64,000 bases of DNA from the IMG/VR virus record IMGVR_UViG_3300002895_000002, positions 149,117 to 213,116 of that record; one strand, 5' to 3'. Source of the DNA: a virus. Its lineage: Duplodnaviria > Caudoviricetes. The position numbers and the translations under genes are program-made. This document shows, in pieces, positions 1 through 64,000 of this stretch. Positions within the stretch are counted from its first letter, which is position 1, and the number at the start of each line of letters is the position of its first letter. The notes beneath the pieces are model-generated. The model worked only from the letters and a program-made list of their open reading frames with translations. It did no database searches and had not been told where the DNA came from.

Positions 1-426
1 TGATTGAAACTAAAAATGGTCGAATAGTAGTTGAAGTAAAACCAACGTTTAAACTAAAAGAATTTCTCGAATCTAAAGGTTATCAATTATTTTCTCAGCT
101 ATCCAATTTCGTTATTATGACCACCGAAGAAATAGACCAAGGAGAAGAAAATGTCAGATCCCAGATTGTTGAATATACAAAAAACGTCAGATCGCATACC
201 AGCGAGCTACAGATCAGAAAAAACGATTGAAGATATAAAAAATGACCTTAATTCACTAAATTGGGATGATGTAACCAACCAACATTTATTTAACCTGCGG
301 GCTGTTATTTTTCCTCAACCGAAAACTGTAACTGGAATTCGTATGGTTGGAAAAAAACAAACCGGGGACCTAGAAATAGATCATCCATCACATTCTTATT
401 ATGCAAATGGTGTACCTACTCATAAT
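1..426 (+). mobile_element. C-terminal part of an intein in class II ribonucleotide reductase, apparently carrying a PD-(D/E)xK-type endonuclease domain
   Basis: ORF 151..1152 has the intein C-terminal block TGDLEIDHPSHSYYANGVPTHN (ends at 426) followed by Thr of the extein TVNLP. Frame 3 (3..230) reads IETKNGRIVVEVKP...FVIMTTEEID, resembling the endonucleases at 2122 and 59613. The region is AT-rich. Confidence 0.85.
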
Positions 427-1152
427 ACAGTGAACCTCCCAGCTGATTATCCATATGACGATTTTGACAAACTCTTCAGGGATGCATGGAAGAGCGGTGT
501 ACGGGGTATCACTACCTACCGTGAAGGCACCATGACAGCGGTCCTCGAGACCAACAAGAAGAAGGACAAAGAGACCAAGAAGGCCAAGGAAGAGCTGAAG
601 GACTTCTACGAGGAATGGGAAGGGCATGAGGACGGCCGTGTTCGCATAGACGATGTCCAACTTCCGTCCGAGTACCCCATGACCGGTTTCAAGATCGTCT
701 CTGAAGGCCGCAAGTGGTACATCTCCGTTGCGTTCAAAGACAAAAAGATGACCAAGCCGTTTGGCATCTTCGTCACGACGAATCACCGTGAAAATGACGT
801 GAAAACGTACTCTGCTCTTTCGGCCATGGAGCAGTTGGCTACTGAAGCAGGCATCCTTGAGCGGATTATCGAGGACAATCGTAAGAAGTATGCTGGCCAG
901 ACCAATATCAATAAGCTGGCTCGGACTATCAGCCTTCTGTTGCGACACAACGTGGACATCGCTCTCATCGTAAAGACCCTCGATGCTCTCGATGACATCC
1001 CGGTGTTCTCATTCATCTACCGCATCAAGAAGTTCCTCACCAAGTACATCACCGAGATGGAGAACGGAATGAGTTGTCCTGAGTGTGGTGAAACGTTGAT
1101 CTACACCGAGGGATGCATCAAATGCTCTCAGTGTGCATACAGTAAATGCTAA
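151..1152 (+). CDS. nrdJ: Class II (B12-dependent) ribonucleotide reductase, C-terminal part, 5'-partial or frameshifted
   Basis: TVNLP...AWKSGVRGITTYREG motif, TSCPD-like domain and terminal zinc ribbon CPECG...EGCIKCSQCAYSKC. Confidence 0.9.
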   Translation: MSDPRLLNIQKTSDRIPASYRSEKTIEDIKNDLNSLNWDDVTNQHLFNLRAVIFPQPKTVTGIRMVGKKQTGDLEIDHPSHSYYANGVPTHNTVNLPADYPYDDFDKLFRDAWKSGVRGITTYREGTMTAVLETNKKKDKETKKAKEELKDFYEEWEGHEDGRVRIDDVQLPSEYPMTGFKIVSEGRKWYISVAFKDKKMTKPFGIFVTTNHRENDVKTYSALSAMEQLATEAGILERIIEDNRKKYAGQTNINKLARTISLLLRHNVDIALIVKTLDALDDIPVFSFIYRIKKFLTKYITEMENGMSCPECGETLIYTEGCIKCSQCAYSKC

Positions 1153-1162
1153 GACGAAAAAG

Positions 1163-1206
1163 AGAAAATGGCGGGTTCTATAAATAAGTAGAATCCGCCA
1201 TTTTCT
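1163..1206 (+). terminator. Intrinsic, likely bidirectional terminator hairpin
   Basis: 18-bp inverted repeat AGAAAATGGCGGGTTCTA / TAGAATCCGCCATTTTCT (one G-U pair) right after the nrdJ stop, followed by a T-rich tail. Confidence 0.85.
1179..1186 (+). promoter_or_regulatory. T4-type late promoter TATAAATA
   Basis: Exact T4 late consensus about 40 nt upstream of the ATG at 1224. Confidence 0.75.
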
Positions 1207-1223
1207 ATTTTTTGGAGAATATA

Positions 1224-1508
1224 ATGAGCAAGTTTGTCGTACTGTTGGAGCAGGTTCTCAATGAATCCCCAACCACCTATGAGCGACTGGTATCAAATGC
1301 CATCGAGAGCAAGAAGAGTAATCCTTCTGCTCCTGACTCTGAGCATATGAAGCATGTTGCTGGTGCAGACAAGGATCACAAAGATCTTGTTGCTGCCCAT
1401 CTCAAAGGTGATAAGGCCGTTGTGAAGGGTAAGATCAACATGATTTCAGGCAAAGGCCGAGTATGGAGCGACCACGCAGAAAAGCTCCGTGGAATTCTGG
1501 GGGTGTAA
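1224..1508 (+). CDS. Hypothetical late protein, possible internal head protein
   Basis: GGAG RBS and late promoter; N-terminus MSKFVVLLEQVLNES resembles capsid-targeting leaders. Confidence 0.6.
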   Translation: MSKFVVLLEQVLNESPTTYERLVSNAIESKKSNPSAPDSEHMKHVAGADKDHKDLVAAHLKGDKAVVKGKINMISGKGRVWSDHAEKLRGILGV

Positions 1509-1509
1509 C

Positions 1510-1926
1510 ATGAATAACTTCACTCGTCTTCTCGAAACCATCAACGAATCATGTCAGGGGCCAAGTCAGCTCCCTCTTAACAGTGAAGGGAAGCTGGAAC
1601 TGTACAACCCGGATTTCTATCGCCGCCATGGTCTTGATCAACATGCTGAACTGATCACTAAAGCCAAGGAATATCAGGGTAAGAAGAAAAACCTGGAACA
1701 GAGGAAGCAGGCCCATAACGAGTTGGTTCTTCTTTATCGGAATGTTGGAAAGGCAGGGGGAGATCATCACGCTCTAGCCAAAGCAGTGCTCCATTACGCT
1801 GGACACACCGACATCCATGACAATCCGTCCACGATGACCAATCAACACCTCGAAGACCTCAAGAAGGATCCAAGCAAGTATGGTATGGATCATCGGGTTG
1901 CTATAACCCACGCGAGGTTCAAATAA
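1510..1926 (+). CDS. Hypothetical late protein, possible internal head protein
   Basis: Coupled to the previous ORF; N-terminus MNNFTRLLETINES. Confidence 0.6.
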   Translation: MNNFTRLLETINESCQGPSQLPLNSEGKLELYNPDFYRRHGLDQHAELITKAKEYQGKKKNLEQRKQAHNELVLLYRNVGKAGGDHHALAKAVLHYAGHTDIHDNPSTMTNQHLEDLKKDPSKYGMDHRVAITHARFK

Positions 1927-1962
1927 TCTCGCAAAAGATTGCGAAGCATATAATAAAGAAAT

Positions 1963-1991
1963 TTGACATTCCGAAGGGTTGTATGTATACT
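1963..1991 (+). promoter_or_regulatory. Sigma70-type early promoter
   Basis: TTGACA-N17-TATACT with extended -10 TG. Confidence 0.85.
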
Positions 1992-2033
1992 GGAAACAGT
2001 AAGTACAACCCTTTCGTGTGAAAAGGAACGAAC

Positions 2034-2069
2034 GTGCCAAACTTTCTACCATTCTTCCAGAAAAAATAA
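2034..2069 (+). pseudogene. Orphaned original 5' end of the helicase gene
   Basis: RBS AAAGGA plus GTG, reading MPNFLPFFQKK*, which matches the helicase start MPNFLDFFEKN at 3012. Confidence 0.75.
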
Positions 2070-2094
2070 TTTCGACTCAAATAGGCCCATCTAT

Positions 2095-2102
2095 TATAAA
2101 TA
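2095..2102 (+). promoter_or_regulatory. T4-type late promoter for the endonuclease gene
   Basis: TATAAATA 20 nt upstream of the ATG at 2122. Confidence 0.7.
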
Positions 2103-2121
2103 AAGTTGGAGGATAATCAAC

Positions 2122-3028
2122 ATGTTTATAATAGAACCAAAAAAGACTAAGTCGAATAAAAAAGTAGCAGATTATACTAGGTGTGAGGTTTCCTGTGACA
2201 AATGTGGTAAAGAATATAATAGTAGCTATAAACAGGTTACTGATGGTAGACTAAAATATCAGGTTGATTTATGTCGAAGTTGTAGACAGATTTATCAATA
2301 TGAAAATGGAATTAGAGATAATCAAAGAGCTTCAATTAGTAAAAATGGAAAGGTAAGACGTATGAAGAAGTATTAGGGATTGAAGGTGCAAAAAAGCGAA
2401 AGAGAAATTGAAATCTTATACTGGCGAAAAATCATCAAATTGGGGTGGAACATGGCATGGCAGTAGAGAGAAAGCGGATCAACGAAATGCTAGTATAAAA
2501 GGTAAGACTATTATAGAGATATACGGTGAAGAGAAAGCAGAAACAATACGAAAAAAATTAGGTGTACCTGGCTCTCGAAATGGACAATTTGGAAAACCGG
2601 CACCTACAGGATCCGGGAATGGGTGGTCTGGATGGTATAAAGGGTTCTTTTTTCGGTCATTATTGGAATTATCTTTTTTGGTATCAATGATGAAACAAGG
2701 AAAACACATCATATCCGCAGAGAGTAAAGAATTTAGAACAGAATATACAGATTGGGAGGGAAAAAGAAGAAATTATTTTCCAGATTATGTAATTGACGGA
2801 ATTGTTTATGAAATCAAACCTAGTGGATTAGTGAATACTAAAACTAATAACCTAAAATTCAATGCTGCTAGAGAAAAATTTGGTACGGAAAGATTTATCA
2901 TTCTCACAGAAAATGATGTTGATAAAATATCCGATTCTACAATAAAATTCTTGTATGATAATAACGAAATAAAGTTTATTCAACGATATGAAGAAAAGTA
3001 TAAGGAGCGTTATGCCGAACTTTCTTGA
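2122..3028 (+). CDS. Free-standing homing endonuclease, PD-(D/E)xK TnsA-like; a single gene broken by two homopolymer indels
   Basis: ORFs 2122..2376 and 2408..3028 join through +A at the A5 run (2341) and the A6 run (2390). N-terminal CxxC pairs; C-terminal FRSLLE...YFPDYVIDGIVYEIKP. Close paralog at 59613. AT-rich. Confidence 0.8.
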
Positions 3029-4652
3029 TTTTTTTGAAAAGAACAAGATAAGTCCTAGAAGTCAGCAGTGTGAAGTATTATCCAAACTTGAATCAAATTG
3101 GGATAGATATGATAATTTCGTTATATCAGCCCCAACCGGTGTAGGGAAAAGCTTCATTGCTCTCGCCATTGCTATGGGCACCACAAACTCATTCCTTCTC
3201 ACCGGAACCAAATCCCTCCAAAGTCAGTACATCGAGACGTCGGATCAGCTCTACAACATCAAAGGACGGGCAAACTATCCCTGTGGTCTTAACCGGACCG
3301 TTCGTGCTGACATGGGGCCATGTTCCATCATGCCTCAGATCAAGCGAAAATGTTATGGGAATGGGTCCTGCATCTACCACAACGCAAAGCTTGGTGCGAA
3401 GAAGGCCAAGACTATGCTGACCAATTATGCTTACTTCCTGACAGCTCTCAATTCCGGGTCTTTTGGTGAGCCATATGAGTGTAAGCGAGCGGTGGTTCTA
3501 TGTGACGAAGCACATGACCTTGAGAAGTGTCTAATCAACTTCGCTGAATGTGTCATTTCACCATCTGATATCAATAAGAAGTTCCATATCCAAGATCCCG
3601 CGTGGAAGTTTGGAAACAGTGAGAAGAAAAATCTCGAGATCCTGTTTGATATCAAGGCTGAGATTGGGAAGGAGATGAACAAGTGTACCTCCCAAATCGA
3701 TCTTATCTACGCCAAGTATGGCATCACTTCGGAAGATACTTCCGGGATGTTCAAGATGAACGGAGCAGACACCGATAAGATTGCTAAGCTAGGCCTTAAG
3801 TTAGCTCAGCTTGATCGAACAATCAAACCCATCGACATCTATGAGGCAAACCAGTCGTTTCGGTGGATTATTGATGCAAACACTGATGACAATACCTTGA
3901 AAATATCTCCCATATCTGCCTCTGGTATTTTCTCTGAATACATGCAGCACTTTGGTGGAAAATTTGTATTCATGTCAGCCACCATTGGAGATCCGAATGT
4001 ATTCTGTCGGGAGCTTGGTCTAGACCCGGAGCGTACTGCCTTCATTCGAACCGGAACTGATTTCCCTGCGGAGAATGCTCCCATTGTTTTTTGTCCTGTT
4101 GGGAAAATGAATTACAAGGATCTTCCTGCTACCATGCCGAAGATTGTGGCAGGTGTGATTGAGATTCTCAAAGGTCATGCTGAAGATAAAGGGATCATAC
4201 ATACCGGGAATTACAAGATCTCTCAAGCCATCATTGACGGACTTCCAAGAGAGCTTAAATCCAGACTGATCCATCGAGACATGAAGTACGGACAGAAGAT
4301 CAGTAACGAGGACCTAGTCCGGATGCACACCCACGATAAAGGTCCGACTGTTCTCATCTCCCCATCGTTGGGAACTGGAACCTCCCTTGATGATGACCTT
4401 TCTCGGTTCCAGATCATTGTCAAGCTGCCATTTCCTTCACTGTTGGACGCAAGGGTAAAGATAAAAGCGGATGAGGATCCCGACTGGTACCTGGACACCA
4501 TGTGGCGTGAAGTTCAACAATCTTCGGGGCGATCCATTCGAAGCATGGAAGATCATGCTGTTACTTACGTTCTGGACAGTTCTACTGATTGGTTCTTCAA
4601 GAAAGCAGAAAAAGTTCTGCCTCCTCATTTCAAGGAAAGGTGGCACTGGTGA
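3012..4652 (+). CDS. SF2 DinG/XPD-like DNA helicase with Fe-S cysteine cluster
   Basis: APTGVGKS Walker A, KGRANYPC plus three further Cys, CDEAH, MSAT, and HELICc2-type motifs (QIIVKLPFP, QSSGRSIR); RBS AAGGAG before the ATG at 3012. Confidence 0.9.
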   Translation: MPNFLDFFEKNKISPRSQQCEVLSKLESNWDRYDNFVISAPTGVGKSFIALAIAMGTTNSFLLTGTKSLQSQYIETSDQLYNIKGRANYPCGLNRTVRADMGPCSIMPQIKRKCYGNGSCIYHNAKLGAKKAKTMLTNYAYFLTALNSGSFGEPYECKRAVVLCDEAHDLEKCLINFAECVISPSDINKKFHIQDPAWKFGNSEKKNLEILFDIKAEIGKEMNKCTSQIDLIYAKYGITSEDTSGMFKMNGADTDKIAKLGLKLAQLDRTIKPIDIYEANQSFRWIIDANTDDNTLKISPISASGIFSEYMQHFGGKFVFMSATIGDPNVFCRELGLDPERTAFIRTGTDFPAENAPIVFCPVGKMNYKDLPATMPKIVAGVIEILKGHAEDKGIIHTGNYKISQAIIDGLPRELKSRLIHRDMKYGQKISNEDLVRMHTHDKGPTVLISPSLGTGTSLDDDLSRFQIIVKLPFPSLLDARVKIKADEDPDWYLDTMWREVQQSSGRSIRSMEDHAVTYVLDSSTDWFFKKAEKVLPPHFKERWHW

Positions 4653-4939
4653 TGAAACAAACATGTGGCGGGTGTTATAAATTTAGTAGGGACTCATTAA
4701 TATTTCATTGGGGATTGTGTTCCGTCAACAAAACCAAAAGACGGGACAACTGGACATGTGACGTCCAAAGAACAGGAGAAAGTGTTATGACAATCAAAGT
4801 GAAACATGTGGAAGGTGTGGTGGTTTGCCCGAAGTGTAGAGGGATCGGTGCAGAGATCCAGCATGATGGCAGTAAGCACTGGTGCAGGATGTGCGGAGGC
4901 GGCGGCCAACTCCTGGAGAATGATAACGTTTCCGAATAA
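4652..4939 (+). CDS. Cys-rich zinc-finger protein(s); possibly two genes, with a second start at 4787
   Basis: CGGC, CPKCRGIG and CRMCGGGG motifs; internal AGGAG RBS before the ATG at 4787. Confidence 0.5.
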   Translation: MKQTCGGCYKFSRDSLIFHWGLCSVNKTKRRDNWTCDVQRTGESVMTIKVKHVEGVVVCPKCRGIGAEIQHDGSKHWCRMCGGGGQLLENDNVSE

Positions 4940-4942
4940 TTC

Positions 4943-4971
4943 TTGACAAATCCTCCCGAATCTGTTATTAT
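4943..4971 (+). promoter_or_regulatory. Sigma70-type early promoter
   Basis: TTGACA-N17-TATTAT with TGn extension. Confidence 0.8.
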
Positions 4972-4998
4972 TGAATAAAATGGATTCGGGAGGATTGT

Positions 4999-5196
4999 GT
5001 GAGCTTCAATAAAGCTATCAAGTCCGGCAAGGAAAAACGAAAACCATATCGAGGAGCAAAGAGTTACGATGTGTCCTGTCGTAATCATGGATCCTGTGAT
5101 TACTGCAAAAGCAACCGGATCCACTTTGATGAAGTAAAACGAAAGGCAGCAGATGCTGACCTTAACGAATTCAAAAAGAAGGACAACAACGAATGA
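4999..5196 (+). CDS. Small basic conserved phage hypothetical protein
   Basis: KAIKSGKEKRKPYRGAKSYDVSCRNHGSCDYC pattern; downstream of a promoter. Confidence 0.6.
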   Translation: MSFNKAIKSGKEKRKPYRGAKSYDVSCRNHGSCDYCKSNRIHFDEVKRKAADADLNEFKKKDNNE

Positions 5197-5759
5197 TTCT
5201 CATCTTCGAAGGTCCTGAGCGTTCTGGCAAAGGAACCCAGTCAATGATTTTCCGTGATATGTTCGCTATCCGGAGAATGCCAGTCCACTATCTCTATTAC
5301 CCAAAATTCAACATCGCCGCGGAAAACTATAGCGGATATGCTTCAAATGAATTTAGGAGCATGTTCCGACTAATGACCATGGCGGTTGAGAACAAAATGA
5401 ACCTCATTTTGGACCGGGCTCACCTTAGTGAATGGGTCTACGGCCAGATCTATCGTAAGTATATTCCTGATTTTATATGGGACCATGAACAGCAGTATCT
5501 CGAGAACGATCTGGCAATGAAGAACACATACCTTGTGACCTTCTACGCGGCACCGGAAACGTTAATCAACCGGGACGACGGCCTTAGCTTTACCACAAGC
5601 CTGGACAAAGAAACTGCTCTCACCAACAAGCAACTCGAGCTGGACCTGTATAGTGATTGCTTTGAGCGAACCAAGTTTCGCAACAAAATCAGATTGAATA
5701 GCGACTGTAATACAATCAGTCTACTCACCGGAAGAATCAAAGAATTCGTAGGAATGTAA
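5193..5759 (+). CDS. Thymidylate/deoxynucleoside monophosphate kinase
   Basis: ILIFEGPERSGKGT P-loop and LILDRAHLSEWVYG motif. Confidence 0.85.
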   Translation: MILIFEGPERSGKGTQSMIFRDMFAIRRMPVHYLYYPKFNIAAENYSGYASNEFRSMFRLMTMAVENKMNLILDRAHLSEWVYGQIYRKYIPDFIWDHEQQYLENDLAMKNTYLVTFYAAPETLINRDDGLSFTTSLDKETALTNKQLELDLYSDCFERTKFRNKIRLNSDCNTISLLTGRIKEFVGM

Positions 5760-5768
5760 GGAGAACAA

Positions 5769-6160
5769 ATGAAGATCAGAGAGTTTTCCAAAACATCTTC
5801 GAAAAGAAACGTGAGCTTCGGAGAACCATTGCTTCCCTTGAGAGCATCATTGATTCCAAGGTAGAGATCATCGATGAGCTCAAGCGGCAGGTCAGTGAAG
5901 CACAGGAAGCCCTTTCCAAGAAGTACGAGGACTGGGCCGATGAAGCAGTGATCGACTTTGAAGGGCTGAAGGTCGTCAGTGTGGAACGGTTCTACCGTGA
6001 AAATGCTGACATGCCGAATACCACCATCGGTTATTGGGGTGTGGACGGTGACGGGAACCCCAAGATGAAGGAGTGGATCCTGTGGATCTCCCCTGAAGAG
6101 CACAAGAAGATCGCCGCTGATTTCAGAGCATATCTGGCTAAGAAAGGAGCAAACGAATGA
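5769..6160 (+). CDS. Hypothetical coiled-coil protein, frameshifted at the T4 run 5784-5787
   Basis: RBS AAGGAG plus ATG at 5769; adding one T gives MKIREFFQNIFEKKRELRR..., continuous with ORF 5948..6160. Confidence 0.6.
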
Positions 6161-6879
6161 AAGACGAAGCACTGTTCAAGGAGAAGGTTGACGAGTTTGC
6201 TGTTCTACGTATCGAGCGAGGTGAGCAATCGTCCCGACTGAGTAAGACCGCCAAGCTGGCAAAGAACCTGATTGGGATGAAGGGGTCCGACTACAAGAAG
6301 ATCACCAACATCATCTATTCCACCACGCCGGCTGCAAAAGAGCGGGCTGACAAGAAGAACACCAGTAAGAAGAAGCCGCTCACCAAGCTGGAAAAAGCGG
6401 CTGAGCAATTTGCTGAGCTCTACTCCCAGCTCACTCTCCTAGGCGAGGGTAACCGACTTGAGCTGCTCATGGCCAACAAAGGTGTGAAGATCGAGGCCGC
6501 ATTCGAAGGTGCTCTCACCGACAAGTATGAGCTCCGCAAACCCAGTGAGAAGACCGAGGAGCTCTGGGAAGAGCTGATGGGTGGTGAAGAGATCCCCGCA
6601 ACAACCCAAGAAAGGGCCAAGTGTCTGATCAACGCCGGCCTGGTGTGTCTCAACGATGTTGCTGAGATCTCTGACAAGATGAACAAGGAGATTCTTGAAG
6701 AAGCGGCTGAGGACTGTGGTGTGATCAAGAAGCACCTTGTCAAAGCAGTTGGTCTCCGGGTCAAAGCAATCAAGAAAGGGGAGGATGTTATCCCTGAAGC
6801 AGTTGACGCAATCTCGTCGGACGCGGAACAACTCTGTGAAACCCTCTCGGCAATGATTCCGGGAGAGAAAGAAGAATAA
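6157..6879 (+). CDS. Hypothetical helical protein, possibly a DsbA-like dsDNA-binding protein
   Basis: Good RBS and phage codon usage; lies upstream of gp33 as dsbA does in T4; weak sequence resemblance only. Confidence 0.4.
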   Translation: MKDEALFKEKVDEFAVLRIERGEQSSRLSKTAKLAKNLIGMKGSDYKKITNIIYSTTPAAKERADKKNTSKKKPLTKLEKAAEQFAELYSQLTLLGEGNRLELLMANKGVKIEAAFEGALTDKYELRKPSEKTEELWEELMGGEEIPATTQERAKCLINAGLVCLNDVAEISDKMNKEILEEAAEDCGVIKKHLVKAVGLRVKAIKKGEDVIPEAVDAISSDAEQLCETLSAMIPGEKEE

Positions 6880-6882
6880 GCC

Positions 6883-7107
6883 ATGAACACCAAGGATGCA
6901 AAGCATCTGGACCTGCCGCAGCTCAAGTCACGTCTCCGCGGTACCGACTATGCACTCATCCGGTCAGTGGAAGACATCGTAGATGCACTCGTGAAAGCAG
7001 GGATCCTCAAAAGATCCCTGCTGCCCGAGGATGTCTGGGATATCATCGAGGAGCGCAAGGAACTCCGCACAAAGATCAGGGAGATTGTTGATGCCAAAAA
7101 TCCATGA
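6883..7107 (+). CDS. Hypothetical protein
   Basis: Coupled ORF with phage-like codon usage. Confidence 0.6.
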   Translation: MNTKDAKHLDLPQLKSRLRGTDYALIRSVEDIVDALVKAGILKRSLLPEDVWDIIEERKELRTKIREIVDAKNP

Positions 7108-7128
7108 ATAAAAAATGACATATTTCTG

Positions 7129-7163
7129 TGTGTATCTCATAAATACCTATGGAGGGATACACA
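7129..7163 (+). promoter_or_regulatory. RBS-sequestering hairpin containing late promoter CATAAATA (7138-7145)
   Basis: TGTGTATC (7129-7136) pairs with GATACACA (7156-7163), and the stem extends over the GGAGG RBS. Confidence 0.7.
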
Positions 7164-7843
7164 TGAAAAATAAAACTCATAAACACCACATCATACCAAA
7201 GCATTCCGGTGGAGGGGATGAACCAGAAAACCTTATTGAACTAACAGTAGAACAACATGCACTGGCACATCTAAAATTATTTGAACAGAATGGTAATCCT
7301 AAAGATTATTGTGCATATAAACTTCTTTCTGGCCAAGGAGACAAATTCTTTGAGACTGCATCGTTGGGTGGAAAAATACAAGGAGCAATAAACCGTGATT
7401 CTGGTCACATGAATAGAATTAGGTTATTGGTTGATGAAGAAAAAAGAATAGCCAATGCGAAAAAGACAATGTTTGAAAGAAGAAATAATTGTTTTCTCGA
7501 TCCAGAAAAAAGAAGAATATGTCAGTCAAAAGGTGGAACAATTGGTGGAAGAAAAAATGCTGCGAGCGGCCACCTAAAAAGAATATCCGTGGAATCAGCA
7601 AAAATAAGATCCGAAAAAATGAAAAATAGAATTCTGATCAACAATGGTAGTGAAACAAAAATGATACCTGAGAGTGATTTCGATCTCTATCCTGGATGGA
7701 ATAAAGGAAGACACACTGAAGGAAATAATAAGAATACAATATGGATCACAGACGGAAACAAAAGAAAAAGAATCAAAAAAGACACTGATATTCCCGAAGG
7801 CTGGTCTGCGTGCAAAGTTGACATTATGCAGGTTTCGTGTTAG
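7163..7843 (+). CDS. Free-standing HNH homing endonuclease
   Basis: HKHHIIPKHSGG..PENLIELTVEQHALAHLKL; C-terminal WITDG...PEGW repeat; AT-rich. Confidence 0.85.
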   Translation: MKNKTHKHHIIPKHSGGGDEPENLIELTVEQHALAHLKLFEQNGNPKDYCAYKLLSGQGDKFFETASLGGKIQGAINRDSGHMNRIRLLVDEEKRIANAKKTMFERRNNCFLDPEKRRICQSKGGTIGGRKNAASGHLKRISVESAKIRSEKMKNRILINNGSETKMIPESDFDLYPGWNKGRHTEGNNKNTIWITDGNKRKRIKKDTDIPEGWSACKVDIMQVSC

Positions 7844-7869
7844 AATGAAGTATTAGAAGGGAGATAGCA

Positions 7870-8088
7870 ATGAATGAATTAAACGATAACCAAATGGTTT
7901 TGTATCTCAAGAAGACTGGAATACCAGTCATTGTCGATCTAGGCGAGATTTCTGAGGACGGTGAGATACCCATCGAGATTCAACTGGAAGACAAACACAA
8001 ACACCTGCTGGATCAAGCCCTTACAGAAGTTCAGGAAGTAATTCAGCTGATGCTCAAAGAAATGGCGGAGGACCTTGAAAATGCTTGA
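7870..8088 (+). CDS. Hypothetical acidic protein
   Basis: GGGAG RBS; overlaps the next gene. Confidence 0.6.
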   Translation: MNELNDNQMVLYLKKTGIPVIVDLGEISEDGEIPIEIQLEDKHKHLLDQALTEVQEVIQLMLKEMAEDLENA

Positions 8089-8326
8089 CGGAATCTCCCT
8101 AAAGATCGAAGAGATGGCAAAAGAAAACGGTGGGAGTTACATGGAGGCAGTTCTGGATTTCCAGGAGCAACATGAGATTCCTGACGTGGAGGACATCACA
8201 GAAAACCTTCATAAGAACATCATCGAGAAGCTCAAGGAAGAGATCATCAGAAAGAACTTCCTGGGCAAAGACAGCAAGTTCTATCAGGAATCGAAAGCAA
8301 TCCCTTCCGAGTTTTTCGAGGACTAA
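8081..8326 (+). CDS. gp33: Late transcription co-activator, T4 gp33-like
   Basis: ISLKIEEMAKENGGSYMEAVLDFQEQHEI...IIEKLKEE pattern; position upstream of gp32. Confidence 0.75.
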   Translation: MLDGISLKIEEMAKENGGSYMEAVLDFQEQHEIPDVEDITENLHKNIIEKLKEEIIRKNFLGKDSKFYQESKAIPSEFFED

Positions 8327-8329
8327 TCC

Positions 8330-8575
8330 ATGCACATCAAACCAAACTCCGAACTGGCTATGAAGTGGGCTCACTTTGGTGGCTCCTTGGGTGGTAAGAT
8401 CATGGAGCTCAGACAAATGAACTACATCCTGTCGGGTGGAGTAGAAATCACTCCAGAAGGTCTTGAGAAACTCAAGAATCGGTTGGACCGGCTCAATCGA
8501 GAGCTCGTTATGCTCTGCAAAACCACCCCAGAAAAACTCAATGATCTAGTTGAACAAACGAAGGAGCACCTGTGA
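8330..8575 (+). CDS. Hypothetical protein
   Basis: Coupled ORF. Confidence 0.55.
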   Translation: MHIKPNSELAMKWAHFGGSLGGKIMELRQMNYILSGGVEITPEGLEKLKNRLDRLNRELVMLCKTTPEKLNDLVEQTKEHL

Positions 8576-9543
8576 TCCATAATCCCCTCATTATCAGTCA
8601 CTACGACCTTGATGGTGTTGTCTCTGCCATCTGTATGAAGAATGCTCTAAGAAAACTGGGACACGACGCTCCAGTGACTTACCAGAGCTACAAGAAAGAC
8701 GACCAGCTCGTTGATAATCTCATCACTGAGTTTACTGGTCAGAAAAAGACCATCTTCTTCCTTGACTATAGGCTTGGTCTTCCTTACATCAAACAGTTAC
8801 TCACTGAGCCTGAGTTCGTTGTGATTGTTGTTGATCATCACGAGTGGGAAGATCATGAGGTCACAGAGTGTCGTGATCTGGAGAAGACCGGCAGATTCCG
8901 TTTCCGGTGGGATAAGAGCAAATGTGGTGCTGAGCTAACTCAAGAAATGACCCGAGCAATGGGCCAGTATGACCCAGATCTTGATTTCCTGGTCTACTGT
9001 ACTCGGGTTTATGATCTGTGGCTGACTGATGAGCCCGAGTTCAAAGACCATTCCTTGGCCCTAAATGAGATGTTCTGGGAGCTCAAACCAGAAGGGTTTA
9101 TTCATCAGTTCGATTGTGGATACTTTGGTCACCTCTCACCAATCTGTGCTGAGATCTGGCGGAAGTTTGATGATACCCGGGAAGAATACATGGCCAAAGC
9201 AATGGAAGGGTCAATGCAGTATACTTTCCCTACCGAGAAGAAGGTTCTCATCATTGGAACCCCTGAACCAAAATTCACCAACCTCTTTACTATCTACCAC
9301 CCAGAGTTTCATTATTTCTTTGTGGTGAAGAGCTACAATAAAGACAACACCGTGTCTGTCTCTATTCGTATTCGTGAAGGAAACATGACTGTCCAAGACA
9401 TTGTTGATCTGGCCAGGAAACACGTTCCGGAGATGATTGGTGGTGGACACAAGAATGCTGGTGGAGTTACTATTCCTGCTTCCATCGAACCGGGGGATTT
9501 CTTTGAGATGATAATCGACGAGATGGAGCAGGATGGAGCGTAG
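8572..9543 (+). CDS. DHH/DHHA1 family phosphoesterase
   Basis: SHYDLDGVVSA, VVDHH and GGGHKNAGG motifs. Confidence 0.9.
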   Translation: MIHNPLIISHYDLDGVVSAICMKNALRKLGHDAPVTYQSYKKDDQLVDNLITEFTGQKKTIFFLDYRLGLPYIKQLLTEPEFVVIVVDHHEWEDHEVTECRDLEKTGRFRFRWDKSKCGAELTQEMTRAMGQYDPDLDFLVYCTRVYDLWLTDEPEFKDHSLALNEMFWELKPEGFIHQFDCGYFGHLSPICAEIWRKFDDTREEYMAKAMEGSMQYTFPTEKKVLIIGTPEPKFTNLFTIYHPEFHYFFVVKSYNKDNTVSVSIRIREGNMTVQDIVDLARKHVPEMIGGGHKNAGGVTIPASIEPGDFFEMIIDEMEQDGA

Positions 9544-9569
9544 TTATCTTGAAGAAAATCTCAAGATTT

Positions 9570-9636
9570 GATAAATAATAGTACAAAATTAAACAGTTTA
9601 ACAAAATTTGACAAAATAATCAAGACATAATAATAT
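9570..9636 (+). promoter_or_regulatory. Tandem late (GATAAATA, 9570) and early (TTGACA 9608-N17-TAATAT) promoters of gp32
   Basis: Both motifs lie in an AT-rich intergenic region. Confidence 0.65.
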
Positions 9637-9712
9637 ACTTTTATCAACCCGAGACAAAACCTCGGTAAACCCCAGAACCCTGCGAAGAGCAGAGGAGAAA
9701 GAGAGCAAAACA

Positions 9713-10741
9713 ATGGCCGCACCACGTAAGTTCGCATTCGACTTCAACGCAGTAAAGGACCGCATCCAGAAGGACGACGCCAAGAAAGGCTACCAAAAGG
9801 ATGAGCGGTTCTGGACACCCACCAAGGACGCTGAAGGTAACGCGTTCGCTGTAATCCGTTTCCTCCCTGACATGAACGGCAACCCCTTCATCAAGTATTA
9901 CGCTCACTCGTTTGACTATCTGAAGAACGGCGAGAAGAAATACTGGATCAAGAACTGCATTAACACCTTCGGGTATGAGGAAGAATGCCCCATCTGCAAA
10001 AAGAACATGACCCTTTGGGACTCCGCCTTTGAATCCGACAAGAAACTCGCCGGCAAGCAGGGCCGCAAGCTCCACTACGTCTCGAACATCCTGATTGTCA
10101 ACGACACCAACAACCCGGAGAACAACGGTAAGGTCATGTTGTTCCGGTACGGTAGGAAGATCTACGAGAAGATCAAGAAGCTCATGTTCCCTACGGAGCA
10201 GGACCTGGCAGATCCGGATTTCGTATCCTACGTTCCTTTCGACTTGTACGAAGGGGCTGACTTCAAGCTCAAAGTCAAGAAGCAGGGTGACTTCCCGAAC
10301 TACGACGACTCCTCTTTCGCTCAGCGTCAGACCCCGGTAGCAAAGGGTGACGACGACGCCATCGCCGCCATCATGGAGAAGACAGTCGTTCTGGACGAGT
10401 TTCTGGATCGCAAGCTGTATCCGGAGAATGATGAGACCATCAAAGTTCTCGGTGAGTATCTGAATATGGTCGTTCCCGAAGTGGCCGACAAGAACGACGA
10501 GCCGGCTGCTGGTGAGGAACCGGCGTTCGGTTTCCAGGACAATGAGCCTGAGCCTGCCAAGCCGGCTGAGAAGAAGAAAGAGCCGCCTGTCAAGGTCAAG
10601 ATCGATCCGGCTGCTGGGGAAGATGACGACGTCCCGTTTGACGGCGGGAAGAAGATTGAACCCGCTGTTGAATCTGCTCCGGCTGCATCCAACGACGACG
10701 ATCTCGACTCCGACGCTGAGTTCTTCAAGACCCTCCGATAA
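9713..10741 (+). CDS. gp32: Single-stranded DNA-binding protein, T4 gp32 family
   Basis: DERFWTPTKDAEGNAFAVIRFLP, CINT...CPIC zinc site, GADFKLKVK, acidic tail. Confidence 0.95.
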   Translation: MAAPRKFAFDFNAVKDRIQKDDAKKGYQKDERFWTPTKDAEGNAFAVIRFLPDMNGNPFIKYYAHSFDYLKNGEKKYWIKNCINTFGYEEECPICKKNMTLWDSAFESDKKLAGKQGRKLHYVSNILIVNDTNNPENNGKVMLFRYGRKIYEKIKKLMFPTEQDLADPDFVSYVPFDLYEGADFKLKVKKQGDFPNYDDSSFAQRQTPVAKGDDDAIAAIMEKTVVLDEFLDRKLYPENDETIKVLGEYLNMVVPEVADKNDEPAAGEEPAFGFQDNEPEPAKPAEKKKEPPVKVKIDPAAGEDDDVPFDGGKKIEPAVESAPAASNDDDLDSDAEFFKTLR

Positions 10742-10760
10742 CATCAGCTCGGAATAAAAC

Positions 10761-10794
10761 AGAAAAGGGAACTGGGAAACCAGTTCCCTTTTCT
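10761..10794 (+). terminator. Bidirectional intrinsic terminator
   Basis: Perfect 15-bp stem AGAAAAGGGAACTGG / CCAGTTCCCTTTTCT with a GAAA loop. Confidence 0.9.
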
Positions 10795-10797
10795 TGT

Positions 10798-10805
10798 GAT
10801 AAATA
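10798..10805 (+). promoter_or_regulatory. Late promoter GATAAATA at the start of the baseplate module
   Basis: The same octamer recurs before late genes at 15581, 23088, 26149 and 27953 (AATAAATA at 37027). Confidence 0.75.
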
Positions 10806-10822
10806 TCGAAGAGGAATTCGAC

Positions 10823-11215
10823 ATGGCTAATAATGATCTATACTTCTTTGATTTGATGAAGACAGGACGTAGCTATTCTGGGTCTAAGGACGTTGCTATC
10901 ATCGCTAATACCAATGCTGTGATTGAATCCATTCATAATATTCTGTTGACAGAGCCAGGCGACCGGCCAATGAACCCAGAGTTTGGCATTGCTCTGTCTC
11001 GGTACCTGTTCGAGCCGATCGTTGATTATGTTGCGAAGTTTATGGCAGATGACATTACCAAAGCTCTAACAAGGTTTGAGCCAAGAATCAAAGACATCAA
11101 CGTAACAGTGGATGCTCTACCCGACTTAAATACGTTCGACATCACCGTTTCGTTCTCAATCGCATACTCAGCAGAAACACTTACTGCTGAGGTCCGCCTC
11201 AATAAAATCAGGTAA
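10823..11215 (+). CDS. gp25: Baseplate wedge subunit, gp25-like
   Basis: SIHNILLTEPGDRPMNPEFG...LFEP...ITKALTRFEPRI. Confidence 0.9.
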   Translation: MANNDLYFFDLMKTGRSYSGSKDVAIIANTNAVIESIHNILLTEPGDRPMNPEFGIALSRYLFEPIVDYVAKFMADDITKALTRFEPRIKDINVTVDALPDLNTFDITVSFSIAYSAETLTAEVRLNKIR

Positions 11216-11227
11216 GATAGGTGAAAC

Positions 11228-14200
11228 ATGATTTTCGCTCTTAACTCTCTCCGCTATGAAGATGTTCGTCAACAGGTTGTAGACTTCCTGAAAGATCGGG
11301 GTGAATACAACGCAGAGTTTGACTATGAAGGGTCGAACTTGGCGTATGTTATTGACACCATGGCCTACGTGACCATGCTGATGTCGTACATGCTGAGCCA
11401 GGATGCAAACAACCGCTTCCTTGATACAACTGAGATCAGAAAGAATGCGGTGTCCATTGCAAAGACCCTTGGATACCGGCCGCTCAGAAAGAAGGTTGCA
11501 CGGTTCATCGGCACCTTTGTGTACCAAGGGAATGGGTTTGATTCCACTTCCCAAGTCACGATCGCACCAAAGAGCATTTTCAAGGCTGGATCAAATCAGT
11601 ACGTCAACCTCGATCCTGTTGTTTGTTCATACTCTTCTGCCACCGAGTTGAAAGGCGACTTCGCTCTGCTCCAAGGTGAGTTCAGAGAGATAAGGGTTTT
11701 TGGTAATGGTGAAGCTCTTCAGTCAATCGTTGTTCCTTCCCTCAACGTTGCTGAAGACTATCTCAAGGTCTACATCAAGAACACAGTTGACGGCGATGAT
11801 ACAAAGGTAGAGTGGACCTACGCCAAGACCTTCTTTGACAGTACCCAGGAAAACATCTTCTTCGTTGAGGAAGACAGGGTCAACGAAGGCATGCCGAAGA
11901 TTGTTTTCGGTAACGGTATCGTTGGCAGGATCCCGTCCCAGACAGAGACCATCATTATCGAGTGGCTCGAAACCAAAGGTGCTTCTGCCAACGGGGACAA
12001 GACCTTCGTACTGCCGATTGAAGACGTCCCTGGGTCCATCTACACCGCAGTCAACGCAGGCATCTTTAGCAAGAATAATTTCCGGACCCCGTATATCCCA
12101 CCGTCTTCCTCTTCATATGGTGGAACGGACCTCGAGACCCTGGAAAGTATCAAATCAAACGCTCCGATGTACTACGCAGCGGCCGGCCGAGGTGTTACAG
12201 CGAACGATTACAGGACCCTTGGCAAGGAATTCACAACCATCGAGCATTTCAACGTTATCGGTGGTGATGAGCTCTTCCCGGGTGATATTACTAAACTCGG
12301 AAATACCTACTTCACTGGCATTCCGAAGTTGACCGATCCGTTCCTGAATAATGATCGGCTTTACTTGACTGAGATGGAGGAGCTTGAGGTTCTGGCTAGA
12401 GCCAAGGACGTTGGTATCATAGCAACCCAGAAATTCTTTACCAAGCCGAGCTATGTTTTCCTTGATGTGACACCGTATGTTGAACTCAAGCAAAACATCT
12501 CTGCGAATGACAGCATTGTGATCAAGTCCAACGTTGTTGACAACCTGAACAGCCATTTTAGCACTCGGTATGCTGCTCCTGGTGTTCCATTCCGTGAGTC
12601 CAAGCTCAATGCAGCCATAGACAATACGGAAGGGGTCATTTCGTCATACAGCACGATCAGCTACTCCATGGTGCTCAATTACGACTCGTTCTACCTGACC
12701 AAGGAGAACAGACTCTACTTCCCGGTTATTGCTGTTCGTGAGCCGTCCGGGCGGATTGTTCCTGGTGAGTTCACAAACTTCGTGAAGATGAACTCCCAGA
12801 TCGTTGAAGAGTCAAATGGCCAGTACACGATCTTTGATCTTCCTCCGGCTCAGTGTTCTGTGTACGGACCGATTGAAGAGATTGATGGTACTCCATATCA
12901 AAAGGTTCGTTATCTCTACAATAACGATGCGGTTGAAACAGAAATCTTCCAGGTTCGGGAGCTGTCAAACAACACGTTGTCTATCGTTCCTAAGCAGTTC
13001 CGGAGCCAGACTGGCGACTATGTTATGCCGATGATGACTCCAGGTGGGTCTGGGTGGAATATATCTTTTGATAATGATCCAAACAACTTTGTTGCAACCA
13101 TCGACTTCACTGTTAATCCGCCACTCATTCAGGAGCTAACCATTGACGGTCATGTTCAGGTTCTGGATGACTTTGGTGTCATCACTGTTGATGGTAACTA
13201 CCTTGCAGTCACTCAGGTTGCGAGTGGTTCTTCATACTACTGGTCCATCCACTTTGTGATCGCCAGTGATATTACCAACATCAAGGTAAGCTCTGAGATA
13301 CCAGCATTTACCTTTACCAATTCGAGCACGGTTACTGGACAATATATCCCAGCTGATAAGGTTGCAAACAACACAGATCCAATCAACGACCAACAAGCAG
13401 CCATCTACATTAACACCGGGTCTGCGTTCATGTGGGATGTTGATGCAACCAATGATAGCACCCTGCCAGATCCAGTTGCTAACGCGAGCAAGATCTGTAG
13501 GGTTGTGGTCCCAGGTAACTTCCCGAACAGCTTGATTGCGGATACCACAATCGACTATCGCAAAGGGGATTGGCTCTACGTTAATGCTGGAAAGTGGACT
13601 AAGGCCAAATTCCAAGGAACCCTCGACGCTTCTGTGGACCCGCTCCCGCTCCATGTTGAGCACGGAGATGTTGCGAACGACAGTGGGTCGTATGTCGTAT
13701 ATGATACCTCTGATCCGTCAAGCCCATGGAAGCCGGTTGTTCTCAATGCAACCCAGCTCTCAGGTCTGTACGATTTCCCGAAACAGAGGGAAGATTGGAC
13801 CTATCAGCTCTGCATCACGGAAGAAGAGGTTGGGCAAACCGCACAGAGCGTTGCTGACATAACTGGTCTGACTCTTACGGTAGGGGATGTGATCTACTTT
13901 GAGCCGGCCCCGACTAGCGCATGGGTCAAAGCAGATGCCAACCCCACATATACCATCGACCCGAACAGTGTTGGTCTGCTTCCTAACCCAGCACTGGTAA
14001 CGGGTAAGGTCTACACCTGCACCGACCGTGGAGCGTTCACCGCATACAACGCAGCATGGTTCAAGGACGGCGTGAGACCGACCGTTGACTTGGACGATAA
14101 GATCATCTCTCTGGATGGTGTTTGGGTCTGGCTGGATCCGGCAGATATGAGCTACAACCTGGATGCACGGTATGCTCAAAACCTACCGATCCCGTATACG

Positions 14201-14848
14201 TTCGGATCGCTGTTTGATGTATCAGAAACCGGCGACTTCAACGGGTATTTCTCTGAGGATATCCAAGACACAGACCAGCTCATCTTCACAGGTGTATGGG
14301 AAGTTTTTGCTGAGACTTTTCCATCAATCCCAACCATTCCGAACGGGCAGATCTACCAGATAGTGAAGACAGGCGATCTTGGAACAGCAACCACCTACTA
14401 TGCTGGGGACCATATCGTATCATACAACGCATCGTGGGTCAAGGTCGAACCGTTCAGCGTTGTTATTACCAACACCGGTTTGGTGGACATTAACAGCGAC
14501 CCGGTTCTTGACTGGTCGATGGCAGCAGACAAGACCTTTACCTATACTGTAAAGATTAAGGATATCTTTGATGGTGCTGTTGTTGGTCAACTCAACTATC
14601 TGACCGGTGAGTGTCTGTTCAACCAAACGATCACGGGTCATACCTCAATGAACACGACAGTGACAACACAAACCAACGATCTGTTCTCTCTGTTCAATAC
14701 AAACACCAGCGACTATAAGATGGCTCTGTTCCGTCTCATCCCAGTTGACAAAAACAACGGAGACCCAGAGACTGATTTTGATACTGGGTACAACCAGGTT
14801 GTGAAGGCAAGAGTGAACCCAACAAGAAACAAGAGTGAGCTACAATGA
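11228..14848 (+). CDS. gp6: Baseplate wedge subunit, gp6-like, with a long C-terminal extension
   Basis: YDYEGS-type N-terminus (FDYEGSNL), AKTLGYRP, FGNGIVGRIP, ETLESIKSNAP, RGVTANDY. Confidence 0.9.
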   Translation: MIFALNSLRYEDVRQQVVDFLKDRGEYNAEFDYEGSNLAYVIDTMAYVTMLMSYMLSQDANNRFLDTTEIRKNAVSIAKTLGYRPLRKKVARFIGTFVYQGNGFDSTSQVTIAPKSIFKAGSNQYVNLDPVVCSYSSATELKGDFALLQGEFREIRVFGNGEALQSIVVPSLNVAEDYLKVYIKNTVDGDDTKVEWTYAKTFFDSTQENIFFVEEDRVNEGMPKIVFGNGIVGRIPSQTETIIIEWLETKGASANGDKTFVLPIEDVPGSIYTAVNAGIFSKNNFRTPYIPPSSSSYGGTDLETLESIKSNAPMYYAAAGRGVTANDYRTLGKEFTTIEHFNVIGGDELFPGDITKLGNTYFTGIPKLTDPFLNNDRLYLTEMEELEVLARAKDVGIIATQKFFTKPSYVFLDVTPYVELKQNISANDSIVIKSNVVDNLNSHFSTRYAAPGVPFRESKLNAAIDNTEGVISSYSTISYSMVLNYDSFYLTKENRLYFPVIAVREPSGRIVPGEFTNFVKMNSQIVEESNGQYTIFDLPPAQCSVYGPIEEIDGTPYQKVRYLYNNDAVETEIFQVRELSNNTLSIVPKQFRSQTGDYVMPMMTPGGSGWNISFDNDPNNFVATIDFTVNPPLIQELTIDGHVQVLDDFGVITVDGNYLAVTQVASGSSYYWSIHFVIASDITNIKVSSEIPAFTFTNSSTVTGQYIPADKVANNTDPINDQQAAIYINTGSAFMWDVDATNDSTLPDPVANASKICRVVVPGNFPNSLIADTTIDYRKGDWLYVNAGKWTKAKFQGTLDASVDPLPLHVEHGDVANDSGSYVVYDTSDPSSPWKPVVLNATQLSGLYDFPKQREDWTYQLCITEEEVGQTAQSVADITGLTLTVGDVIYFEPAPTSAWVKADANPTYTIDPNSVGLLPNPALVTGKVYTCTDRGAFTAYNAAWFKDGVRPTVDLDDKIISLDGVWVWLDPADMSYNLDARYAQNLPIPYTFGSLFDVSETGDFNGYFSEDIQDTDQLIFTGVWEVFAETFPSIPTIPNGQIYQIVKTGDLGTATTYYAGDHIVSYNASWVKVEPFSVVITNTGLVDINSDPVLDWSMAADKTFTYTVKIKDIFDGAVVGQLNYLTGECLFNQTITGHTSMNTTVTTQTNDLFSLFNTNTSDYKMALFRLIPVDKNNGDPETDFDTGYNQVVKARVNPTRNKSELQ

Positions 14849-15579
14849 TCTTTGATGCAATAAAAAATCAAAAATGCCTGGTCACTGTATCTGGAGCCCA
14901 ATCGGATACAGTGGCTTCTCTTATTGATCCATCATGGACCGAACGTCCGGTAGTTGACCTCATTCTTAATGACGGTGGGTGGATCACATTCAACTTCATC
15001 AATCCTGTTGACTTTCAGAATGCGACGATTCAATATACTGGAGCACCCAATCAGATCATTCTGCAAGGGTCTTTTGATGGGTTTGCGTGGTACGAGTTAG
15101 GTATCCGTCAGGGTCAGTGGTACACTTTTGATGATGACAACGGACCTATTCATGATGGAAATACTGCCTATCCTATGTTCCGTCTTTCTGTTGACACCCC
15201 AGCAGCGGTAAGAATCACCGAGCTGACCTTGAATGGGAACCACGAGCTATCTGATGTTGTTGAACGATTCGTTACTCCTTCAACAGCGACGTTGTGGCCC
15301 CAGAAATATTTTGAGACCTACCCATTCTTTCCGTCAACTCTGAAGACCTTCGTTAAGATGCTCGAAGGGGATGTCTCACAACTGACATGGCCTTATGGGA
15401 CACCAAGTATCCAGAGCAATACATTCGTTTGTGATGGACTTACAGGCCCGGGTATATCATACACTTGGGAATCTGCTTCTCAAGTATACTCATCAAACGA
15501 CCCAACTTCCCTGATTCCAGACCCAATCAGATGCGTGGTCCGTGATAAAGCAGGTCGAATCTTCGAGGCTGTTGTCTAG
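14845..15579 (+). CDS. Putative virion structural protein
   Basis: Coupled ORF in the baseplate cluster; beta-rich. Confidence 0.55.
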   Translation: MIFDAIKNQKCLVTVSGAQSDTVASLIDPSWTERPVVDLILNDGGWITFNFINPVDFQNATIQYTGAPNQIILQGSFDGFAWYELGIRQGQWYTFDDDNGPIHDGNTAYPMFRLSVDTPAAVRITELTLNGNHELSDVVERFVTPSTATLWPQKYFETYPFFPSTLKTFVKMLEGDVSQLTWPYGTPSIQSNTFVCDGLTGPGISYTWESASQVYSSNDPTSLIPDPIRCVVRDKAGRIFEAVV

Positions 15580-15593
15580 GGATAAATATCGAC

Positions 15594-18500
15594 ATGAGCG
15601 ACGAAAAGATACCAGCATTCCGTGAATTTTGCAACGATATCTACAGCAAGATTATCGAGTCGTCTGACCTTCTGGATGCGGACGAGATCTTTCTAAATGG
15701 TGATCGATTCAACTATTCGATCCGGCCAACAGATTACGATCCTGCAACAAACACTTATGCAACCAGAACGTATGTCCCACAAGACGATCCGTATGCTGTT
15801 CATCGGTATGTGATTGACTTTGACATATCATCCATTCTTCAGGAAGAATTAATCAAACAATTCCTGCCTGAATATACAGAATATTTCTACGACATTAACC
15901 GGTATAGCACAGTCACCGCAACAGAGCTCAACCAGCTCAAAGACTTGCTTGTCAAGCGTTCATCCTTTACCAATCAGTTCAAAGGGACCAAGACGGCCAT
16001 TGAGTTTGTCCTGTCCATCTTTGCGAACGCGATGGGTAATTATCTCATCTCAGCTGACCCAGATCCTTACCACAACTTCATCTACCGGGTCAGTACAGAT
16101 CTAGATCGTAGCCTTTGGTTGAAGGATGTCAAGCCAGTCATTCATCCAAACGGATGGGGTGACAAGTATATCCTCATCGTCCCTGACCATCCTGATTATG
16201 TTCAGCTTAGAGGTGAGGCAGAGATTGCAGCAGACATTACATCAAAGCCGCCTTGCTATGCATATCTCGATGCTGCTACTGATTGGAAACGTCTCATCCA
16301 GCCTGACGGTCTGGCGAAGGTTGATGACTACCACACCCACTACCGCTTCCCGTTCACGATCGGTTGGTATCATGAGACTCTGAATTACATCGACAGCGTT
16401 CGGGTCGAGCTTATGCGGCCTGGCTCGTTCAACGTTGAGATCGACCGGACAGGTCTTGGAACAACATTCAACCTTGAATACCAGAATGGTGGTGTTGCTC
16501 TCGAGTATATCTGGGACGTCTACAGCCATGGAGTCCTGGTAAAAACTGATCACACCTTTGGCCCAAGCTGGTCGTTCTCTGTTAGTGATGATACACCATA
16601 CTCAGTTGAGCTGACCCTGGTCCGTGGATCATGGAGAATGACAGTCGGTCCGGTGATCCTTGGAGCTCTCGGCAAATCTGGAATGAGCACACCCAGACCA
16701 GCTGCGGATTCCTTTGCAACCCTGCAAGTAGAGGAGACCAGAAACACCCCGTTCGAGATGGTGAGCGTTGATAATGGTGATGATCACCACCGGCTCCCGT
16801 TCAAGGATGCGATGTATGAAGGAACAGTGAGCTCAGATTGGATGAACGAGCTTATGAACGTTTATTACGATCTGGACTTGGCTGAAGAAACTACTTGGAA
16901 AATCAACCGAGTTTATTTTGAAGGGCCGGAGTTGGCTGATCGGTATGAGTGGACTGTGAGTAAAAATAACAGTTTGCTGATGGTAAAAGATACTACCGGA
17001 CCAGAACTCATAATCAATACGCTTGAAAATGAAACTAATCCTGCTTGGACTGGATATACTAGCGGATGGGAAGTTCATCTTACTATCTGGTATGGCAATC
17101 AATCCAAGCATGTTGGATTTGTGACATTCGGAATCCTGCCGGATATTGTTCCCCCGGCGTCCTTCATTTTCAGCGGTAAACCAACAGCCCTCACCAACAG
17201 CACCACCGCAACGTTCACTCCTGGAGAAAACGATGACACCTTCGAGTACAAGTGGAAACTGGATAATGGAGTGTGGTCTGCTCCGATAGAGCGAGTTGGT
17301 GGTGTTTTCCCGGTGCTTACTTTTGCTGGGTTAAGTGAGGGATCACATACACTCTACTATCAGGCATCAGATGAGGCTGGTAACTGGAGCGAAACCTGGT
17401 CATACACTTGGACAATAGACATCACCGCTCCTGTGGTTACACTAGTCACTGACTTTGGTGATTATGCCAACCACACCACCGCAACGATAGATGTGAACGG
17501 TGCAGTGGATGCGGTAGATTATGACTACCGTGTGGATGGTGGAGCATGGTCGGCACGTAGATCGTTCGCTCTTGACATCGTCATCAACAGCATCACGGAA
17601 GGCTCTCATACGGTCGATGTCAGGGGCTACGATGCTGCGGGTAACACCGCTACGGTATCGAAAACATGGACCGTTGACAGAACCGCTCCGGTCGTTGACG
17701 TGACATCTGGATTCCCTGCGGTTTCGCCGACCAACCAACAGGACTACACTTTCACTGTTGGTGGCGGTGGAGCTACTCAGTATCAATACAAGTTCGACTC
17801 TGACCCGTGGTCTGGATGGATTGATGTTGCTACGCCGATCGTTCTTACCAACCTCTACGATGGTACCCATACACTTCTGTTGAAGGGCAAGGATGCTGCA
17901 GGGAACGAACAGGGTACTGCTACTACCAGAACATGGGTGATGGAATCAAGCCGGTTGGAATCGGACAGAGTAATTACTAACACGTCTAACAATTCTGAGA
18001 TGCTAATATCGGGTGACTTTTTCGTTCAAGCACTGCAAAATGGCGCCGGAATAATGTTCACTGATAAAAACGATGTAACCGCTCCAGTCCAATATAAAGG
18101 ACTTACTCCATCTCTTTACTTCAACATGACCAACGGTTATCGTTATGATGCGGATGGTAATCATCTTTATGTTCTTGGATATGGGCAAAACTATTTTGCA
18201 ACGATAAAAGAACTGCATCTGCATAAGTTGGATGGAAGCAACCTGAACACTGTTCTTTCTACTCTTACGTTACCATACCCAGCGACCGGGACGGGCTTAG
18301 CAGTGTCATCATTGAACGCAGTGTTCATAAATGGAAACTTCATTTACGTGTTCGCTACGTCGGATACGGTTTATAAGATAAACAAGACAACGTTCACTAT
18401 AGATTCAACTATTACTTTAGCTTCCCCGATAAATCAAACACATCTCTATGCATGTAATGTTGGAAACATAATGTATACCGTACGTCAAGGAGCTCAACAG

Positions 18501-18890
18501 CAAATAAACCGTTGGGACTTGGATACTGGTGCATTTCTCGGAACTACCGGATCATATGGCCGTAACATAAGTCATATGACATACGATGCTGCAAATGGAA
18601 AAATAGTAACCAACACATCAATCATAGACCCATCAACGATGGTTGGTGTTTACATTGTTCCGAATGTTCGTTATGTCGTTCTTGTTCCTACATATTATTT
18701 TGCGGTTACGTCTGAAGCTTTTACCACGCCGTTGTTTATTGAGAAACGACTTCAGACTGGACCACAAACATTAGTCCAAACCATCACCATAAATACACAA
18801 AATGCTATAAGCTCGGGTGTATATGATCCGAGCACCAATAGGTTCTGGACTATCAACCAAACTCAGCATCTTCTGGTAATCAATTCGTAA
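15594..18890 (+). CDS. gp7-like baseplate wedge protein with Ig-like repeats and a beta-propeller-like C-terminus
   Basis: FKGTKTAIEFVL...VIHPNGW motif; three repeats ending DxAGN...W..D.TAP; late promoter at 15581. Confidence 0.65.
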   Translation: MSDEKIPAFREFCNDIYSKIIESSDLLDADEIFLNGDRFNYSIRPTDYDPATNTYATRTYVPQDDPYAVHRYVIDFDISSILQEELIKQFLPEYTEYFYDINRYSTVTATELNQLKDLLVKRSSFTNQFKGTKTAIEFVLSIFANAMGNYLISADPDPYHNFIYRVSTDLDRSLWLKDVKPVIHPNGWGDKYILIVPDHPDYVQLRGEAEIAADITSKPPCYAYLDAATDWKRLIQPDGLAKVDDYHTHYRFPFTIGWYHETLNYIDSVRVELMRPGSFNVEIDRTGLGTTFNLEYQNGGVALEYIWDVYSHGVLVKTDHTFGPSWSFSVSDDTPYSVELTLVRGSWRMTVGPVILGALGKSGMSTPRPAADSFATLQVEETRNTPFEMVSVDNGDDHHRLPFKDAMYEGTVSSDWMNELMNVYYDLDLAEETTWKINRVYFEGPELADRYEWTVSKNNSLLMVKDTTGPELIINTLENETNPAWTGYTSGWEVHLTIWYGNQSKHVGFVTFGILPDIVPPASFIFSGKPTALTNSTTATFTPGENDDTFEYKWKLDNGVWSAPIERVGGVFPVLTFAGLSEGSHTLYYQASDEAGNWSETWSYTWTIDITAPVVTLVTDFGDYANHTTATIDVNGAVDAVDYDYRVDGGAWSARRSFALDIVINSITEGSHTVDVRGYDAAGNTATVSKTWTVDRTAPVVDVTSGFPAVSPTNQQDYTFTVGGGGATQYQYKFDSDPWSGWIDVATPIVLTNLYDGTHTLLLKGKDAAGNEQGTATTRTWVMESSRLESDRVITNTSNNSEMLISGDFFVQALQNGAGIMFTDKNDVTAPVQYKGLTPSLYFNMTNGYRYDADGNHLYVLGYGQNYFATIKELHLHKLDGSNLNTVLSTLTLPYPATGTGLAVSSLNAVFINGNFIYVFATSDTVYKINKTTFTIDSTITLASPINQTHLYACNVGNIMYTVRQGAQQQINRWDLDTGAFLGTTGSYGRNISHMTYDAANGKIVTNTSIIDPSTMVGVYIVPNVRYVVLVPTYYFAVTSEAFTTPLFIEKRLQTGPQTLVQTITINTQNAISSGVYDPSTNRFWTINQTQHLLVINS

Positions 18891-18902
18891 CGGAGCAATC
18901 AC

Positions 18903-20552
18903 ATGCCTTACACTTTTCTTTCTGGCGCAACTATTGATGCCAACCTGTTCTTTGAGATTATGTCGTCCGGCGACTGTTATCTCGGGTTTGCAAGATCGGC
19001 TCCTGTCTGGGGCAACTCTGCTCTTGTTCGGGTTCAACACAACCCGGCAAAAACATGGCCAACACAGATCATGGGCCAAGCAGACCCAGGTCCGGGTGGA
19101 GCTGCTCTGTTCTTTGATAAGAACGGGTATGCCGGTGTGACTAACGATCAGCGAGCGGTGTTTCTGTATAAAACTCCAGTAGCAAATGCCGACTTTGATT
19201 TGACTGGCGGGTCTTATGTTCAAGACAACCAAGCCGGGGGAATTTATGTTGGTCAGATGGTGATTGACTATATGAGTCGAAATTGGGCTCGAATCCAAGG
19301 AATGCATCCGAGGATCACGGAAAACTTCGACACTGACAATTACAAATATTATCTTGCGTCTGTGACTGTTCCTGGCGTCGGATTGATTGTTGCAAAAATT
19401 CTTCCTCGGTCGGTTGTTGAAGTTGCTTCATATAGCCAGAAGTGCATCCTTACATACCATGATGGTGTGTCATACCAGAACATGGATGATCTGTATCCGT
19501 TCTCTGTCAACGGTCTTACTCTTACCCGAAATGTTTTGGGTGAGCAGGTTGTGACTGGGTTTAACAGCAATGTAGCATTTCCGTCAAACCTACTCACATC
19601 AACGTTCTATATCCGAAACGAGTCAAACACCGCTACGTTGATTGGCCCAATGACGCTAATTCCGGGTCAAACGGAAACTGCTATCGAGAACGGCATTGAG
19701 ACCTATCTCAAGTTTGAATATGAAGAATCTAATGGAGCCCAGGTTTACCTGAAGGTCACTGACGGTGCATCTGATCTTTCCCAGCTGGCTGTCTACCACG
19801 AGTCACATTTCCGGGAAACATCAGTTCCGGTTGCTGATAACAACCCGCCGGCTCTGGATATCACATATCTCAAGAGCCCGTCGATCGACCTCAGCATCAG
19901 CAACGTGGTTGGAATGAACAACATTGTTGCATCTGATGTTTGGTTTGTGAAAGAGATTGAAGAAGCAGATGTACCGACATACCAGGCAATGGTTGATGTG
20001 TCTGTCGAGACCTTCGCATACCTTACTGGTGATGAGAAGGTGGCAGTGCTTCGTGTCGCTGCTCTCGCAACTGATACTGTCCTTCAAGTGGAAGATGGAT
20101 TTACGATCGGTGTGGGTGATGTGATCTGGTTCGACGGTGGTCCAGTCAACGTTCAGAGCGTTGATACTACTCTTGGTGCTGGGACGATCACGCTGGATGC
20201 ACCCACCAACGAGGCACTTTCGATCGATACAGTGATCCGAGCGTCCTCTGCTTCTGGATGGACCCTGAGCTACTACGCTAAGACCCAAGACATCGACAAG
20301 GCTCGGGAAGTGGGGATGAATCTTGTCATGCTTGACAAAAACGTGTCTTGTGCTGTTCCGACATACCAAGGTATATATCGTCAACTCTTTGTGTCGTACA
20401 AGCCTGGTGCTACCTTCACCCCAACTAGCACCACTTGGGATCAAACTAAATACAAGTACGACATCGGAACCCTTCTGTATCTCTCTAACAAACTACCAGT
20501 ATATCGTAGGTATGTTGCAGACGGGGTTGAGAACTTCAAACTCATCATCTAA
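18903..20552 (+). CDS. gp8-like baseplate wedge protein
   Basis: N-terminal YLGFARSAPVW; C-terminal YRQL...GTLLYLSNKLPVYR...ENFKLII. Confidence 0.6.
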   Translation: MPYTFLSGATIDANLFFEIMSSGDCYLGFARSAPVWGNSALVRVQHNPAKTWPTQIMGQADPGPGGAALFFDKNGYAGVTNDQRAVFLYKTPVANADFDLTGGSYVQDNQAGGIYVGQMVIDYMSRNWARIQGMHPRITENFDTDNYKYYLASVTVPGVGLIVAKILPRSVVEVASYSQKCILTYHDGVSYQNMDDLYPFSVNGLTLTRNVLGEQVVTGFNSNVAFPSNLLTSTFYIRNESNTATLIGPMTLIPGQTETAIENGIETYLKFEYEESNGAQVYLKVTDGASDLSQLAVYHESHFRETSVPVADNNPPALDITYLKSPSIDLSISNVVGMNNIVASDVWFVKEIEEADVPTYQAMVDVSVETFAYLTGDEKVAVLRVAALATDTVLQVEDGFTIGVGDVIWFDGGPVNVQSVDTTLGAGTITLDAPTNEALSIDTVIRASSASGWTLSYYAKTQDIDKAREVGMNLVMLDKNVSCAVPTYQGIYRQLFVSYKPGATFTPTSTTWDQTKYKYDIGTLLYLSNKLPVYRRYVADGVENFKLII

Positions 20553-20561
20553 GGGTAGGAC

Positions 20562-22547
20562 ATGGCATACACAAACAATCTCTTCAAGATTCCGGAGAAC
20601 GCCTCGGTCTTCGCTGTAAAGCAGGCTTTCAACCATCTGCTCGGAATGATGGCTCAGGTGGAACCGGCCAATGTCATCATCAACGGCAAGCTTCAGCACG
20701 TGGTTCGTGATGGGTTGCTGACCAAGGCCGATGGGTGGGACGGTGATGCCATTGCTCCGGGTATCATGTCTAACCACTTCTCCCAGTCCATCTCGGCTAG
20801 GCTGAAGCCAGGCACCCGCTACGTCCTCGCTGCATCCTACTTCAGTGATGCCGATTCGACTTTCGGTGTACCCCAGGTTACTGCTGGATTGGTGGATGCT
20901 CTCGCGGTTGTCGGAACACCCGTAGCAACTCCTGCAGGACAGCAAGCTGATGTGGTGGTAGAGTTTGTCACTTCTCTGTCATTTGACCCAAACATCCATG
21001 ACGTGAAGGTGGAGTTCGGCGGCACACTTCCGGCTCAGACAACCATCACTGACATCAACTGCGTGGAAGCCGGGTTGCTCATTGGTAGTATTGACAAAGA
21101 GATGCTCAATGTCGACACACGGTACAACCTGACATCCGGTGAGTGGGAGCTGACGAACGACGGTGGTACCACGTGGTCATCCATCATCAATCGATCAAAT
21201 CTGGCTCAGCACATAGTAGATACAATCATCGACCCTGCCGTCGACTATTCCAACGTTGGTGGGGCATTACAAGCTTCACATAAACCGATCGTCCTTGATA
21301 TGGTCGGCGATGTTCGTGTTCATGGTGGTGGTGATCTCATTCTCCCCATCAATGGAGGCCCAGCGTTTGCAGTTGAATTGGATGTCCGCCGTGTGCATGG
21401 TGATCTCCAGGTAGACGGTAACTTCACTGTCCTCGGAACGAACACCACGATCAACTCCGAGACCATCACAACTACCGACCCGTTCATCAGAGTCAATGCT
21501 GACGATGCCCTTGCTCTTCAGAACTATGCGGGTGTCGAGGTAGCTCCGAGAGCAGGATATGCAACCGCTCCGCAGATCCGCTGGAACTATGGCACCCAGC
21601 AATGGGAAATGTCTGACGAGAATGGTAATAGCGGCGTTGTGCTGATGGGTGGCGGAAGTGTTACTGCATCAGACATCATCGGAGCATTCTCTGGCAAGAA
21701 AGGCATCACCGTCACCAACAATGCCGGTGATATCGACCTGGAGCTGAAGGTAAACTCTAGCGGCACTGTCACCGCAGCATATGATGCCCTGAATAACTGG
21801 TACACCTTCGCGATTGCTAACAGTGGCGTAACTCCTGCTACCTACCAAGGGCTGACGATCGGATTGGACGGCCGGGTTACTGCTGCTACCAACAACCTCA
21901 CCGTATCGTTCCTCATCCCTGACTATGACGAGTTCGGCCCTCTTACTGATAACGGTCTTCAGGTTGTCAACAAGAACTATGTGGATGCAGTTGCTGGTGC
22001 CGGTGTTGCATCTCCATCCGACTTGTTTGATGTGAACAACAACTTCGACATATCCGGTGCCGGTCTTTATTGGGGTGGAACTGGCGATTACGGTAAGATC
22101 AAGTTTGATACTTCCGGTGTTCATGGTAAGATGGTCTTTGAGACCGGTAACCATGCTCTGGAATCATTTGACTTCGTTCAGTACGACTCTGTTACCAGTA
22201 CATACACTACGGTAGCCACTATCGGTTCGACTGGCATCACGTCCATTGGCTTCAACGTAGCATCATCGAGAACACTCAAGACGAACATCGAGAAGATCAG
22301 TGGTGCACTCGAGCTCGTGGATAAACTCGAGGGTGTCCGGTATAACTGGAAGAGCAACCCTGACAGCAAAACCCAGATCGGTATGATCGCTGAGGATGTG
22401 GAAGAGGTTCTCCCAGAGTTGGTAACGGACGGCTCGGTGCTTGCTCCAAAAGCCGTCAACTATGCCCAGATGGTTGCTGTTCTGGTCGAAGCAGTCAAGG
22501 AACTAAAAGCTGAAGTGAAGGAACTGAAGGAGAAACTCAATGCCTGA
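20562..22547 (+). CDS. Tail fibre/spike protein with C-terminal intramolecular chaperone (peptidase S74-like)
   Basis: SSRTLKTNIEKISGALELVDKLEGVRYNWK...IGMIAEDVEEVLPELV...VNYAQMVAVLVEAVKEL. Confidence 0.85.
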   Translation: MAYTNNLFKIPENASVFAVKQAFNHLLGMMAQVEPANVIINGKLQHVVRDGLLTKADGWDGDAIAPGIMSNHFSQSISARLKPGTRYVLAASYFSDADSTFGVPQVTAGLVDALAVVGTPVATPAGQQADVVVEFVTSLSFDPNIHDVKVEFGGTLPAQTTITDINCVEAGLLIGSIDKEMLNVDTRYNLTSGEWELTNDGGTTWSSIINRSNLAQHIVDTIIDPAVDYSNVGGALQASHKPIVLDMVGDVRVHGGGDLILPINGGPAFAVELDVRRVHGDLQVDGNFTVLGTNTTINSETITTTDPFIRVNADDALALQNYAGVEVAPRAGYATAPQIRWNYGTQQWEMSDENGNSGVVLMGGGSVTASDIIGAFSGKKGITVTNNAGDIDLELKVNSSGTVTAAYDALNNWYTFAIANSGVTPATYQGLTIGLDGRVTAATNNLTVSFLIPDYDEFGPLTDNGLQVVNKNYVDAVAGAGVASPSDLFDVNNNFDISGAGLYWGGTGDYGKIKFDTSGVHGKMVFETGNHALESFDFVQYDSVTSTYTTVATIGSTGITSIGFNVASSRTLKTNIEKISGALELVDKLEGVRYNWKSNPDSKTQIGMIAEDVEEVLPELVTDGSVLAPKAVNYAQMVAVLVEAVKELKAEVKELKEKLNA

Positions 22548-23148
22548 GTATGATATCCATGCGGAATACCTGATAGGACCAAACCTTATCGCTGCTGTGC
22601 ATCGGATGGACAGCGAAGGTGTTTATCAGAGCACTGACTTTGTTCGACGCGACGATAACGGTATGCTCTTTGTGAACTACCGGTGCACCACGGTTACTCT
22701 GCCGTTTTTCGATGAAGCCACTGAGCAAGCCAGGTTTGAACACGGCCTGGGCTGGGTGATCGAACCTAAGGGTGTCGAGGTAGCAGAACCACCGGTTACT
22801 CTCAGTGCTGCTAAGAAAAAGAAGCTGGCCGACCTGGCTGCATATCGCTACCAAAGAGAGACTGGTGGTCTTTCAGTCAAGGGAATGTCAATCCTGACTG
22901 ACAGGGAATCCCAGGCACAACTCACCAGTGCCTATGTCAGCCTCAAGTTCGGTCTCAAGTCTTCCATAGACTGGAAGGGAACGAACGGTTGGACTTCCCT
23001 GACACTTGCAGAGATCGAGCCTATCGCCCAGTTAGTTCTGCATCATGTTCAGAACAGTTTCACCATGGAGAAGATACATTCAGAGGCGATAAATAACTTG
23101 ACTACCGTCGAGGAAGTCAATGCTTACGATATCACCGTTGGTTTCTAA
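22540..23148 (+). CDS. Tail fibre assembly protein, DUF4376-like
   Basis: AKKKKLADLAAYRYQRETGG...TDRESQAQL...IDWKGTNGW...V.AYDITVGF. Confidence 0.75.
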   Translation: MPEYDIHAEYLIGPNLIAAVHRMDSEGVYQSTDFVRRDDNGMLFVNYRCTTVTLPFFDEATEQARFEHGLGWVIEPKGVEVAEPPVTLSAAKKKKLADLAAYRYQRETGGLSVKGMSILTDRESQAQLTSAYVSLKFGLKSSIDWKGTNGWTSLTLAEIEPIAQLVLHHVQNSFTMEKIHSEAINNLTTVEEVNAYDITVGF

Positions 23149-23160
23149 TAAGAGGACACG

Positions 23161-25218
23161 ATGAACGAGTATTTCAAGACACAACCTGAGTCTTCTCTCA
23201 ATCACCTCAAAGATCTACACAATGACACTGTTGATGCTGTTGGTGGTGAGACCTTCCGTAACCTCATCGTGAACCCGCGATTCAACATCGAGTTCGATGG
23301 GTCATACGCAGGGTGGGTAGAACTTCCGGGTTCCATGACTCAATATCTACCTGATTGTCTCGAGCCGAATACTACATACACTCTGATAGCAGATGTTGAG
23401 TTTATGAATGACGTTCCAACAGATGACACTATCTCTATCACAGTAGACGGTAGAGTTCTGGTCATTCCGGACAATAACTCCCGGGCTAAAGGTGCTCTGA
23501 TCTTTACCACGAATACCGTCATTGGTGACTACTCGGTAGTACTCAACAAGAACATTAGGAACGGTCGTCATACGATACATCAGCTCACATTAGTCAAGGG
23601 TGAGCTCGAGATCGGCCCTGAGCCGAAAGAAGTAGAGCTCAGTCATCTCCTGTCCCGGATGATCCGCCATGACGGTTCAACCTGGACTATCAGTCACGAC
23701 GGTGTATCGTTCAGCAAGCTGATGAGCCAAGACTCCGTGGAGGGTACCAACGGTATAGTGGTGAGTACGGTCGGTGAGAAGGTGAGAATCTCCCAGCAGA
23801 ATGTGGTGATTACCGGTGATGCATCCGGTACATCCGTGGCTGGGGCGACTGACACCACGATCAACCTCGTCATCAGCACCATTGCCGGTTCTTTGAACAT
23901 TGGACAGAACCTCCGGGTTCAGGGTGATCTCCAGGTTGACGGCACTGTGTACTCCATGAACACCCTTGAGGTTGACAACCCGCTTCTCATCATCAACAAG
24001 GACGGCACTGACCTTACCGGTATCCCTGCAGGCATCTCCGTGAACCGTGGCGGCACTCTTACAAATGCTCTTCTGATATGGGATGAAGCATCCACTACTT
24101 GGAAAGTCAGCGACGATGTTGGTAACCTCCACACCATCCTGACGGACTTCGACATCTGGAATGAACTGGCAGACATGTTCGGTGCAGGAGTTGCCGGTGC
24201 ACATCAGGGCCTGACGGTAACTTACGACTCCACCACGAAAAACATTGCCTTCAGGGTCAACACCTTCACCGTAAATCTGCAGGGTGATGTCAACGGCACA
24301 TCCGGTCTGGTTCAGCTGGAGAACGACGGACAGACCATCACCATTGTCACCACGATGAGCCCAGTAGCCAACGTGGACAAAGTGGACGGCCGTGATGTTG
24401 ATCCGACAGGAACGGTCGAAACCACCAACGTGCTCTGGCCTGCTGATGTTATCAAGGCGAAGATCGAAGCTGCTCTTGCCACCGTTCTCAATCCGATATC
24501 CAACTATTCTCGGATGTATGAGGAGAAAGTGGTTACTGGCATCTCTGTTCCTACAGCAGGGTTGACCTTTACTCTCACTAACCCAAATGTTTACACTGTT
24601 GGTACCAACACACTCGAAGTTTATCGAAACGGTCAGAGACTTCCAAATGCTGACTATATTGAGGTAAACACTACACAGATCCAGATCCTTGTGCCGCTCA
24701 ATCCGGGTGAAACTCTGATCTTCACTGAGGGTAGGACAAACGGTTCCGCTTTGTGGGACTCAATCATCGGCAAGCCAACGTTCGCTATGGATGTGCCAAC
24801 TGGTACGGTGGTTCCGTATGCCGGGTCTGTTGCTCCGGGTGGTTGGTCAGAATGTGATGGCGGGGAACTCGATAGAACATTAGATGCCAATTTGTTTGGT
24901 GTTATCGGTACAACTTTCGGTATAGGAAACGGAACCACCACATATAACAAACCGGATCTTCGCGGTGAATTCATTCGTGGGTGGGACCATGGACGGGGTG
25001 TTGACCTAAGCCGTCTTCAAAACAGTTGGCAAACAGATATGATTAAGGCACATAGTCACACATTTCACAGAACTATGCATAGAGCATCTATACATGATGT
25101 AATTACATATGATGTCGGCGGCGGTGAAGGTGTTATAAATGATGGAATTACTGATGTGTTTGGTGGTGTTGAGACCCGTCCACGCAACATTGCTATGATG
25201 TACATCATCAAACTCTAA
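23161..25218 (+). CDS. Tail fibre protein with tail collar domain
   Basis: PTGTVVPYAG...WSECDG...LFGVIGTTFG.GNGTTTYNKPDLRGEFIRGWD; ends ETRPRNIAMMYIIK. Confidence 0.85.
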   Translation: MNEYFKTQPESSLNHLKDLHNDTVDAVGGETFRNLIVNPRFNIEFDGSYAGWVELPGSMTQYLPDCLEPNTTYTLIADVEFMNDVPTDDTISITVDGRVLVIPDNNSRAKGALIFTTNTVIGDYSVVLNKNIRNGRHTIHQLTLVKGELEIGPEPKEVELSHLLSRMIRHDGSTWTISHDGVSFSKLMSQDSVEGTNGIVVSTVGEKVRISQQNVVITGDASGTSVAGATDTTINLVISTIAGSLNIGQNLRVQGDLQVDGTVYSMNTLEVDNPLLIINKDGTDLTGIPAGISVNRGGTLTNALLIWDEASTTWKVSDDVGNLHTILTDFDIWNELADMFGAGVAGAHQGLTVTYDSTTKNIAFRVNTFTVNLQGDVNGTSGLVQLENDGQTITIVTTMSPVANVDKVDGRDVDPTGTVETTNVLWPADVIKAKIEAALATVLNPISNYSRMYEEKVVTGISVPTAGLTFTLTNPNVYTVGTNTLEVYRNGQRLPNADYIEVNTTQIQILVPLNPGETLIFTEGRTNGSALWDSIIGKPTFAMDVPTGTVVPYAGSVAPGGWSECDGGELDRTLDANLFGVIGTTFGIGNGTTTYNKPDLRGEFIRGWDHGRGVDLSRLQNSWQTDMIKAHSHTFHRTMHRASIHDVITYDVGGGEGVINDGITDVFGGVETRPRNIAMMYIIKL

Positions 25219-25239
25219 CAATGACATACGGAGAATCAC

Positions 25240-26127
25240 ATGTCTAATCCGGCAAGCCCAATAAGACCAGATCAGTTGCTTCTTGATTCTGAACATCGGT
25301 TGGTTACTGATGCACAAATAACACAATGGAATGCTGGCGGTGGCGGCACTATTTTGGAACCTATTTTGCCAATTTCACTTTATTCTGGTGGCAATTTTGG
25401 TGGTAGTGATCCATATACTACTACACCGTTTACACTTTCATACCCGCCGATAATCCCATCATATGCAACAAGTGTGATTTTGGGCGTTGGACTTAAGACT
25501 AGTTCAAGTTCATCTGCTAACATGTATATTTCCAAAGCACCATCATTACCATCTAGGCTTGCTACAGTTTCATACAGTCCAAACAACTCTGATGATGCAT
25601 GTGGAAATTACAATGAAATAGAAATACCATATCATAGTGACAGAAATTTTTTAATCTCGCTTAGCCATTCTGGAAACGCTCCGTCGGGGTGGATAATTCA
25701 AGTTCTTGGTTATCGTCGTTCAACTGTTATCGATGCTCTTGCTCTTTCAAACACCAATCCGTTGGCCGATGGAACTGCATCGCCGGGCTCTTCTCTGTAT
25801 GTTTCACGAGCCGATCACGTACACCCAGACAAATCATCTTCAAATGAACACGTTCGTTTGGGTGGTAACTTGATAATGCAGTGGGGTTCATTGACGAACA
25901 TTCTTCTTGAACAATCTACCTGGTATTCTGTCACATTCCCATACCCATTGGATGCTGCACCATATAACATCGATACACAGCTGGTTTTTAATAGTTTAAT
26001 GAACGGAACTATTTCTCTCAAAGTTCGTAATATTACCAATCTTGGTTTTGAGATAGGCGGTGAAAATTCCGAATATTCGTATTATGGTGACATTATGTGG
26101 AAGGCTATCGGACCGAAAGCCGTGTAA
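25240..26127 (+). CDS. Tail fibre/receptor-binding protein with gp53-like (lectin-type) C-terminus
   Basis: ADGTASPGSSLYVSRADHVHP, GGNLIMQWG, VTFPYP...WKAIG. Confidence 0.7.
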   Translation: MSNPASPIRPDQLLLDSEHRLVTDAQITQWNAGGGGTILEPILPISLYSGGNFGGSDPYTTTPFTLSYPPIIPSYATSVILGVGLKTSSSSSANMYISKAPSLPSRLATVSYSPNNSDDACGNYNEIEIPYHSDRNFLISLSHSGNAPSGWIIQVLGYRRSTVIDALALSNTNPLADGTASPGSSLYVSRADHVHPDKSSSNEHVRLGGNLIMQWGSLTNILLEQSTWYSVTFPYPLDAAPYNIDTQLVFNSLMNGTISLKVRNITNLGFEIGGENSEYSYYGDIMWKAIGPKAV

Positions 26128-26156
26128 ATCCTGACCACCAGATTGGATGATAAATA

Positions 26157-26182
26157 ACCCTAGAGGACTCTTCCTCTGGGGT
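26157..26182 (+). promoter_or_regulatory. Leader hairpin directly after late promoter GATAAATA (26149-26156)
   Basis: ACCCTAGAGGA-CTCT-TCCTCTGGGGT, 11-bp stem followed by TTCTTATT and then the ATG. Confidence 0.6.
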
Positions 26183-26190
26183 TTCTTATT

Positions 26191-26757
26191 ATGGCATTTG
26201 GAATTAGCATATCAGATTTTAGAACACAGATCAAGGACCTTGCTCGACCGAACAGGTTCAAGATTGAAATTAATCCCCCATCCGGAATCCCGACAGGTAT
26301 GTTTGAGGATTTTCAGGACATAGCATTCTTTGCTAGGAATGCTTCCATACCCGAGAGAACAGTCAACGAACACACCATCAAAAAGTATGGTATGATGTAT
26401 CATGTCGCTGCTGACATGGACTTCAGTGACCTTACCATTACCTTCCTAAATGACTACGAGTGGAAGTGTCGGACATTCTTTGAGGTCTGGATTGACAAGA
26501 TTGCTAGGGCGAAGGATAACAAACGTCTTGAGCCTTCAGAATATCTGTACCAAAGCAGACTCAGAGTGTTTCAACTCGGCCGAACCCAAAATGATATCCT
26601 CGCAAAATATGAATTCCATGATATCTACCCAAAGACGGTTGGGCGGATTGAACTCAGCATGGACAACCGAAGTGAGGTGGAAACTTTTGATGTAACCTTC
26701 GTCTATACCTACTGGGTTCGAATAGATGATCAATGGAAAAAGTTTGGTGGTGAATAA
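26191..26757 (+). CDS. gp19: Tail tube protein, gp19 family
   Basis: LARPNRFKI, ASIPER, DLTITFLND, YP..VG.IELS.D...ETFDVTFVYTYW. Confidence 0.85.
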   Translation: MAFGISISDFRTQIKDLARPNRFKIEINPPSGIPTGMFEDFQDIAFFARNASIPERTVNEHTIKKYGMMYHVAADMDFSDLTITFLNDYEWKCRTFFEVWIDKIARAKDNKRLEPSEYLYQSRLRVFQLGRTQNDILAKYEFHDIYPKTVGRIELSMDNRSEVETFDVTFVYTYWVRIDDQWKKFGGE

Positions 26758-27398
26758 TGAGCTTTCTTCAACACGTTGACAACCTAAAGATTCGGTTCTT
26801 GGACATTGCTCGTCCAAACATGTTTGAGATTCTGATTGATACTTCCCGCCTTGGGTTGACTCAGCCAGGTAATGAGATGATCCGTGCAGCTGTCAAAACT
26901 ACTTCCTTTCCCTCTGTGACTGTTGGTGACCTTGGGTTGACTCGGATGGGCGTTAAATACCCATTACCGGGTGATGTGTCATGGGGTGAATCATCTGTTA
27001 CATTCTTCAACGATGCTAACTTCAAGATATTTGACTTCTTCCAGGAATGGAGACGGATGTATCTTCGCCAAGGCATCAATAACCAAGGTGGTGTGCCAAA
27101 GAACGCTCTGGCTGCTGATGTCAAGATAGTTCAACTGTACGGTAACCACGAACAGGCCAAGATTTGTACCCTCAAACATGCCTGGCCATCTGTGATTGGA
27201 GATATCCAACTCGACCACGAATCTGAGAACGCTTCTGAATCGTTCCAGGTTACTTTCTCGTATGTCTATGCTAATTGGAGTAGAACACTCACAGAGAACT
27301 CTTCTGGTATTTCTGAGGACTCCCAAGGTTCATCTGATTCAGAATTGAGTGACATCCAGGAAGTTCCTGTTTGGGTAGAAGATCGAATTACTTTTTAA
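26757..27398 (+). CDS. Tail tube-like paralog (gp19/gp54 family)
   Basis: IARPNMFEI, PLPGDVSWG, HAWPSVIGDIQLD, FQVTFSY. Confidence 0.75.
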   Translation: MSFLQHVDNLKIRFLDIARPNMFEILIDTSRLGLTQPGNEMIRAAVKTTSFPSVTVGDLGLTRMGVKYPLPGDVSWGESSVTFFNDANFKIFDFFQEWRRMYLRQGINNQGGVPKNALAADVKIVQLYGNHEQAKICTLKHAWPSVIGDIQLDHESENASESFQVTFSYVYANWSRTLTENSSGISEDSQGSSDSELSDIQEVPVWVEDRITF

Positions 27399-27408
27399 AG
27401 GTAATCTC

Positions 27409-27951
27409 ATGGCAAAAAATCCGTACCGTGCACAATCACATATGAACACCGAGGACTTCATCTCTAACAGTTTCCTGAATAGGAATGCTGGTCTGTTGAG
27501 GAAGAACCGGTTTATCATCACTACGTCACTGAACGATGACCGTCTGCAATGGAATGCTGTTCAGGTCAACTGCCCGGGAGTTGAGATCGGGATGCAAGAC
27601 GGTGAGTTCAACGGAGTTCCGAGATGGGCACCCAGGACCCGACAAGATAATGAGATGTCTATCACTTTTCTTGAGACTCCCATGCTTGAGATTAGAAGAC
27701 TCTTTTCAAACCTCATTAGCGGTGGTGTTCAAGTTCACAATGAGTGGGCGGTAACTCGGAACTATCTCAAAAATCTGTACATGACTATCAAGGTCATGCC
27801 ACTCACCCCAAAAGGCAACGCATACAACGGTGATATATTCGAGCACTGCTTTCCTTACTCGGTTGGGGCGATGGATTATAACACCGCCGAAGAGAATAGC
27901 ATTGGCCTGACTGAGGTCAAATTCAAGTACGTCCTGCATCGTGTTTTTTAG
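27409..27951 (+). CDS. Tail tube-like paralog (gp54/gp3-like)
   Basis: GLLRKNRFII, VNCPG, FPYSVGAMDYNTAEEN...VKFKY. Confidence 0.65.
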   Translation: MAKNPYRAQSHMNTEDFISNSFLNRNAGLLRKNRFIITTSLNDDRLQWNAVQVNCPGVEIGMQDGEFNGVPRWAPRTRQDNEMSITFLETPMLEIRRLFSNLISGGVQVHNEWAVTRNYLKNLYMTIKVMPLTPKGNAYNGDIFEHCFPYSVGAMDYNTAEENSIGLTEVKFKYVLHRVF

Positions 27952-28018
27952 CGATAAATAATAAAGAACATCCATCAGAAAACAACCATATGTCAATGAA
28001 CAAAGGAGAACAAACAAC

Positions 28019-28738
28019 ATGGCATTACCCAAACTGAACGAAACCGTAAACTTCGCAAAAATTACCCTTCTTTCCGGAAAAAAGATCGGTATCCGTCAGT
28101 GGCGGATCAAGGACGAAAAAGACCTGCTCTTCGTGACTGAAGGGGTTGATGATGAGGATGTGGTGACTGAGGCGATGGTCAACTTCCTTCGGAATTGTGT
28201 TGACGATCAGGAGCTGTTTGATACCTTGTCCGAAACCGACATCCTGGAAGTAGCTTCTCAGATGAGACAACTGTCCAAAGGTGGAACGGTCGAATTTACT
28301 TTCCGGTGCAGTAACCCTGAATGTAAGATTCCCAATGAAGGGGAAGTAAAGATTGATGAGATTGTTCGGAAGAAAGAATTCGACGGTAAGCCATACGAAG
28401 TCATCCCAGGTGTGTTCGTCACATTCAAAGAGATCTCTCACAAACGTCGAGTTGAACTGGAAAAGGCGTCAGAGAAGCTGACGGAATACAACTTCAAATA
28501 TCTGTGCAACTCCATCGAGACTGTCACAGTCAACGGAGTTACTTACACTGAGTTTACTCCAGAAGAAGTGGAACTGTTCCTGGGTGAGATCGACGACCTT
28601 ACTGCCGGCGAGAAGCTTTACGAAGAGATGGACAAGAGAGTTGCAACATTTGACCTTGATATAAAAGGGGTCTGCTCCGCCTGTAAGACGGAAACGGAGG
28701 TTGTGTTCACAAACCCTTTAGCATTTTTCGTTTTCTAG
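28019..28738 (+). CDS. gp26: Baseplate hub subunit, gp26-like
   Basis: MALPKL...RQWRIKDEKDLL, RQLSKG..VEFTFRC..C, CSAC...FF ending. Confidence 0.8.
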   Translation: MALPKLNETVNFAKITLLSGKKIGIRQWRIKDEKDLLFVTEGVDDEDVVTEAMVNFLRNCVDDQELFDTLSETDILEVASQMRQLSKGGTVEFTFRCSNPECKIPNEGEVKIDEIVRKKEFDGKPYEVIPGVFVTFKEISHKRRVELEKASEKLTEYNFKYLCNSIETVTVNGVTYTEFTPEEVELFLGEIDDLTAGEKLYEEMDKRVATFDLDIKGVCSACKTETEVVFTNPLAFFVF

Positions 28739-28911
28739 TCACTGATAACAGTCTAGGAAACATCTTTACAATCATTTTCTGGATGAAGAAGAACTATAAC
28801 TTCGGTATTCAGGAAATGGAGGACCTAAGTCCAGCAGAGTTTGAAATTTATTATTACATGGCCTTGGCTGATTGGAAACAAGAACAAGAAGCAAAGGCGA
28901 ACGCCCGATAA
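28735..28911 (+). CDS. Short ORF in the -1 frame after gp26 (gp51-like / chaperone extension); no start codon before 28783
   Basis: LVTDNSLGNIFTIIFWMKKNYNFGIQEMEDLSPAEFEIYYYMALADWKQEQEAKANAR resembles the small ORF that typically follows gp26 in T4-like phages. Confidence 0.6.
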   Translation, partial: LVTDNSLGNIFTIIFWMKKNYNFGIQEMEDLSPAEFEIYYYMALADWKQEQEAKANAR

Positions 28912-28923
28912 AGCGAGTGTGAG

Positions 28924-31900
28924 ATGGCTAAAAATACCCTAAGAGCATCTGATCTTGATACTAGCAAGATGAACCAGACTGTTGCTCAACAACTCCTCAA
29001 AGCAATGCAGGATGTCGCAGCCGAAACCAAAGAGGTAAAGACTGCGATGCAGGACCAAGTGAAGATTGTTAATAAAAGCAACCAGGCTCTTGTAGCTTTG
29101 GGTGGAGCTTCCTCTGACGCAAAGGCTCACATCAGTGCTTTTGGTAAAAAATTCAAAGGAATGTTGGATAGGGGTGAAGAATCCTTCGGTGAAGCTCTGA
29201 ACAGGATAAAGGATGATGCTACTCTTTCCAGTAAAGCAAAGAAAAAGCTACTGGATGAGGAACTGACATTTCAAAAGCAGTACATCAAGTCCAGAGATAA
29301 AGTATTCAAGATTGAACTTGATCAATTCAAACAGAAACAAAAATACCATGAGTGGGAAAAAGCATGGAATAAGAAAGAGCTAAAAAGAAGGAAAGTTGAA
29401 CGATTAATCGAAGAGAAAGAATGGAAGAGAAAGAAAAATCGTTGGCTGGAAGAAACAAGAAGACATAACCGTGACGAGGAGTATTACCAGCAATACCAAA
29501 AAAGAGAAAATCAAAAAAAGAGAGATGAACTTGAAGGAAAGCAACACCTCTTTGGTAAATGGGGTAAGGCCCTTCTTCAAGGCCATGGCCCTGATAAAAA
29601 GAAGGGCTTTGGTGGTATTGTATCTCAAGCAACCCAGGATTACGGTTCATATGGCAAATTGAAGCTTGCTTCCGTTCTTGGCATGCACACCATGGCTCTG
29701 GTCTTTAAGACCCCTCTGTTTACTATGATGGCAACTGGGTGGGATCGCCACCTAAAAGAAAGAGAAGTTGCTGCCCGGGAACTTGATCAATATAATGAAC
29801 AGTTGATGCGGGAAGAGTTTGATCGTAATGAGAGAAACCAAATTCGTGAAGATGAAATACAGAAGAGAGAACTTGAGAAAGGAGAATATGAACTAAAGGC
29901 TGCCAGAAAAAGAATTGACGAAGAAAATGAGTCTCTTGCATTCAAGAAAAAGATCCTAGAGCACGAATGGGAAAATGTCCTAGAGGAAAAGAAACTTACT
30001 CAATATAAGAAGATAAAAAGAAACCAAACATCCAGAACAGCAGAAAAAGAAGTTGAAAAGGTTGTATTGGAACTTCCAGCCCACGCAGCTGGCGGAACGA
30101 TGGCTGGTGGTCCTGCTATTGTTGGTGAGAAGGGTCCAGAGCTCGTAGAAGGTAAGAAGGGTGCCTTCGTCATGACGACAACTAACCTTGTCCGGAACCT
30201 GACCAAACTCAACAATGGTTTCGGTGGGATCATGTCCACGGTTGGTAGGAAGCAGGAGCCAGGTAAGATCTTTGGGTCCCTTGCTGGTAGATTACTCGCC
30301 AAGCCGATGAGCCTTCTCAACACGCTGCCGGCTATCAAGAAGACTGAAGACCAGCAGCTGATCGTTCTCAAGGCCATCCAGAAAGGGATCGCTGATCTCA
30401 AACCGAAGGCTGCTGGTCCTGCTGCATGGGTTGACACTGATAAGAAGGCTGGTGGTGGAGCTATCAGTCTCATCAAGGATCTGATCACCAACCCAGAGAA
30501 GGTCGCTGCTGGTATGTGGGCAGGGAGCAAGATCCTTGGGACCATCGGAGCAACTAAGCTCGGTGGAAAGGTACTGGGTAAGATTGGCCTTGGTGGTTTT
30601 GGGGCAGGTGCTGGTGCGGCTGGTGGTGCAGCAGCGGGAGCAGCTACGGGGGTTGCTGGTAAGCTCGGTCTGAAGGCTGGTGCCCGGTTGATCCCTGGTG
30701 TTGGTATCATCGCATCAGGCCTGCTCTCTGGTGGTGCTGCCCTCAGCAAAGGTGAGGGATGGGGAGCTGCTCTCGGTAAGGGTGCTCTGTCTGCTGTGGG
30801 TACTGGTATTGGTCAACTCCTTACTGGTGGTATTGGTGGTGGGGTTGCTGGCGGTCTTGTCGGTGACTATCTCGGAGATATGATCTTTGGTAAGAGTGCT
30901 GAAGCATCAGTAGAGCCAACCAAAGGTAATGAGCTACTTGACCAGAAGAAGAAAGGTAACCTCCAGGAAGAAGCGTACAAGGCAATGATTGACCTTCGAG
31001 ACATGGGATTGCCTGCATTGATGTCGATGGGTCAAAATGCAGATATTCAACAAAAAGAAGCACTGACTGTTGCAACGGGAATGAAGGGCTCCGGACCTAC
31101 ACCAACGGAACTTCATGCACCACCAGAAGAGAACATTGTTAGTCCTATTGTTGAAGATGAAAAGCTGTCAGTTTGGAAGAGGATTGGAAGTTGGTTTGGT
31201 GGGGGTCAAGCAGCTTCTACTCAATTAACTCCAACTGTTGGTGGTACTGCTGGTGGGTCTAGATTTGTTGAAATTGGAGGCGAACGCCGCATTGGCGGAA
31301 CCAAGAACCTTCGTAACAACAACCCAGGTAACATCAGGATGTCTGACCATGCTAGGAAATATGGTGCAACAACTAAAGATGCTGATGGATTTGCTATCTT
31401 CCCAACAATGAAGGCTGGTGAAGATGCCCAGAGGGATCTTTTGTTCAAGAGCAACCTTGGGACATCCTCACCGTATGGCAAGGGTAAAGCATACAAGGAC
31501 AAGACCATCGAGGAAGCAATTTACACTTACGCACCACCTACAGAAAACAGATCCCGTCAATATGCGGATGCCATGATCCGTAAGATGGGTGGCAATCGTA
31601 AGCTGTCTGATCTGTCTCCACAAGAGCAAGAGTATCTGCGTCAATCCATTGCTGACTATGAAGGCAAGGTAATGCCGAGGATTGAGAAAGCAACAGCAGC
31701 TGCTCCTCCTGGCAACAATACAGGAATGAACCTAACTACCAAAGCAGTCACAAAGAAAAAGATGATGGACGCTTCGAGAGTCAAGGAGCAAGCAAAAGCA
31801 GCATACAATAATGCAGACACAACGATCATGGCTGCGGTTGCTGCACAAAAGAAAGCCGCGGAAAAGAAACAACCAATCAACGTAGCAGTTCCTCCGCCTC

Positions 31901-32007
31901 AGGTTGTGGTTCAGGGTGGGTCCAGCAAGGACACCGGGCCTATAGTAATCAGCAGTGGGGATAATGAAACCAGTGTATCATCATTATATCGATATATGCG
32001 TGGATAA
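28924..32007 (+). CDS. Tape-measure-like protein with glycine-rich hydrophobic segment and an RNNNPGN domain
   Basis: Coiled-coil N-terminal half, AAGG...AIVGEKGPELV motif, Gly/Ala zipper, LRNNNPGNIR. Confidence 0.7.
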   Translation: MAKNTLRASDLDTSKMNQTVAQQLLKAMQDVAAETKEVKTAMQDQVKIVNKSNQALVALGGASSDAKAHISAFGKKFKGMLDRGEESFGEALNRIKDDATLSSKAKKKLLDEELTFQKQYIKSRDKVFKIELDQFKQKQKYHEWEKAWNKKELKRRKVERLIEEKEWKRKKNRWLEETRRHNRDEEYYQQYQKRENQKKRDELEGKQHLFGKWGKALLQGHGPDKKKGFGGIVSQATQDYGSYGKLKLASVLGMHTMALVFKTPLFTMMATGWDRHLKEREVAARELDQYNEQLMREEFDRNERNQIREDEIQKRELEKGEYELKAARKRIDEENESLAFKKKILEHEWENVLEEKKLTQYKKIKRNQTSRTAEKEVEKVVLELPAHAAGGTMAGGPAIVGEKGPELVEGKKGAFVMTTTNLVRNLTKLNNGFGGIMSTVGRKQEPGKIFGSLAGRLLAKPMSLLNTLPAIKKTEDQQLIVLKAIQKGIADLKPKAAGPAAWVDTDKKAGGGAISLIKDLITNPEKVAAGMWAGSKILGTIGATKLGGKVLGKIGLGGFGAGAGAAGGAAAGAATGVAGKLGLKAGARLIPGVGIIASGLLSGGAALSKGEGWGAALGKGALSAVGTGIGQLLTGGIGGGVAGGLVGDYLGDMIFGKSAEASVEPTKGNELLDQKKKGNLQEEAYKAMIDLRDMGLPALMSMGQNADIQQKEALTVATGMKGSGPTPTELHAPPEENIVSPIVEDEKLSVWKRIGSWFGGGQAASTQLTPTVGGTAGGSRFVEIGGERRIGGTKNLRNNNPGNIRMSDHARKYGATTKDADGFAIFPTMKAGEDAQRDLLFKSNLGTSSPYGKGKAYKDKTIEEAIYTYAPPTENRSRQYADAMIRKMGGNRKLSDLSPQEQEYLRQSIADYEGKVMPRIEKATAAAPPGNNTGMNLTTKAVTKKKMMDASRVKEQAKAAYNNADTTIMAAVAAQKKAAEKKQPINVAVPPPQVVVQGGSSKDTGPIVISSGDNETSVSSLYRYMRG

Positions 32008-32751
32008 TCTTCGTTTATGTGCTTCACTCATTTTACGGCGAGTTTCATCAGAAATTGGCTTTCGGTTTCTAGCTGATTCATTTAGTTTTTGTTGATGCTC
32101 AACAGAACGAGGTTTGATTGGTTTTCCTTTTTTTGATTCACTTAGTTTTCTTCTATGTTCATCTGTTCTGGGTTCAAGTTTTCTACCTTTATTTGATTTT
32201 GATATTTTTCTTTTGGTTTCTTCAGAATGGGAAAATCCTTCTTTGGATTTTTTCATTCTTTCTAATGTTTCTTCAGACATTTTCTTACCTCTTCTAGCAT
32301 TTCCTATCTTTGCTTTAGTTTCTTCTGTATGTTTATTGATTTTTCCTTCTTCTTTCCTTTTTACCCAAGCATCTTTTAGTTTTTGTTTATGGTTTTCTGA
32401 TAATGGGCGTTTCATTTTATTTTTACTATCTTCTGTGTGATTATAATTCAGTCTCAACCAAGAGTAATCTTTAGAATTATATCTACCATTTGATGACATC
32501 ATTTTGAGTGCCATTGCTGTTTTATACCCCTTTTGTCCATTGTTTCTGTGTATTCTGGCTAAAAGCAGATGAGCAAGGAAGTGCTCACGTAAAGGAAGGT
32601 TGACTCTGTTCCATGAGCCATGTATATCTTCTATTCCATCAATTCTTGCGAACGACTTAGGAATAATATGATGATCTTCAGTTTGCTTCTTGATTTTGGG
32701 AGTGTTACGATTGCGTTCGATGATACGGTCGTAGATTGCTTGGTAGTCCAT
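31984..32751 (-). CDS. HNH homing endonuclease with NUMOD3-like repeats (family member 1)
   Basis: EDHHIIPK..WNRVNLPLREHFLAHLLLARI; repeated H(S/T)EETKxKI; AT-rich. Confidence 0.9.
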   Translation of the reverse strand: MDYQAIYDRIIERNRNTPKIKKQTEDHHIIPKSFARIDGIEDIHGSWNRVNLPLREHFLAHLLLARIHRNNGQKGYKTAMALKMMSSNGRYNSKDYSWLRLNYNHTEDSKNKMKRPLSENHKQKLKDAWVKRKEEGKINKHTEETKAKIGNARRGKKMSEETLERMKKSKEGFSHSEETKRKISKSNKGRKLEPRTDEHRRKLSESKKGKPIKPRSVEHQQKLNESARNRKPISDETRRKMSEAHKRRLSTHISI

Positions 32752-32768
32752 GACGGTTTCTCCTTACC

Positions 32769-32854
32769 GATAAATAGATGTGAACGGGGACAGCAGTTTC
32801 TCCACTGTTGATCGTCTACGCCAATAGCGATCTAACCCGTCTCATATATTTATC
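32769..32854 (+). ncRNA. Putative HEG-associated three-way-junction RNA, copy 1, including flanking convergent late promoters
   Basis: Covarying stems shared with the copies at 44127 and 57277. Confidence 0.7.
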
Positions 32855-32878
32855 TAATCCAAGGTTTTTGGACAGAAT

Positions 32879-33001
32879 ATGGAAAATATAGATCCATTAG
32901 AAAATGTCAAGACAGAAATCAAACCGGACACTCCAGTCAAACCTAAAGAAAAGAAATCTTCTGGGTTGACTAGATTTAAGAAGTTTATCAAAAGAGGTTG
33001 A
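32879..33001 (+). CDS. Small hypothetical protein (40 aa)
   Basis: MENIDPLENVKTEIKPDTPVKPKEKKSSGLTRFKKFIKRG, ending 2 nt before the next ATG. Confidence 0.4.
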   Translation: MENIDPLENVKTEIKPDTPVKPKEKKSSGLTRFKKFIKRG

Positions 33002-33003
33002 TA

Positions 33004-33849
33004 ATGGCAACAAAGAAAGGCACATTTGATTCTGCTGTTTTGGGAACTAGCACCCTCACAGCTACCCCAACCACAGATGCGTATGTTGCTGGTGCTCTAA
33101 AAGATGCAAATAAATCAAAGATAGCCGCTTACCCTGCTGCCTCTGCTGGGGTTCCGATGGTGAATTTCCGAAAGAAGGGGTACAAGATGCCAACTCCTTT
33201 TGTGAAAGAAGCCAGAACAGAAGAATCGGCACCATCATCGGCTGGTCCGTCAAGTATCAGTCTATATATCCCGGGTGGCATGAAGGAATCCATTGGAGCT
33301 GAATGGGGTCCGGAAGATGTTCTCCGGACATTCTATACCAGCAAAGGTTGGATGTCTGGTGCAGGAGCTGATGTTATTGGTGCTGTGGTTGACAATGCAA
33401 AGCAGGGAGCATCAACTCCTGTTGCAACTGCTGGAGCAAAGACTGGGTCTGCACAATCACCAAACAGTCTATTCATCTTTCAGAAAGCAAAGGGATTTGC
33501 TCTTCAGTTTAACTATGAAATCATGATTATCGATCCAGCAGAAGGTAAGTATCTTCTGGAAGTAGCAAACTCGTTCAAAGCGTCTACTTTGCCTTCGATA
33601 GGAACTCTTCTTGAAGTTGCTTGTCTAAAATATCCAGACATCTGGGATATCTCATTTTCCGGCCTGAACGGAATTGGAAACCCAGTTATTGGTTCTGGTG
33701 GTAAATACAGAAACATGGCTCTTGTTCAATGTGATGTTGGGTATGGAGAAGGTGTTTCTGTTATGACCTATAAAGACGGGAACCCAATCAAACTATCCAT
33801 TGGATTAACATTTCAAAGTATAGAACTTGCTTTCCAGCCTGGTAAATAA
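33004..33849 (+). CDS. gp48: Baseplate tail tube cap, gp48-like
   Basis: ISLYIP...AEWG, PN...F..A..F..QFNY, LKYPDIWDI, YKDGNP...LTFQSIE. Confidence 0.75.
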   Translation: MATKKGTFDSAVLGTSTLTATPTTDAYVAGALKDANKSKIAAYPAASAGVPMVNFRKKGYKMPTPFVKEARTEESAPSSAGPSSISLYIPGGMKESIGAEWGPEDVLRTFYTSKGWMSGAGADVIGAVVDNAKQGASTPVATAGAKTGSAQSPNSLFIFQKAKGFALQFNYEIMIIDPAEGKYLLEVANSFKASTLPSIGTLLEVACLKYPDIWDISFSGLNGIGNPVIGSGGKYRNMALVQCDVGYGEGVSVMTYKDGNPIKLSIGLTFQSIELAFQPGK

Positions 33850-33858
33850 GGAATTCAA

Positions 33859-34386
33859 ATGGCTACACAATCATATCAGAACTATAGCTTTTTTGATCAG
33901 TTCCCTGAGACGGAGATTGACCTCACTCAGTTTATCAAACGATTCTCAACTGAGACGCCATATGATTTCTCAAACATCCAGCCGGTTAAGACCACCCTCA
34001 AGAATCTGTTTGAACTGACTGAGGTTGTTGACAGTTTCAGGCGGAACGTTGCTACATTTGAACGGTATAACATTGTCGACGGTGAGCGGATTGAGAATGT
34101 GTCCTTCAAAAAGTACGGAACAGTCGACTGGTGGTGGATCATTGCTCTCTTCAATGAGATTAAGAATCCGTTTACCCAGTGGCCAATGAATGAGAACCAG
34201 ATCGTTGAGCTTGTCGATCGCTTGGTGGAAAGTGAGAATAAATATTCCAGAGATGCTTACTACCAAATGGTCTTTGAACGAAACGAGGAGAGACGGAGCA
34301 TAACAATCCCATTGCAGCAGTATATTCCTGAAATCGTGTGGCTATACAGCACGAAGTCTGCTGCAAACATTGTAACTCCTTTATAA
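33859..34386 (+). CDS. gp53: Baseplate wedge subunit, gp53-like
   Basis: YNIVDGERIENVSFKKYGTVDWWWIIALFNEIKNPFTQWPM. Confidence 0.85.
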   Translation: MATQSYQNYSFFDQFPETEIDLTQFIKRFSTETPYDFSNIQPVKTTLKNLFELTEVVDSFRRNVATFERYNIVDGERIENVSFKKYGTVDWWWIIALFNEIKNPFTQWPMNENQIVELVDRLVESENKYSRDAYYQMVFERNEERRSITIPLQQYIPEIVWLYSTKSAANIVTPL

Positions 34387-34389
34387 TAC

Positions 34390-35604
34390 ATGTCATCTGA
34401 ACTTACCACATTATCCCTTCGGCTGAATAAGCTAGCGATAGCTGACATTCCGTTGGATTGCTCGTACGTCAACAAAATCTCAATCTATGAGAGCCTTACT
34501 CAGCCAGGAATAACCGGCAGTATCGAGTTCAGAGACTGGCAAGGTTTAATGGAACTGGGCCAGCCGATTCTTGGTGATACTATCGATATCTCTTTTGGCT
34601 CTGAAGACAGAACTATTCATCCACTAAAGTTTACCCTTCTGTCTATTGATGGCATCCAAGAGTTTGAAGACACAACATTCAACGTCTACAAACTGACATT
34701 CTGTTCACCTTGGCTTGTTCCTGCCATGTCTAAACAGGTAAGTAAAGCGTTCAAAAACAAATATATCCACGAAATAATCCAAGAGTTACTTGTTGATATC
34801 AACGCTCCGGTTGGATTTATTGAGCCAACCAAACAGAAACTTGAACATTATTGTTCTCCGCTCTGGACTCCACTCAGATCAATAACTCAACTCCTGTCTT
34901 ATGCTGTCAACGAACAGAGGGTAGGTGGTTATGTTCTGTGGACCGACTTCGAGACTGGAAAGATCAACTGTGCAACGATAGATTGGATCCTGAAGAACAT
35001 GGGGGAGACTGATCGCCCTATGTTTATGAAGGCAGGAAACTGGAAATATGAAGGCAGGGTTCATGCTGTTAGTGTTGAGCAAGACTTTGACCTCATCAAG
35101 TTTCTAAACATGGGAATGGGTAAGACTCTTGTTGCTGCTCTAGATTATGACCGAGATGATTTCTATGTAACCAAAGAAAACATCAAGGAATATAAACACA
35201 AGCACCTCGCAAAGAAGTATCCTCTTCCAGCAAAATATCTGACAGATGAGTATCTAACTAGATCAAGCACAGAGCTTTACCCGTCAACTGAAAATATGGT
35301 TGAGGAGCAGGATTTCCACGACCAAGTAGATGGAAGTCTATTCACCAATTATACCATGTATTTCTCAGACATCAATAAAGTCAATATCCTTGTCAACCCA
35401 AACTCAGACAGGCGGGTCGGTATGCTTCAACGTTTGGACTACCCATCTGTGAACGAAGCTAAGAAGGACTTTTCAAAACAGATGCAAGGAATGTATCTTA
35501 TCCGTTCCATCCATCATATTATCAGCAAGAGTGACTATACCCAAGCAATCACCCTCGCATCTGATGGCTATCACAACCATGATAAATCATTAGTGGAGTG
35601 GTGA
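34390..35604 (+). CDS. Baseplate hub protein, gp27-like
   Basis: ISIYESL..PGITGSI, G.YLI..IHHII...YTQ.ITL; position between gp53 and gp5. Confidence 0.6.
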   Translation: MSSELTTLSLRLNKLAIADIPLDCSYVNKISIYESLTQPGITGSIEFRDWQGLMELGQPILGDTIDISFGSEDRTIHPLKFTLLSIDGIQEFEDTTFNVYKLTFCSPWLVPAMSKQVSKAFKNKYIHEIIQELLVDINAPVGFIEPTKQKLEHYCSPLWTPLRSITQLLSYAVNEQRVGGYVLWTDFETGKINCATIDWILKNMGETDRPMFMKAGNWKYEGRVHAVSVEQDFDLIKFLNMGMGKTLVAALDYDRDDFYVTKENIKEYKHKHLAKKYPLPAKYLTDEYLTRSSTELYPSTENMVEEQDFHDQVDGSLFTNYTMYFSDINKVNILVNPNSDRRVGMLQRLDYPSVNEAKKDFSKQMQGMYLIRSIHHIISKSDYTQAITLASDGYHNHDKSLVEW

Positions 35605-35605
35605 T

Positions 35606-35905
35606 ATGTTTGGTAAGGAATTTACAGCACGTGGGTCTGATGTTGAGCTCACTGGGTTCTTTGTTGCGAAGGTCCTGAAGAACGCTGACCCAAAAGCTCA
35701 GGAGCGGGTGTTTGTCCGAATCCTTGGTGTCCACGATATGGAAGTTGAGGATGAAGAGTACGGCTGTTGGGCTCAACATTGTGCTCCAAGCAAAAACTCC
35801 GGAGGAGATATCCCGGACGTAGATGATTGGATCTACGTTTTCTTTATGAATTCTAACGATCCGATGTCATGTGTTTGGCTCGGTTGGGTCCGGACAACGA
35901 AATAA
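35606..35905 (+). CDS. gp5 N-terminal OB-fold domain as a stand-alone ORF
   Basis: FFVAKVLKNADPKAQERVFVRILGVHD...P.VDDWIYVFF...P. Confidence 0.75.
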   Translation: MFGKEFTARGSDVELTGFFVAKVLKNADPKAQERVFVRILGVHDMEVEDEEYGCWAQHCAPSKNSGGDIPDVDDWIYVFFMNSNDPMSCVWLGWVRTTK

Positions 35906-35913
35906 GGTAAGAT

Positions 35914-37020
35914 ATGGAATTTAACAGCAAGAAAAATAGCGGATTTACTCTCATTGATAAGGGAATGTCCCAGATGCCGCCAGCGGCACAGGTTAACATC
36001 CCAACTCCGGATGGATCCCCGAAGCTTGTATACAACAAGGAGCTAACTGTTGAGGGATCTGTCGTCGAACCTGCTCTCACCTCTGCTGTTGCTACGGTAA
36101 AAGAGCTCCCGAAAGCAACAGAGTCCGGGATTCGGGCAGGATCACAGTGGCTAAAGGAACAGGTTGCTGTCGTTACTGAATCCCAGATCGTCAAAGATGC
36201 AAAGACCCTAGGGGAAGATGGGCTCAAGAAGGCTCAGGAAGCAAAGCAGGAATCATTGAGCTGGTATGCTGCAAAGAAGAAAGCTCTTGGAACCTGGGTT
36301 CAAAAGATCAACTGTTCGTTCCTGTCTAAGAATGATGCTAAGCCGGAAGCTCAACCACCAGCAAAACCTGAGACCAAGGGTGGTGCTAGAAAGATTGAAG
36401 AACCGGCTCCGACTATTACTCAGAATGTTTACGGAGAGACACGAGTCCTTGCTCTTGACAAGGCAGGTAACTCCATCACAACCACCTCGTCTGAAGGTAA
36501 CAAAACGATATTATTTCAACATGGATCCGGCACCTATCTCAAGATGGAGGACGGTGGTGGAACCCTTGATAAAACCCGGGACAGAAAACTTACGATTATC
36601 GATAAAAACTGGGAGATTTCCATAGGCGAAGATGAGATTAAATTAGTCTCTGGTGATCAGGTCGTAAACATCAAAAAAACTGTTCTGACCAATATAGAAG
36701 AAGATGAGAACCATAACGTTGATGGTGAGCGGTCGATTAAGGTCGGTCAGAATCAACTTCACGATATAGGAAAGAATGATACTACAACTGTTGGTGCTGA
36801 CAGAACTCTGTCTGTTGCAGGTAAAGAAGAGATTAAGGTTGGAGGGGATTCAACAACGACAATCATGGGTGGTGAAACAAGGACGATCAATACCCAATTG
36901 ACTATCACTGTCAATGGTCCGATCTCTGTAAATTGCATGAGTGCAGACATTACTGCTCTCTCCATGGCTAAAGTCAAATCACCAATCATTCGGTTACTTG
37001 GCCGCATAATGATGAACTGA
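35914..37020 (+). CDS. gp5: gp5-like central spike C-terminal (beta-helix) protein
   Basis: QHGSGTYLKMEDGG followed by octapeptide repeats V.G....I.. Confidence 0.75.
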   Translation: MEFNSKKNSGFTLIDKGMSQMPPAAQVNIPTPDGSPKLVYNKELTVEGSVVEPALTSAVATVKELPKATESGIRAGSQWLKEQVAVVTESQIVKDAKTLGEDGLKKAQEAKQESLSWYAAKKKALGTWVQKINCSFLSKNDAKPEAQPPAKPETKGGARKIEEPAPTITQNVYGETRVLALDKAGNSITTTSSEGNKTILFQHGSGTYLKMEDGGGTLDKTRDRKLTIIDKNWEISIGEDEIKLVSGDQVVNIKKTVLTNIEEDENHNVDGERSIKVGQNQLHDIGKNDTTTVGADRTLSVAGKEEIKVGGDSTTTIMGGETRTINTQLTITVNGPISVNCMSADITALSMAKVKSPIIRLLGRIMMN

Positions 37021-37039
37021 TCCGAGAATAAATACTAAC

Positions 37040-37900
37040 ATGCCAATTGATCCAAAATATATACCTGAGATACCGTCCAGCTTCCAAATCGGTAATAACG
37101 GAAACCAACTCAACAAAGAGTTGAAAGCTGATCTCCGCAAAGTTACCCAGTCCGGCCCTCAAGCTGTTATCTGTAATGCTATTCTTGCTGAATATAACAT
37201 GGCTGTTAAGACTTTGGATACACTGACACTCAGCTACCGAGTCCTGCAGGAAGAATTGAAAGGTGCTCTTTCCGTCTATGACCCATCTTGGTATGATGCA
37301 GCAAATAAGGGAATCAACCAAGTAGGTAATGGCGTTGAAAATATGAATCCCCAGACCACAATGACTGGGGCTCAGGCAGAACTGGCGAACGTGATGACCC
37401 AAGCATGCCCGGATATTGCAAACGTGATTCCGGATTCATTAAATAAAACAATCGCGGAATTCAAAGAGCTGGGTGGTATGGTAGGATCAGCCGCAGCAAC
37501 ATGTGCTAAACAGCTCGGAAAAGATGTTCTGACCTCTTTAAAGAATATGACTTCAGGAATGAAGATGGGGAAGATGGATGATTTACTTGGAGCGGCAAAA
37601 GCAATCATAATTACTCCCATCAAAGCTATTGAAACTTTTCTCGAGGTTACTGGTGCTCTCGGATTCTTGAAGATTCTGAAAATGGCCGAGGCATGTTTGA
37701 CGAAACAAGGCCTTTGTGGTTTTGACCGAAGAGTATTCGTTCGTCCGGGAACAAACCAGACTCAGTACGAATATTTTTCAAGACTGCTTTGCGTGAACGA
37801 GAACGGGGAATTTGATCTGAAACTGCTCACTGACGTGGATCGCCAGAAGGCTGATCAAATCTCAACCCTCTACAAAAAATACAAAAAAGTTTCTGGATAA
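37040..37900 (+). CDS. Hypothetical late helical protein
   Basis: AATAAATA promoter at 37027-37034; last gene of the structural module. Confidence 0.6.
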   Translation: MPIDPKYIPEIPSSFQIGNNGNQLNKELKADLRKVTQSGPQAVICNAILAEYNMAVKTLDTLTLSYRVLQEELKGALSVYDPSWYDAANKGINQVGNGVENMNPQTTMTGAQAELANVMTQACPDIANVIPDSLNKTIAEFKELGGMVGSAAATCAKQLGKDVLTSLKNMTSGMKMGKMDDLLGAAKAIIITPIKAIETFLEVTGALGFLKILKMAEACLTKQGLCGFDRRVFVRPGTNQTQYEYFSRLLCVNENGEFDLKLLTDVDRQKADQISTLYKKYKKVSG

Positions 37901-38055
37901 TCTCAAGAGGAATCTAAACGACTAAACGACTATTGAACCCCCGCCCCAACCTACGGTTTAAGGATAACATGAGATCGAGCGACCTGTCAAATTCGCTCTG
38001 TATCCTCTTGAAATCACTTTCACACCCCATATAATCACTTCCCAACAAATATTTC

Positions 38056-38084
38056 TTGACATCCCTCCCTCATTCTGTTATCAT
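38056..38084 (+). promoter_or_regulatory. Sigma70-type early promoter
   Basis: TTGACA-N17-TATCAT with TGn extension. Confidence 0.85.
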
Positions 38085-38090
38085 CAAAAC

Positions 38091-38498
38091 ATGATAATAA
38101 CGGAACAGGTAAATGTAGGTATTGTAGGTTCCCGTCGAAGAGATTCAGATGAAGATCTGGTCCTGACGAGAGTGTCCCTCCAAAAGCTCATTGAGCAATA
38201 CGGACAGGGAAACATTACTCTAGTCTCCGGGGGCTGTCCAAAGGGAGGTGATCGTTTTGCGGAAATTCTAGCTAAAGAGTTTAACCTACCAATCATAATT
38301 CATTATCCAGACAAATCGAAGATGCCGGAAACCCCAAAGCGGTGGGATTACGCAGTTATAGCGTATGCAAGAAACACCTTAATCGCTCGGGACAGTGATA
38401 TCCTCCTTGCCGTCGTATCGTCCGACAGGAAAGGCGGCACGGAGGATACTATCAAGAAGTACCTGAAGATGGGCAAGAAAAATCTCATATTAGTCTAG
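38091..38498 (+). CDS. SLOG-superfamily (YspA/DprA-like) protein
   Basis: VGIVGSR, LVSGGCPKGGDRFAE, ARNTLIARDSD, GGTEDTIK. Confidence 0.8.
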   Translation: MIITEQVNVGIVGSRRRDSDEDLVLTRVSLQKLIEQYGQGNITLVSGGCPKGGDRFAEILAKEFNLPIIIHYPDKSKMPETPKRWDYAVIAYARNTLIARDSDILLAVVSSDRKGGTEDTIKKYLKMGKKNLILV

Positions 38499-38507
38499 GA
38501 GGATACA

Positions 38508-39230
38508 ATGAATGTCCGCAAGCGACAAAGCTATAACACCAAGGGAATGACTGACAAAGCGGACTGTCAGAAGTGGCACTTCCTGAAGAGAATTCGTGAG
38601 CGGTATGGAATTTACTTTGGTGAAGAGCGGTATGTCCAGATTGTAAATTCTATTCGTTCCGAACGATGTGCTGAAGAAAAGGGAATTGAAGTTCGCTTTG
38701 TTAAAAAGCAATCCTGGCGAGTTGACGAGTATGAAGTGATTCTTCCTGAGGTAAAGGAGCTCATCAATTTCTACAAAACACTGGCTCTTTTGAGCTTGTC
38801 ACAGTGTGATATTTTGACCCTTTGCGTTGACTTGATTGAATCCCTTATCAAGAACGATGTTCAATCTGTGATATCCCAAGTTCCCGAACTTGAGCTACTC
38901 ATGGAAATTGAAGAACTTCCCATTTCATTCACTGCATGTTACGATCACCAGAGAAGGCAAATTATCACTGCTTTGTTTCCTTTGGATGAAGGATTGTTTA
39001 CTGTTCATCAGTTTATTGATTACTTCGGAAATACTGTCAGTACCCGGACAGAGTATGGAAAATACTTTGAAATCAATATAAATACAAAGACTTTACAAAT
39101 ACCATCCACAGATACCGAGTTGGTTTCAGCTAACGAAGAAATAATCCAATGGAAATCGGAGGACAAGAAACTATGGACCTGGAACCGACAAATGGAGCAG
39201 CTCTCGATGGAGCTGAATGTGGAATGGTAG
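38508..39230 (+). CDS. Hypothetical protein
   Basis: AGGAGG RBS; HFLKRIRERYGI motif. Confidence 0.6.
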   Translation: MNVRKRQSYNTKGMTDKADCQKWHFLKRIRERYGIYFGEERYVQIVNSIRSERCAEEKGIEVRFVKKQSWRVDEYEVILPEVKELINFYKTLALLSLSQCDILTLCVDLIESLIKNDVQSVISQVPELELLMEIEELPISFTACYDHQRRQIITALFPLDEGLFTVHQFIDYFGNTVSTRTEYGKYFEININTKTLQIPSTDTELVSANEEIIQWKSEDKKLWTWNRQMEQLSMELNVEW

Positions 39231-39913
39231 AGGAATCTTCACCATTCATTCAGGGTACTCCTGACATTCCCTGCGAGTTCAACCTCATCTGCAAGACCTT
39301 TGAGGTGGAGTTCGATAATGAGCTCTTGAAGGATGAGGTCACCTACACGGTTGACTATCATGATGACAGGATCATCATCGTCCCGCGGTCCGAATACTTC
39401 AACCGCTCCAAGGAAGACGAGTATATCTCCTTCATCGCCTCCATCGTCTGCTCGTTCTTCATGTTCTGTAAGGCAGACGATGTTCTCGAAGATGACAAGA
39501 TGATCCGCCTCTTCGCCCAGACATTCCATCAGATCGTCTCCACCTCTGTCTATGATGAGAAACCCGAGAAGCCTATGGTGGGTATCCCATCGTCCTTCCA
39601 ACTCTTCGGCAAGACGATCAACATTCGCCCAGACTTCTCCATGTACAAAGCCAACGGTGCCATGGGTCTCGCCAAGCCGCATGAGTGTGAGATCCTCCTG
39701 CTTCCGGATAACGACCTCATCCCTCGGTCCTCAGCAGATCTCTTCGGCACATACCTGCATGAGGTAGTGCACTTGGTGTTCCATGCAATCGGTGAGGACG
39801 GCTTGTCCGCGAATGAAACGACAGTCAACCTCTTGGGATGCGCATTAGCCCAAGTCTATATGTCGGCTGAGTATTATGATCCAGAAATTGATGTTGAAGA
39901 GGAGGGAGAATAA
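39224..39913 (+). CDS. Zincin-like metallopeptidase with an internally duplicated domain
   Basis: TYLHEVVHLVF...NETTVNLLG in the second repeat. Confidence 0.65.
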   Translation: MVEESSPFIQGTPDIPCEFNLICKTFEVEFDNELLKDEVTYTVDYHDDRIIIVPRSEYFNRSKEDEYISFIASIVCSFFMFCKADDVLEDDKMIRLFAQTFHQIVSTSVYDEKPEKPMVGIPSSFQLFGKTINIRPDFSMYKANGAMGLAKPHECEILLLPDNDLIPRSSADLFGTYLHEVVHLVFHAIGEDGLSANETTVNLLGCALAQVYMSAEYYDPEIDVEEEGE

Positions 39914-40647
39914 TGGCTGGTAAACTTTTTGTGACTGGAGATCTCCACGGTGAAATTGATGGAAGAATAATCAGTTCTAATAAATGGCCGGAAGGAAAAA
40001 CATTAGATAGGGAAGATGTTCTGCTAGTGACCGGCGACTTTGGATTCTGGTGGAATGAATCCAGAAATGATTATTACTGGCGGGATCGGCTCGAATCTAA
40101 ACCATTTACCATCGCCTTTTGTGAAGGAAATCACGACAATCAACCGCTGATGGAACGGAACCCTACAGTAGAAAAGTGGGGTGCTGATGTGAAGCAACTC
40201 CGGGACAATGTCTTCTGGCTCAGACGTGGCCGGGTGTACGACATCAACGGCGTGTCAGTGTTTGCTTTCGGTGGTGCCACATCATCCGACAAGGAAAGCC
40301 GTAATGCTTATGTGACTTGGTGGCCTGAGGAGGTTCCTACCTACGGCGAGTGGATGATCGGTGAGACTAATTTGGATGTTCGTAACTGGCAGGTGGACAT
40401 CGTTATCAGCCATACTCTTCCGACGTGCATGAAGGATGAAGCATTCAAGCTCATCCAGGAAAAACGTGGGTTTATGCAGCCCATTGAGGATCCGACCGAA
40501 GCCATGCTCCAATCCTACTATGAGAAGACCCACTTCCTCGCATGGTTCGCTGGACATTTCCACACCAACACCCTACTTTCAGACGGGAAGACCCGTGTCA
40601 TATACCAAAGAGTGCTCGATGTGAAGCAGTTGCTCATGCGAGACTAG
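39913..40647 (+). CDS. Calcineurin-like metallophosphoesterase
   Basis: GDLHG, GDFG, EGNHDN, SHT and GHFH motifs. Confidence 0.9.
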   Translation: MAGKLFVTGDLHGEIDGRIISSNKWPEGKTLDREDVLLVTGDFGFWWNESRNDYYWRDRLESKPFTIAFCEGNHDNQPLMERNPTVEKWGADVKQLRDNVFWLRRGRVYDINGVSVFAFGGATSSDKESRNAYVTWWPEEVPTYGEWMIGETNLDVRNWQVDIVISHTLPTCMKDEAFKLIQEKRGFMQPIEDPTEAMLQSYYEKTHFLAWFAGHFHTNTLLSDGKTRVIYQRVLDVKQLLMRD

Positions 40648-40656
40648 GAGAAACGA

Positions 40657-41097
40657 ATGGAACTGATGATTTTGATAGCCATTATGGCTGGGTTGGCTTT
40701 CTTTATGTTCATCGTAGATCGGCTGATTCGAACATACAAGAGAAGGAAAGTTGCGGTTGAACAAGCTATGGTCCTTCCAGAGCCGTTCAAAGACCACCCT
40801 GCGTTTCATGAGACAGATCTTCAGGAGTTCAGATATTTCTGGAGTATGTATGTCTTTTGTCAAAAATATCCAGGAATTCGATTGACTCTTCATTTTAACC
40901 ATTACCCAACGCTTGACGATGTGTTCCGTCTAATCAACAAAAAATTCGGTGAGGGTGACGAGCGTTTGGATCATTTCCGAAAGGTGATCTGGAATCTTCC
41001 CTTCCCTGAGAAGCCTCAGCAAGCTGGAGGGAAGTCCGAAATATCCCTCTTCGGAAATTCAATCACCATCAGTCACGATATAATGACCGAGAACTAA
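40657..41097 (+). CDS. Hypothetical protein with N-terminal membrane anchor
   Basis: AGGAG RBS; hydrophobic first 22 aa. Confidence 0.6.
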   Translation: MELMILIAIMAGLAFFMFIVDRLIRTYKRRKVAVEQAMVLPEPFKDHPAFHETDLQEFRYFWSMYVFCQKYPGIRLTLHFNHYPTLDDVFRLINKKFGEGDERLDHFRKVIWNLPFPEKPQQAGGKSEISLFGNSITISHDIMTEN

Positions 41098-41105
41098 AAA
41101 ATCTG

Positions 41106-41134
41106 TTGACATCAAACCTCCCTCATGTTATTAT
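41106..41134 (+). promoter_or_regulatory. Sigma70-type early promoter
   Basis: TTGACA-N17-TATTAT. Confidence 0.8.
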
Positions 41135-41160
41135 TGATTTACGACATGAGGGAGGTCACA

Positions 41161-41460
41161 ATGAAAATCACCAATAAGATCCGTAAACCACTTTCCAAAA
41201 TTACCCACTCCGTTTCCACTGTCAGACATAATTCCCTCACTGACGCACTAAACATCATCGAGAAAGAAGGCCTCGAACCTCTGGGCCTGGAACTTCAGAA
41301 CGAAGACGGCACCCCGTTTGGTGCGATCTTTTGTGGTGAAGAAGGTACTGCTTATATCAGGTTCGGAAACGCTGAAGAGATGGTTGATAACTCCCTCCTA
41401 GTATATTACTGGCACAAGCTGTCAAACAACCGTTGGGAAATCAACGCTTACTTTTCATAA
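41161..41460 (+). CDS. Hypothetical protein
   Basis: GGAGG RBS plus ATG at 41161. Confidence 0.6.
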   Translation: MKITNKIRKPLSKITHSVSTVRHNSLTDALNIIEKEGLEPLGLELQNEDGTPFGAIFCGEEGTAYIRFGNAEEMVDNSLLVYYWHKLSNNRWEINAYFS

Positions 41461-41471
41461 AGGAGACCGCC

Positions 41472-41654
41472 ATGCCGTTTGTCACTTCTGAAGTATACGC
41501 TGGAATGCCCGAAGAAGACCTCAACCTTATCATGTATGGCATTGTTGCTGAGCATGAGGAAGACCTCCTCATGCAGTATGATTTGGGTCTGGAACCCAAT
41601 GAAACCATTGAGTATATGGCCGATGTTTACGAGATCGCCTACGGAGAAAAGTAA
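41472..41654 (+). CDS. Small acidic hypothetical protein
   Basis: AAGGAG RBS. Confidence 0.55.
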   Translation: MPFVTSEVYAGMPEEDLNLIMYGIVAEHEEDLLMQYDLGLEPNETIEYMADVYEIAYGEK

Positions 41655-41947
41655 TGAAAATCGAATGTAACGACGTAATGACTCTTATCCGCGGTTCTCT
41701 TATGGAGAACTTCTATCGCGAGAAGGACCGCATCATCAAGGAACACCTCATCAAGATTCTCGGTGAAGACTTCCGACTTGAACTTCCAAAACATAAGCTG
41801 TCGGTCAACATCTATCCGGATGGTTCAGAGCTTTACATGATCGACGGTGAAGGTATCGTGAAGTTCCTTTCGCTAAAGTCAGGTGTCGACATGCAGAATG
41901 GGAAGGGCAATCTGAGTCTTACCCAAAATTATTACTCCTTCGTATAA
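41654..41947 (+). CDS. Hypothetical protein
   Basis: Coupled ORF. Confidence 0.55.
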   Translation: MKIECNDVMTLIRGSLMENFYREKDRIIKEHLIKILGEDFRLELPKHKLSVNIYPDGSELYMIDGEGIVKFLSLKSGVDMQNGKGNLSLTQNYYSFV

Positions 41948-41953
41948 AAACTG

Positions 41954-41982
41954 TTGACACTAGGTTTCCGTTCTGTTACTAT
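41954..41982 (+). promoter_or_regulatory. Sigma70-type early promoter
   Basis: TTGACA-N17-TACTAT. Confidence 0.8.
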
Positions 41983-42004
41983 AATATAGTAATGGAAAGG
42001 GTAA

Positions 42005-43276
42005 ATGAAGATGAATTTTACACGAGATTATTTGAAGAATATCTTTTCGACTTCGATACCTGATGCATTACTTGAACATGTTGATTCTTCTAAATGTTTC
42101 GTGGTTGGTGGTGCGGTACGTGATATCCTCTTAAATATTCCTTACAATGACATAGATATAACCGTTTCAATCAATGAACAGGAGTTTAATGAACTTCCTT
42201 TTGAAAAAGTTGGAAAAAAATTCCCGGTTTATATCGTCGATGATAAAGAAGTTGCGCTAACAAGAACTGAGCGTTCAATAGGTAATGGTCATAATGCATT
42301 TGAAATTGTATCAACGGGTGTTTCCATCGAGTCTGACTTAGCCAGACGCGATTTCACGATTGGATCTTTAGCGATTGATTGTAAAGGTAACCTCATCGAC
42401 CCATTCGGCGGTGTGGAAGACCTGAACAGCCGCAAGCTCCGCGCTGTGTTTCCGGCAGCATTCCAGGAAGACCCCATCAGGATCCTCCGTGGTTGCCGCC
42501 TTGCCGCAAAGCTTGACTTCACTTTCGAGAGCAGAACCGCCGAGTTGATGTACGAAGCTGCTCCGCTGCTTGAAGGTGAGCGGAAAGAGATGATCGTAGT
42601 TGAACTCGAGAAGATGTACAAGCAGTGTGAAAAGCCGTCCGAGTACTTCTACCATCTCGCGAAGGTAGGTGCACTCGAGTACGTCTGTAGACCGCTCTTT
42701 GCTCTTCTCGGTGTTATCGCCGGTCCTGTCCAGTTCCATCACGACGAGCATGGGAACGAGATTACCGCTTTCGACCACACGATGTACGTGATCGACCGCT
42801 GCAAGGCCAATGGGTACAGCTTCGAGGTGTTCATGGCTTGTGTTGCTCATGACTTCGGCAAGGCAACCACCCCGACAGAGATCCTCCCTCATCACTATGG
42901 GCACGAGCTGCGGTCTGCTGGGATTGCCAACGAGTTCTTCGAGAATCACCGGTTCTCTGCTCGGACCAAGAAGCTGGCCATCAAGGCAGCCAAGCACCAC
43001 ATGAGCTTTCACTTCCTGACCCAGATGAAGCCACTGAAGATCGTGCGGTTTCTCCGATCGCTTCCGAGAGACCTCTTCTTCGAACTCATCGAGGTGGCTA
43101 ACTGCGACCATCCGCTGACTGAAGAGCAACGTGTCATTATCTTCAGGTTCCTGGATGCGGTCAGACAAACTCCCATCGAGGTTCCTGAGCGAATCAAGAA
43201 AGATGGGAAGAAAATAGCAGAGTTCATCGATAATGAAATCACTAAAACGTTCAAGCAACTAACGAAAGGAGTGTAA
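42005..43276 (+). CDS. cca: tRNA nucleotidyltransferase (CCA-adding enzyme) with HD domain
   Basis: VVGGAVRDILL..DIDI, DLARRDFTI, EDPIRILRGCRLAA, AHDFGK. Confidence 0.9.
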   Translation: MKMNFTRDYLKNIFSTSIPDALLEHVDSSKCFVVGGAVRDILLNIPYNDIDITVSINEQEFNELPFEKVGKKFPVYIVDDKEVALTRTERSIGNGHNAFEIVSTGVSIESDLARRDFTIGSLAIDCKGNLIDPFGGVEDLNSRKLRAVFPAAFQEDPIRILRGCRLAAKLDFTFESRTAELMYEAAPLLEGERKEMIVVELEKMYKQCEKPSEYFYHLAKVGALEYVCRPLFALLGVIAGPVQFHHDEHGNEITAFDHTMYVIDRCKANGYSFEVFMACVAHDFGKATTPTEILPHHYGHELRSAGIANEFFENHRFSARTKKLAIKAAKHHMSFHFLTQMKPLKIVRFLRSLPRDLFFELIEVANCDHPLTEEQRVIIFRFLDAVRQTPIEVPERIKKDGKKIAEFIDNEITKTFKQLTKGV

Positions 43277-43280
43277 TCAA

Positions 43281-43439
43281 ATGGATCTTCAAATCGCATG
43301 CCCGAAATGTGGTGCACAACTCACAAGCCCCGAGGACCGTCCGAAGATGGTGGTTGTAACAGGAGAACAGGTCGAAATGAACTGTGAAGTATGTTCAGGA
43401 ACGTTCAAAGTCCATATTAGTATAGCAGAGAGGACCTAG
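43281..43439 (+). CDS. Small zinc-ribbon protein (52 aa)
   Basis: CPKC...CEVC; AAAGGAG RBS. Confidence 0.6.
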   Translation: MDLQIACPKCGAQLTSPEDRPKMVVVTGEQVEMNCEVCSGTFKVHISIAERT

Positions 43440-43496
43440 ATATAACCCTTCTGTTAAAGTCTTGTCAAATGTCTGATTTTGTTGTTTAATTTGTAT

Positions 43497-44114
43497 CATT
43501 TGTGCTTGCATTTTTCACCGTGCCATCTTCCAAATGATCCGGGTTCACATGCTTTGCCACAGTATTTGCATATTCGTTTTGGTACTCTTTGTTTTCCTGA
43601 GATAATGTTATCTATATGTGATTTTGGTAATTTTTGTTCTTCATACGAATACTAGCTGCTGTTTTGAATTCATCAGACATTGATTTGCCTTTATTCCAAG
43701 AAGGTCTTCCTTTTCTAGTAATAGACATTTTTTGTTTGGTTTCTTCTGAGGCTTTTCTATTTTTCGCTTTTTTGATATCCGCTGTTTGGTTTCTTCTGAG
43801 TGAGAATAGTTTAGTTTGAGCCAAGTATATTTTCTAGAATTATATCTACCATTTGTAGACATCATTTTGAATGCTTTTGCCATTCTTGGGCCCTTAGCTA
43901 TATGACCTCGCCATATACGGGCAAGAAGCAGATGGGCGATGAAATGTTCACGCAAAGGAAGGTTGACTCGATTCCAGGAACCGTTAATATCTTGAATTCC
44001 ATCAAGCTTTGCGAATGAACGAGGGATGATGTGATGGTCTTCCGTTTGTTTCTTGATCCTGGGAGTGTTTCTGTTTCGTTTGATGATGCGGTCGTAGATT
44101 GCTTGGTAATCCAT
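43497..44114 (-). CDS. HNH homing endonuclease (family member 2), broken by two homopolymer indels
   Basis: N-terminus nearly identical to the 32751 gene. Adding one A at the runs 43768-43773 and 43631-43635 restores NUMOD3 repeats and a C-terminal CKYC...WHGEKC finger. Confidence 0.8.
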
Positions 44115-44126
44115 GACATTCTCCCT

Positions 44127-44219
44127 GATAAATAGATGTGACCGGGACAGCGGAGATATTCTCCCCTCCGTTGGCTGTCGACCCCCATCGCAGCCTTACC
44201 GGTTCCATTCTTATTTATA
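44127..44219 (+). ncRNA. Putative HEG-associated three-way-junction RNA, copy 2
   Basis: Covarying stems, conserved GACAG/TT/TTA junction segments, flanking convergent late promoters. Confidence 0.75.
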
Positions 44220-44225
44220 AATCTA

Positions 44226-44254
44226 TTGACATTATCAAGAAAAGAACATATAAT
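44226..44254 (+). promoter_or_regulatory. Consensus sigma70 promoter
   Basis: TTGACA-N17-TATAAT. Confidence 0.9.
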
Positions 44255-44276
44255 CAAATAAAAAAGGAGAATGAAA

Positions 44277-44534
44277 ATGGCAATGAAACCTGTTCGGACT
44301 GGCGTGAAACCTGCAACAGCGTTGAAGGCAATAAAGGAATTCTGCATCGAATGCATGGGCGGCGACAAGAAAGAAGTCGAACATTGCACCGCCCCTAAGT
44401 GTCCGCTCTTCGACTTCCGCTTCGGAAAGAAGCCGGGCAAGGGTGAAAAGAGTGACAAGCCCAAGCGGGTTCTGAGCGAAGAAACCAAGGCTAAGATGGC
44501 CAAGGCCAGGGAAGCCAAGAAAAAGAAGGTGTAG
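44277..44534 (+). CDS. Small basic Cys-containing hypothetical protein
   Basis: AIKEFCIECMGG...CTAPKCPLFDFRFG; Lys-rich tail. Confidence 0.65.
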   Translation: MAMKPVRTGVKPATALKAIKEFCIECMGGDKKEVEHCTAPKCPLFDFRFGKKPGKGEKSDKPKRVLSEETKAKMAKAREAKKKKV

Positions 44535-44535
44535 T

Positions 44536-44668
44536 ATGGAAGAGAAACCCTACATTTATCGAACTGCTCATTACCATCGCCATCATCGGCATTCTCGCCG
44601 CCATCATCATCCCTGCTCTTGCACCGGTCGGTAAGGTGATCACTACCGGTATCAGTGCGGCATTCTAA
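44536..44668 (+). CDS. Type IV pilin-like membrane peptide; needs a 1-nt correction in the first 5 codons
   Basis: TFIELLITIAIIGILAAIIIPALAPVGKVITTGISAAF* in the +1 frame relative to the ATG at 44536. Confidence 0.6.
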
Positions 44669-44795
44669 GGAGACACCATGCTAACTCTCGAATTATTGGC
44701 TGCTTTAGCCAAGACAGTTTCAATAATGGGCGGGGTTGGTATCATTCTTGCTGCTGTCAAAACTGCATTCTAAGGAGACACCATGCTAACTCTCG
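44660..44795 (+). repeat. 31-bp perfect direct repeat (44660-44690 and 44765-44795)
   Basis: GCATTCTAAGGAGACACCATGCTAACTCTCG occurs twice, 105 bp apart. Confidence 0.95.
44678..44773 (+). CDS. 31-aa hydrophobic peptide
   Basis: AAGGAG RBS; MLTLELLAALAKTVSIMGGVGIILAAVKTAF. Confidence 0.55.
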   Translation: MLTLELLAALAKTVSIMGGVGIILAAVKTAF

Positions 44796-45238
44796 GAACA
44801 CTGTTTGCACTCATCCTCATCGGTCATCTCATCGGCGACTACTTTGTTCAAACCGAGTACCAGGCCACAACCAAGAAGTTTCCCTGTACTGAAGGGCATC
44901 TCGCTTGTGCCATCCACTGCCTCACCTACTCGTGCACTGTGGTAGCTACCATCATGATCCTCGGGAAGTGGCTCTGTGACATCGACATCAGCTTCTACCA
45001 GCAGCTTGCCACGTTCGGTCTGGTCTATCTCAGCCATTACCCATTCGACCGAACCAACATCATCGGCAAGCTCATGGCACTAAAAGGTCTCGTCAAGCCG
45101 CCGGTGCTCGACATGAAGAACAGCACGAGCCCGAAGGACATCCTGGATGTCACCAAGTACTTCGTGGTGTACGTCGTGGCAGACAACACGGCTCATCTCT
45201 TCTTCATGACACTCTTCCTCGGCTTCCTGCTTCTGTAA
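44783..45238 (+). CDS. DUF3307-like membrane protein
   Basis: GHLIGDYFVQT, HC..Y, SHYPFDR, DNTAH. Confidence 0.75.
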   Translation: MLTLGTLFALILIGHLIGDYFVQTEYQATTKKFPCTEGHLACAIHCLTYSCTVVATIMILGKWLCDIDISFYQQLATFGLVYLSHYPFDRTNIIGKLMALKGLVKPPVLDMKNSTSPKDILDVTKYFVVYVVADNTAHLFFMTLFLGFLLL

Positions 45239-45251
45239 GAAAGGAATAATA

Positions 45252-45824
45252 ATGGGATCACTCAGTTTTTTCGACCTCTCAAGGTATAAAGGTGATGTTC
45301 TGGTGGAAACCGGAACTGGAATGGGGTATGGTGTTGACTATGCTCTGAACAGTGGTATTCCTAAGGTTCACTCCTGTGAGGTCTACGATGAGGTCTTTCA
45401 ACATGTGACGAAGAGATATGAGAACGACCCTCGGGTAGAGATCTATCAGCAATCCAGCATCTATTTTCTGGACAATCTCCTGCCCCAGATACCCAAGGAC
45501 TCCCGTATCGTCTTCTGGCTCGATGCTCACTTCCCTGGTGCTGACTTCATCACTCATCAGTACAAGAGTGACGACAATGAAATCAACCTGCCGCTCGTGC
45601 ATGAGGTCGATATCATCAAGAAGCATCGAGCCGGCTGTTCGGACGTGATTCTCATAGATGACATGCGGATTCTCGACCCGTATGACAGAGCAACCCTGGA
45701 AAGTCTCGGTCTCTTCCTGAACTACCCAGGGCTCAGTTTCCTCGACGACTTCAAACCTACCCATCACATCGCCAAATATTTCGTTCATCAGGGATATATT
45801 GAGCTGGTGCCGGTGGACCTATAA
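45252..45824 (+). CDS. Class I SAM-dependent methyltransferase-like protein
   Basis: LVETGTGMG, FWLDAHF, ILIDDMR. Confidence 0.7.
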   Translation: MGSLSFFDLSRYKGDVLVETGTGMGYGVDYALNSGIPKVHSCEVYDEVFQHVTKRYENDPRVEIYQQSSIYFLDNLLPQIPKDSRIVFWLDAHFPGADFITHQYKSDDNEINLPLVHEVDIIKKHRAGCSDVILIDDMRILDPYDRATLESLGLFLNYPGLSFLDDFKPTHHIAKYFVHQGYIELVPVDL

Positions 45825-45831
45825 AAAGTTC

Positions 45832-45860
45832 TTGACATCCCAGACCTCCTCTGTTATTAT
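45832..45860 (+). promoter_or_regulatory. Sigma70-type early promoter
   Basis: TTGACA-N17-TATTAT. Confidence 0.8.
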
Positions 45861-45886
45861 GGAAACACAATACAGAGGAGGCTTCC

Positions 45887-46126
45887 ATGAGTACAGAGTT
45901 TGTTTGGCCAGATTTCGGAGTAGGCATCAGGGACATCGTGGTGAAAGAAATGCCCTACTCTGAGATGCGGGCAGCTTTCAACGAGATGGCAGGCATCACC
46001 AAGTTCCTCACAGCGGACATCGGTTGGTCGGACATGATCCTTCGGTTCGACGATGACCGTAAGTTCGACGAAGCCGCAAAACTCCTGACTGCTGCTAACA
46101 TGCCATGGGAAGAGAGGGAAGCATGA
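45887..46126 (+). CDS. Hypothetical protein
   Basis: GGAGG RBS. Confidence 0.6.
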   Translation: MSTEFVWPDFGVGIRDIVVKEMPYSEMRAAFNEMAGITKFLTADIGWSDMILRFDDDRKFDEAAKLLTAANMPWEEREA

Positions 46127-46401
46127 AAGTTTCAGGCCACAAGAAGATGGTTGCGGAGTTGTTCGTGACCGTGGATGGATACACCGTCAGGTTCAACGAT
46201 CTCTTCGAAATCGTTGAGGAACTGATGGATTGCGACGGTTTTACTGAAGCGGTGGTCATCTATAGCGATGAAGTGGCTCTGCTCTTGGGTGCGGGTGGAT
46301 ATGCTCGTAAGAACTCCCGCGGTTCCTGGTACCGGACGGATAAGACCGAGGCACTTTATGATGAACTCGGTCGGCTTGATGATTTTCCGATGAAAGGCTG
46401 A
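46123..46401 (+). CDS. Hypothetical protein
   Basis: ATGA coupling to the previous gene. Confidence 0.55.
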   Translation: MKVSGHKKMVAELFVTVDGYTVRFNDLFEIVEELMDCDGFTEAVVIYSDEVALLLGAGGYARKNSRGSWYRTDKTEALYDELGRLDDFPMKG

Positions 46402-46402
46402 T

Positions 46403-46609
46403 ATGTACTGCACGAACTGTATGGGTAGGGTTCACGAAGTAGGTCATAACATTTCCACTGACCACGAAGAGACCCAGTTCTCCGAGTGTTATTGTGGAAG
46501 AATCTCGTCCATAGTCTATCCTTATGACGGAGATGAACGCATCCTTTTCGTTGGCCTTGCTCTCACCCCGTCGGAGAAGGCACTCTACGGAAACATTGAG
46601 GTTGATTAA
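46403..46609 (+). CDS. Small zinc-finger protein
   Basis: CTNC...CYC. Confidence 0.55.
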   Translation: MYCTNCMGRVHEVGHNISTDHEETQFSECYCGRISSIVYPYDGDERILFVGLALTPSEKALYGNIEVD

Positions 46610-46611
46610 TT

Positions 46612-46773
46612 ATGAAAAAGAGCAAATCTGAAAATTTGAATAAATCCGTATATGACCGGATTCGTAAACCAACCACTCCTCCGACCAAGGTGATTCAGAG
46701 CCAAAAGGAGAAGCTTCGCGAGCGCGAGGACCGCAAAGCAATGGAAGAAGCCGAATGGGAGGTTAATTCATGA
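46612..46773 (+). CDS. Small basic hypothetical protein
   Basis: MKKSKSE...RIRKPTTPPTK...; GAGG RBS. Confidence 0.5.
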   Translation: MKKSKSENLNKSVYDRIRKPTTPPTKVIQSQKEKLREREDRKAMEEAEWEVNS

Positions 46774-47006
46774 CCGATTTTAGCGTCTCGCCCGGCTATT
46801 GGGCTGTTTATCCTAATTTTCTTCAACCAGGAAAATTCACCGTCGAACAACGCGATGCTGCTATTCTGTGGTGTCGAGAGAATTGTGTAGATAAATTCAT
46901 ATCTTCGGATCTTCATCCATGGGCTTTTCTTAATGAACAGGACGCACTGAATTTCCAAAAACAGTTTGGTGATATTGTACAATATAAACCAGAGGAGAGA
47001 ATCTAA
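46770..47006 (+). CDS. Hypothetical protein
   Basis: GGAGG RBS, coupled. Confidence 0.55.
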   Translation: MTDFSVSPGYWAVYPNFLQPGKFTVEQRDAAILWCRENCVDKFISSDLHPWAFLNEQDALNFQKQFGDIVQYKPEERI

Positions 47007-47216
47007 TGAACACTCCGTCCAAAGTTCGTTTTATAAAGAAGGCGTCCATCGATCAGATCCGCTGGGGGGAGCAACGATGACCCGAATGACCTCCTTGAGG
47101 TTGGTAAAGTGTACGATGTTGAGGACTGGGAAGTACACTCCTGGCATACCAAGGTGCATCTGAAGGACTTCCCGGGTAAGCGGTTCAACTCGGTGAACTT
47201 CGAGGTGGTCGAGTGA
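47006..47216 (+). CDS. Conserved phage hypothetical protein, frameshifted at the G6 run 47064-47069
   Basis: Removing one G gives IRWGSNDDPNDLLEVGKVYDVEDWEVHSWHTKVHLKDFPGKRFNSVNF. Confidence 0.55.
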
Positions 47217-47803
47217 GAACAATCATCTTCCTGGATTATGATTCAGTCCTGAACGATCTGGGCCTGGCATGGCTCCGCTGGTTGAATCCAAAATTCGGTG
47301 TGAACATCACTCAGTCCGACATTCTTCACTTCAACTGGCTTGAAGAGAACTTCCCGGGTGCCAACGAGTTCTGGGCAACTCCTGGCATCTACCATAATCA
47401 CGTGAAACCACTGCCTGGCTCACATGATTTTGTTGCTAGGTGTATTCATCTGGTAGGTAGAGAAAATGTCTTTGTTCTGACCAGTTCACTGTCAAACATG
47501 GAACATGAAAAAGACGAGCATATCATGTATCATTACGGTCTTGATCTGAGTCAAATCATCCATGCCCATGATAAGGCCATCTATACCAAAGAGGGCATTC
47601 TGGTTGACGATCACCCAAAGAACTGCATAAACCACATCAACACCCACTGCACCCATGCTATTCTTTTCGACAAGGACAGCGAGTACGGTTGGTCCAAACC
47701 AGAACGGTATGATTTCTACGAGCCATCGTACCATGACCGTTTCATCCATCGGTGCACTGATTATACCCAAGTCCTTCGTTGTATCAGGAGACACCTATGT
47801 TGA
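47213..47803 (+). CDS. 5'(3')-deoxyribonucleotidase, HAD family
   Basis: FLDYDSVL, PLPG, LTS, ILVDD motifs. Confidence 0.8.
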   Translation: MRTIIFLDYDSVLNDLGLAWLRWLNPKFGVNITQSDILHFNWLEENFPGANEFWATPGIYHNHVKPLPGSHDFVARCIHLVGRENVFVLTSSLSNMEHEKDEHIMYHYGLDLSQIIHAHDKAIYTKEGILVDDHPKNCINHINTHCTHAILFDKDSEYGWSKPERYDFYEPSYHDRFIHRCTDYTQVLRCIRRHLC

Positions 47804-48387
47804 TTGAAATCCTAACCTACATTGCGATGGTGGCTGCGATTGGTGGCGGTCTGATTATGGCCGGCAAAAATCATACCTTAGCAGTCAAGTGGTTTGAGTT
47901 TGGCAATGCAGTCACTCTTGCTGTAGGTCTGGGAACCGGCAACATAGCATTGATTCTGACCGTTCTGGGGTTCATGGCGATTAACACCAAAATATACCAT
48001 GACCCAGAATACAGACTCTTCCTTGTTCTGATCTTCTGTTACCTCCTTTCATTGCTCGGTGTTAGTATGGAAGTCTTTATGCGAATGGATTGGATAGGTC
48101 TCATTGCTACTGCATCTGCTCTTCGTGGGGCATGGTGTGTTGTTCTTGGTCGATTTAGGGAGATGAGCTATCAATGGATCTTTGCTGACAGTCTATTCAC
48201 GTATGTTGGCATCAGAGATGGACTTCCGGGATTTACGATCCAATCAATCATCTTTGTCATTTGTGGTATTTTCCGGCTATACGGTATAGATCCGTTCGAA
48301 GTGGTCCGTCGGTGGTGGGGTAATCTTCTCATTTTGATAAATAAAACAAGAGAAATTCCAACCACCGAAGAGAATAACCGTGAATAA
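47797..48387 (+). CDS. Integral membrane protein with two repeats (PnuC/transporter-like)
   Basis: Two similar three-helix hydrophobic units. Confidence 0.5.
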   Translation: MLIEILTYIAMVAAIGGGLIMAGKNHTLAVKWFEFGNAVTLAVGLGTGNIALILTVLGFMAINTKIYHDPEYRLFLVLIFCYLLSLLGVSMEVFMRMDWIGLIATASALRGAWCVVLGRFREMSYQWIFADSLFTYVGIRDGLPGFTIQSIIFVICGIFRLYGIDPFEVVRRWWGNLLILINKTREIPTTEENNRE

Positions 48388-48652
48388 TGCAGAAGTAATC
48401 AAAGGACTGGCTTCCCGGCTGAACCTGACCCATGCTGAGTCCAAAGCAACCATCCAAGCCTTGATTGATGTTGTGACGGAAGGATTGACTGAGCAAGGCA
48501 AGGTAACCATCAATGGTCTCGGCACCCTTGAGGTCGTTGAGCGGAAGGCACGGGTCGGCCGGAACCCAAAGACTGGCGGTACGGTCGACGTCCCAGCTAA
48601 AAACGTGGTGAGGGTCAAAGGGAAGGAAAATCTTTTGCAGGCGATTCAATAA
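48380..48652 (+). CDS. hup: HU/IHF-like DNA-binding protein
   Basis: KVTINGLGTLEVVERKARVGRNPKTGGTVDVPAK. Confidence 0.95.
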   Translation: MNNAEVIKGLASRLNLTHAESKATIQALIDVVTEGLTEQGKVTINGLGTLEVVERKARVGRNPKTGGTVDVPAKNVVRVKGKENLLQAIQ

Positions 48653-48685
48653 ATAGTTGACAATTTCTTTTAACCGTGTTAGAGT
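48648..48685 (+). promoter_or_regulatory. Overlapping late (AATAAATA, 48648) and early (TTGACA 48657-N17-TAGAGT) promoters
   Basis: Motifs and spacing seen directly. Confidence 0.65.
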
Positions 48686-48717
48686 ATGACACATAATCAC
48701 AGACTAGGAGAATAAAG

Positions 48718-49173
48718 ATGGCAAACAATTTTGAGAGGATGATGGAACTGTTGGAGAATGATATGTCCAACAGTGGATGGTATGGGAAATTTCATGATGA
48801 AGCCTTCCGTGGTAAGGGAGATCCAGACCCAAAGGCTATTCATCGTGAATTGAGAAAACATGCAGAATACCAAGGTTTTGACGAGAAACCTGTGGTGAGC
48901 TACATCAAGAAAAACGGCGAAAACCATGGCAAAGAAATCTTCATGGTAGTAAAACACGAAGGCGCATCCATGTCCAAAGATTTATTGAAACATGTCAATA
49001 CTTCAATGAAAAACCATTTTCTGGGAAGACACGTTGCGACTGAGGTGGACCCAGCAAGAAAAAATGGAGAACTTCGTCCTGGTTTTAGCGAAATAAGGGT
49101 ATATGCCAAAGTTCCTGCTGGTCACCCAGACAAGGAAAGGAAAGGAAAACAAGTAAGTTCGGAGCTGATATAA
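48718..49173 (+). CDS. Hypothetical protein, possible internal head protein
   Basis: N-terminus MANNFERMMELLEND resembles those at 1224 and 1510. Confidence 0.55.
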   Translation: MANNFERMMELLENDMSNSGWYGKFHDEAFRGKGDPDPKAIHRELRKHAEYQGFDEKPVVSYIKKNGENHGKEIFMVVKHEGASMSKDLLKHVNTSMKNHFLGRHVATEVDPARKNGELRPGFSEIRVYAKVPAGHPDKERKGKQVSSELI

Positions 49174-49223
49174 ATAGTCTGGCCCCGCAGAATATGAAAA
49201 AATTCGATTAACCGAAAAACCTC

Positions 49224-49252
49224 TTGACAATCCAAATCCCATCTGCTATTCT
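49224..49252 (+). promoter_or_regulatory. Sigma70-type early promoter
   Basis: TTGACA-N17-TATTCT. Confidence 0.8.
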
Positions 49253-49299
49253 GTTTATAACGATAGCAGATGGGATTTTTCATTTTCAGGAGGTATATC

Positions 49300-49742
49300 A
49301 TGTCGCTTGTTCCTGTCGTCAGAGTCAAACTGGTCAAAGAAGGTAACGTTCGCACCACTGATAAGCGGTTCACCTCTCCTGAGCAAGTAGCCGAAATGGC
49401 CCGGGCCTTTTCGACGACACCGACCGTGAAATATTCGCCGCGTTCTATCTGAACGGTAAAAACCAGATTTCGGGTGTAAACGAGGTCAGTGTCGGTTCCC
49501 TCAACCAATCAATCGTTCATCCCCGTGAAGTATTCAAAGGTGCTCTCCTCGCTAACGCGGCGGCGGTCATTCTCGTTCACAATCACCCTACCGGTGACCC
49601 CTCTCCCAGTCAAGAAGATAAAGAAATCACCCGCAGACTCAAAGCTGTAGGTGACGATCTTGGCATTCGGGTTCTGGATCACGTGATTGTCGGTGATGGT
49701 ACCGAAAATTATATGAGCTTCTGTGATAGTGGGTTGATTTAG
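49300..49742 (+). CDS. radC: RadC-like JAB/MPN domain protein, frameshifted at the T4 run 49408-49411
   Basis: Adding one T restores VGSLNQSIVHPREVFKGALLANAAAVILVHNHPTGDPSPSQEDK...VLDHVIVG. Confidence 0.85.
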
Positions 49743-49762
49743 AAATTCAGGTAAATAATCTG

Positions 49763-49791
49763 TTGACATATCCTTTCTTTTCCTGTAATAT
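49763..49791 (+). promoter_or_regulatory. Sigma70-type early promoter
   Basis: TTGACA-N17-TAATAT. Confidence 0.7.
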
Positions 49792-49820
49792 AAAATTACA
49801 ATTTGAGAGGGAGGTAGACA

Positions 49821-50138
49821 ATGAAAAACATCAAATTCAGCAAAGACAACTGGTCCGGTGGAAGTTCGGTAGTAAAGATCAACGAGAAGACCGGTGAGTT
49901 TACTCTCAGTCATATGACTGAGAAATTCAAGCTGAAATTGACCGCCACTGAAGACTTTGAAAATATCTTCGAGATTTTGTTGGTCGAGAAAAAATCCTTA
50001 CTGAAACTTGGTACTGTATATCATAACTATGTCAACGACTGTTCGGATGCCGTCGGCAACGGTGGTGTAGATCGCCAACATACCGGAAAATACTCGCACT
50101 ATGTGGCAGCAGCAAAACTTATTTGTAACGTTCTCTAA
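49821..50138 (+). CDS. Hypothetical protein
   Basis: GGAGGT RBS. Confidence 0.6.
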   Translation: MKNIKFSKDNWSGGSSVVKINEKTGEFTLSHMTEKFKLKLTATEDFENIFEILLVEKKSLLKLGTVYHNYVNDCSDAVGNGGVDRQHTGKYSHYVAAAKLICNVL

Positions 50139-50149
50139 AGGAGGATAAC

Positions 50150-50602
50150 ATGCCATCAGCATTCGTTGGTCTTCGTTCAGCAACCACTGAGTTCTATGTT
50201 GAATACACCGCCAAAAAGCAAACACCCGAGGGTGTCGTTATAAGTACCGAAGAAAGAAAAGAATTCCCGGGTACGGTTGAAGGTGCAATTAAACTCCGTG
50301 AATTTATTGATGGACTTTGTGATAAAGGTTATCTCGTAAACGGTTCAAGTGACCTCTATCACCCGAGGGAGTTTCCCGGGTTTGAACTAGGTGCAATCGA
50401 CATCGCGTCCGGGGAAGTAGATGTCAGGCCTGTTCAAAAACGTGTCGTACTCCCAAACGACGATCACACCGCTCTTCTAAACAGAATTGCAAAACTTGAG
50501 CAAGGACTGAAAGAAGCCGCCGCTCATATTGTGAAACTTCAGAAGCACATCAATGCTCTTGAGCACGGTAATGTCGGACACGCGGGGGTAACCAAAAAAT
50601 GA
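50150..50602 (+). CDS. Hypothetical protein with C-terminal coiled coil
   Basis: AGGAGG RBS. Confidence 0.6.
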   Translation: MPSAFVGLRSATTEFYVEYTAKKQTPEGVVISTEERKEFPGTVEGAIKLREFIDGLCDKGYLVNGSSDLYHPREFPGFELGAIDIASGEVDVRPVQKRVVLPNDDHTALLNRIAKLEQGLKEAAAHIVKLQKHINALEHGNVGHAGVTKK

Positions 50603-50952
50603 TCATTCCATGCTTCGTTTGTGGTTCTGATAAAATTGTCATTGCCCCGGCTGAATGCAGTAATCGTTTCATAATAACGTGTCAATGCGGCGATACCCCT
50701 CATCAACCAGGTTCTGACACCGAGCCGATGTGCTTTGTTTCTATCGATGCGGCCATAGCTCAATGGAATCTTCGGGTTCACGGCAAGATGATGAGACTCA
50801 TCAATCGTCAAAAGAACAGAATAGATAGTCTTGAAAAATTTATTCTCAATGTCCCTCATTCCAAGTCATGTTTGGATAGTTTGGCTTATGGTGGAAATGT
50901 TGCTGTGGTAAAAATCTCATTCTCGGAGCAGGACAATGAAAGAAGCCAGTAA
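50599..50952 (+). CDS. Lar-like zinc-finger hypothetical protein
   Basis: PCFVCGS...CQC...AAIAQWN. Confidence 0.5.
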   Translation: MIIPCFVCGSDKIVIAPAECSNRFIITCQCGDTPHQPGSDTEPMCFVSIDAAIAQWNLRVHGKMMRLINRQKNRIDSLEKFILNVPHSKSCLDSLAYGGNVAVVKISFSEQDNERSQ

Positions 50953-52474
50953 GGCAATGCGCCGCCGTGCTCAGACCAATGAGTACGATCAGTACTTCAA
51001 GGGTCACGGCGTCGACATTGGATGTGGCGATGACAACATAGTGCAGTTCGCAGATCGCTTCGGGATGACATCATGTCGTGGGTATGACCTGCAGGACGGC
51101 AATGCACAACACTGTCTGAACCTCGAGGACCAATCTTTCGACTTTCTGCATTCCTCCCATTGCCTTGAGCACATGGAAAACCCATTCCAGGCCATGCATA
51201 ACTGGATAAGGGTGGTGAAGACTGGTGGATACCTGGTCATCACCGTGCCCGATGAGGTGATGTATGAGAAACGGAAGTGGCCTCCTGTCTTCAATAAAGA
51301 CCACAAGTGGTCCTTCCGGCTCAACGATAGCCCATGCAGCGACCGCTCTCTGGACGCGATGGACTTTTTCAGATCGTTCGGTCATGTTCGTATCGTCTCG
51401 GTGAAGTATCTGAATGATGGATACTACGAGGACGGAACAGACCTCACAGCGATAGCCGGGGCAAGCCATGAATGTGCCATAGAGGTCGTACTTCAGAAAA
51501 TCTCGCATCCGTATAAGTCCGTTCGGAACTGGGCTCTGAACGGCTTTGCATTCGTCCTGAATAGCCTGGCCATGGGTGATGTGATCGCAGCAGTGCCGGT
51601 CATAAAGTACAACATCGAGCGGTTCTATGCCGACGGCCAGATGCCTTACCGGGTTGTGGCCAAGAAGATGTTCAGGCCGCTCTTCCCGTTCGTGGATGAT
51701 GCTCATTGGCATGACTTTGAAGATGCCGCGAATGACTGGGGCATCCCGAAGAACTGGGCTGTGGGTGTGCTGAACCAGAAGAACAGCGGCACCAACATCA
51801 TCCGGTCAACCCCGAAGACAATGCTGCTTGGACAGTATGCCGCACTGAAACTGACTGACCGCATGCTCCCGGTGGAGGTTCTCAACTACGTCCCGTTGGA
51901 AAAGGTGGACATCTCCAAGTTCAACACTGACTTCAGTAAGGCAGTGATCTTCGTAAGCACCTACAGAGATTACACCCGAAGCTGGCGTGCTGACCACATG
52001 CTTGAGGTGGCTAAGTTCGTAAAAAGCATCGGCCTGTTACCGGTGTTCATCGGCAAGACCGACATGAACCTCGACACCAAGATCGCTCCGAAGACATCCT
52101 TGCCCGACGATGTCTCTGAGTACGGCCTGGACCTTCGCAATGCCACCACTATCCCGGAGCTTTACACCATCATGTCAGAGGCCAAGATTGTGCTCGGCAT
52201 GGACTCTGGACCCATCCATCTGGCAGGGTGCAGCAGTGTTCCCATAGTTTGCGGCTATACCAGTGTAGATGCATCAGTCCGCATCCCGGTCAGAAAAGAC
52301 GGACCGACTGTCACCATAAAGCCGCGTATGGATTGTGCTTCATGTGAAACAAACTGGGCAAGCCACTTCCATAACTTCGAGGAGTGCTTCTTCGGACATG
52401 CCAAGTGTGTCGATGATATGTTGCCAGAGCGGTTCATCCATGCTATCGGCCTCATACTTTCAAAGGAGAAATAA
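50936..52474 (+). CDS. SAM methyltransferase fused to a GT9 (heptosyltransferase-like) glycosyltransferase
   Basis: GVDIGCG, FDFLHSSHCLEHM, RVVKTGG; then LAMGDVIAAVP, AKIVLGMDSGPIHLAG. Confidence 0.85.
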   Translation: MKEASKAMRRRAQTNEYDQYFKGHGVDIGCGDDNIVQFADRFGMTSCRGYDLQDGNAQHCLNLEDQSFDFLHSSHCLEHMENPFQAMHNWIRVVKTGGYLVITVPDEVMYEKRKWPPVFNKDHKWSFRLNDSPCSDRSLDAMDFFRSFGHVRIVSVKYLNDGYYEDGTDLTAIAGASHECAIEVVLQKISHPYKSVRNWALNGFAFVLNSLAMGDVIAAVPVIKYNIERFYADGQMPYRVVAKKMFRPLFPFVDDAHWHDFEDAANDWGIPKNWAVGVLNQKNSGTNIIRSTPKTMLLGQYAALKLTDRMLPVEVLNYVPLEKVDISKFNTDFSKAVIFVSTYRDYTRSWRADHMLEVAKFVKSIGLLPVFIGKTDMNLDTKIAPKTSLPDDVSEYGLDLRNATTIPELYTIMSEAKIVLGMDSGPIHLAGCSSVPIVCGYTSVDASVRIPVRKDGPTVTIKPRMDCASCETNWASHFHNFEECFFGHAKCVDDMLPERFIHAIGLILSKEK

Positions 52475-52477
52475 CGA

Positions 52478-52747
52478 ATGGAACGAATGAACATCGAAAA
52501 TACCAATTCAAAGATCCGAAGCACCTATAAGTTTGATTTTGATAATGGGGTCTGGCATCAATGTCCAAACGGAGTGAAGGACATAGAGAAGGGTGACCTT
52601 TTCTACATAGCCGAGCCCGAAGGCGGACGAGTAAAGGACAGAGACGGTTATGAGATCTTTGTCGCCATTGCCAATCCCACCCTCCATGAAGAATCAGGAC
52701 GAATGCAGGTTGAGTGCCTTCCAGTTCCAACATTCAAGGAGAACTAA
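52478..52747 (+). CDS. Hypothetical protein
   Basis: AAGGAG RBS. Confidence 0.55.
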   Translation: MERMNIENTNSKIRSTYKFDFDNGVWHQCPNGVKDIEKGDLFYIAEPEGGRVKDRDGYEIFVAIANPTLHEESGRMQVECLPVPTFKEN

Positions 52748-52750
52748 CCA

Positions 52751-53120
52751 ATGAAAATCAACGAAGCTCTTGAAGTAACCGGAAAAATACGTCGGGTAGG
52801 ATGGGATTTTGACATCTTTGCCAGGCTCGAAAGTGCTCTTTCGTTCAAACTCTTCAAGTCATTCGGTGATGACTAGGAGCAACTTTACGGCGGTGGACTG
52901 GGAACCGGTTTACGACCGATCCAAAACACTGAACATTATCCAGGCCATGAACGAACTCACTGACGGTGCCAAGATCATCAAGCGAATTGATACCGGCAGA
53001 ACATACAGAATGGTCAACGAACGACTTTATCCGACGCATGGTGGAGATGGGTGTTCTGGTCCGGCTGCAGTGGTTCTCTCCATGGAGTTTATTAATGCAC
53101 GATATGTGGTCGTGTCATAG
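52751..53120 (+). CDS. Hypothetical two-repeat protein, distantly DUF2829-like, frameshifted near 52803
   Basis: INEALEVTGKIRRVGW...AVDWEPV, then NIIQAMNELTDGAKIIKR. Confidence 0.35.
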
Positions 53121-53137
53121 AAAGGTGGTGATTCCAA

Positions 53138-53287
53138 GTGGGTCTAGAAAAAGAACGCTGCTTGAAGTGTTCTGGATCGAAGCTTGTACCGCATTCATTC
53201 CTGACGTTTCAGTGCCGGGATTGTGGTGAAGTACACATCGTCAATGAAGAGGGTGAACTTGACGGTGAACTTTTGTGTTGTGCCTAA
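53138..53287 (+). CDS. Small zinc-ribbon protein
   Basis: GTG start; CLKC...CRDC. Confidence 0.5.
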   Translation: MGLEKERCLKCSGSKLVPHSFLTFQCRDCGEVHIVNEEGELDGELLCCA

Positions 53288-53293
53288 AAACTG

Positions 53294-53322
53294 TTGACAA
53301 TCTCTAGGATGTTTGTTATTAT
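53294..53322 (+). promoter_or_regulatory. Sigma70-type early promoter
   Basis: TTGACA-N17-TATTAT. Confidence 0.8.
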
Positions 53323-53435
53323 AGACTTACGATAACAAACAACTTGGAGGTTATCATGAAACTCATTCCCGCTATTATAAGTAATGCCAAGTCGAACAGA
53401 GTACCTCAAAGTTACCTGTTCTATTTATAATTTTG

Positions 53436-53464
53436 TTGACATTTCCTTTAGAAAATAATATAAT
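53436..53464 (+). promoter_or_regulatory. Consensus sigma70 promoter
   Basis: TTGACA-N17-TATAAT. Confidence 0.85.
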
Positions 53465-53501
53465 AGAAACATAATAGAAACATAATTGAGAGGAGAATGA
53501 C

Positions 53502-53678
53502 ATGAAAAATGTAAGACGCTTTAATGTTGACGGATTTGCTGACGAAAACTCTGAAGGTAATTATGTTCTCTACACCGACTACGAGAAACTCGAGCAGCGT
53601 TATCGCTCACTCCTGGAGATGGTTAAGGATACCGGACTTCACATCGCCAAAGACCTCAAGGAGGTTTGCCAACCATAA
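53502..53678 (+). CDS. Small hypothetical protein (58 aa)
   Basis: AGGAG RBS; MKNVRRFNVDGFADENSEGNYVLYTDYEKLE. Confidence 0.55.
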   Translation: MKNVRRFNVDGFADENSEGNYVLYTDYEKLEQRYRSLLEMVKDTGLHIAKDLKEVCQP

Positions 53679-53824
53679 GCTGCCAGCACGCTGGGAAGGA
53701 ATGATGGGGTAGTCGAAAGGCCGCCACATTTTTATTTTGCGTCTCTCATTTTTTGTTTACATCACTTAATTCTTGTGATATAATGTATTTAGAAGGATGA
53801 TATTAAGTAAGGGAGGTACACACT

Positions 53825-54508
53825 ATGTCGCGCTATTGGGAAGTTCCGGAATACAACATGAGCGACTGGGACGCTCAGCAGTTCGCCATGAAGAACAGCT
53901 ACGGCCGCGCCTACATGAACGAGATCAGGGAGCGGTTCGGTCTCTCGCCCAACTTCGTAGCCGAGGTCACAGGGGTTAGGGCCGACGGTTCGCCGGCAAC
54001 ATGCACAGTCTTTGTCGTGACTGATGGATTCAGCTTCCGCACTGATGCTGTTCATCACAAGGGTCGGTACATCCTCAACGGTTTTAAGTCTTCCACTGCT
54101 CAGCGCGCCGTCACCTGCACTTACCAGGAACTCTCTGAGCAGATCAATGCAAACGAGATCTATCAGGACATCCAGGACGCGGCCAAGATCATCGCCCACG
54201 AGAAGCACATCGAAGTGATGGCACGCCTCTACCGCGGAATGAGCCCGGCGGCCCTCGAAGCAGCAACCGACCGCATCTGGGAATTGGCCGCATCCGACAA
54301 GTACGAGGAACTTTATGCATGGTTCATGGATCACGGGTTCAAGAACATCCCTCCAATTGAAGTGCTCCGCAGCAACCTGAAGCCCTCGATGAAGGACTGG
54401 GTCACCAAGTCCGGCCCCGACGGTTGGGGACATCAGTGTGGTTTGGCAATGAAGATCAATTGGAAAGCCCGCAACTTCGAATCTTACGGATGGTCGTCCG
54501 ACGACTAA
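53825..54508 (+). CDS. Hypothetical protein
   Basis: GGGAGG RBS; GC-rich phage codon usage. Confidence 0.7.
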   Translation: MSRYWEVPEYNMSDWDAQQFAMKNSYGRAYMNEIRERFGLSPNFVAEVTGVRADGSPATCTVFVVTDGFSFRTDAVHHKGRYILNGFKSSTAQRAVTCTYQELSEQINANEIYQDIQDAAKIIAHEKHIEVMARLYRGMSPAALEAATDRIWELAASDKYEELYAWFMDHGFKNIPPIEVLRSNLKPSMKDWVTKSGPDGWGHQCGLAMKINWKARNFESYGWSSDD

Positions 54509-54517
54509 GGAGGGAAC

Positions 54518-54610
54518 GTGAAGTTCTGGAAATTCGTGGCCGACTGCATCAAAACGGCAATAGATCTGCAACTCGCAGTGAAGAAGAAAGCAGAAAAAGT
54601 CAAGAAATAG
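54518..54610 (+). CDS. 30-aa basic peptide
   Basis: AAGGAGG RBS plus GTG. Confidence 0.4.
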   Translation: MKFWKFVADCIKTAIDLQLAVKKKAEKVKK

Positions 54611-54817
54611 ATCTCGAATGGCCTTTGAGCTTTGCTTTTATAATGAATCTAGGAGGGATGTATGTAGCAGTCCAGAAATGTAGTGCCGCATTCCTTCCTG
54701 ACAGTCAAATGTCTTAACTGCCATGCTGTGCACGTGATAAACGAAGAAGGTGAACTCTGTGGAGATTTTCTTTGTTGTGCATAAAAATTGTTGACAAATC
54801 CAGCCAGGAGGTTGCCA

Positions 54818-54991
54818 ATGAAACCATTCTCTGCTATCATCTGTACCCTTTCCATTGTTGCCTGCATTATCGCCGCTGTTGAACTTCCGATAACTCCAGG
54901 TCTTCTCCTTTCCCTTTTTCCTCTCGCAGCATTCATCTTCCTCGGTGCCATCGGCAAGTTCGACCGTAAACCCTCTAAAGGAGGCAAGTAA
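54818..54991 (+). CDS. Small membrane protein
   Basis: AGGAGG RBS; two hydrophobic helices. Confidence 0.55.
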   Translation: MKPFSAIICTLSIVACIIAAVELPITPGLLLSLFPLAAFIFLGAIGKFDRKPSKGGK

Positions 54992-55500
54992 TGAAAGTTG
55001 AAGCCGAAGTCAAAGAGATGTTCACATTATCCCTTCAGAACCGCTGTCATTATGGCGGCGAATATGATTCTTCAAAAGACTTCACCATTTCCCATACACA
55101 TGAGGATCGCGACCGCGTCATCAAGGTGATGGTCTACAAGCTGGCCAAAGCCATAGTTCAGCGTAGATTCCAAGCAGAGAATGTCGAAGGATATTACTGC
55201 ATGTATCTCATTTATGACGGTAAGTTCTTTCCTCTTCAGGACATCGGCAACATGGAGTACGAGCCGATGCGTCTCGAAGGTAATCGCGGTTACTCCGATG
55301 TGGTTTTCTCACCTGACCTGAAGATATGGGTCGAACGTTTCGAGAAGAAAGCTAAACGTGATGCCGAACGTCGTCACCGGGAACAGCTAAAGCTCAACGA
55401 GGAGAACCAGAAGAAATGTGAAGAGGCATTCGAGATGTCGGAGAGGAAACTCCTCAATGATCTCCTCAAGAAATATGGGATACCCAAAGAAATCCGTTGA
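54991..55500 (+). CDS. Hypothetical protein
   Basis: GGAGG RBS, coupled. Confidence 0.6.
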   Translation: MKVEAEVKEMFTLSLQNRCHYGGEYDSSKDFTISHTHEDRDRVIKVMVYKLAKAIVQRRFQAENVEGYYCMYLIYDGKFFPLQDIGNMEYEPMRLEGNRGYSDVVFSPDLKIWVERFEKKAKRDAERRHREQLKLNEENQKKCEEAFEMSERKLLNDLLKKYGIPKEIR

Positions 55501-55525
55501 CATTCAGCTCTCCATGATATACAAT
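55497..55525 (+). promoter_or_regulatory. Sigma70-type early promoter
   Basis: TTGACA-N17-TACAAT. Confidence 0.8.
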
Positions 55526-55553
55526 GAATCAACAACGATGAAAGGAGAGCTAT

Positions 55554-56657
55554 ATGCTCAACGTAGTGGAATACCTCAAGTCCGGCAAGACCTTCGCTGA
55601 TCTCGAAGCAGAGTTCGGCATCAAGTCCAAGCCGCATCCCTCCGAGCCGCTCGTCATTCTCAACTACGACCAGATCGAATCTCCCAAGACTCACCCGATC
55701 GTTCGGGAGTGCCGCGGTCTCGTCCTGCACTCCGAGACATTCGACGTTGTTGCCAAAGGTTTCGACCGCTTCTTCAACGAGGGTGAGGCTTACGAGCTGA
55801 CCAAGGACTTCGACTGGACCCGCCCGGTGGATGTCCGCACCAAGGAAGACGGTTCCTACATCAACCTCTTCAGGTTCGACGAGAAGGTCTTCATCACCAC
55901 CCGTGGTTCCTGGGCTGACGGTGAATGTGGCTTCTCCGGGAAGACCTGGGCCGAGATCGTGCTGGAACTCTTCCCATCTCAGCTCAACCCAGCTGACATC
56001 CCGCCCGGCGTGAACATGATCTTCGAGCTTTGCACCGTGCACAACAAGGTAGTCCGCTCCTACCCTGAGCCGAAACTGGTACTCCTCGGCATCACCATTC
56101 ATGGTGTGGAGATGGATCCGATGGAGGTGGATGCTTTTGCGTTTACTTGGGATATTTCCCGCCCTGAAAAATTCCTGTGTGGATCCATTGAAGCAGTCCA
56201 GGAACTAATCGGCGAGAAATCTGCCAATGATCCTACCTGGGAAGGTCTGGTTCTCCGTGATGCCAACGGGATGCGCCTGAAGGTCAAGTCTGCTACCTAC
56301 GTGGCTCTGCATCACATGAGAGGCGAAGGTGATAACTTGTTCAATCCCAAGTACATCATCCCCTTCATCCTCAAGGGCGAATGTGAAGAGGTTCTCACCT
56401 ACTTCCCGGAGATCGAGGAGAAGCTGAATGAGGTCGGTGAAGCCGTCGGTGCTCTTTGGCTTGAACTCAGCCAATACTTCTCCAAGGTCGGCTCCCAGGG
56501 CATCACCGACCAGAAGGAGTTCGCTCTGGCCGTGAAGGACTGCCGCTTGTCCTCCATCCTCTTCCGTCTGAAAAAGGAGAACCGCCTGACTTTCAAAGAG
56601 CTCGATGCAGAGTTCCGCTCCGACCCGGTGAGGATCCACAAGATTCTCTACCGGTAA
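55554..56657 (+). CDS. rnlA: RNA ligase 1 (T4 RnlA family)
   Basis: LNYDQI, KGFDRFFN, KEDGS, FELC, EGLVL, KVKS..Y. Confidence 0.9.
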   Translation: MLNVVEYLKSGKTFADLEAEFGIKSKPHPSEPLVILNYDQIESPKTHPIVRECRGLVLHSETFDVVAKGFDRFFNEGEAYELTKDFDWTRPVDVRTKEDGSYINLFRFDEKVFITTRGSWADGECGFSGKTWAEIVLELFPSQLNPADIPPGVNMIFELCTVHNKVVRSYPEPKLVLLGITIHGVEMDPMEVDAFAFTWDISRPEKFLCGSIEAVQELIGEKSANDPTWEGLVLRDANGMRLKVKSATYVALHHMRGEGDNLFNPKYIIPFILKGECEEVLTYFPEIEEKLNEVGEAVGALWLELSQYFSKVGSQGITDQKEFALAVKDCRLSSILFRLKKENRLTFKELDAEFRSDPVRIHKILYR

Positions 56658-57264
56658 AAAGTAGTTGACACCAAGGCATCACCGTGTTTTTTTCTTTACA
56701 ATTTTCATAATGATATCGTTTCATATTACCGCAACCGCCAATTTTGCCACAATAAGGGCATTTTATTTTATCGAATGTTTTTCCTTTTGAACTTTCACTG
56801 ATTTTTCGTTTTGTTTCCTCGGATCTAGGTATACCCCTCGGAGTTTTATCTGAAATTATTTTTGCTTTACTAATTTTTCGTTTTGTTTCTTCGGATCTTG
56901 GACCTTTACCACGTCTTATCAGACTCATTTTATTTTTGGTTTCATCTGATAACTTGTAAGATAACTTTATCCAAGCATAGTTTTTAGAAGTATACCAACC
57001 ACAGTTAGCCATTTGACGAAAGGCCCGAGCCATTTTAGGACCTTTGACTTTATGCCCTCTCCATATACGAGCGAGAAGCAAATGAGCAATGAAGTGTTCA
57101 CGATGTGGCAGATGAACAATGTTCCAAGATCCGTTGATGTCTTCTATCCCATCGAGCTTCGCAAATGACTTTGGGATGATATGATGCCCGTTGGTTTGAA
57201 ACTTGACTTTGGAATGATCTTTGTACTTTGAAATGAGCTGATTGTAGATAGACTGGTAATTCAT
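56593..57264 (-). CDS. HNH homing endonuclease (family member 3) with NUMOD3 repeats and a C-terminal Cys/His finger
   Basis: HHIIPK..WNIVHLPHREHFIAHLLLARIW, RSEETKRKIS x2, CPYCGK...YHYENC. Confidence 0.9.
   Translation of the reverse strand: MNYQSIYNQLISKYKDHSKVKFQTNGHHIIPKSFAKLDGIEDINGSWNIVHLPHREHFIAHLLLARIWRGHKVKGPKMARAFRQMANCGWYTSKNYAWIKLSYKLSDETKNKMSLIRRGKGPRSEETKRKISKAKIISDKTPRGIPRSEETKRKISESSKGKTFDKIKCPYCGKIGGCGNMKRYHYENCKEKNTVMPWCQLLFTGRESCGSSPGRSGTLHRAL
56665..56687 (+). promoter_or_regulatory. Orphaned -35 box and spacer, with the -10 box replaced by the HEG 3' end
   Basis: AAAAAGTAG-TTGACA-N17 ending ...TGT like the other promoters, then a T run instead of a -10 box. Confidence 0.55.
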
Positions 57265-57276
57265 GACAGTTCCCTT

Positions 57277-57369
57277 GATAAATAGATGTGACGAGGACAG
57301 CAGGGTTGTTCCCTTCTCTGTTGGTCGTGTGTTCCCGCACCGACCTTACTCGTTCCATTCTTATTTATA
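57277..57369 (+). ncRNA. Putative HEG-associated three-way-junction RNA, copy 3
   Basis: Covarying stems; a G-U pair on the + strand. Confidence 0.75.
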
Positions 57370-57375
57370 ATTTCC

Positions 57376-57404
57376 TTGACATTTTCCATACTTTTTGTTA
57401 CTAT
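57376..57404 (+). promoter_or_regulatory. Sigma70-type early promoter, AT-rich replacement carried at the HEG end
   Basis: TTGACA-N17-TACTAT. Confidence 0.8.
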
Positions 57405-57454
57405 AAAAATAGGAAAGAAGCAGCCGTGAACTGCACGTACCCATTGGAAAAGAA

Positions 57455-57550
57455 ATGAGAACCCTCTTCAACATTATCATTAACTGCTTCCTGGACATCT
57501 TTGAAGATTTCGGGAAGGGCATAATTATCGCGGTCAGCATTTTTCTTTAG
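57455..57550 (+). CDS. 31-aa hydrophobic peptide
   Basis: MRTLFNIIINCFLDIFEDFGKGIIIAVSIFL. Confidence 0.35.
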   Translation: MRTLFNIIINCFLDIFEDFGKGIIIAVSIFL

Positions 57551-57559
57551 GAGGATTCC

Positions 57560-57784
57560 ATGAAGCTCGGTAAACATGCAGTGATTGAACCCATAACCAG
57601 CATTTCCCCGCCAGATGGACCAAACATCCGCTTCACTGATCTTCATGGCGCATCCATAGTGATGACAGTGGCTTCCGTTGCCAGACTCTACAGTGTTATC
57701 GCCATTGAAGCCGAGCGTCGTGGCGAAAATCTCGAGGAGTACCTGGACCGGATGGTTGCTGTCGAAGAAGCCAATTTTCTCTGA
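57560..57784 (+). CDS. Hypothetical protein
   Basis: AGGAGG RBS. Confidence 0.55.
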   Translation: MKLGKHAVIEPITSISPPDGPNIRFTDLHGASIVMTVASVARLYSVIAIEAERRGENLEEYLDRMVAVEEANFL

Positions 57785-57794
57785 GGAGAAACTA

Positions 57795-57935
57795 ATGAAC
57801 ATCACTCTCATCCTGTTGCTCATCTGCCCGTTCCTCATCCCATGTTCGATGGACCGAGCAATGAAGATAGCAGAAGATACCCTCGACAAATTTATTGTGA
57901 TTGATGATCGAACTGGCGGGAAATATGGCAACTGA
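57795..57935 (+). CDS. Small hypothetical protein with hydrophobic N-terminus
   Basis: GAGGAG RBS. Confidence 0.45.
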   Translation: MNITLILLLICPFLIPCSMDRAMKIAEDTLDKFIVIDDRTGGKYGN

Positions 57936-57943
57936 AGGGAACT

Positions 57944-58216
57944 ATGTCAAGCGAGAATGGCTCAACGGGGATATGTCATATTCCACCAGTTCGGTGGTTT
58001 CATACCACGGCAAAAGCAAACGACCCATATATGGACTTTGATGATGAGCCAACCGAGCAGTATGTGATGTGGCTTGAGATTGCCGACTGTAAAGACAAGG
58101 TCAAGCTTCACCGGGCATACAAAGACACACCTGAAGAGTTCATCGAGAAGATGAAGAAGCTTCGGATGCATATTGATGATTTCATAACATTCCTGGAGGA
58201 AGAACATGGCTACTAA
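57944..58216 (+). CDS. Hypothetical protein
   Basis: WLEIADCKDKVKLH motif; coupled. Confidence 0.55.
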   Translation: MSSENGSTGICHIPPVRWFHTTAKANDPYMDFDDEPTEQYVMWLEIADCKDKVKLHRAYKDTPEEFIEKMKKLRMHIDDFITFLEEEHGY

Positions 58217-59473
58217 GAAAGAGAACTTCAGCATCAAGATCCCAAGGATATGTGGAGAGTGGTCAAACCGTCAATGCGTGACGTGAATGAAGGTTATCCC
58301 CTGGCGTTCCTTACTCCCGACGGTACCGACAAGGCTGCTGAGAAAAGGAAAGAGACCGGTATTCACTGGGCTCTGGAACACAGCGAAAGTTATGACAAGG
58401 ACATCTCTGAAAGAACCGAATCATTCCCCAACCTACCGCGGGACGGCTTCCGGATAGCCAAGGCTGTCAAGCGGACCGGATGGAACGGCGGGAATGTCGT
58501 CTGGCGGATAGAGGACCCATACGGTTTCACGGTGGAAATCCAGTCAGGGAACCTCCAGAACATCCTGGAGAGCTGCACTGTAGATAAGGGTCTCATCTTC
58601 GGCAAGTGTGTATGGGCTCGTGACGGAGCTTCCAACATTCTGCTTCCGATGGACACCGAGGAATATCGGCAGGCCATACGGAACACCGAAAACCTCAAGG
58701 TGTCATTCAATCCGGATGATGTTCCGCTTGGCAGCACAGTGAAGCTCCGCAATGGCAAGAACATGATATGGCTCGGCCAGTTCTTCATCCATCAGCTGAG
58801 ACTCGACGAGATGATTCTTGACCCTGAGAATAATCACCAGGTGAGATATCTTGACCCGTTTGTCAAGTGCTCAGACAAGGCCAAGTTCTGCTTCTATGAT
58901 CCGAATGAAAAGTTTGAGTGGAGAGGAAAGACCCAGAACATCTATGCCTACTCCAAGTTCGACATCATCGAAGTGGTAGACACGTCATGCCTGATGACAG
59001 TGAACACCGTGATCGCCAACAAGATGCTCACCGACTGTCGTGTGTATACAGGGAAGGACCTTCTGTGGAACACCGTGGCACTTACCCGGTACAAGACCGA
59101 CCTGGAGTGGAGGTTCGAGACCGAGGAAGTTCCCAAAGACAAGTGGCCCGTGGTTGATCATGTTGCCAAAATCACCTCCAGAAAGATGATCGCCAAGTAT
59201 CAGTGGGTGTTCTATGAATATTCGTCTTTCACCTCCAGGTGGAGTCATATGGCATCCACCGTCAACTTCAACGAGCTCGAGGAGTTCTCTGATAAAAAGT
59301 TCAAAATCAAGAGAGTTCCCGTACAACAACGTGGCATCTATGCAAGAGAGCCGTACTTGCAGAAAGTGACATATAACCATTCCATGATTCCTGGTAATGA
59401 GTTCACCGGTCAGTTCTACTACCTAAACATCTTCTTTCCGCAGCTCAACATCACTGCACAGATATCCGAATAA
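58206..59473 (+). CDS. Conserved phage hypothetical protein, frameshifted at the C3 run 58241-58243
   Basis: GGAGG RBS plus ATG at 58206; WRIEDPYGFTVEI..GNL..IL...TV.KG.I.G.CVWAR. Confidence 0.7.
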
Positions 59474-59478
59474 AAATA

Positions 59479-59507
59479 TTGACACCAGCCAACCATGATG
59501 TTATAAT
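59479..59507 (+). promoter_or_regulatory. Consensus sigma70 promoter
   Basis: TTGACA-N17-TATAAT. Confidence 0.9.
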
Positions 59508-59517
59508 AGAAACATCA

Positions 59518-59580
59518 ATGGAGGAACGAATAAAGAAAGTGTACATGGGCATAGGCATTCCGGGAAGCGAATTTTTATGA
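59518..59580 (+). pseudogene. Orphaned original 5' end of the kinase gene
   Basis: Reads ...IKKVYMGIGIPGS then EFL*, matching MNKKIFISIGVPGSGKS at 60575. Confidence 0.75.
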
Positions 59581-59612
59581 AAAAATATAAATAGCTATGG
59601 AGGAATAAATCC

Positions 59613-60578
59613 ATGGCATGTATAAAGTGTAGAAGTGAAGAGAAATCAGGCAAACAAGGTGACCGGCGTTGTCCAAATTGTGGTTATCGCCCATCACCAT
59701 ATGAATGTAATATTGAAAAATATGGCAAAGAAGAAGCAGATAGATTATTAGAAATAACAAAAGAAAAAATGAGAAACAGAAAACCAACAATGAAAGGAAA
59801 AACAGTTTACCAATGTTGGTTAGAAAAATATGGCAAAGAAGAAGCAGATAGATTATTATCACAAATGAAAAACAAACAATCAGAAAGAAGACAAGGAGAA
59901 AATAACCCATTCTTTGGAAAAAAACAAGATAAAGAAAAATTAAAAAAAGCACAAGCAAATAGAAAAAAAGAATCATATCAAACCGAAGATTTCAAAAATA
60001 AATGCAAAAGACTCGGTTCATCAAATGGGATGTTTGGAAAAACAGTTTTAGAATGTATGGAAGCAAAATATGGTATAGAGGAAGCAAAAAAAAGATGGAC
60101 AGAACAAAATAAGAAAAAAGCAAGATATGGTTCAGATAACGGACAATTCGGAAAACCAGCGCCTATGGGATCCGGAAACGGTTGGTCTGGATGGTTTTCT
60201 GGTTTTTACTTTCGTTCATTGCTTGAATTGTCCTTTATTGTTCAAAGTATCAAAAATGGTATAGAAATAAAATCAGCTGAATCAAACGATTATCGAATCG
60301 AATATTATGATAAAAATGGTAAAAAAAGAAATTATTTTCCGGACTATGTAATAAATGACGTAATATACGAAATCAAACCATATTCATTATTGAATACGGG
60401 TGATAATAAACCAAAATTTGATGCGGCTAAAGAAAAATTTGGACCAGAAAAATTTATCATTCTTACTGAAAAAGAAATTGACAAACTACCCGATGATGTA
60501 ATAAAATTGATGTATATAAACGGCGAAATAAAATTTACCGAACGGTATAATAAAAAATTCAAAGAAAGATACTTGTGA
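59613..60578 (+). CDS. Free-standing homing endonuclease, PD-(D/E)xK TnsA-like
   Basis: YFRSLLE...NYFPDYVINDVIYEIKP; repeated LEKYGKEEA modules; late promoter TATAAATA at 59586-59593. Confidence 0.85.
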   Translation: MACIKCRSEEKSGKQGDRRCPNCGYRPSPYECNIEKYGKEEADRLLEITKEKMRNRKPTMKGKTVYQCWLEKYGKEEADRLLSQMKNKQSERRQGENNPFFGKKQDKEKLKKAQANRKKESYQTEDFKNKCKRLGSSNGMFGKTVLECMEAKYGIEEAKKRWTEQNKKKARYGSDNGQFGKPAPMGSGNGWSGWFSGFYFRSLLELSFIVQSIKNGIEIKSAESNDYRIEYYDKNGKKRNYFPDYVINDVIYEIKPYSLLNTGDNKPKFDAAKEKFGPEKFIILTEKEIDKLPDDVIKLMYINGEIKFTERYNKKFKERYL

Positions 60579-61039
60579 ATAAGAAAATTTTTATTTCTAT
60601 TGGTGTTCCGGGTTCAGGCAAGTCCACCGCTCTCGCTGAGATCTGTCGGAACCGCACATACCGCTACGTGTCTGCTGATGAGGTTCGCCTTCTCGTCAAC
60701 GGTTCAGTGGAGTCTCAGGCCAACCCCAGTAAGGTATGGGGTATCGTCTTCGAGCTCTTCACCAAGGCCCTCGAGGACCCGACCTGTGACACCATCGTGG
60801 TCGATAACACTAACATTACCTTCGACAACCGAAAGAAGTTCTATGACGTTGCCAAACTATATGCCAAGCAAGTAGAGTTCGTCCTGGTTTGGGTTGATGT
60901 TCCAGTTGAGGTTGCAATACGTCGGAATGCCGGCCGTAGCCGCAAGGTACCTGAGCACGTCATCCGTGGCATGGCAGAACGGCTCCAACCGCCTACCGTG
61001 GATGAGAGAAATGCTTTCGAGGTCATTGTGGTGAGATGA
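60575..61039 (+). CDS. P-loop polynucleotide kinase (AAA_33, PseT kinase-domain-like)
   Basis: IGVPGSGKST, VSADEVR, VVDNTN...RKKF, RRNAGR.RKVPE.VI. Confidence 0.85.
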   Translation: MNKKIFISIGVPGSGKSTALAEICRNRTYRYVSADEVRLLVNGSVESQANPSKVWGIVFELFTKALEDPTCDTIVVDNTNITFDNRKKFYDVAKLYAKQVEFVLVWVDVPVEVAIRRNAGRSRKVPEHVIRGMAERLQPPTVDERNAFEVIVVR

Positions 61040-61377
61040 GAGCAATCATCCCGAAGAAGAACTTCAGAGCACTATTCATAGAGGCAATCGAATACTGTGA
61101 CAGGTGCTGGATTGATATGTTGGACTGCAAGACGTCATGGCGGAGATTGCCGTCCGATAAGTCCATTGATGATGTACTGGAGATGTGCGAGAATGGCAAG
61201 CCGATTCTTACATGTATCTATCGAGTCGGACGGCTTGAAGGTGCGGAGGATTTCTATGAGTTCTGCGCATCCACCATGCGCGCTAACGAACCAGATTACT
61301 ACCTCTGGGTATTGGTAAAACCAGAATATGCCCGGAAGCTCAGCCTGAAGTATGGCTTGAAAATGAAGGAATACTGA
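61036..61377 (+). CDS. Hypothetical protein
   Basis: ATGA coupling to the previous gene. Confidence 0.6.
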   Translation: MRAIIPKKNFRALFIEAIEYCDRCWIDMLDCKTSWRRLPSDKSIDDVLEMCENGKPILTCIYRVGRLEGAEDFYEFCASTMRANEPDYYLWVLVKPEYARKLSLKYGLKMKEY

Positions 61378-61391
61378 TATATACGGAGACA

Positions 61392-61643
61392 ATGAAGATC
61401 ACCGAGGAAAAAGAGACCATCGTCCGTTATGTCACCGCTTACAAGTGCTCGGTCTGTAAGAAAGAGTACACTGACATCATGGAGCTCCAGGAGTTCTCCA
61501 CAATAGAGTTCGAGGGCGGGTATGCCTCGGTGTTCGGAGATGGTGCTGTCGGCCGCCTGGACATCTGCCAGCACTGCTTGAAGGAACGGTTGGGTGAGTT
61601 CGTGGAGTGGCAAGAGTACGACGAGAATGGAGATCCGGTATGA
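61392..61643 (+). CDS. Small zinc-finger protein
   Basis: CSVC...DICQHC. Confidence 0.6.
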   Translation: MKITEEKETIVRYVTAYKCSVCKKEYTDIMELQEFSTIEFEGGYASVFGDGAVGRLDICQHCLKERLGEFVEWQEYDENGDPV

Positions 61644-61921
61644 GCAAGATACTGACGATCACCGCCAGTGAAAAACGGTTCTATGAGCTGAAAGATGCTT
61701 TCAGGGGAATGGAGTGAATACTTTTCCAAGCCAAAGACCAAATTCCAACCATCGTGCAGAATGACAAGGAGGTGTCGACTGATGATCTGGTGGAGTTCAT
61801 CAATAATTACCAACAGACCCGGAATAAACTCAGGGATGAGTTTGAAGCCATGATGGCTGCACTCGACACATCGTACAAGCGGATCATCCTAGAGATCAAG
61901 AAGGAGAATGATATGCTATGA
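61640..61921 (+). pseudogene. Hypothetical gene interrupted by an in-frame TGA at 61715
   Basis: The same frame continues with phage codon usage to the stop at 61921. Confidence 0.4.
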
Positions 61922-62235
61922 TAATGTATGCAGTCACCACTATTGACATCAGGAATGGGAAGGCACCTACATCAGCATGTTGTTGCGTCGGGATTTTCAA
62001 GGATCTGGAAGATGCCGAAGACGTGGTCCTGAATAACAGGGCAGACATTGCTGAAGGCGAAACCAATGAGTTCGTCGTGATCGAGGAAGTGGAAGTCGGT
62101 ATGGTATACCCGCTCTGCATGACCCGCTATTGGTACAAGTATGATCCTGATCCGTCTAACGAAGACGAAGGTCTGTACTGGCGGACAGAAGAACCGGAGT
62201 GGGCAAGCGGGATCGTGAACTGGGGAATAGGGTAA
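61918..62235 (+). CDS. Hypothetical protein
   Basis: AAGGAG RBS; DIAEGETNEFVVIEEVEVG motif. Confidence 0.6.
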   Translation: MIMYAVTTIDIRNGKAPTSACCCVGIFKDLEDAEDVVLNNRADIAEGETNEFVVIEEVEVGMVYPLCMTRYWYKYDPDPSNEDEGLYWRTEEPEWASGIVNWGIG

Positions 62236-62245
62236 AGGAGACATC

Positions 62246-62492
62246 ATGGCAACCAAGCGTTTTTTGTGACTGCTGTGGAAGAGAAGTAGGGTTTCGGCAG
62301 TTCACTGAGTTCTCCATCAAGAAACACATCGATCAGATCGGTGTCAAGGAGATATTCGGTGGTTTTGTCGATAGTGCCGGCAACCCGGTGTCTGATGCAT
62401 CTGTTTCATATGACCTCTGTAATGCCTGCTATAATAGCGTAGCAATGGCTGCCATGGAAATATTCAAGGATCACATGCATGAGAATCACTGA
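62246..62492 (+). CDS. Small zinc-finger protein, frameshifted at the T6 run 62260-62265
   Basis: AAGGAG plus ATG at 62246; FCDCCG...DLCNAC. Confidence 0.5.
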
Positions 62493-62655
62493 GGAAACTC
62501 ACGAGATAATGGAGAAATATGGATGGACTATAATCCGTGGGTCTCCATTGGAAATCGAGCACCCCGATGGTTCTTTCGCGACGATGATGGTAGCAGAGGT
62601 GTTCATCAATGCAACAGTTGCCGCCGAGCTCAGAAAGAGGAAAAAGAAAAAATGA
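62479..62655 (+). CDS. Small hypothetical protein (58 aa)
   Basis: MRITEETHEIMEKYGW..SPLEIEHPDGSFAT; stop overlaps the ATG at 62652. Confidence 0.55.
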   Translation: MRITEETHEIMEKYGWTIIRGSPLEIEHPDGSFATMMVAEVFINATVAAELRKRKKKK

Positions 62656-62783
62656 GAAAATTAGCGAGTGTAAAAATAATCAAGGAACTCCTCCCCATCG
62701 AGGGAGCCGACCGAATCGAGGTAGCCAAACTCGAAGGCATCATGTGGCAGTGCGTGGGATTGAGGTGGTGTGTGAACATATGA
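62652..62783 (+). pseudogene. Orphaned original 5' end of the RNA ligase gene
   Basis: MRKLASVKIIKELLPIEGADRIEVAKLEGIMWQCV then an unrelated tail and stop; ATGA-coupled to the upstream gene. Confidence 0.85.
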
Positions 62784-62791
62784 CAAACTAT

Positions 62792-62829
62792 AGTTCTTTT
62801 ATAAATATAAAATAAATTATAAAGGAACT
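62792..62829 (+). promoter_or_regulatory. RBS-sequestering hairpin containing late promoter TATAAATA (62800-62807)
   Basis: AGTTCTTTTATAA / TTATAAAGGAACT, 13-bp stem covering AAAGGA. Confidence 0.75.
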
Positions 62830-62832
62830 GTC

Positions 62833-63612
62833 ATGAACTACCAGTCTATCTATGATCGGCTTATTGCCAAGTTCAAAGATCATCCAAAAGTCAAGTGTCA
62901 AACCAACGATCATCATATCATCCCAAAATGTTTCAAAAAGATTGATGACATCGAAGACATTGATGGACAATGGAACAGAGTGCATTTACCTCATCGTGAA
63001 CACTTCATTGCTCATTTGCTTCTTGCCCGTATATGGCGGGGACATAGAGCCAAAGGACCGATGATGGCGAAAGCATTCAACCGTATGTCTAACTGCGGAT
63101 GGTATACATCCAAAGATTATGAATGGATAAAGTCTTCATTAAATTATTCCCATTCTGAAGAAACCAAACAAAAACTTTCTGAAATCAACATTGGAAAGAA
63201 AATGTCAAAAGAATCATGTCAAAAAATGTCAGATTCAAGAAAAGGAAAACCAATACCCAAATTGGTAGGCAGAAAAAGTTCAGTTGAAAAGATACAAAAA
63301 CAAAAAGATTGGTATGCTTCATTATCAGATGATGAAAAACAAATAATGAATCAAAAAAAGAAAGATTGGTATAATTCATTATCTCAAGAAGAAAAACAGG
63401 TAATAAGTGAAAAGATAAGCAAGAGGAATAAACGTCCAAAAACAGAAAAGGAAAAACAGGCAACAAGAGAAGCAATAACAAAATATTGGGCCGAAAATAA
63501 ACACAAAGATCCTCGTGTTGGCAAACCTAGAAGCAAAGAAACTATTGAAAAAATAAAAGAAACAAAAAGGAGAAAACGACTTGAGAAAATTAGCGACAGT
63601 AAGAATAATTAA
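62833..63612 (+). CDS. HNH homing endonuclease (family member 4)
   Basis: DHHIIPK..WNRVHLPHREHFIAHLLLARIW, HSEETKQKLS. Confidence 0.9.
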   Translation: MNYQSIYDRLIAKFKDHPKVKCQTNDHHIIPKCFKKIDDIEDIDGQWNRVHLPHREHFIAHLLLARIWRGHRAKGPMMAKAFNRMSNCGWYTSKDYEWIKSSLNYSHSEETKQKLSEINIGKKMSKESCQKMSDSRKGKPIPKLVGRKSSVEKIQKQKDWYASLSDDEKQIMNQKKKDWYNSLSQEEKQVISEKISKRNKRPKTEKEKQATREAITKYWAENKHKDPRVGKPRSKETIEKIKETKRRKRLEKISDSKNN

Positions 63613-64000
63613 ATCAATAATTCCGATAGAAAATGCTGATAAAATAGAATTGATAGAATTGGAAGATATATTATGGAAAGTAGTATGTCAAAAAAATATC
63701 CATAAGGTCGGTGATAAGGTCATCTACTGCGAGATTGACAGCATTCTCCCAGCGGAACACTTCCCTGACCTGGAAAAGTGTAACTACCGCATCAAGACGA
63801 TGAGACTCAGAGGCTGCCTGAGCCAAGGCTTCATCATACCGCTGAATGTGGCTTTGGAGATCGCTCGGCAGAACCAGGCTGCCGTGTGTCTCGATACTGG
63901 TTCTGATTGGACTCATGCTCTCGGTATCACCAAGTACGAGCCACCTGTCAAGTTCACCATGGGAGATATGGCTGGACCGTTCCCGTCTCATCTCATCCCA
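63581..64000 (+). CDS. RNA ligase, DRB0094/Rnl2-like family, 3'-partial, with an AT-rich recoded N-terminus
   Basis: AGGAG plus TTG at 63581: MRKLATVRIIKSIIPIENADKIE...GDKVIYCEIDSILP...RIKTMRLRGCLSQG...LGITKYEPP. Confidence 0.85.
   Translation, partial: MRKLATVRIIKSIIPIENADKIELIELEDILWKVVCQKNIHKVGDKVIYCEIDSILPAEHFPDLEKCNYRIKTMRLRGCLSQGFIIPLNVALEIARQNQAAVCLDTGSDWTHALGITKYEPPVKFTMGDMAGPFPSHLIP

Follow-up and report, generated by a model that had tools for sequence, protein, structure and literature searches.

A short element that stands directly before a backwards homing endonuclease gene in a large phage genome raises the question of whether it acts as an RNA and, if so, from which strand and upon what target. 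We examined it in a window that forms the final 64 kb of a 213-kb virus record (hereafter G000) and contains three copies, at 32769-32854, 44127-44219 and 57277-57369, each about 90 nt long including its flanking motifs. A preliminary description of this DNA had proposed that all three share one three-way junction, with stems that differ in sequence while their pairing is kept; the stems and linkers are found exactly as it gave them. The parts of each copy, with P1, P2 and P3 denoting the junction stems, are as follows.

Copy 1
31984-32751, - strand: HNH/NUMOD3 homing endonuclease gene, 255 aa.
32756-32763, - strand: nuclease ribosome-binding region, reading GTTTCTCC on the + strand, in the loop of a small CGGT/ACCG hairpin.
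32769-32776, + strand: GATAAATA motif, facing rightward.
32784-32840, + strand: three-way junction, with P1 at 32784-88/32836-40, P2 at 32794-97/32804-07 (loop 32798-803) and P3 at 32810-32.
32796-32803, + strand: exact repeat of 32756-32763.
32847-32854, - strand: GATAAATA motif on the nuclease strand.

Copy 2
43641-44114, - strand: free-standing HNH-type homing endonuclease gene, 157 aa (PHROG phrog_655 'homing endonuclease', E=3e-30).
44118-44125, - strand: nuclease Shine-Dalgarno (SD) and spacer, reading ATTCTCCC on the + strand and recurring in the P2 loop (longest common word 8 nt).
44127-44134, + strand: GATAAATA motif of late-promoter type, facing rightward, 6 nt before P1.
44141-44203, + strand: three-way junction (from folds and covariation), with P1 at 44141-45/44199-203, GACAG at 44146-50, P2 at 44151-55/44166-70, TT at 44171-72, P3 at 44173-95 and TTA at 44196-98.
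44156-44165, + strand: P2 loop, of which 44158-44165 (ATTCTCCC) is identical to 44118-44125.
44212-44219, - strand: TATAAATA late-promoter motif, facing leftward through the junction to the nuclease gene.
44226-44254, + strand: perfect sigma-70 promoter (TTGACA, 17 nt, TATAAT; 12/12 matches) for a + strand gene at 44271.

Copy 3
56593-57264, - strand: HNH/NUMOD3 homing endonuclease gene, 223 aa.
57269-57276, - strand: nuclease ribosome-binding region, reading GTTCCCTT on the + strand.
57277-57284, + strand: GATAAATA motif, facing rightward.
57291-57353, + strand: three-way junction, with P1 at 57291-95/57349-53, P2 at 57301-05/57316-20 (loop 57306-15) and P3 at 57323-45.
57308-57315, + strand: exact repeat of 57269-57276.
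57362-57369, - strand: TATAAATA motif on the nuclease strand.
57376-57404, + strand: sigma-70-like promoter (TTGACA, 17 nt, TACTAT; 10/12 matches) just right of the element.

At two of these loci the 3' end of the nuclease gene overlaps the 3' end of the upstream + strand gene, which encodes a 1027-aa protein with a lysin-like domain in one case (31984-32007) and a T4 RnlA-like RNA ligase in the other (56593-56657); since no terminator lies between the genes, convergent transcripts must collide or overlap there. Also encoded in this part of the genome is an HD-domain tRNA nucleotidyltransferase of the CCA-adding type (42005-43276), which together with the RnlA-type ligase (55554-56657) looks like a tRNA repair kit; a search for tRNA and tmRNA genes returned none, and there is no tRNA gene within the window. 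In a contig of a related phage (G008, 17513-19578; L175 and L176) the gene for the CCA-adding enzyme is apparently in two pieces about 1.1 kb apart, close to a copy of the element at 20050 and to a 64-aa GIY-YIG fragment, an arrangement that may reflect an intron or an endonuclease insertion. Empty sites were sought in related phages for the borders of the cassette; the genomes are too diverged, with no synteny around the genes for the CCA-adding enzyme and the RNA ligase.

The first step was to ask whether the junction is real. Each of the three window copies folds into it from either strand (compared with dinucleotide shuffles, the z-scores run from -4.0 to -5.2), and the free energies of the two strands do not discriminate between them. 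A covariance model (R1) made from 13 copies, the check that the preliminary description had called for, was used together with motif scans on G000 and on IMG/VR contigs. It brought the total in G000 to 16 copies, all on the + strand, and added at least 24 further copies in related uncultured phage contigs, seven of them in a 204-kb contig (G003) and one to five in each of the others, many of which are about 200 kb long. In an alignment of 40 sequences from at least ten contigs (A7), all 18 junction pairs show compensatory changes on both sides; 95.1% of the paired cells are filled by pairs, compared with 62.1% after shuffling and 31-49% when the partners are slid by one to three columns, and the covariation score is 0.910 vs 0.256. 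RNAalifold independently predicts the identical junction from this alignment. The core of about 65 nt runs P1, GACAG, P2, UU, P3, UUA; within the first linker GACA never varies, and UU and UUA are almost as constant, and no consistent pseudoknot partner is suggested for the P3 loops. Given this covariation and the agreement of RNAalifold, the junction structure is real and under selection.

The same alignment bears on the strand. An A-C cell on the + strand corresponds to a G-U pair on the nuclease strand, and on the + strand there are 23 G-U against 9 A-C cells (13:5 in set 1, comprising 25 copies, and 10:4 in set 2, which is independent and made up of 15 copies found in other phages); leaving aside an uncertain apical P2 pair brings the counts to about 20 and 6. 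This bias favours the + strand, antisense to the nuclease, as had been argued earlier from a single G-U pair of one window copy; it is suggestive and not decisive, because the events are few and many of them are shared by descent. Wobble pairs are rare on either strand, at about 4% of cells.

Such scarcity would also be expected if selection acted on the DNA itself, for example on a cruciform or otherwise branched structure, or on a dispersed repeat through which cassettes recombine and are shuffled more readily, as has been proposed for the PeSL cassettes of T4-type phages. The many dispersed copies speak for this idea, as do the association of one leader type, that with loop TTCACCTC, with three nuclease families, and a truncated remnant that stands beside an early promoter in the window. 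However, the stem sequences differ among copies, which destroys the homology on which recombination would depend, the conserved single-stranded linkers and the match between loop and ribosome-binding site described below are left without a rationale, and the excess of G-U over A-C points to RNA. We therefore consider a role at the DNA level very unlikely. PeSL cassettes, which Arbiol et al. reportedly described in 2010, are said to consist of a terminator stem-loop and a strong early sigma-70 promoter; the element is a three-way junction without a U-tract terminator, and an early promoter of sigma-70 type follows 3 of the 16 copies in G000. The remnant itself, at 53395-53460, resembles the right end of the element: a hairpin (GAACAG...CTGTTC) is followed by TATTTATA and then by a perfect early promoter (TTGACA-17-TATAAT), with neither a junction nor a nuclease gene. 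It may be what is left of a lost cassette, or else a PeSL-like unit ancestral to the cassette.

What, then, does the element accompany? Every good copy in G000 and in the related contigs lies directly 5' of an opposite-strand gene that has its own SD. The partners include phrog_655 HNH genes with NUMOD3 repeats (the three window copies), SegE-like and LEM-3-like GIY-YIG genes and phrog_559/DUF723 treble-clef nucleases; one partner is a small MucR-like zinc-finger protein, and some partner genes are truncated. The genes of G000 lie nearly all on the + strand, and within this genome the element is present at 16 of 17 backwards endonuclease genes and at none of the three forward ones. The earlier proposal that it travels with an HNH family thus holds as far as linkage to homing endonuclease genes is concerned; the restriction to HNH does not, with at least four families served and the element absent from all of the 80 distant HNH relatives found in other viral contigs. 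Because of this absence, the element is to be taken as a cassette of one phage lineage; it does not characterise the HNH family. No close member of that lineage has been cultured: the phages in GenBank gave no DNA match to the element, and the nearest cultured relatives are cyanophages with 23% protein identity.

The junction is missing from two HNH homing endonuclease genes that belong to the same family, at 62800-63594 of the window (genome 211916-212710) and at genome 97660-98468; of these, a + strand gene has a plain TATAAATA 25 nt ahead of its start and a - strand gene a plain GATAAATA, and they are natural controls for the element's contribution. Elsewhere in the genome, nearly identical elements at 50923 and 64379 (L028 and L014) have the same loop and the same type of ribosome-binding site, stand before unrelated nucleases (SegE-like and LEM-3-like GIY-YIG), and are both followed by paralogous 59-aa cysteine-rich proteins. 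This suggests either a joint duplication of leader and right-hand gene or an exchange of the nuclease ORF behind a leader that stayed the same.

The preliminary description had left open whether the RNA is a regulator or a cofactor of the nuclease, and of these a regulator is the better option. A nuclease-bound cofactor or guide RNA, in the manner of HEARO/omega RNA with IscB, would account for the tight linkage of RNA and nuclease genes. A protein cofactor role is unlikely, however, because several nuclease families are served, at least four of them unrelated and some represented by truncated genes, and because the 80 HNH relatives elsewhere do without the element; moreover, the sole variable, guide-like segment matches the element's own ribosome-binding site and no external target, and neither HEARO nor any other Rfam family matches. 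Taken together, these points make a cofactor barely credible. HEARO itself (RF02033), an RNA of about 300 nt with an IscB-type HNH/RuvC neighbour, was rejected on the lack of an Rfam match, the core of about 65 nt and the small homing endonuclease partners. At the gathering score, Rfam 15 has no match in the 64-kb window, which bears out the earlier impression that this is no named family; a permissive search with 181 nt around copy 2 gave a best E of 2.3, for a hit of 14.5 bits where the gathering score is 74, and int-alpA (RF02996, a 71-position model) has no match at E<=10 in the 213-kb genome or around copy 2. A tRNA-like 3' CCA after P1 was discarded since only a few copies have it, as was a hammerhead or other ribozyme core, which the linkers do not fit and Rfam does not support. 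Literature searches found no published description of the element. This is, then, an uncatalogued RNA family.

Two further features, both absent from the preliminary description, carry the mechanistic argument. The first is that the junction is flanked by two inward-facing late-promoter motifs of T4 type (NATAAATA), each about 6-7 nt from P1. On the + side the motif lies 6-8 nt ahead of P1 in 35 of 39 copies (its first base is A or C in 6 of 39, and it is missing in 4), and 37 of 39 copies have it on the nuclease side, at a distance of mostly 5-8 nt (range 0-9) from the other end of P1, with the form [GT]ATAAATA on the nuclease strand in 36 of 39. Spacing to P1 is thus tighter on the + side, and the motif itself is slightly better kept on the nuclease side. 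Across G000 the + strand has 68 [GT]ATAAATA motifs, which an SD and ATG mostly follow after 10-30 nt, and the - strand has 21, of which 16 are inside elements; the right-facing motif type of copy 2, too, precedes many + strand genes. By its placement, [GT]ATAAATA is to all appearances the gene-proximal promoter motif of this phage. In published work, TATAAATA is the late promoter of T4 and KVP40 and NATAAATA that of cyanomyoviruses (PMC2984593). Given the placement of the motifs, their use across the genome and these published promoters, what appears to be an outer stem (P0) is best read as two inward-facing late promoters, each of which would start a transcript at the base of the junction. 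Judging by the motif, both would be active late, and presumably both fire.

A + strand transcript starting there would conceivably serve another end. The + strand late promoter and the 5' structure could keep the genes beyond a backwards nuclease expressed, with their mRNA stabilised or insulated, the junction being a generic 5' stabiliser for both divergent transcripts. This fits with the presence of a + strand gene within 6-60 nt after every copy in G000, with the confinement to backwards nuclease genes noted above, with the fact that the + side motif of copy 1 is the only such motif ahead of the baseplate and tail genes, and with the T4 literature, in which invading endonucleases must supply or preserve the promoters of their neighbours (PMC2988022). 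Yet copies 2 and 3 are followed by strong sigma-70 promoters of their own, and in at least eight loci of related phages no + strand gene follows: the right-hand genes there run in the direction of the nuclease, so that the + side promoter, whose motif is still intact, has no gene to serve. Nor does this explanation account for the cognate match between loop and ribosome-binding site, and the reverse complement of P2 has no specific match to the start region of the downstream + strand gene (5.16 cognate vs 4.86 non-cognate). For these reasons we regard service to the neighbouring genes as distinctly improbable. The fate of a + strand transcript may nevertheless differ from that of a discrete small RNA: no general terminator was found 3' of the junction on the + strand, terminators following in only some loci of related phages, and for this reason the RNA may be the leader or 5' part of the neighbour's late mRNA. 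A search of sequencing runs gave a single DNA run, sharing a small proportion of words, and no matching RNA run.

The second feature is the content of the P2 loop. Nearly all copies carry in this loop a same-sense repeat of 5-10 nt of + strand sequence from over the cognate SD and its spacer, some 40 nt away; the pairs in the window are GTTTCTCC (32756-63 and 32796-803), ATTCTCCC (44118-25 and 44158-65) and GTTCCCTT (57269-76 and 57308-15). Since the loop is identical to the + strand over the SD, a transcript of the element strand would be complementary to the nuclease ribosome-binding site. The match is specific to the cognate site: the longest common word averages 7.6 nt for cognate against 4.76 nt for non-cognate pairs in set 1 and 7.13 against 4.40 nt in set 2, and in neither set did any of 20,000 permutations reach the observed value. 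Nor is it confined to the SD core, as the 4 nt beyond the core are identical at 77 of about 97 positions where 33 would be expected (0 of 20,000 permutations). Over 40 copies, the energy of the loop-site duplex is -12.2 kcal/mol for cognate and -7.0 kcal/mol for non-cognate pairs (again 0 of 20,000), and the cognate duplex of copy 2, at -18.7 kcal/mol, is the best among the 40 ribosome-binding sites. Sister copies show parallel single-base changes in loop and site, such as ATAGCTCC vs ATTGCTCC and CCCCT vs CCCTT. P3, by comparison with the nuclease start region, gave no signal.

That two identical sequences vary so closely in step is best accounted for if they pair with a complement. On the same strand, between -400 and +300 nt, neither loop nor site has a complementary partner, and the only partner is therefore the opposite-strand transcript; it follows that the P2 loop of a + strand RNA would pair with the ribosome-binding site of the nuclease mRNA. 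The SD itself lies outside the junction and is mostly unpaired in the folds. In one subfamily (window 32749-32769; genome copies at 28664, 30347, 101143 and 102658) a small hairpin with a CGGT or GGT stem holds the nuclease ribosome-binding site in its loop; as this hairpin resembles the P2 hairpin, the proposed contact there would be loop-to-loop. Two copies have lost the + side motif with different outcomes for the loop: in L165 the loop match is gone as well, and in the copy at genome position 21279 it is retained.

An alternative that takes the repeat seriously is that the junction in nuclease sense is the functional RNA, a cis-acting 5' leader on the nuclease mRNA with a P2' loop that displays a copy of the message's own ribosome-binding site. 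The copy could be a standby or decoy site for the 30S subunit, part of a 5' stabiliser, or the other of two sites bound by a dimeric repressor that recognises RNA, for instance CsrA; on this view the + side motif would be incidental, or there only to form the outer A/U stem, P0. This is consistent with the position of the element, always between a late-promoter motif and the nuclease SD and hence within the nuclease mRNA leader, and with the near-constant motif on the nuclease side. It is consistent as well with the scarcity of wobble pairs, which fits a need for both strands to fold, and with the homing endonucleases of the T4 family, which stand under late promoters with leader structures, in seg43 of Aeromonas phage 25 the ribosome-binding site being free and the hairpin standing just upstream of it (PMC2988022). 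However, a decoy or standby site needs an SD-like core only, which leaves the 4 nt of co-varying spacer unexplained; GGA, which CsrA/RsmA two-site leaders have both in a hairpin loop and at the SD, is absent from several loops (GAGGUG, GGGGUAA and GAGGUA types); the SD is not sequestered and has no anti-SD partner on its own strand; the wobble bias runs in the opposite direction; and the + side motif is held 6-8 nt from P1 even where no + strand gene follows. A cis-acting leader thus seems to us a rather unlikely answer when taken as the whole explanation, and such a role may coexist with an antisense one. Sequestration of the SD on its own strand in T4 style, or a riboswitch-like switch, was likewise considered and set aside, as no anti-SD partner was found.

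The reading that we favour, and to which we give about an even chance, is that the element encodes a structured antisense RNA that represses translation of the nuclease, analogous to RNA-OUT of IS10, with targeting through a loop instead of through overlap. It presupposes a + strand RNA that is made and is the species that acts, with repression as the outcome, and we infer both from sequence. The element would be a self-contained control cassette for free-standing homing endonuclease genes, and would work as follows. The late promoter on the nuclease strand would make the nuclease mRNA, with the mirror image of the junction as its leader, and that on the + strand would initiate, at P1's first base, an RNA with the junction as its 5' domain. 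In this RNA, P1, P3 and the linkers GACAG, UU and UUA would form a stable scaffold displaying the P2 loop, which is predicted to be complementary to the 5-10 nt over the SD and spacer of the cognate mRNA; pairing of loop and site would block binding of the 30S subunit. The 65-nt overlap of the two RNAs may add a duplex open to RNase III, and transcriptional interference could add to the effect of the convergent RNA. Between them, blocked initiation and cleavage of the duplex would keep the nuclease at a low level. Because the target is addressed by a copy in the loop, such a cassette would be independent of the coding sequence and re-usable, and loops of the TTCACCTC type indeed occur with SegE-like, LEM-3-like and HNH genes; service to unrelated nuclease families fits control at the level of RNA and not through a protein partner. 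One feature sits less easily with antisense repression: within G000 a dedicated loop looks redundant, since antisense RNA from read-through on the + strand would already cover the nuclease ribosome-binding site.

Antisense control of neighbouring genes is familiar from type I toxin-antitoxin pairs such as tisB/IstR-1 and zorO/OrzO, in which an oppositely transcribed neighbouring small RNA represses translation of the toxic gene through a short matched segment. Those pairs are bacterial, chromosomal and differently folded; the element is phage-borne, present in many copies with private loops, and tied to mobile nucleases. The nearest precedent is IS10/Tn10, where the antisense RNA-OUT controls the transposase message RNA-IN (Simons and Kleckner, 1983; Ma and Simons, 1990; as cited in PMC5006887). 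In both cases a mobile element has face-to-face promoters and directs a small structured antisense RNA, predicted in ours, against the translation initiation region of its own DNA-cutting enzyme to keep ribosomes from binding, and two hallmarks of the IS10 arrangement are found here in the sequence: an opposing promoter motif (35/39) and complementarity to the initiation region that is cognate-specific in two sets. As outlined in PMC5006887, however, RNA-OUT is a single hairpin that reaches the ribosome-binding site by a direct overlap of 35 nt, whereas the opposite-strand start of the element lies beyond the site, so that the complementarity of its predicted transcript comes from the copy of the site in a loop of the three-way junction. 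The promoters, moreover, are of phage late type and the enzyme is a homing endonuclease.

Within the T4 family itself, leader hairpins with embedded late promoters are known for I-TevI, I-TevII, I-TevIII, segB, mobE of Aeh1 and seg43 of phage 25; the hairpin hides the ribosome-binding site on read-through transcripts, and the late promoter inside it yields transcripts in which the site is free, an arrangement that makes nuclease expression late and low (PMC2988022). The element resembles these leaders in having a late promoter, here known as a motif only, directly before the nuclease gene and beside a conserved RNA structure. It is unlike them in that its SD is outside the structure without a same-strand partner, and in being a three-way junction common to several nuclease families with a second, opposing promoter motif. 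Cyanophage S-PM2, in turn, makes CfrI, an antisense RNA of about 225 nt lying across an endonuclease gene and psbA (Millard et al., 2010, as cited in PMC2984593). Here, too, an antisense RNA, predicted in our case, is found at a homing endonuclease gene of a T4-like phage that uses NATAAATA late promoters; the account of CfrI in PMC2984593 reports no counterpart of the conserved junction or of targeting by a loop, and gives its function as unknown. The principle, antisense control of the nuclease of a mobile element, is known in kind and would here be varied.

A broader proposal, for which we would put the chances somewhat short of even, is that the element is a natural programmable antisense module: a conserved three-way-junction scaffold transcribed from a late promoter, of which the one variable loop is re-written to fit the ribosome-binding site of each nuclease, so that a private RNA governor would move with the cassette. 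If this is true, the private loops might also silence the same nuclease when it arrives on a co-infecting phage. Homing endonucleases are among the commonest selfish genes of large phages, and how their toxicity is restrained is known in detail for only a few T4 genes, through hairpins and late promoters. To these the element would add a solution in which RNA is set against RNA, by means of a compact scaffold with a re-writable targeting loop that is common to unrelated nucleases. Up to 16 copies are carried per genome in this lineage of uncultured phages of about 200 kb. The element offers Rfam a new RNA family with unusually clean covariation. The design may serve for gene-specific translational repression, and late promoters that face each other in pairs can be taken, in phage genomes, to mark antisense control.

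Follow-up and report, generated by a model that had tools for sequence, protein, structure and literature searches.

Gene Content of the Locus

The stretch of DNA analyzed here, to which we refer as the window, is 64,000 nucleotides long and comprises bases 149117–213116 of a 213,116 bp IMG/VR virus record (IMGVR_UViG_3300002895_000002) that CheckV rates as complete. The source genome encodes a T4 Gp23-type major capsid protein (351.6 bits) together with a Gp24-like paralogue, and its 213 kb contain no tyrosine integrase; we therefore assign it to a large T4-like phage that is presumably virulent.

The upstream end of the locus is marked by a gene for a 423 aa CCA-adding enzyme (42005–43276, + strand; Pfam PolyA_pol, 72.9 bits) and a gene for a 52 aa zinc-ribbon protein with the motif CPKCG...CExC (43281–43439, + strand). 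Together these genes (42005–43439) serve as a synteny anchor, and the synteny is found in each of the related phage contigs described below (L002–L007 and L158). A homing-endonuclease-like gene carrying a NUMOD3 motif (43641–44114, − strand) is inserted in the locus; it matches a “putative homing endonuclease” of a Vibrio phage and has no copy at this place in L003–L007. It is followed by a gene for an 87 aa Cys-rich basic protein (44271–44534, + strand), which is 69% identical over 68 residues to the product of an 84 aa gene of L006. These two genes separate the remainder of the locus from the 52 aa gene. A blastn search of the region against deposited phages returned the homing-endonuclease fragment only.

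The stop codon of the 87 aa gene lies one base before an ATG at 44536, and the pilin-like frame that is the subject of this study (44552–44668, + strand) comes directly after. Further downstream is a gene for a 151 aa DUF3307 protein (44783–45238, + strand; PF11750, 29.5 bits against a cut-off of 23), which is intact, matches phrog_2470 (“membrane protein”), and encodes a His/Asp-rich polytopic membrane protein. Between the pilin-like frame and the DUF3307 gene is a hydrophobic mini-ORF of 31 aa (44678–44773, + strand) bounded by a 31 nt direct repeat. The first copy of the repeat (44660–44690, + strand) holds the AF* codons, an AAGGAG ribosome site, and the ATG and MLTL codons of the next gene; the second copy is at 44765–44795. 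We aligned the contigs of four public sequencing runs to positions 43000–46500 and found that the mini-ORF is present in contigs of run X1 (with three conservative amino acid changes) and run X2, and that it is missing from L002–L007 and from the contig of X3, the run behind L003, which skips from 44659 to 44765. The mini-ORF has no significant similarity to the pilin body.

A Pilin-like Reading Frame with No In-Frame Start Codon

Frame 2 of the + strand reads ...WKRNP-TFIELLITIAIIGILAAIIIPAL...AAF*, with its TAA at 44666–44668. Positions 44552–44668 correspond to the body of a mini-pilin, from Thr2 to Phe39 of the mature protein plus the stop codon, in a frame that has no start and that was recognized by its match to the TIGR02532 profile (IV_pilin_GFxxxE) and by its homologues. 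The original prediction of a pilin N-terminal helix that retains Glu5 was borne out: Glu5 (44561–44563), Gly14 (GGC, 44588–44590), and Pro22 (CCT, 44612–44614) are in register with the canonical positions of mature type IVa pilins, the latter two being invariant across the family alignment, and TIGR02532 scored 20.4 bits on the window peptide and 19.6 bits in a six-frame search of the whole genome, above its cut-off of 16.3 bits. The match to the window copy spans profile positions 5–24 only, the G-F-T/S-L part being missing. A search with Pfam N_methyl (PF07963), which had been suggested as a check, gave a divided answer, in that the window peptide scored 17.6 bits, under the cut-off of 21.2 bits, whereas the intact relatives do have PF07963 matches. 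The six-frame TIGR02532 search found no second pilin-type match in the 213 kb genome, and no prepilin peptidase (Peptidase_A24) is encoded there.

The window copy fails as a translatable gene, as it contains no in-frame start codon accompanied by a ribosome site. There is no ATG, GTG, or TTG in the pilin frame between the preceding stop codon (at approximately 44492) and a GTG at 44636. We also considered non-canonical initiation at the ATC, CTG, and ATT codons that are in frame at 44558–44572, and rejected it because no ribosome site is in range. The leader residue Gly-1, which defines the prepilin peptidase site, is not present, as no Gly precedes the helix in the window copy; the codon for Phe1 was lost at the junction described below, and Glu5 is retained (the relatives carry both F1 and E5).

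The ATG at 44536 is preceded, 4 nt upstream, by an AAGGTG ribosome site, and is one base out of register with the pilin frame. It opens a His/Arg-rich ORF of 32 aa (44536–44634, + strand), which begins MEEKPYIY and continues through the pilin body in the wrong frame. The product of this fusion ORF has no Pfam match and no identical counterpart on record elsewhere, and it is probably meaningless.

Related Phages Carry an Intact Mini-Pilin Gene

Intact homologues were sought in related phages, as had also been suggested for the original prediction, and five related phage contigs proved to carry an intact gene. A word-indexed protein search with the frame-2 peptide gave one match, a 47 aa protein on a Logan contig. 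Use of the downstream DUF3307 protein as the query, followed by retrieval of the encoding contigs, yielded five more loci, and an exhaustive profile search added one further, more divergent locus on a 754 nt contig. The intact copies are at L002:5001–5144, L003:4857–4991, L006:4855–4989, L007:4855–4989, and L158:489–623, and they represent four divergent lineages.

The order of genes at these loci is CCA enzyme, CPKCG zinc ribbon of 49–52 aa, a second and smaller zinc-ribbon ORF, mini-pilin, and DUF3307. The junction between the last two is the same in all relatives, consisting of AAF*, AAGGAGAC, and the ATG of the DUF3307 gene, which always lies 9–10 nt past the mini-pilin stop codon. The DUF3307 protein of the window is 69–94% identical to the homologues that follow every mini-pilin, the highest value being that for L003.

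The intact products are 44 or 47 aa in length. Each has a leader of MKRN or MKRLRKN, followed by Gly-1|Phe+1-Thr-Leu-Ile-Glu5, a hydrophobic α1-N helix with Gly14 and Pro22, and a conserved tail of about 17 residues that is rich in small residues and ends in AAF. The mature mini-pilin is thus 39 residues long, ends 17 residues after Pro22, and has no globular head. On the full TIGR02532 profile the intact mini-pilins score 36.8–38.2 bits, and precomputed PF07963 matches exist for them. The prediction of a headless, phage-borne, pilin-like coding sequence therefore stands, with the qualification that it is the relatives that encode the intact prepilin of 44–47 aa.

The homologues are 76–84% identical, and synonymous changes dominate. 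Pairwise dN/dS values are 0.04–0.35 (dS is near or beyond saturation in the deeper pairs), and those between the window body and the intact homologues are 0.09–0.35. The window body is identical to the L003 mini-pilin at 45 of 50 nt (44551–44600, from TACAC onward) and to a contig of run X1 at 138 of 139 nt (44551–44689, with one mismatch). We conclude from these sequence comparisons that the mini-pilin gene family is real and under purifying selection, and that the pilin likeness of 44552–44668 is confirmed as real and beyond chance. The strongest evidence for the latter is the occurrence of intact homologues in syntenic phage contigs. The chance that we are dealing with a hydrophobic alternative frame that merely resembles a pilin helix is negligible, since, although hydrophobic helices are of low complexity and N_methyl falls under its gathering score, the syntenic homologues diverge mainly by synonymous changes, TIGR02532 is above its cut-off, and the end of the frame (AF*) belongs to the conserved junction with the next gene.

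In L004 and L005, which come from two runs of one study, a run of C residues in the mini-pilin gene is one base short, which shifts the frame in mid-gene. This is a second, independent inactivation as judged from the reading frame, and the gene is therefore likely to be dispensable in some settings. The relatives' contigs carry T4-type genes. The phages that encode the family are uncultured, T4-like, and about 210 kb in size, and they derive from sediment and biofilm metagenomes.

A Probable Deletion Fused the Mini-Pilin Body to the Start of Another Gene

The 25 bases around the ATG (44531–44555) were located by fuzzy search in L003, L004, and L005, 131–141 nt upstream of the mini-pilin. In these contigs they form the start of a small ORF that gene callers had missed. 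The ORF is conserved, encodes 39–46 aa with four Cys residues (MEEKPYIFRVC..C....C..C...), and lies between the 51 aa gene and the mini-pilin gene; in L003 and L004 it is about 39 aa long and stops shortly ahead of the ribosome site of the mini-pilin. It is present in L003, L004, L005, L006, L007, and L158 and broken in L002. Matches of its product to zinc-ribbon Pfam families are sub-threshold only. In L006, the 84 aa homologue of the 87 aa gene is followed by the full zinc-ribbon ORF and the mini-pilin, with no deletion.

All that remains of this gene in the window is its first seven codons (MEEKPYI; 44536–44557, + strand), fused to the pilin body. Positions 44536–44557 are identical to the first 22 bases of the zinc-ribbon ORF at 21 of 22 positions in L004 and 20 of 22 in L003. 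Against the 22-base segment ending at the junction site of the pilin itself (a segment that includes most of the leader coding region), the same window bases agree, without gaps, at only 9–10 positions.

The junction (44551–44562, + strand) reads TACATTTATCGA and matches a stretch of each gene, namely TACATTTTTCGG in the zinc-ribbon ORF (codon phase 0) and TACACTCATCGA in the mini-pilin (codon phase 2). The distance between the two TACA sites is 131 nt in L003 and 141 nt in L004 and L005. The bases TAC make up one complete codon of the zinc-ribbon ORF, but in the mini-pilin they are divided between two codons. Because the TACA sites differ in codon phase, a deletion between them must fuse the two genes out of frame, which is the arrangement observed in the window. 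On both flanks of the junction, the window aligns with the relatives without any inserted or missing base.

These observations are accounted for by a deletion of approximately 131–141 nt between two short similar stretches (TACAyTyxTCG), which would have joined the two genes. The deletion would have removed the rest of the zinc-ribbon ORF together with the AAGGAG ribosome site, the ATG, and the leader of the mini-pilin, including Gly-1, and Phe1. What would be left is seven zinc-ribbon codons followed, out of frame, by the pilin body, such that ATG 44536 would direct synthesis of a 32 aa nonsense peptide and the pilin frame would go uninitiated. Microhomology of this length falls well below what could mislead a k-mer assembler, and we therefore take the deletion to be real. 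With a probability of about 0.8, then, 44552–44668 is what remains of a small phage gene, its 3′ four-fifths, and constitutes a recently inactivated deletion remnant, and the window copy is most likely dead.

Two elements of the original prediction were not sustained by this analysis. The G|F prepilin peptidase site had been described as altered; it is absent, having been removed by the deletion of about 131–141 nt. In addition, a single surplus base had been placed between ATG 44536 and the pilin peptide, and the ATG and the next 21 bases prove to be the start of the zinc-ribbon ORF. A reading in which a one-base insertion after the ATG is combined with loss of three bases of the Gly-Phe codons is ruled out by the same match.

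The Deletion Appears to Be Recent

The contigs of the public runs bear on the age of the loss. In X3, the aligned piece begins at 44551, which corresponds to the TACAC of L003 at position 4874. X1 is a freshwater-sediment metagenome, and it yielded a 4,071 nt contig of which the last 139 bases match 44551–44689. The distance between this segment and the piece that matches the CCA gene is 621 nt, the same as in L003, and a separate piece of 25 bases aligns to 44531–44555, in addition to the piece at 44551–44689. The X1 contig joins 43257 to 44531, without the homing endonuclease gene. From the spacing and the separateness of the two pieces, we infer that the closest known relative has the undeleted arrangement, including an intact leader. 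X1 thus seems to have the gene in full, and the loss appears to be recent, which would explain why the pilin body still lacks an internal stop codon.

The stop-free state of the pilin body, and its near identity to an apparently live allele, were counted against its being a remnant. Both fit a very recent loss, and both also fit continued use.

Sequencing Noise and Alternative Readings of the Junction

The original prediction attributed the frame discrepancy to indel noise in the contig. Such noise is present elsewhere, and to that extent the suggestion was sound, but the junction itself is explained without any indel. Comparison of the window with L006 revealed single-base frameshifts in a Y07B-like gene (G6 run, 47063–47068) and in a RadC-like gene (T run, 49400–49410). 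A third gene, whose good ribosome site is at 5770, switches to another frame, in which it runs on to 6160, placing a frameshift near 5770–5800; this case was pointed out by a codon-usage frameshift scan that was too noisy to provide a rate. All three sites are in homopolymer contexts, and the larger ORFs that were checked are all intact.

Given this background, an improbable reading, although the best placed of the alternatives, is that the gene is alive as an in-frame fusion and that one homopolymer base in the contig is wrong (CCC for CC, or TTT for TT; a slip in AAACCCTACATTT). The product would be a membrane peptide of about 43 aa (MEEKP.., then IELL... to AAF) that has no leader and cannot be cleaved, and it is equally improbable that such a peptide mimics a pilin helix or partners DUF3307. 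Other small genes of the contig that are intact in relatives do contain at least three single-base homopolymer frameshifts, ATG 44536 has its ribosome site, and the pilin body, at 138 of 139 positions the same as that of X1, contains no stop. However, each flank of the junction is precisely as long as its counterpart in relatives, such that no indel is needed, and a deletion between TACA sites of different phase is expected to give an out-of-frame product. Moreover, a protein with an acidic N terminus and neither Gly-1 nor Phe+1 could not behave as a pilin substrate.

We regard as very improbable the reading of the region as one gene, starting at ATG 44536, whose peptidase site has evolved away (from G|F to N-P) to produce a dominant-negative decoy, with one base of noise. 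Indel noise does occur in the contig, and removal of a G at 44538–44539 gives MKRNPTF.., which is similar to the family leader MKRNGFT... Nevertheless, ATGGAAGAGAAACCCTACATTT starts another conserved ORF (MEEKPYIF..C..C) that lies 131–141 nt upstream of the pilin TACA in L003, L004, and L005. The resemblance to MKRN arises when the zinc-ribbon ORF is read out of frame: the corresponding reading in L003 and L004 is WKRS/WKRN, and in those contigs the real leader is further downstream.

Slightly less probable again is recoding, either by −1 slippage at G_AAA_AAG (44519–44525), which would make the pilin peptide a C-terminal anchor of the 87 aa gene product, or by a +1 slip at CCC_T after initiation at ATG 44536. 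Frame 2 stays open from about 44495, across the 3′ end of the 87 aa gene, as far as 44668, and the overlap includes a run of lysine codons with an A_AAG A-site slippery motif. The heptamer, which has G in first position, does not conform to the canonical X_XXY_YYZ; furthermore, the juxtaposition results from a recent deletion and is missing from all relatives, leaving no time for a recoding signal to evolve. A deletion remnant that is out of frame with its adopted start codon thus remains our preferred reading of the window copy, and the following sections concern the intact family from which it derives.

The Mini-Pilin Family Is Rare

Among 115,151 pilin-type matches in 1.84 billion representatives, two clusters (P0006 and P0015) align over all 44 positions, and the family is accordingly rare. 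Profile scans of IMG/VR, JGI metagenomes, and species genomes found only ordinary full-size pilins (115–531 aa) that match the helix. More distant phages, with CCA enzymes of at most 48% identity, lack the mini-pilin module, and a tblastn search of 50,697 deposited phage records with P0001, with the low-complexity filter on, gave no match. Single-protein scans of IMG/VR with the DUF3307 and 87 aa proteins returned nothing useful, as did a degenerate DNA pattern for the mini-pilin tail.

The nearest bacterial N termini are mostly from Verrucomicrobiota, in a scan that was limited by its search pattern. The original prediction saw in the peptide a hint of a piliated Gram-negative host, but prepilin-type proteins are also present in Gram-positive bacteria (ComG), and the peptide does not discriminate between the two. 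DUF3307 is missing from the four bacterial genomes with the most similar pilin N termini, which thus provided no clue to the host. A search of PDB sequences with DUF3307 found no match, an AlphaFold model of DUF3307 built from 5 sequences was unusable (pLDDT 48), and prediction of a complex between the mini-pilin and DUF3307 gave a score of 0.00, and hence no answer.

Comparison with Known Pilin-like and Pilus-Inhibiting Proteins

The closest parallel is with the truncated PilA-like proteins (“P-PilA”, N-terminal ~60 residues) that are encoded by six virulent Pseudomonas phages (Sztanko et al., Cell Rep 2026, PMC12952977). The roles proposed for P-PilA there are incorporation into the pilus without the phage-binding head, or a block of pilus assembly, in either case for superinfection exclusion (PMC12952977). 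P-PilA proteins resemble the mini-pilins in being phage encoded, in consisting of little beyond the pilin N-terminal α-helix, in coming from non-temperate phages, and in their putative roles. Compared with P-PilA, the mini-pilin is shorter (44–47 aa as a precursor and 39 when mature), has a conserved tail of its own (..PALAPVGK..AAF), and is always coupled to DUF3307, and the similarity recognized between the two is that of the pilin helix. The decoy role put forward in the original prediction is therefore a hypothesis that has also been published for truncated phage PilA (PMC12952977), although the window copy is most likely a dead remnant and not an evolved, uncleavable mimic.

The same source reports that FimU-like minor pilins of prophages enter the pilus and block tip-binding phages (Sztanko et al., PMC12952977). 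P-FimU, from F10-like prophages of P. aeruginosa, shares with the mini-pilin the property of being a phage-encoded type IV pilus component, and it is used against other phages (PMC12952977). It differs in that it is a full-size minor pilin with a globular domain, is made by a prophage, and replaces the host FimU at the tip with no harm to pilus function. The mini-pilin, in contrast, is headless and is found in a genome of virulent type.

Among solved structures, the best matches (E values of 2e-13 to 2e-10) are to Geobacter PilA-N (Geopilin domain 1; PDB 2M7G, 6VK9, 7TGG, and 9EGP). PilA-N is likewise a naturally short pilin with a partner in the adjacent gene, but the match covers residues 3–30 only, and PilA-N is a cellular protein with a mature length of 61 aa that includes α1-C. 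The partner of PilA-N, PilA-C, is a soluble head-like domain, whereas the neighbor of the mini-pilin is the polytopic DUF3307 membrane protein. The proposal that the phage had captured a short pilin of the Geobacter type is thus upheld in so far as PilA-N chains are the closest solved relatives, and is weakened by a PDB match that stops at residue 30 and by the identity of the adjacent gene as DUF3307.

Phages also inhibit type IV pili by means of small non-pilin proteins, an example being Tip of D3112. Pf4 PfsE (PMC8764522) and DMS3 Aqs1 (PMC13436744) are small phage proteins that switch off host pili to exclude phages, and PfsE has the further likeness of being an inner-membrane peptide of about 30 aa (PMC8764522). 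PfsE, Aqs1, and Tip bind PilC or PilB and have no prepilin signal, whereas the intact mini-pilins have a complete class III signal peptide and should therefore enter the pilin pathway.

The intact homologues also match the short PHROG families phrog_13280, phrog_10597, and phrog_11263 (59–72 positions), as well as phrog_3433 (“pilin”), with E values of 1e-7 to 7e-6. These matches cover the shared N-terminal helix only, and not the mini-pilin tail, and no function is annotated for the short families; they indicate that short pilin-like proteins recur in phages. If a pilin stub is taken to be a protein of at most 60 aa that consists of a prepilin signal and helix only and occurs in several phages, the family falls within the definition and the 5′-truncated window copy does not. 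The mini-pilins are thus, on the basis of their predicted products, a further family of the already known phage “pilin stub” kind, and are distinguished by their very small size, their conserved tail, and their DUF3307 partner.

Proposed Function of the Intact Gene

The hydrophobic core of an assembled pilus is made up of the N-terminal helices, and its surface is made up of the head domains (PMC12952977). The intact mini-pilin contains all that is required of a prepilin peptidase substrate, and no more. An intact mini-pilin would insert into the inner membrane, where the host prepilin peptidase would cleave and N-methylate it. The resulting bare α1-N stem of 39 residues could then enter the filament and weaken or cap it; alternatively, a headless stem might occupy the assembly platform or compete for the peptidase. 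The outcome would be that a type IV pilus, a type II secretion pseudopilus, or a competence pilus is shut down in the infected cell, and the phage might benefit through superinfection exclusion or because its progeny would be kept from adsorbing to doomed cells. We put forward interference with the filament tentatively as the function of the intact family, the odds being somewhat short of even.

The mini-pilin and the DUF3307 membrane protein, to which it is translationally coupled, may work in concert, as the constancy of the coupling suggests a joint function. A more specific version, which we consider doubtful, is that the mini-pilin and DUF3307 form a two-part module that disables a type IV filament machine of the host (pilus, type II secretion, or DNA uptake). 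The corresponding role for the processed 39-residue “pilin stem”, which is among the shortest prepilins seen and would be handled by DUF3307 or work with it, is similarly doubtful. If such a module exists, the window would represent a natural knock-out of its pilin half in which the DUF3307 half is retained.

Significance

The locus provides a caution for annotation, in that an ATG with a good ribosome site beside an attractive out-of-frame peptide can be the scar of a deletion that brought two genes together and not a sequencing slip. Type IV pili and related structures are important both as phage receptors and as weapons of the host. Since the mini-pilin gene seems to have been inactivated independently on two occasions (by deletion here and by loss of one base in L004/L005), it is likely to pay off only in some hosts. 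The mini-pilin and DUF3307 genes constitute a concrete gene pair for functional study, and phage pilin stubs may be a widespread way to switch type IV pili off.

Small open reading frames upstream of the mini-pilin

In related phage contigs, the 130-140 nt before the headless mini-pilin gene, which gene callers leave as intergenic, are occupied by a conserved ORF of 39-46 aa whose four cysteines follow a zinc-ribbon-like CxxC...CxxC arrangement. We located this uncalled ORF at 4728-4847 in L003, 2582-2701 in L004, 4708-4842 in L006, and about 342-482 in L158. The copy in L002 (about 4870-4992) is broken, as its third codon is a stop and one cysteine is gone.

Upstream of the mini-pilin remnant, the window encodes a basic 87-aa protein (44271-44534) with a CxxC...C....C motif and a lysine-rich, NUMOD3-like tail; its 84-aa homologue in L006 is 69% identical over 68 residues. 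The ATG of the zinc-ribbon ORF directly follows both this gene and a 51-aa gene of L003. The end codons of these two genes are also alike (AAG GTG TAG in the window and AAG GTG AAG TAA in L003).

The junction between the mini-pilin and DUF3307

Window 44660-44795 contains a 31-nt exact direct repeat that carries AF followed by a stop codon, an AAGGAG site, and the ATG of a reading frame beginning MLTL. Between the two copies lies a hydrophobic 31-aa ORF (44678-44773), which is present in contigs from two public sequencing runs (X2, and X1 with three changes: A>V, A>V, and K>R) and absent from L002-L007 and from the contig of a third run, X3. The ORF looks like a mini-gene that was inserted or duplicated at the junction of the mini-pilin with DUF3307, the membrane-protein gene downstream.

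Disrupted genes in relatives and possible frameshifts in the window

The mini-pilin is frameshifted in L004 (2712-2862) and L005 (2541-2691), where one base is missing from a C run (..CACC-CCCTCCC..). The gene as called encodes 37 aa; in a different frame, the sequence runs on into the tail typical of the family (..GKVIATGIKAAF, then stop). The frameshifted sequence is identical in assemblies of two runs from one study. In L002, the CCA-adding enzyme gene (2202-4547) is split into three pieces of 143, 118, and 145 aa that lie around two DUF7487 genes on the minus strand, and it appears to have been split by an invasion of the homing-endonuclease type.

In window 5770-6160, a 31-aa ORF begins at an ATG that has a strong ribosome-binding site (TAAGGAGAACAAATG), and clear coding sequence without a start runs on to 6160 in a different frame, probably owing to a single-base frameshift in the T/C/A homopolymer stretch near 5785-5800. 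Relative to L006, single-base frameshifts also interrupt a Y07B-like gene (47063-47068; G6, with the frame restored by G5) and a RadC-like gene (49400-49410; T4, with the frame restored by T5). Because both are differences in homopolymer length, they may be sequencing errors or true pseudogenes.

Bacterial pilins nearest to the mini-pilin family

Among species genomes, the N-termini closest to the mini-pilin family (..LAAxIIPTVGK..) belong to 227-269 aa pilin-like proteins of Verrucomicrobiota, mostly Opitutaceae, and Sulfurimonas pilins are also frequent matches; the nearest proteins come from the genomes L161, L163, L171, L172, and L188. These matches, which are biased by the search pattern, hint weakly at the origin of the mini-pilin gene or at the host of the phage.

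Follow-up and report, generated by a model that had tools for sequence, protein, structure and literature searches.

To persist, homing endonucleases, which are selfish nucleases, have to do almost no harm. Cis-antisense controls operating from convergent promoters are known from IS10 (RNA-OUT/RNA-IN), P22 (sar-ant) and lambda (OOP-cII), and in the type I toxin-antitoxin systems, such as hok/sok and SymE/SymR, an unstable antisense RNA is combined with a stable toxin mRNA and killing follows loss. In T4 the known brakes on homing endonuclease genes (HEGs) are cis hairpins with embedded late promoters, plus autorepression (PMC2988022). The hairpin hides the ribosome-binding site (RBS), as in I-TevI, segB and mobE, and late transcripts, which start inside it, escape; segD is the only one to lie antisense to its neighbours (PMC2988022). 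Very few antisense RNAs are known from T4-like phages (PMC2984593). The one reported for a HEG, CfrI of cyanophage S-PM2, is ~225 nt long, overlaps a HEG and psbA and has no known function according to the account of Millard et al. 2010 given in PMC2984593.

The element described here, a three-way junction of ~65 nt present in 16 copies in a 213-kb uncultured T4-like phage, constitutes a genuine RNA family that covaries strongly and has a loop matching the RBS of the adjacent HEG. A programmable form of antisense translational control is proposed for it on the basis of its sequence.

The phage genome and the distribution of the element

The DNA analysed, referred to as the window, makes up the final 64 kb of an IMG/VR virus record of 213,116 bp whose CheckV completeness is 100%. 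The phage is distantly T4-like, with a gp6-type baseplate wedge showing ~25% identity to T4-type phages. A profile search combined with a covariance model (R1) gave exactly 16 copies of the element in the genome, all in the same orientation and each adjoining a minus-strand nuclease gene at its start. When IMG/VR was scanned with a pattern and the hits were passed to the covariance model, 18 further distinct copies came to light in at least eight other contigs of 30-41% GC, one of which (G001, 204 kb) encodes a T4-type portal. Structural statistics were drawn from the 34 distinct elements, and comparisons of the loop with the Shine-Dalgarno sequence (SD) from the 33 with a recognisable adjacent start codon (16 from the genome and 17 foreign). 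Rfam contained no family at gathering score across the window and none at E <= 1 for four copies, and no description of the element was found in the published literature. DNA similarity to cultured phages was confined to the NUMOD3 region. Cassette borders were sought through HEG-less alleles, but comparison of the flanking proteins with five carrier contigs and IMG/VR found no close relative of the genome.

Three copies lie in the window. The region 57262-57315 covers the minus-strand HEG start, the HEG RBS and the first half of the structured element of copy 3. The HEG of this copy (56593-57264, minus strand) is an open reading frame for a 223-aa HNH-like protein with NUMOD3 repeats (Pfam NUMOD3, 6e-11; phrog_655 'homing endonuclease', 1.4e-33). 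That of copy 1 (31984-32751, minus strand) encodes a 255-aa HNH-like protein, also with NUMOD3 repeats, and that of copy 2 (43641-44114, minus strand) is truncated to 157 aa with an HNH-like N-terminus.

Fold of the junction

The fold runs in the order P1, J1/2 (GACAG), P2, UU, P3, UUA and P1'. In copy 3 the junction occupies 57290-57354 on the + strand (R1 96.1 bits, with covariation); P1 is formed by 57290-57295 with 57349-57354, followed inwards by J1/2 GACAG at 57296-57300, P2 at 57301-57320, P3 at 57323-57345 and J3/1 UUA at 57346-57348. The junctions of copy 2 (44140-44204, R1 98.0 bits) and copy 1 (32782-32841, R1 82.8 bits), both also on the + strand, were assigned from the model and the fold. 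Across the 34 distinct sequences pairing is found in 97.7% of cells, with both-sided, compensatory changes in 17 of the 19 pairs, whereas in a control with the partners slid by 1-3 columns pairing was only 32-50%. The bases left unpaired in the junction (GACA, UU and U-A) show no variation across phages that span 30-49% GC; GACA is present in 34/34 elements and the fifth base of J1/2 is G in 28/34. Minimum-energy folding pairs the final AG of GACAG with the UU that follows P2, so that ~3 bases stay free, and in four copies part of the anti-SD is predicted to be held in a small internal hairpin. Self-cleaving three-way-junction ribozymes were considered and rejected, there being no Rfam match and an apparent misfit of the GACAG, UU and UUA strands to the hammerhead core.

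Internal pairs are nearly all Watson-Crick: the 579 cells comprise 560 Watson-Crick, 7 G.U (1.2%), 6 A.C and 6 other. A G.U bias is seen only at the terminal P1 pair (22/31), which overlaps the promoter and the start region. Counting G.U against A.C in the helices as a test of strand was uninformative for the internal pairs (7 vs 6). The junction folds equally well on the + and minus strands and, since its helices are almost free of G.U and without strand bias, the fold alone does not identify the functional strand.

This scarcity of G.U and symmetry of the strands would also suit an element that acts as DNA, namely a hairpin or cruciform in single-stranded or supercoiled DNA that serves recombination, replication or cassette mobility, with the inverted TATAAATAG repeats as its ends and the loop/RBS repeat as a by-product. 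A flanking inverted repeat of 9-10 bp and a HEG-less scar at window 53394-53430 would fit as well. However, a direct repeat of 8-11 bp with its partner only 35 bp away would tend towards loss by slippage unless selected, the internal G.U wobbles in the loop:RBS match described below point to pairing of RNA, and the core of the inverted repeat is the phage's own promoter motif, beyond which the arms do not covary. A function at the level of DNA is thus considered very improbable.

Complementarity of the P2 loop to the cognate ribosome-binding site

The P2 loop of each of the 33 elements contains a complement to the SD of the adjacent nuclease gene and to the 3-4 spacer bases that follow it, the match comprising 6-11 contiguous pairs and the contact ending 0-9 nt before the start codon. 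In copy 3 the antisense of the HEG RBS (57269-57276) recurs exactly on the + strand as GTTCCCTT at 57308-57315, which is complementary to mRNA AAGGGAAC. The proposed target, the translation start region at 57265-57276 (minus strand), reads 5'-AAGGGAACUGUC-3' in the mRNA directly before the AUG and forms 8/8 pairs with the loop segment (GUUCCCUU, 57308-57315, + strand). In copy 2 ATTCTCCC at 44158-44165 repeats 44118-44125, and with one G.U wobble the anti-SD segment at 44155-44165 makes 11 pairs (GAUAUUCUCCC : GGGAGAAUGUC) with the start region at 44115-44125 (minus strand; mRNA GGGAGAAUGUC). In copy 1 GTTTCTCC at 32796-32803 repeats 32756-32763; here the loop spans 32797-32804, the anti-SD segment is GUUUCUCC at 32796-32803 and the start region at 32752-32765 (minus strand) reads AAGGAGAAACCGUC in the mRNA. 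The complementarity of these three loops to their cognate RBSs had been pointed out in an earlier, sequence-only reading of the window, and the sequences it gave proved correct.

That reading had treated the match as bipartite, with the GACAG linker as a second pairing segment. In copy 3 GACAG at 57296-57300 does repeat 57265-57269, and GACAG-GTTCCCTT at 57265-57276 is the antisense of mRNA AAGGGAACUGUC. The loop half of the claim stands, but the linker half does not hold as a general feature: GACAG is an invariant, partly paired junction strand with which the mRNA does not covary. The distance from SD to AUG varies, a perfect CUGUC occurs in only 3/16 genome copies, several copies have no match, and where J1/2 is changed to GACAU or GACAA the mRNA shows no compensating change.

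For the loop the situation is the reverse. Independent variation of loop and RBS in homologs had been named beforehand as the observation that would count against the idea; the two were found to vary together in 33/33 elements from at least eight phage contigs. The spacers UCAC, CUAU, CAAU, CAAA, UAAG, UGGU and CCGU after the GGAG core are each mirrored in the loop. In a group of four related copies UUUCCU is followed in the loop by G, A, C and G, and AGGAGA is preceded in the mRNA by C, U, G and C respectively; a further compensatory example is given by AUAGCUCC : GGAGCUAU versus AUGGCUCC : GGAGCCGU.

Duplex energies tell the same story. For all 33 elements the mean was -12.4 kcal/mol for cognate and -6.9 kcal/mol for non-cognate pairs, for the 17 foreign elements -12.6 against -7.2 kcal/mol and for this genome -12.2 against -7.2 kcal/mol, with a permutation p < 1e-5 in each case. 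When the 16 genome loops were compared with 367 + strand start regions the cognate start ranked between 1st and 28th (top 8%) for every loop. The targets all have cores of the GGAG, GAGG or GGGA type and even non-cognate pairs reach about -7 kcal/mol, as would be seen if pyrimidine-rich loops simply resembled an anti-SD and matched any SD. Such generic chemistry or chance is hardly credible in the face of the gap between cognate and non-cognate energies, significant in two sets, the inclusion of variable spacer bases in the match and the high rank of the cognate site for 16/16 loops. The suggestion that the + strand HNH gene at 62833 might be a trans target of copy 3 was not borne out; the pairing of -6.9 kcal/mol equals the non-cognate background, and this gene is without an element of its own.

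The strand on which the loop acts can be approached through the wobbles in the match. When G.U is allowed the runs lengthen in 12 elements, by 22 bp in total, and internal wobbles bridge further Watson-Crick pairs; when A.C, the wobble of the mirror reading, is allowed only single terminal pairs are gained, in 5 elements. The internal G.U pattern modestly favours RNA-RNA pairing of a + strand RNA against a minus-strand mRNA, the orientation proposed in the earlier reading. A caveat that must be applied to this evidence is that the wobbles trace to perhaps four independent events, and it is modest for that reason.

RNAcofold of the RNA with the start region was unsuited to the problem, as pairing of a linear target with the loop of a closed hairpin is a pseudoknot, and hybridisation and opening energies were used instead. 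Net binding after opening of both partners ranged from -8.0 to +2.7 kcal/mol (mean -3.6) and was close to zero for short loops of the UUUCCU type; such copies may need overlap of the leaders or a helper factor. No cognate complementarity was detected between the P3 loop and the HEG mRNA (p = 0.10). In folds of the sense leader the SD lies outside any conserved helix, with an unpaired probability of 0.25-0.75, and the sense P2 loop is identical rather than complementary to the SD, the sense leader being without an anti-RBS. The sense leader thus does not sequester the SD in cis, and a partner in trans would be needed for any control.

Promoter motifs and predicted transcript layout

A conserved ATAAATAG between the RBS and P1, with an inverted copy after P1', corresponds to the phage's own late-type promoter motif. 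The late promoter recognised by T4 gp55 is TATAAATA, with a start ~6-7 nt downstream (PMC2988022), and a TATAAATA late promoter is to be expected because of the gp6-like wedge in the genome and the T4-type portal in the 204-kb foreign carrier. In this phage the late-type promoter appears, from the distribution of the motif, to be (T/G)ATAAATA (for example at window 59587 and 62800). It occurs 68 times on the + strand, where ~6 would be expected per 8-mer, mostly 15-30 nt before gene starts and with about ten-fold enrichment before genes. Genome-wide on that strand GATAAATA (41 copies) is more frequent than the T4 consensus TATAAATA (27 copies). The minus strand has 23 occurrences in the genome, 16 of them inside elements.

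As a rule an element has one such motif pointing into the junction from the RBS side, P(+), and one facing it from the far side, P(-), about 85 nt away. In copy 3 P(+) is GATAAATA at 57277-57284 (+ strand) and P(-) is TATAAATA at 57362-57369 (minus strand), a putative HEG promoter that would place the junction in the HEG 5' leader. In copy 2 P(+) is GATAAATA at 44127-44134 (+ strand) and P(-) is TATAAATA at 44212-44219 (minus strand), back to back with a sigma-70-type promoter (12/12) at 44226-44254 on the + strand. In copy 1 both are GATAAATA, P(+) at 32769-32776 (+ strand) and P(-) at 32847-32854 (minus strand). P(-) is a perfect (8/8) TATAAATA in 11/16 copies and P(+) in 5/16; a P(+) motif is present in 15/16 genome copies, the exception being the copy at genome 21278, and in most foreign copies. 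If the motifs function as their resemblance to T4 late promoters suggests, the + and minus strands should both be transcribed from the base of P1, the minus-strand transcripts would carry the junction in the HEG 5' leader and the two RNAs would be putative cis-antisense partners over ~85 nt. The minus-strand promoter motif, and with it the place of the junction in the HEG leader, had gone unnoticed in the sequence-only reading. A plus RNA started at P(+), which separates the RBS from the junction, could not extend over the RBS and would be able to reach it only through the copy in its loop. For a T4-like phage, facing late-type promoters with a junction between them that folds on either strand make an unusual arrangement.

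Only the sense strand would matter if the junction were simply a HEG 5' leader that stabilises its mRNA, with the P2 loop displaying a second RBS as a standby site, a decoy or a protein site shared with the real RBS. The better conservation of P(-) is what this would predict, as is a junction that begins at the inferred 5' end of the HEG mRNA, 5' stems being known stabilisers, and the near-pure Watson-Crick helices fold equally well in the sense strand. Against this, the identity of loop and RBS runs 3-4 bases past the SD core into copy-specific spacers, which neither 16S pairing nor one common protein needs, it is only when read as antisense that the internal mismatches are G.U, the SD copy in the leader is without a start codon after it, and P(+) is kept in nearly all genome copies and most foreign ones. 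A purely sense role is considered unlikely.

No canonical terminator was found after the junction and + strand genes start 6-60 nt after most elements. The plus RNA may be simply the leader of the downstream late mRNA and not a discrete small RNA.

Partner nucleases and related loci

At least three families are represented among the element-linked nucleases, HNH-like with NUMOD3 (phrog_655), SegE-type GIY-YIG and LEM-3-like GIY-YIG, to which the foreign copies add zinc-finger HNH-like starts. As the partners span three HEG families the RNA is not tied to one protein and is better viewed as a general HEG accessory. Six of the 16 HEGs are broken (genome 6957, 61299, 101126, 108259 and 143167, and window 43641-44114) by an in-frame stop, frameshift, deletion or truncation, but all 16 RNA elements are intact and the loop:RBS matches beside the damaged genes are preserved. 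A use of the element independent of HEG control is therefore possible.

Pairing might accordingly be real and serve some purpose other than repression of translation, such as processing of the duplex (e.g. by RNase III), an action of the HEG mRNA on the downstream late mRNA, or timing or activation. The complementarity of the two RNAs over ~85 nt would lend itself to any of these, and so would the close spacing of the downstream + strand genes with no terminator between and the persistence of elements beside broken HEGs. The covarying contact, however, coincides precisely with the SD and spacer, where a translational block classically acts, and the P2 loop gave no sign of cognate matching to the region of the downstream + strand gene (p = 0.23). 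The probability given to these other purposes is low.

Several other loci are related to the element or lie close to it. At window 53394-53430 there is a nuclease-less scar that resembles the 3' end of copies 2 and 3, consisting of a GAACAG...CTGTTC hairpin followed by TTAC, TATTTATAA and a TTGACA early promoter, which suggests that cassettes can be lost by deletion. Outside the window, at genome 98400-98490, a 17th minus-strand HNH-like HEG (MDYQT..., 255 aa, intact) has the same face-to-face TATAAATA/GATAAATA pair with a spacer of only 28 nt and without a three-way junction. Two NUMOD3 homing endonuclease genes at window 59613-60578 and 62833-63612 are oriented as the phage genes (+ strand), each with a TATAAATA motif 15-25 nt upstream and without a junction element; the element accompanies only HEGs that are antisense to their neighbours. 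A simple hairpin at genome 70859-70907, also outside the window (GGTGCTTGGG/CCCAAGCACC, with GGGACA on top and flanked by GATAAATA and TTATTT), is matched weakly by the covariance model (26 bits) and is possibly related to the element as a one-arm form. Two foreign loci (L020 2731-2819 and L029 5201-5289) are variants of one foreign phage in which the nuclease start is ATT in the former and ATG in the latter, with element and RBS unchanged. A 105-bp tandem duplication at window 44660-44808 repeats the SD, start codon and first codons of a small + strand ORF (GCATTCTAAGGAGACACCATGCTAACTCTCG, 86% identity).

Proposed control of HEG translation

The account given a somewhat better than even chance of being correct is that a late antisense RNA blocks the nuclease RBS with its loop, both strands being transcribed, and so keeps the HEG low. 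The cassette is laid out as the HEG on the minus strand, its RBS, P(+), the three-way junction and P(-). The facing late-type promoters would lead to transcription of both strands from the base of P1. The minus transcript would be the HEG mRNA with the junction as its 5' leader, and the plus transcript, as a discrete small RNA or as the 5' leader of a downstream late mRNA, would carry the same junction in antisense with a copy of the anti-RBS in the P2 hairpin loop. This loop would pair with the cognate HEG mRNA over the SD and 3-4 bases beyond it, binding of the 30S subunit would be blocked and the level of nuclease would be low late in infection. The junction would be a constant scaffold and the loop a variable 'address', both travelling and evolving with each HEG, and the junction probably acts as a 5' stabiliser on both transcripts. 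Besides the broken HEGs, a point against this account is that complementarity between the plus RNA and the HEG leader is complete in any case, and an antisense effect would not strictly require the additional match of loop and RBS.

A more elaborate version, regarded as improbable, is that the junction is a protein-bound scaffold and the P2 loop a true guide, the whole forming a modular RNA-guided translational silencer that spreads with homing endonucleases. The invariance of GACA, UU and U-A in phages of 30-49% GC would then reflect a conserved phage or host factor that recognises the junction. If this were true the exchangeable loop would be able to guide that factor to the start site of any mRNA, and when a rival phage infects the same cell its matching nuclease might be silenced as well.

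For the antisense block itself, about ten distinct scaffold/target pairs in one genome, with more in other phages, provide a natural test set for the rules and specificity of loop-to-RBS repression, and the elements are possibly a set of mutually independent translational repressors.

Comparison with known systems

The proposed control resembles that of the IS10 RNA-OUT type in its facing promoter motifs and, if both strands are transcribed, in the use of a folded antisense RNA that touches the 5' region of an mRNA with a hairpin loop and blocks ribosome binding, the mRNA being that of a potentially harmful mobile-element protein. It differs in that the overlap covers the RBS in IS10 but would end before it here, where the RBS is reached through the separate copy in the loop, and in having a three-way-junction scaffold and many copies per genome, each with its own specificity. 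As in type I toxin-antitoxin systems, a small antisense RNA would restrain translation of an adjacent harmful protein, but here the part of the 'toxin' would be played by a DNA homing nuclease that a lytic phage encodes.

A c4-like antisense repressor had been proposed in the sequence-only reading. With c4 of P1/P7 and CI of P4 (Rfam C4) the element would share a folded phage RNA whose unpaired bases pair near an RBS that it does not overlap, and complementarity to the RBS is the part of the proposal that is supported. The two-segment part was not, as only the P2 loop covaries; there is one covarying segment instead of two and no match to the C4 model (E <= 1), and the promoter context and the targets, which are immunity genes in P1/P7 and P4, are different.

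CfrI also comes from a T4-like phage, where it is associated as an antisense RNA with a HEG, but the description in PMC2984593 mentions neither a conserved junction scaffold nor loop:RBS covariation. The T4 systems share with the present one a T4-like phage, TATAAATA late promoters within the device and, if the proposal is correct, limitation of HEG translation through the RBS. In T4 the anti-RBS is on the same RNA, whereas here the complement is on the opposite strand and the HEGs are antisense to their neighbours. Beside the cis hairpins and autorepression of T4, the element suggests a third HEG brake that travels with the nuclease gene and combines a fixed RNA scaffold with an exchangeable 8-nt address.

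Follow-up and report, generated by a model that had tools for sequence, protein, structure and literature searches.

A probable homing endonuclease cassette at the Walker A codons of a phage kinase gene carries a replacement gene start

Three ways of persisting with essential genes are generally recognised for homing endonucleases: within introns or inteins, between genes, or, rarely, by splitting a gene into two working pieces. The closest precedent for the phage cassette described here is the group of endonuclease ORF 'gene hybrids' in fungal mitochondria, which involve atp6 in Allomyces macrogynus, atp6, atp9, cox2, and nad3 in Glomus, atp9 in Rhizopus, and cox2 in Mortierella (PMC3630166 and work cited there). 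In T4-type phages, free-standing homing endonucleases also split genes, as seen for mobE in Aeh1 nrdA, mobA in the T4 topoisomerase gene, and seg43(25) in gene 43 (PMC2988022). Fractured genes in environmental phage-like DNA are a further case: a free-standing nuclease gene separates the halves of a conserved gene, and split inteins reunite these halves by trans-splicing (Dassa et al., 2009; PMC2677866).

Our analysis of a 64,000-nucleotide stretch of the genome of an uncultured T4-like phage, referred to as the window, identified a kinase gene that shares features with each of these systems. As in the fungal gene hybrids (PMC3630166), a conserved gene harbours an endonuclease ORF together with a diverged copy of the gene end that was displaced; this copy is foreign and continues in frame into the rest of the gene, and the native end persists beside it as a duplicated piece. 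It is this native piece that matches close relatives, whereas the inserted copy is divergent. One difference is that the fungal hybrids replace the 3' end of the gene, and thus the C-terminus, whereas the phage cassette replaces the 5' end and for that reason must supply a start codon and translation signals. In addition, the fungal elements encode LAGLIDADG or GIY-YIG enzymes in mitochondria, whereas here a PD-(D/E)xK/NUMOD3 nuclease is encoded in a T4-like phage with a T4-style late promoter and hairpin. The phage cassette works like the fungal gene-hybrid family but is not a member of it.

Like the T4-type cases, the locus has a free-standing nuclease gene within a part of a phage gene that is critical for function. 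Control of translation by a late promoter and hairpin is a putative further parallel, and a candidate promoter for the downstream gene is likewise embedded in the nuclease gene. In those cases, however, both pieces are functional and assemble as two polypeptides, whereas at this locus a cassette-borne copy takes the place of the upstream piece, which is discarded. Unlike the fractured genes, the locus contains no intein and has no parts that need rejoining. Our literature search revealed no account of a start-replacing cassette in phages, and the words duplication, truncation, and remnant are absent from the review of the T4-type elements (PMC2988022). The kinase locus would represent a fourth solution in phages, in which a spare gene start is brought in and the original is discarded yet kept as a homology arm. 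The features of the locus are as follows.

59479-59507, + strand: native sigma-70 promoter of the kinase, TTGACA-17-TATAAT, 12 of 12 consensus matches, the same in the empty-site allele L004
59518-59580, + strand: dead 5' stub ORF of the native kinase, with Shine-Dalgarno, lost start, native part, insert-derived codons, and stop
59565-60612 (equivalently 59558-60605), + strand: inserted cassette of 1,048 bp, delimited by alignment to L004 and by composition
59586-59593, + strand: T4-type late promoter motif TATAAATA, with nine occurrences in the window versus 1.1 expected
59594-59601 pairing with 59610-59617, + strand: 8-bp hairpin stem directly 3' of the late motif, present in the minimum-free-energy and centroid folds
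59613-60578, + strand: homing endonuclease gene, 321 aa, with a four-cysteine zinc ribbon, NUMOD3 repeats, and a C-terminal TnsA-like PD-(D/E)xK domain (residues about 187-308)
60478-60507, + strand: sigma-70-like promoter in the 3' end of the nuclease gene, TTGACA-18-TAAAAT, 11 of 12 matches, 68 bases 5' of the kinase restart
60575-60612, + strand: cassette-borne kinase 5' end (MNKKIFISIGVPG), 38 bases, AT-rich like the nuclease gene
60575-61039, + strand: hybrid kinase gene, 154 aa, composed of 13 foreign first codons and the native body, with the Walker A motif GVPGSGKST intact

The consensus promoter, the stub, the nuclease ORF, and the GTG start of the kinase are located where an earlier sequence-only reading of this DNA had placed them. 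That reading had also taken the stub for the orthologue of the kinase N-terminus, and an alignment of orthologues bears this out. Six uninterrupted alleles from independent assemblies (P0002 and P0130-P0134), with 88-95% protein identity to the window kinase, all begin with MKKVYMGIGIPGSGKST, which the stub reproduces base for base up to 59564 apart from the start codon, and its DNA differs from that of contigs L094 and L095 at one of 35 bases. The 75 bases 5' of the stub, which carry the promoter and the Shine-Dalgarno, are the same as in L004. By these sequence comparisons, the resemblance of the stub to the kinase N-terminus is not due to chance.

The single mismatch falls in the native start codon (59530-59532), which is ATG in all six alleles that lack the nuclease gene and ATA in this genome only. 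This change could be neutral decay, with a chance of about 1 in 12 for the first hit. The native N-terminus was previously read as MEER from the ATG at 59518, but that codon overlaps the Shine-Dalgarno GGAGGA (59520-59525) and the native start is at 59530. The native part of the stub (ATTCCGGG) ends at 59564 and is followed by insert-derived codons and a stop at 59578-59580. The proposed break in the Walker A motif stands, whereas the S of 'PGS' and the terminal EFL*, which had been assigned to the stub, are insert-derived because the native sequence stops at 59564. The stub codons CCG GGA AGC were considered as donor-derived synonymous codons, and CCG was dropped as evidence since it is also native in L094 and L095.

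Alignment to L004 defines the insertion precisely. Positions 59275-59557 of the window match L004 132-414 at 98.2%, and positions 60606-60852 match L004 415-661 at 96%, placing both junctions in the Walker A codons. The seven bases TTCCGGG are present at both junctions (59558-59564 and 60606-60612), so that the exact crossover point is ambiguous within them. Together with the six uninterrupted alleles, these junctions establish an empty-site polymorphism at one precise site, and the alleles provide a clean before/after comparison. The cassette comprises a short linker with stop codons, the late promoter motif and hairpin, the nuclease gene, and the foreign 38-base kinase start. Its GC content is 0.21-0.33, versus about 0.5-0.6 in the flanks, and the AT-rich island extends over exactly the nuclease gene and the new kinase start. 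No GenBank phage sequence matched 58250-61400 in a Megablast search.

The kinase restart begins at GTG 60575, shares bases with the nuclease stop (GTGA), and joins the native kinase body in frame inside the Walker A codons. It yields a complete AAA_33 kinase (82 bits versus a cut-off of 27). The protein also matches T4 Pnk (1ltq, E 2e-7) and PSTK (1e-8), and is a predicted kinase-only polynucleotide-kinase-like protein without a phosphatase domain. The native body is 91-95% identical to that of the alleles without the nuclease gene. A tblastn search of phage DNA with the kinase returned only relatives below 35% identity, and a related-locus search of viral contigs with the kinase and with the helicase found nothing.

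The sequence-only reading had described this restart as a recoded duplicate start. A second start is indeed present, but it is a diverged homologue and not a synonymous recoding: six of 12 aligned residues agree with the native start, as do 24 of 35 bases, and the new start is longer by one codon. Its codons ATT GGT GTT CCG GG are the same as those in a 60%-identical kinase in L005. By these comparisons, the new start is best read as a foreign homologous replacement that travels with the cassette. Because the restart is without a good Shine-Dalgarno, kinase output may be low or lost.

The nuclease has 511 homologues, of which the best is 41% identical; no donor and no second carrier lineage of the exact cassette is known, since even this closest homologue is so distant. 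A tblastn search of phage DNA with the nuclease gave one partial match. Its NUMOD3 score (21.7 bits) is over the Pfam cut-off, and residues C3, C6, C20, and C23 of the zinc ribbon as well as D244, E253, and K255 are invariant across the family. Conserved catalytic residues are combined with sequence-tolerant DNA-binding modules, as expected for the homing endonuclease class. The predicted model (pLDDT 84) agrees with the earlier description of a TnsA-like homing endonuclease. In particular, the best structural match of its C-terminal domain is TnsA (1t0f/1f1z), with Z 8.0 and rmsd 3.1-3.4 Å over 117-119 residues after VIA re-alignment, while Foldseek E-values against the PDB are weak (TnsA, 0.078). 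The score for PF08722 (Tn7 TnsA-like endonuclease, N-terminal domain) is 17.7 bits (E 0.0055), under the curated cut-off of 26.5, and many homologues carry a precomputed PF08722 label. Because this score is under the cut-off while the homologue labels and the fold agree, we call the nuclease TnsA-like by predicted fold and do not count it as a curated PF08722 member. The fold is common to TnsA, the PD-(D/E)xK subunit of the Tn7 transposase, but unlike Tn7 there is no TnsB, TnsC, or other transposon partner and there are no transposon ends at the cassette, and unlike TnsA the DNA-binding modules are of the homing endonuclease type (zinc ribbon, NUMOD3). A paralogous nuclease at 2122-3028 is split into two ORFs.

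The regulatory signals of the cassette resemble the late promoter/hairpin design reviewed for I-TevI, segB, and mobE (PMC2988022). In the predicted fold, the hairpin covers part of the nuclease Shine-Dalgarno (GGAGG, 59599-59603) and the AUG. An important caveat is that the region overall folds no better than its shuffles (z -1.4), so that only the local 8-bp stem is notable. The promoter at 60478-60507 is a candidate cassette-borne promoter for the kinase by its sequence, and in the T4 seg/mob genes, promoters embedded in this way are known to serve the genes that follow (PMC2988022).

Based on these observations, we consider it very probable that the Walker A codons of the kinase gene were the entry point of a free-standing homing endonuclease cassette and that the gene was repaired by the cassette's own 5' gene end, not by splicing. 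In the proposed mechanism, the nuclease would cut uninterrupted alleles at or beside TTCCGGG/TTCAGGCAAG, and this predicted cleavage site in the Walker A codons is a concrete experimental target. The carrier genome would be immune because the site is divided, with just the left half in the stub and just the right half in the restart; in the restart, six of the 12 bases immediately 5' of the junction differ from the native sequence. During co-infection, homology would be provided by the stub on the left and by the kinase body on the right, and the whole cassette would therefore be copied into the break. The arrangement may have originated when a break in the P-loop codons was repaired from a diverged donor with a nuclease gene just 5' of its own kinase, the right side through homology at the conserved P-loop codons and the left side through illegitimate joining or very short homology. 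The nuclease would be translated from late transcripts only. The kinase promoter now lies 5' of the stub and cassette, and translation from GTG 60575 would depend on coupling to nuclease termination, the embedded promoter at 60478-60507, or both.

P-loop codons are a common location for introns and inteins. This, and the retention of a promoter and Shine-Dalgarno by the stub, could point to a group I/II intron or intein whose splicing restores the kinase from stub and body, making the GTG start irrelevant. Such a scenario is barely credible for this locus, in which neither a ribozyme core nor an in-frame Hint domain joining exteins is found. An Rfam search of 59000-64000 matched no family even at E up to 1, and thus no group I or II intron model. 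The stub is without an ATG and reaches a stop after five foreign codons; stub, nuclease, and kinase occupy three different frames; and the downstream ORF already contains a complete beta1 strand and P-loop, so that splicing would duplicate the P-loop. Likewise highly improbable, if marginally less so, is a purely local origin of the second start, in which the native 5' end was tandemly duplicated and the copies later diverged, with the nuclease between them and nothing imported. The TTCCGGG at both junctions does resemble a short duplication, but the stub is one of 35 bases off the six native alleles, versus 11 of 35 plus one codon for the restart, and this divergence is too unequal for copies of the same age. 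The restart also has the composition of the nuclease gene and not that of the phage, and the restart in L027 (GC 0.64) has the lower GC of a cassette as well.

The record is a metagenome-assembled virus genome and the junctions share only seven bases, which raises the question of whether a chimeric assembly put the nuclease gene of another phage into the kinase at a short repeat. We regard this as extremely improbable: assemblers work with k-mers far longer than a 7-base repeat, the sequences at the right junction are fused exactly in frame so that a full-length kinase results, and the hybrid kinase and nuclease are each found on two contigs of the collection. The same architecture is present in about ten independently assembled contigs, and the corresponding architecture in the ligase gene (see below) is present in both this genome and L094. 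A further alternative accepts the structure as described but considers it a decaying scar, with an inactive or domesticated nuclease and a kinase that is poorly expressed or non-functional. We find this unlikely, though less so than the other alternatives. The GTG restart has a weak Shine-Dalgarno, decay does occur in this genome, as seen for the broken nuclease paralogue, and the cassette is present in only one of seven sampled alleles. However, the nuclease ORF is unbroken, retains all residues that are invariant in the family, and gives a confident model; the kinase body has no stops, its Walker A motif is intact, and its identity to the alleles without the nuclease gene remains high; and the regulatory motif and hairpin are preserved. 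Invasion by a start-replacing homing endonuclease cassette accordingly remains our preferred explanation, and a sister case is found 3 kb downstream of the kinase.

62652-63700, + strand: RNA ligase gene with cassette; L004 and L095 carry the ligase uninterrupted
62652-62783, + strand: RNA ligase stub
62800-62807, + strand: late motif TATAAATA of the ligase cassette
62833-63612, + strand: HNH/NUMOD3 nuclease gene of the ligase cassette
From TTG 63581, + strand: AT-rich replacement start of the ligase

Both RNA-repair genes of the phage, kinase and ligase, have thus been invaded by start-replacing cassettes. The ligase cassette is 95.7% identical to its counterpart in L094, versus 65-75% for the flanks. 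A tblastn search of the 213-kb genome for more stub/restart pairs recovered the kinase pair only (E 0.27); being too insensitive for stubs of 10-15 residues, it is no evidence that other pairs are absent. Short 'hypothetical' ORFs annotated 5' of nuclease genes may be dead gene starts, and chimeric 5' ends are a potential source of error in phylogenies and pangenome clustering.

The start-replacing design with homologous nucleases is found in at least nine other phage contigs (L006, L010, L015, L022/L024, L027, L029, L046, L061, and L092), and by sequence, start replacement recurs in the nuclease family and is not unique to the kinase gene. Most of the outside stubs end after the second glycine of GxxxxGK[ST], before K[ST], and the genes downstream of the family nucleases belong to the AAA_33, AAA_28, and AAA_3/5 families. 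The stub in the window scores 47 against a null maximum of 48, where the null itself contains other P-loop stubs; because this maximum reaches the window score, several weaker outside cases rest on visual inspection. Among 45 genes directly 3' of family nucleases, 13 have a Walker A motif within their first 60 residues, versus none of 135 control ORFs (Fisher p 3e-9). In L012/L014, L020, L033, L039, L050, L052, and L089, a family nuclease lies directly 5' of a P-loop gene and no stub was seen.

A plausible but somewhat doubtful extension of these results is that the zinc-ribbon/NUMOD3/PD-(D/E)xK family is a Walker A specialist, for which the GxxxxGK[ST] codons provide both the cleavage site and the right recombination joint. 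A generic 'beta-strand plus P-loop' start patch would then allow hops between non-orthologous P-loop genes, such as polynucleotide kinases, AAA_28 and AAA_3/5 ATPases, and helicases. If this is the case, the abandoned stub ends mark the cleavage position, and decay of the stub leaves a seemingly ordinary free-standing nuclease gene just 5' of its target, which would be a general route for placing free-standing homing endonucleases beside the genes that they cut. Whether DNA that encodes a conserved motif enables a single nuclease family to spread into unrelated genes is a testable question. In a quick tree, labels are clustered, with 13 changes versus 16.8 in shuffles, and none of 200 shuffles is as low. 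The family nuclease in L008 is intergenic and stands without a kinase.

The kinase locus is a real, well-documented case of a homing endonuclease cassette that replaces the start of its target gene. It lies in the final 64 kb (the window) of a 213,116-bp IMG/VR virus record that is rated complete and for which a nucleotide search found no close relative among GenBank phages. Reading the sequence from 59300 to 61700 together with the ORF listing, we found every element named in the sequence-only reading (promoter, stub, nuclease ORF and a kinase from GTG 60575):

59479-59507: sigma-70 promoter, TTGACA-17-TATAAT, 12/12 matches
59518-59580: short stub ORF, C-terminal end ...KKVYMGIGIPGSEFL*
59613-60578: nuclease ORF, 321 aa
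from GTG 60575: kinase ORF, 154 aa, the GTG overlapping the TGA of the preceding ORF

GC content falls from about 0.5-0.6 to 0.21-0.33 between ~59550 and 60610, and recovers exactly where the kinase sequence turns native. Pfam identifies the 154-aa protein as a P-loop kinase of the AAA_33 family (82 bits). It lacks a phosphatase domain, and its nearest relatives of solved structure are PSTK and T4 polynucleotide kinase (kinase domain).

The insertion is seen directly by comparison with relatives that lack the cassette. A protein search returned P0002, a 153-aa kinase 88% identical to that of the window, and P0003 (60%), and five further proteins (P0130-P0134) cluster with the window's kinase at 90%. 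All six close relatives share the N-terminus MKKVYMGIGIPGSGKST, one of them being called from an upstream ATG as MEERMKKVY... The gene is uninterrupted in the viral contigs L004, L094, L095 and L096, behind the same promoter as in the window, and also in L005, which encodes P0003 and in which the promoter-like sequence upstream has diverged. Aligned to L004, the left flank (window 59275-59557, L004 132-414) is 98.2% identical and the right flank (window 60606-60852, L004 415-661) 96%. The stub follows L094 and L095 codon by codon through ATT CCG GG (59564), the sole difference lying in the native start codon at 59530, where ATG has become ATA; the old 5' end has been kept, without a start codon. 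ATG 59518, previously taken as the start of the stub, instead falls on the Shine-Dalgarno sequence GGAGGA. Beyond 59564 the stub reads into the insert (A AGC GAA TTT TTA TGA). The restart, the replacement start of the kinase, reads GTG AAT AAG AAA ATT TTT ATT TCT ATT GGT GTT CCG GG and is thereafter identical to L004. TTCCGGG thus stands at both junctions, and the insert measures 1,048 bp.

Two further differences from L004 were seen. L004 (1-180, against window 57944-59473) lacks ~1.2 kb: ORF 57944-58216 is joined midway, at a shared GAGGAGTTC, to the final ~60 codons of the 407-aa ORF 58250-59473, through either a true deletion or a collapse in assembly. On the other side, immediately past the cassette, a mosaic patch at 60864-61378 (kinase 3' end and the next gene, 61036-61377) is just 82% identical to L004, with 96-98% on both flanks, and is possibly a co-conversion or recombination boundary.

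The foreign start is in frame with a kinase whose remainder shares 91-95% identity with the HEG-less alleles. It matches the native start at 24/35 bases and 6/12 residues and is one codon longer. Its ATT GGT GTT CCG GG has the codons of P0003 in L005, a match that fits derivation from a diverged homologous kinase. No strong Shine-Dalgarno sequence is present at the restart, and the GTGA overlap suggests that its translation is coupled to nuclease termination.

An intron or intein is ruled out. No Rfam family matched within 59000-64000, even with the E limit relaxed to 1; stub, nuclease and kinase lie in three different frames, with a stop closing the stub; and the downstream kinase ORF already encodes the full beta1 strand and P-loop. 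Of the systems described, the fungal mitochondrial endonuclease 'gene hybrid' comes nearest to this cassette: a mobile ORF supplies its target gene with a foreign C-terminal end, and the native end stays behind (PMC3630166), whereas the cassette in the window replaces the gene start. Nuclease-split genes are described in a review of the T4 family, but no stubs or duplicated ends (PMC2988022), and fractured genes rely on split inteins (PMC2677866). We found no report of a start-replacing cassette in a phage in the literature searched.

In the nuclease, Pfam detects NUMOD3 above threshold and a TnsA-like N-terminal match below it. The family is large (511 matches at E below 1e-5, the best only 41% identical), and four N-terminal cysteines, D244, E253 and K255 are invariant in a 26-sequence alignment. 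The AlphaFold model (pLDDT 84) best matches TnsA (Z 8.0, rmsd 3.1-3.4 Å, 117-119 residues), two Z units over other PD-(D/E)xK folds, that of the homing endonuclease I-Bth0305I among them.

The window contains nine copies of the T4 late-promoter motif TATAAATA (1.1 expected). One copy, at 59586-59593, directly precedes a predicted 8-bp stem (59594-59601 with 59610-59617) that covers part of the nuclease Shine-Dalgarno sequence and AUG. We infer late-promoter and hairpin control: a late transcript would start a few bases past the motif, without the 5' arm of the stem, and the nuclease would be translated only late. The layout is that reviewed for I-TevI, I-TevII, I-TevIII, segB and Aeh1 mobE (PMC2988022). 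Within the nuclease gene, TTGACA-18-TAAAAT (60478-60507) lies 68 bases ahead of the kinase restart; embedded promoters serving downstream genes are known for seg/mob genes (PMC2988022).

What is added here is a repeated link between this nuclease family and Walker A codons. Around four homologues, and at 80 viral loci retrieved with the family alignment, we looked upstream of the nuclease for a peptide resembling the N-terminus of the downstream gene. The arrangement recurs, with clear stub/restart pairs at L027, L061, L046, L022/L024, L015, L006, L010, L092 and L029. In most of these pairs the stub runs to the second glycine of GxxxxG, immediately ahead of K[ST], and most have a stop only a few codons later. 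The top six non-redundant stubs score 110, 77, 58, 55, 47 and 44, against a cross-locus null with a 99th percentile of 37 and a maximum of 48. The downstream genes encode AAA_33 kinases (some with fused HD or RNA-ligase domains), AAA_28 proteins and one AAA_3/5 ATPase. Walker A lies within the first 60 residues in 13/45 directly downstream genes versus 0/135 other same-strand ORFs of the same loci (Fisher p 3e-9). Several family members at the scanned loci precede P-loop genes without a visible stub, as at L020, where the downstream gene is a T4-Pnk-like kinase-phosphatase. Target classes cluster in a quick nuclease tree, in which close nucleases also sit at different P-loop families: AAA_33 (L061), AAA_28 (L010) and a helicase-like gene (L048).

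In the model that we propose, the nuclease would cut the Walker A codons of empty alleles, and a carrier would be immune because each copy retains only half of the site. Homing would use the stub as left arm. The cassette may have originated through repair from a diverged donor having the nuclease gene upstream of its own kinase.

At L029 (2360-4150) and L092 (2357-3779) the restart is minimal. The restarted ORF of L029 opens directly with the P-loop (VTGSGKST), and the whole native N-terminus is in the stub (...VMRGIPGS*); the restarted kinase may lack the first beta strand or be expressed in another way. In another clade of the family (L026, L028, L044, L047, L053, L055, L070, L076, L086, L091), the genes just downstream start with motifs that resemble those of 5'-3' exonuclease/FEN-type proteins (L..DG.N) and C5 DNA methyltransferases (LF.G.G). 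What the family targets in general may thus be the codons of conserved N-terminal motifs.

The same layout is found 3 kb downstream of the kinase, at the RNA ligase gene:

62652-62783: ligase stub
62800-62807: TATAAATA
62833-63612: HNH/NUMOD3 nuclease
from TTG 63581: AT-rich ligase restart

The ligase is uninterrupted in L004 and L095. Between the window (62652-63839) and L094 (6430-7585) the cassette shows 95.7% identity across 1,083 bases, versus only 65-75% for stubs and flanks, which indicates that it moves as a unit. The stubs differ in the codon at which they end (35 vs 25), and the left end of the window's cassette still contains 14 bases (62758-62771) that are the fossil of an older stub's end, which suggests nested stubs and a left junction made at least once by non-homologous joining. 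The kinase site of L094 is empty though its ligase is invaded, so among relatives the cassettes assort independently. The L094 ligase gene in fact carries two interruptions (6442-8462): the HNH/NUMOD3 cassette and, downstream of that, a GIY-YIG nuclease gene (7673-8413).

A paralogue of the kinase nuclease (55% identical), preceded by TATAAATA at 2095 and now split between ORFs 2122-2376 and 2408-3028, lies immediately ahead of a DinG/Rad3-like helicase gene (2988-4652). No stub was seen. The first ~150 bases of the helicase gene are AT-rich up to Walker A (G53-K54), with GC 0.35 vs 0.51 after, and its product shares 79% identity overall with P0136, the nearest relative, but ~66% over the first 41 residues.
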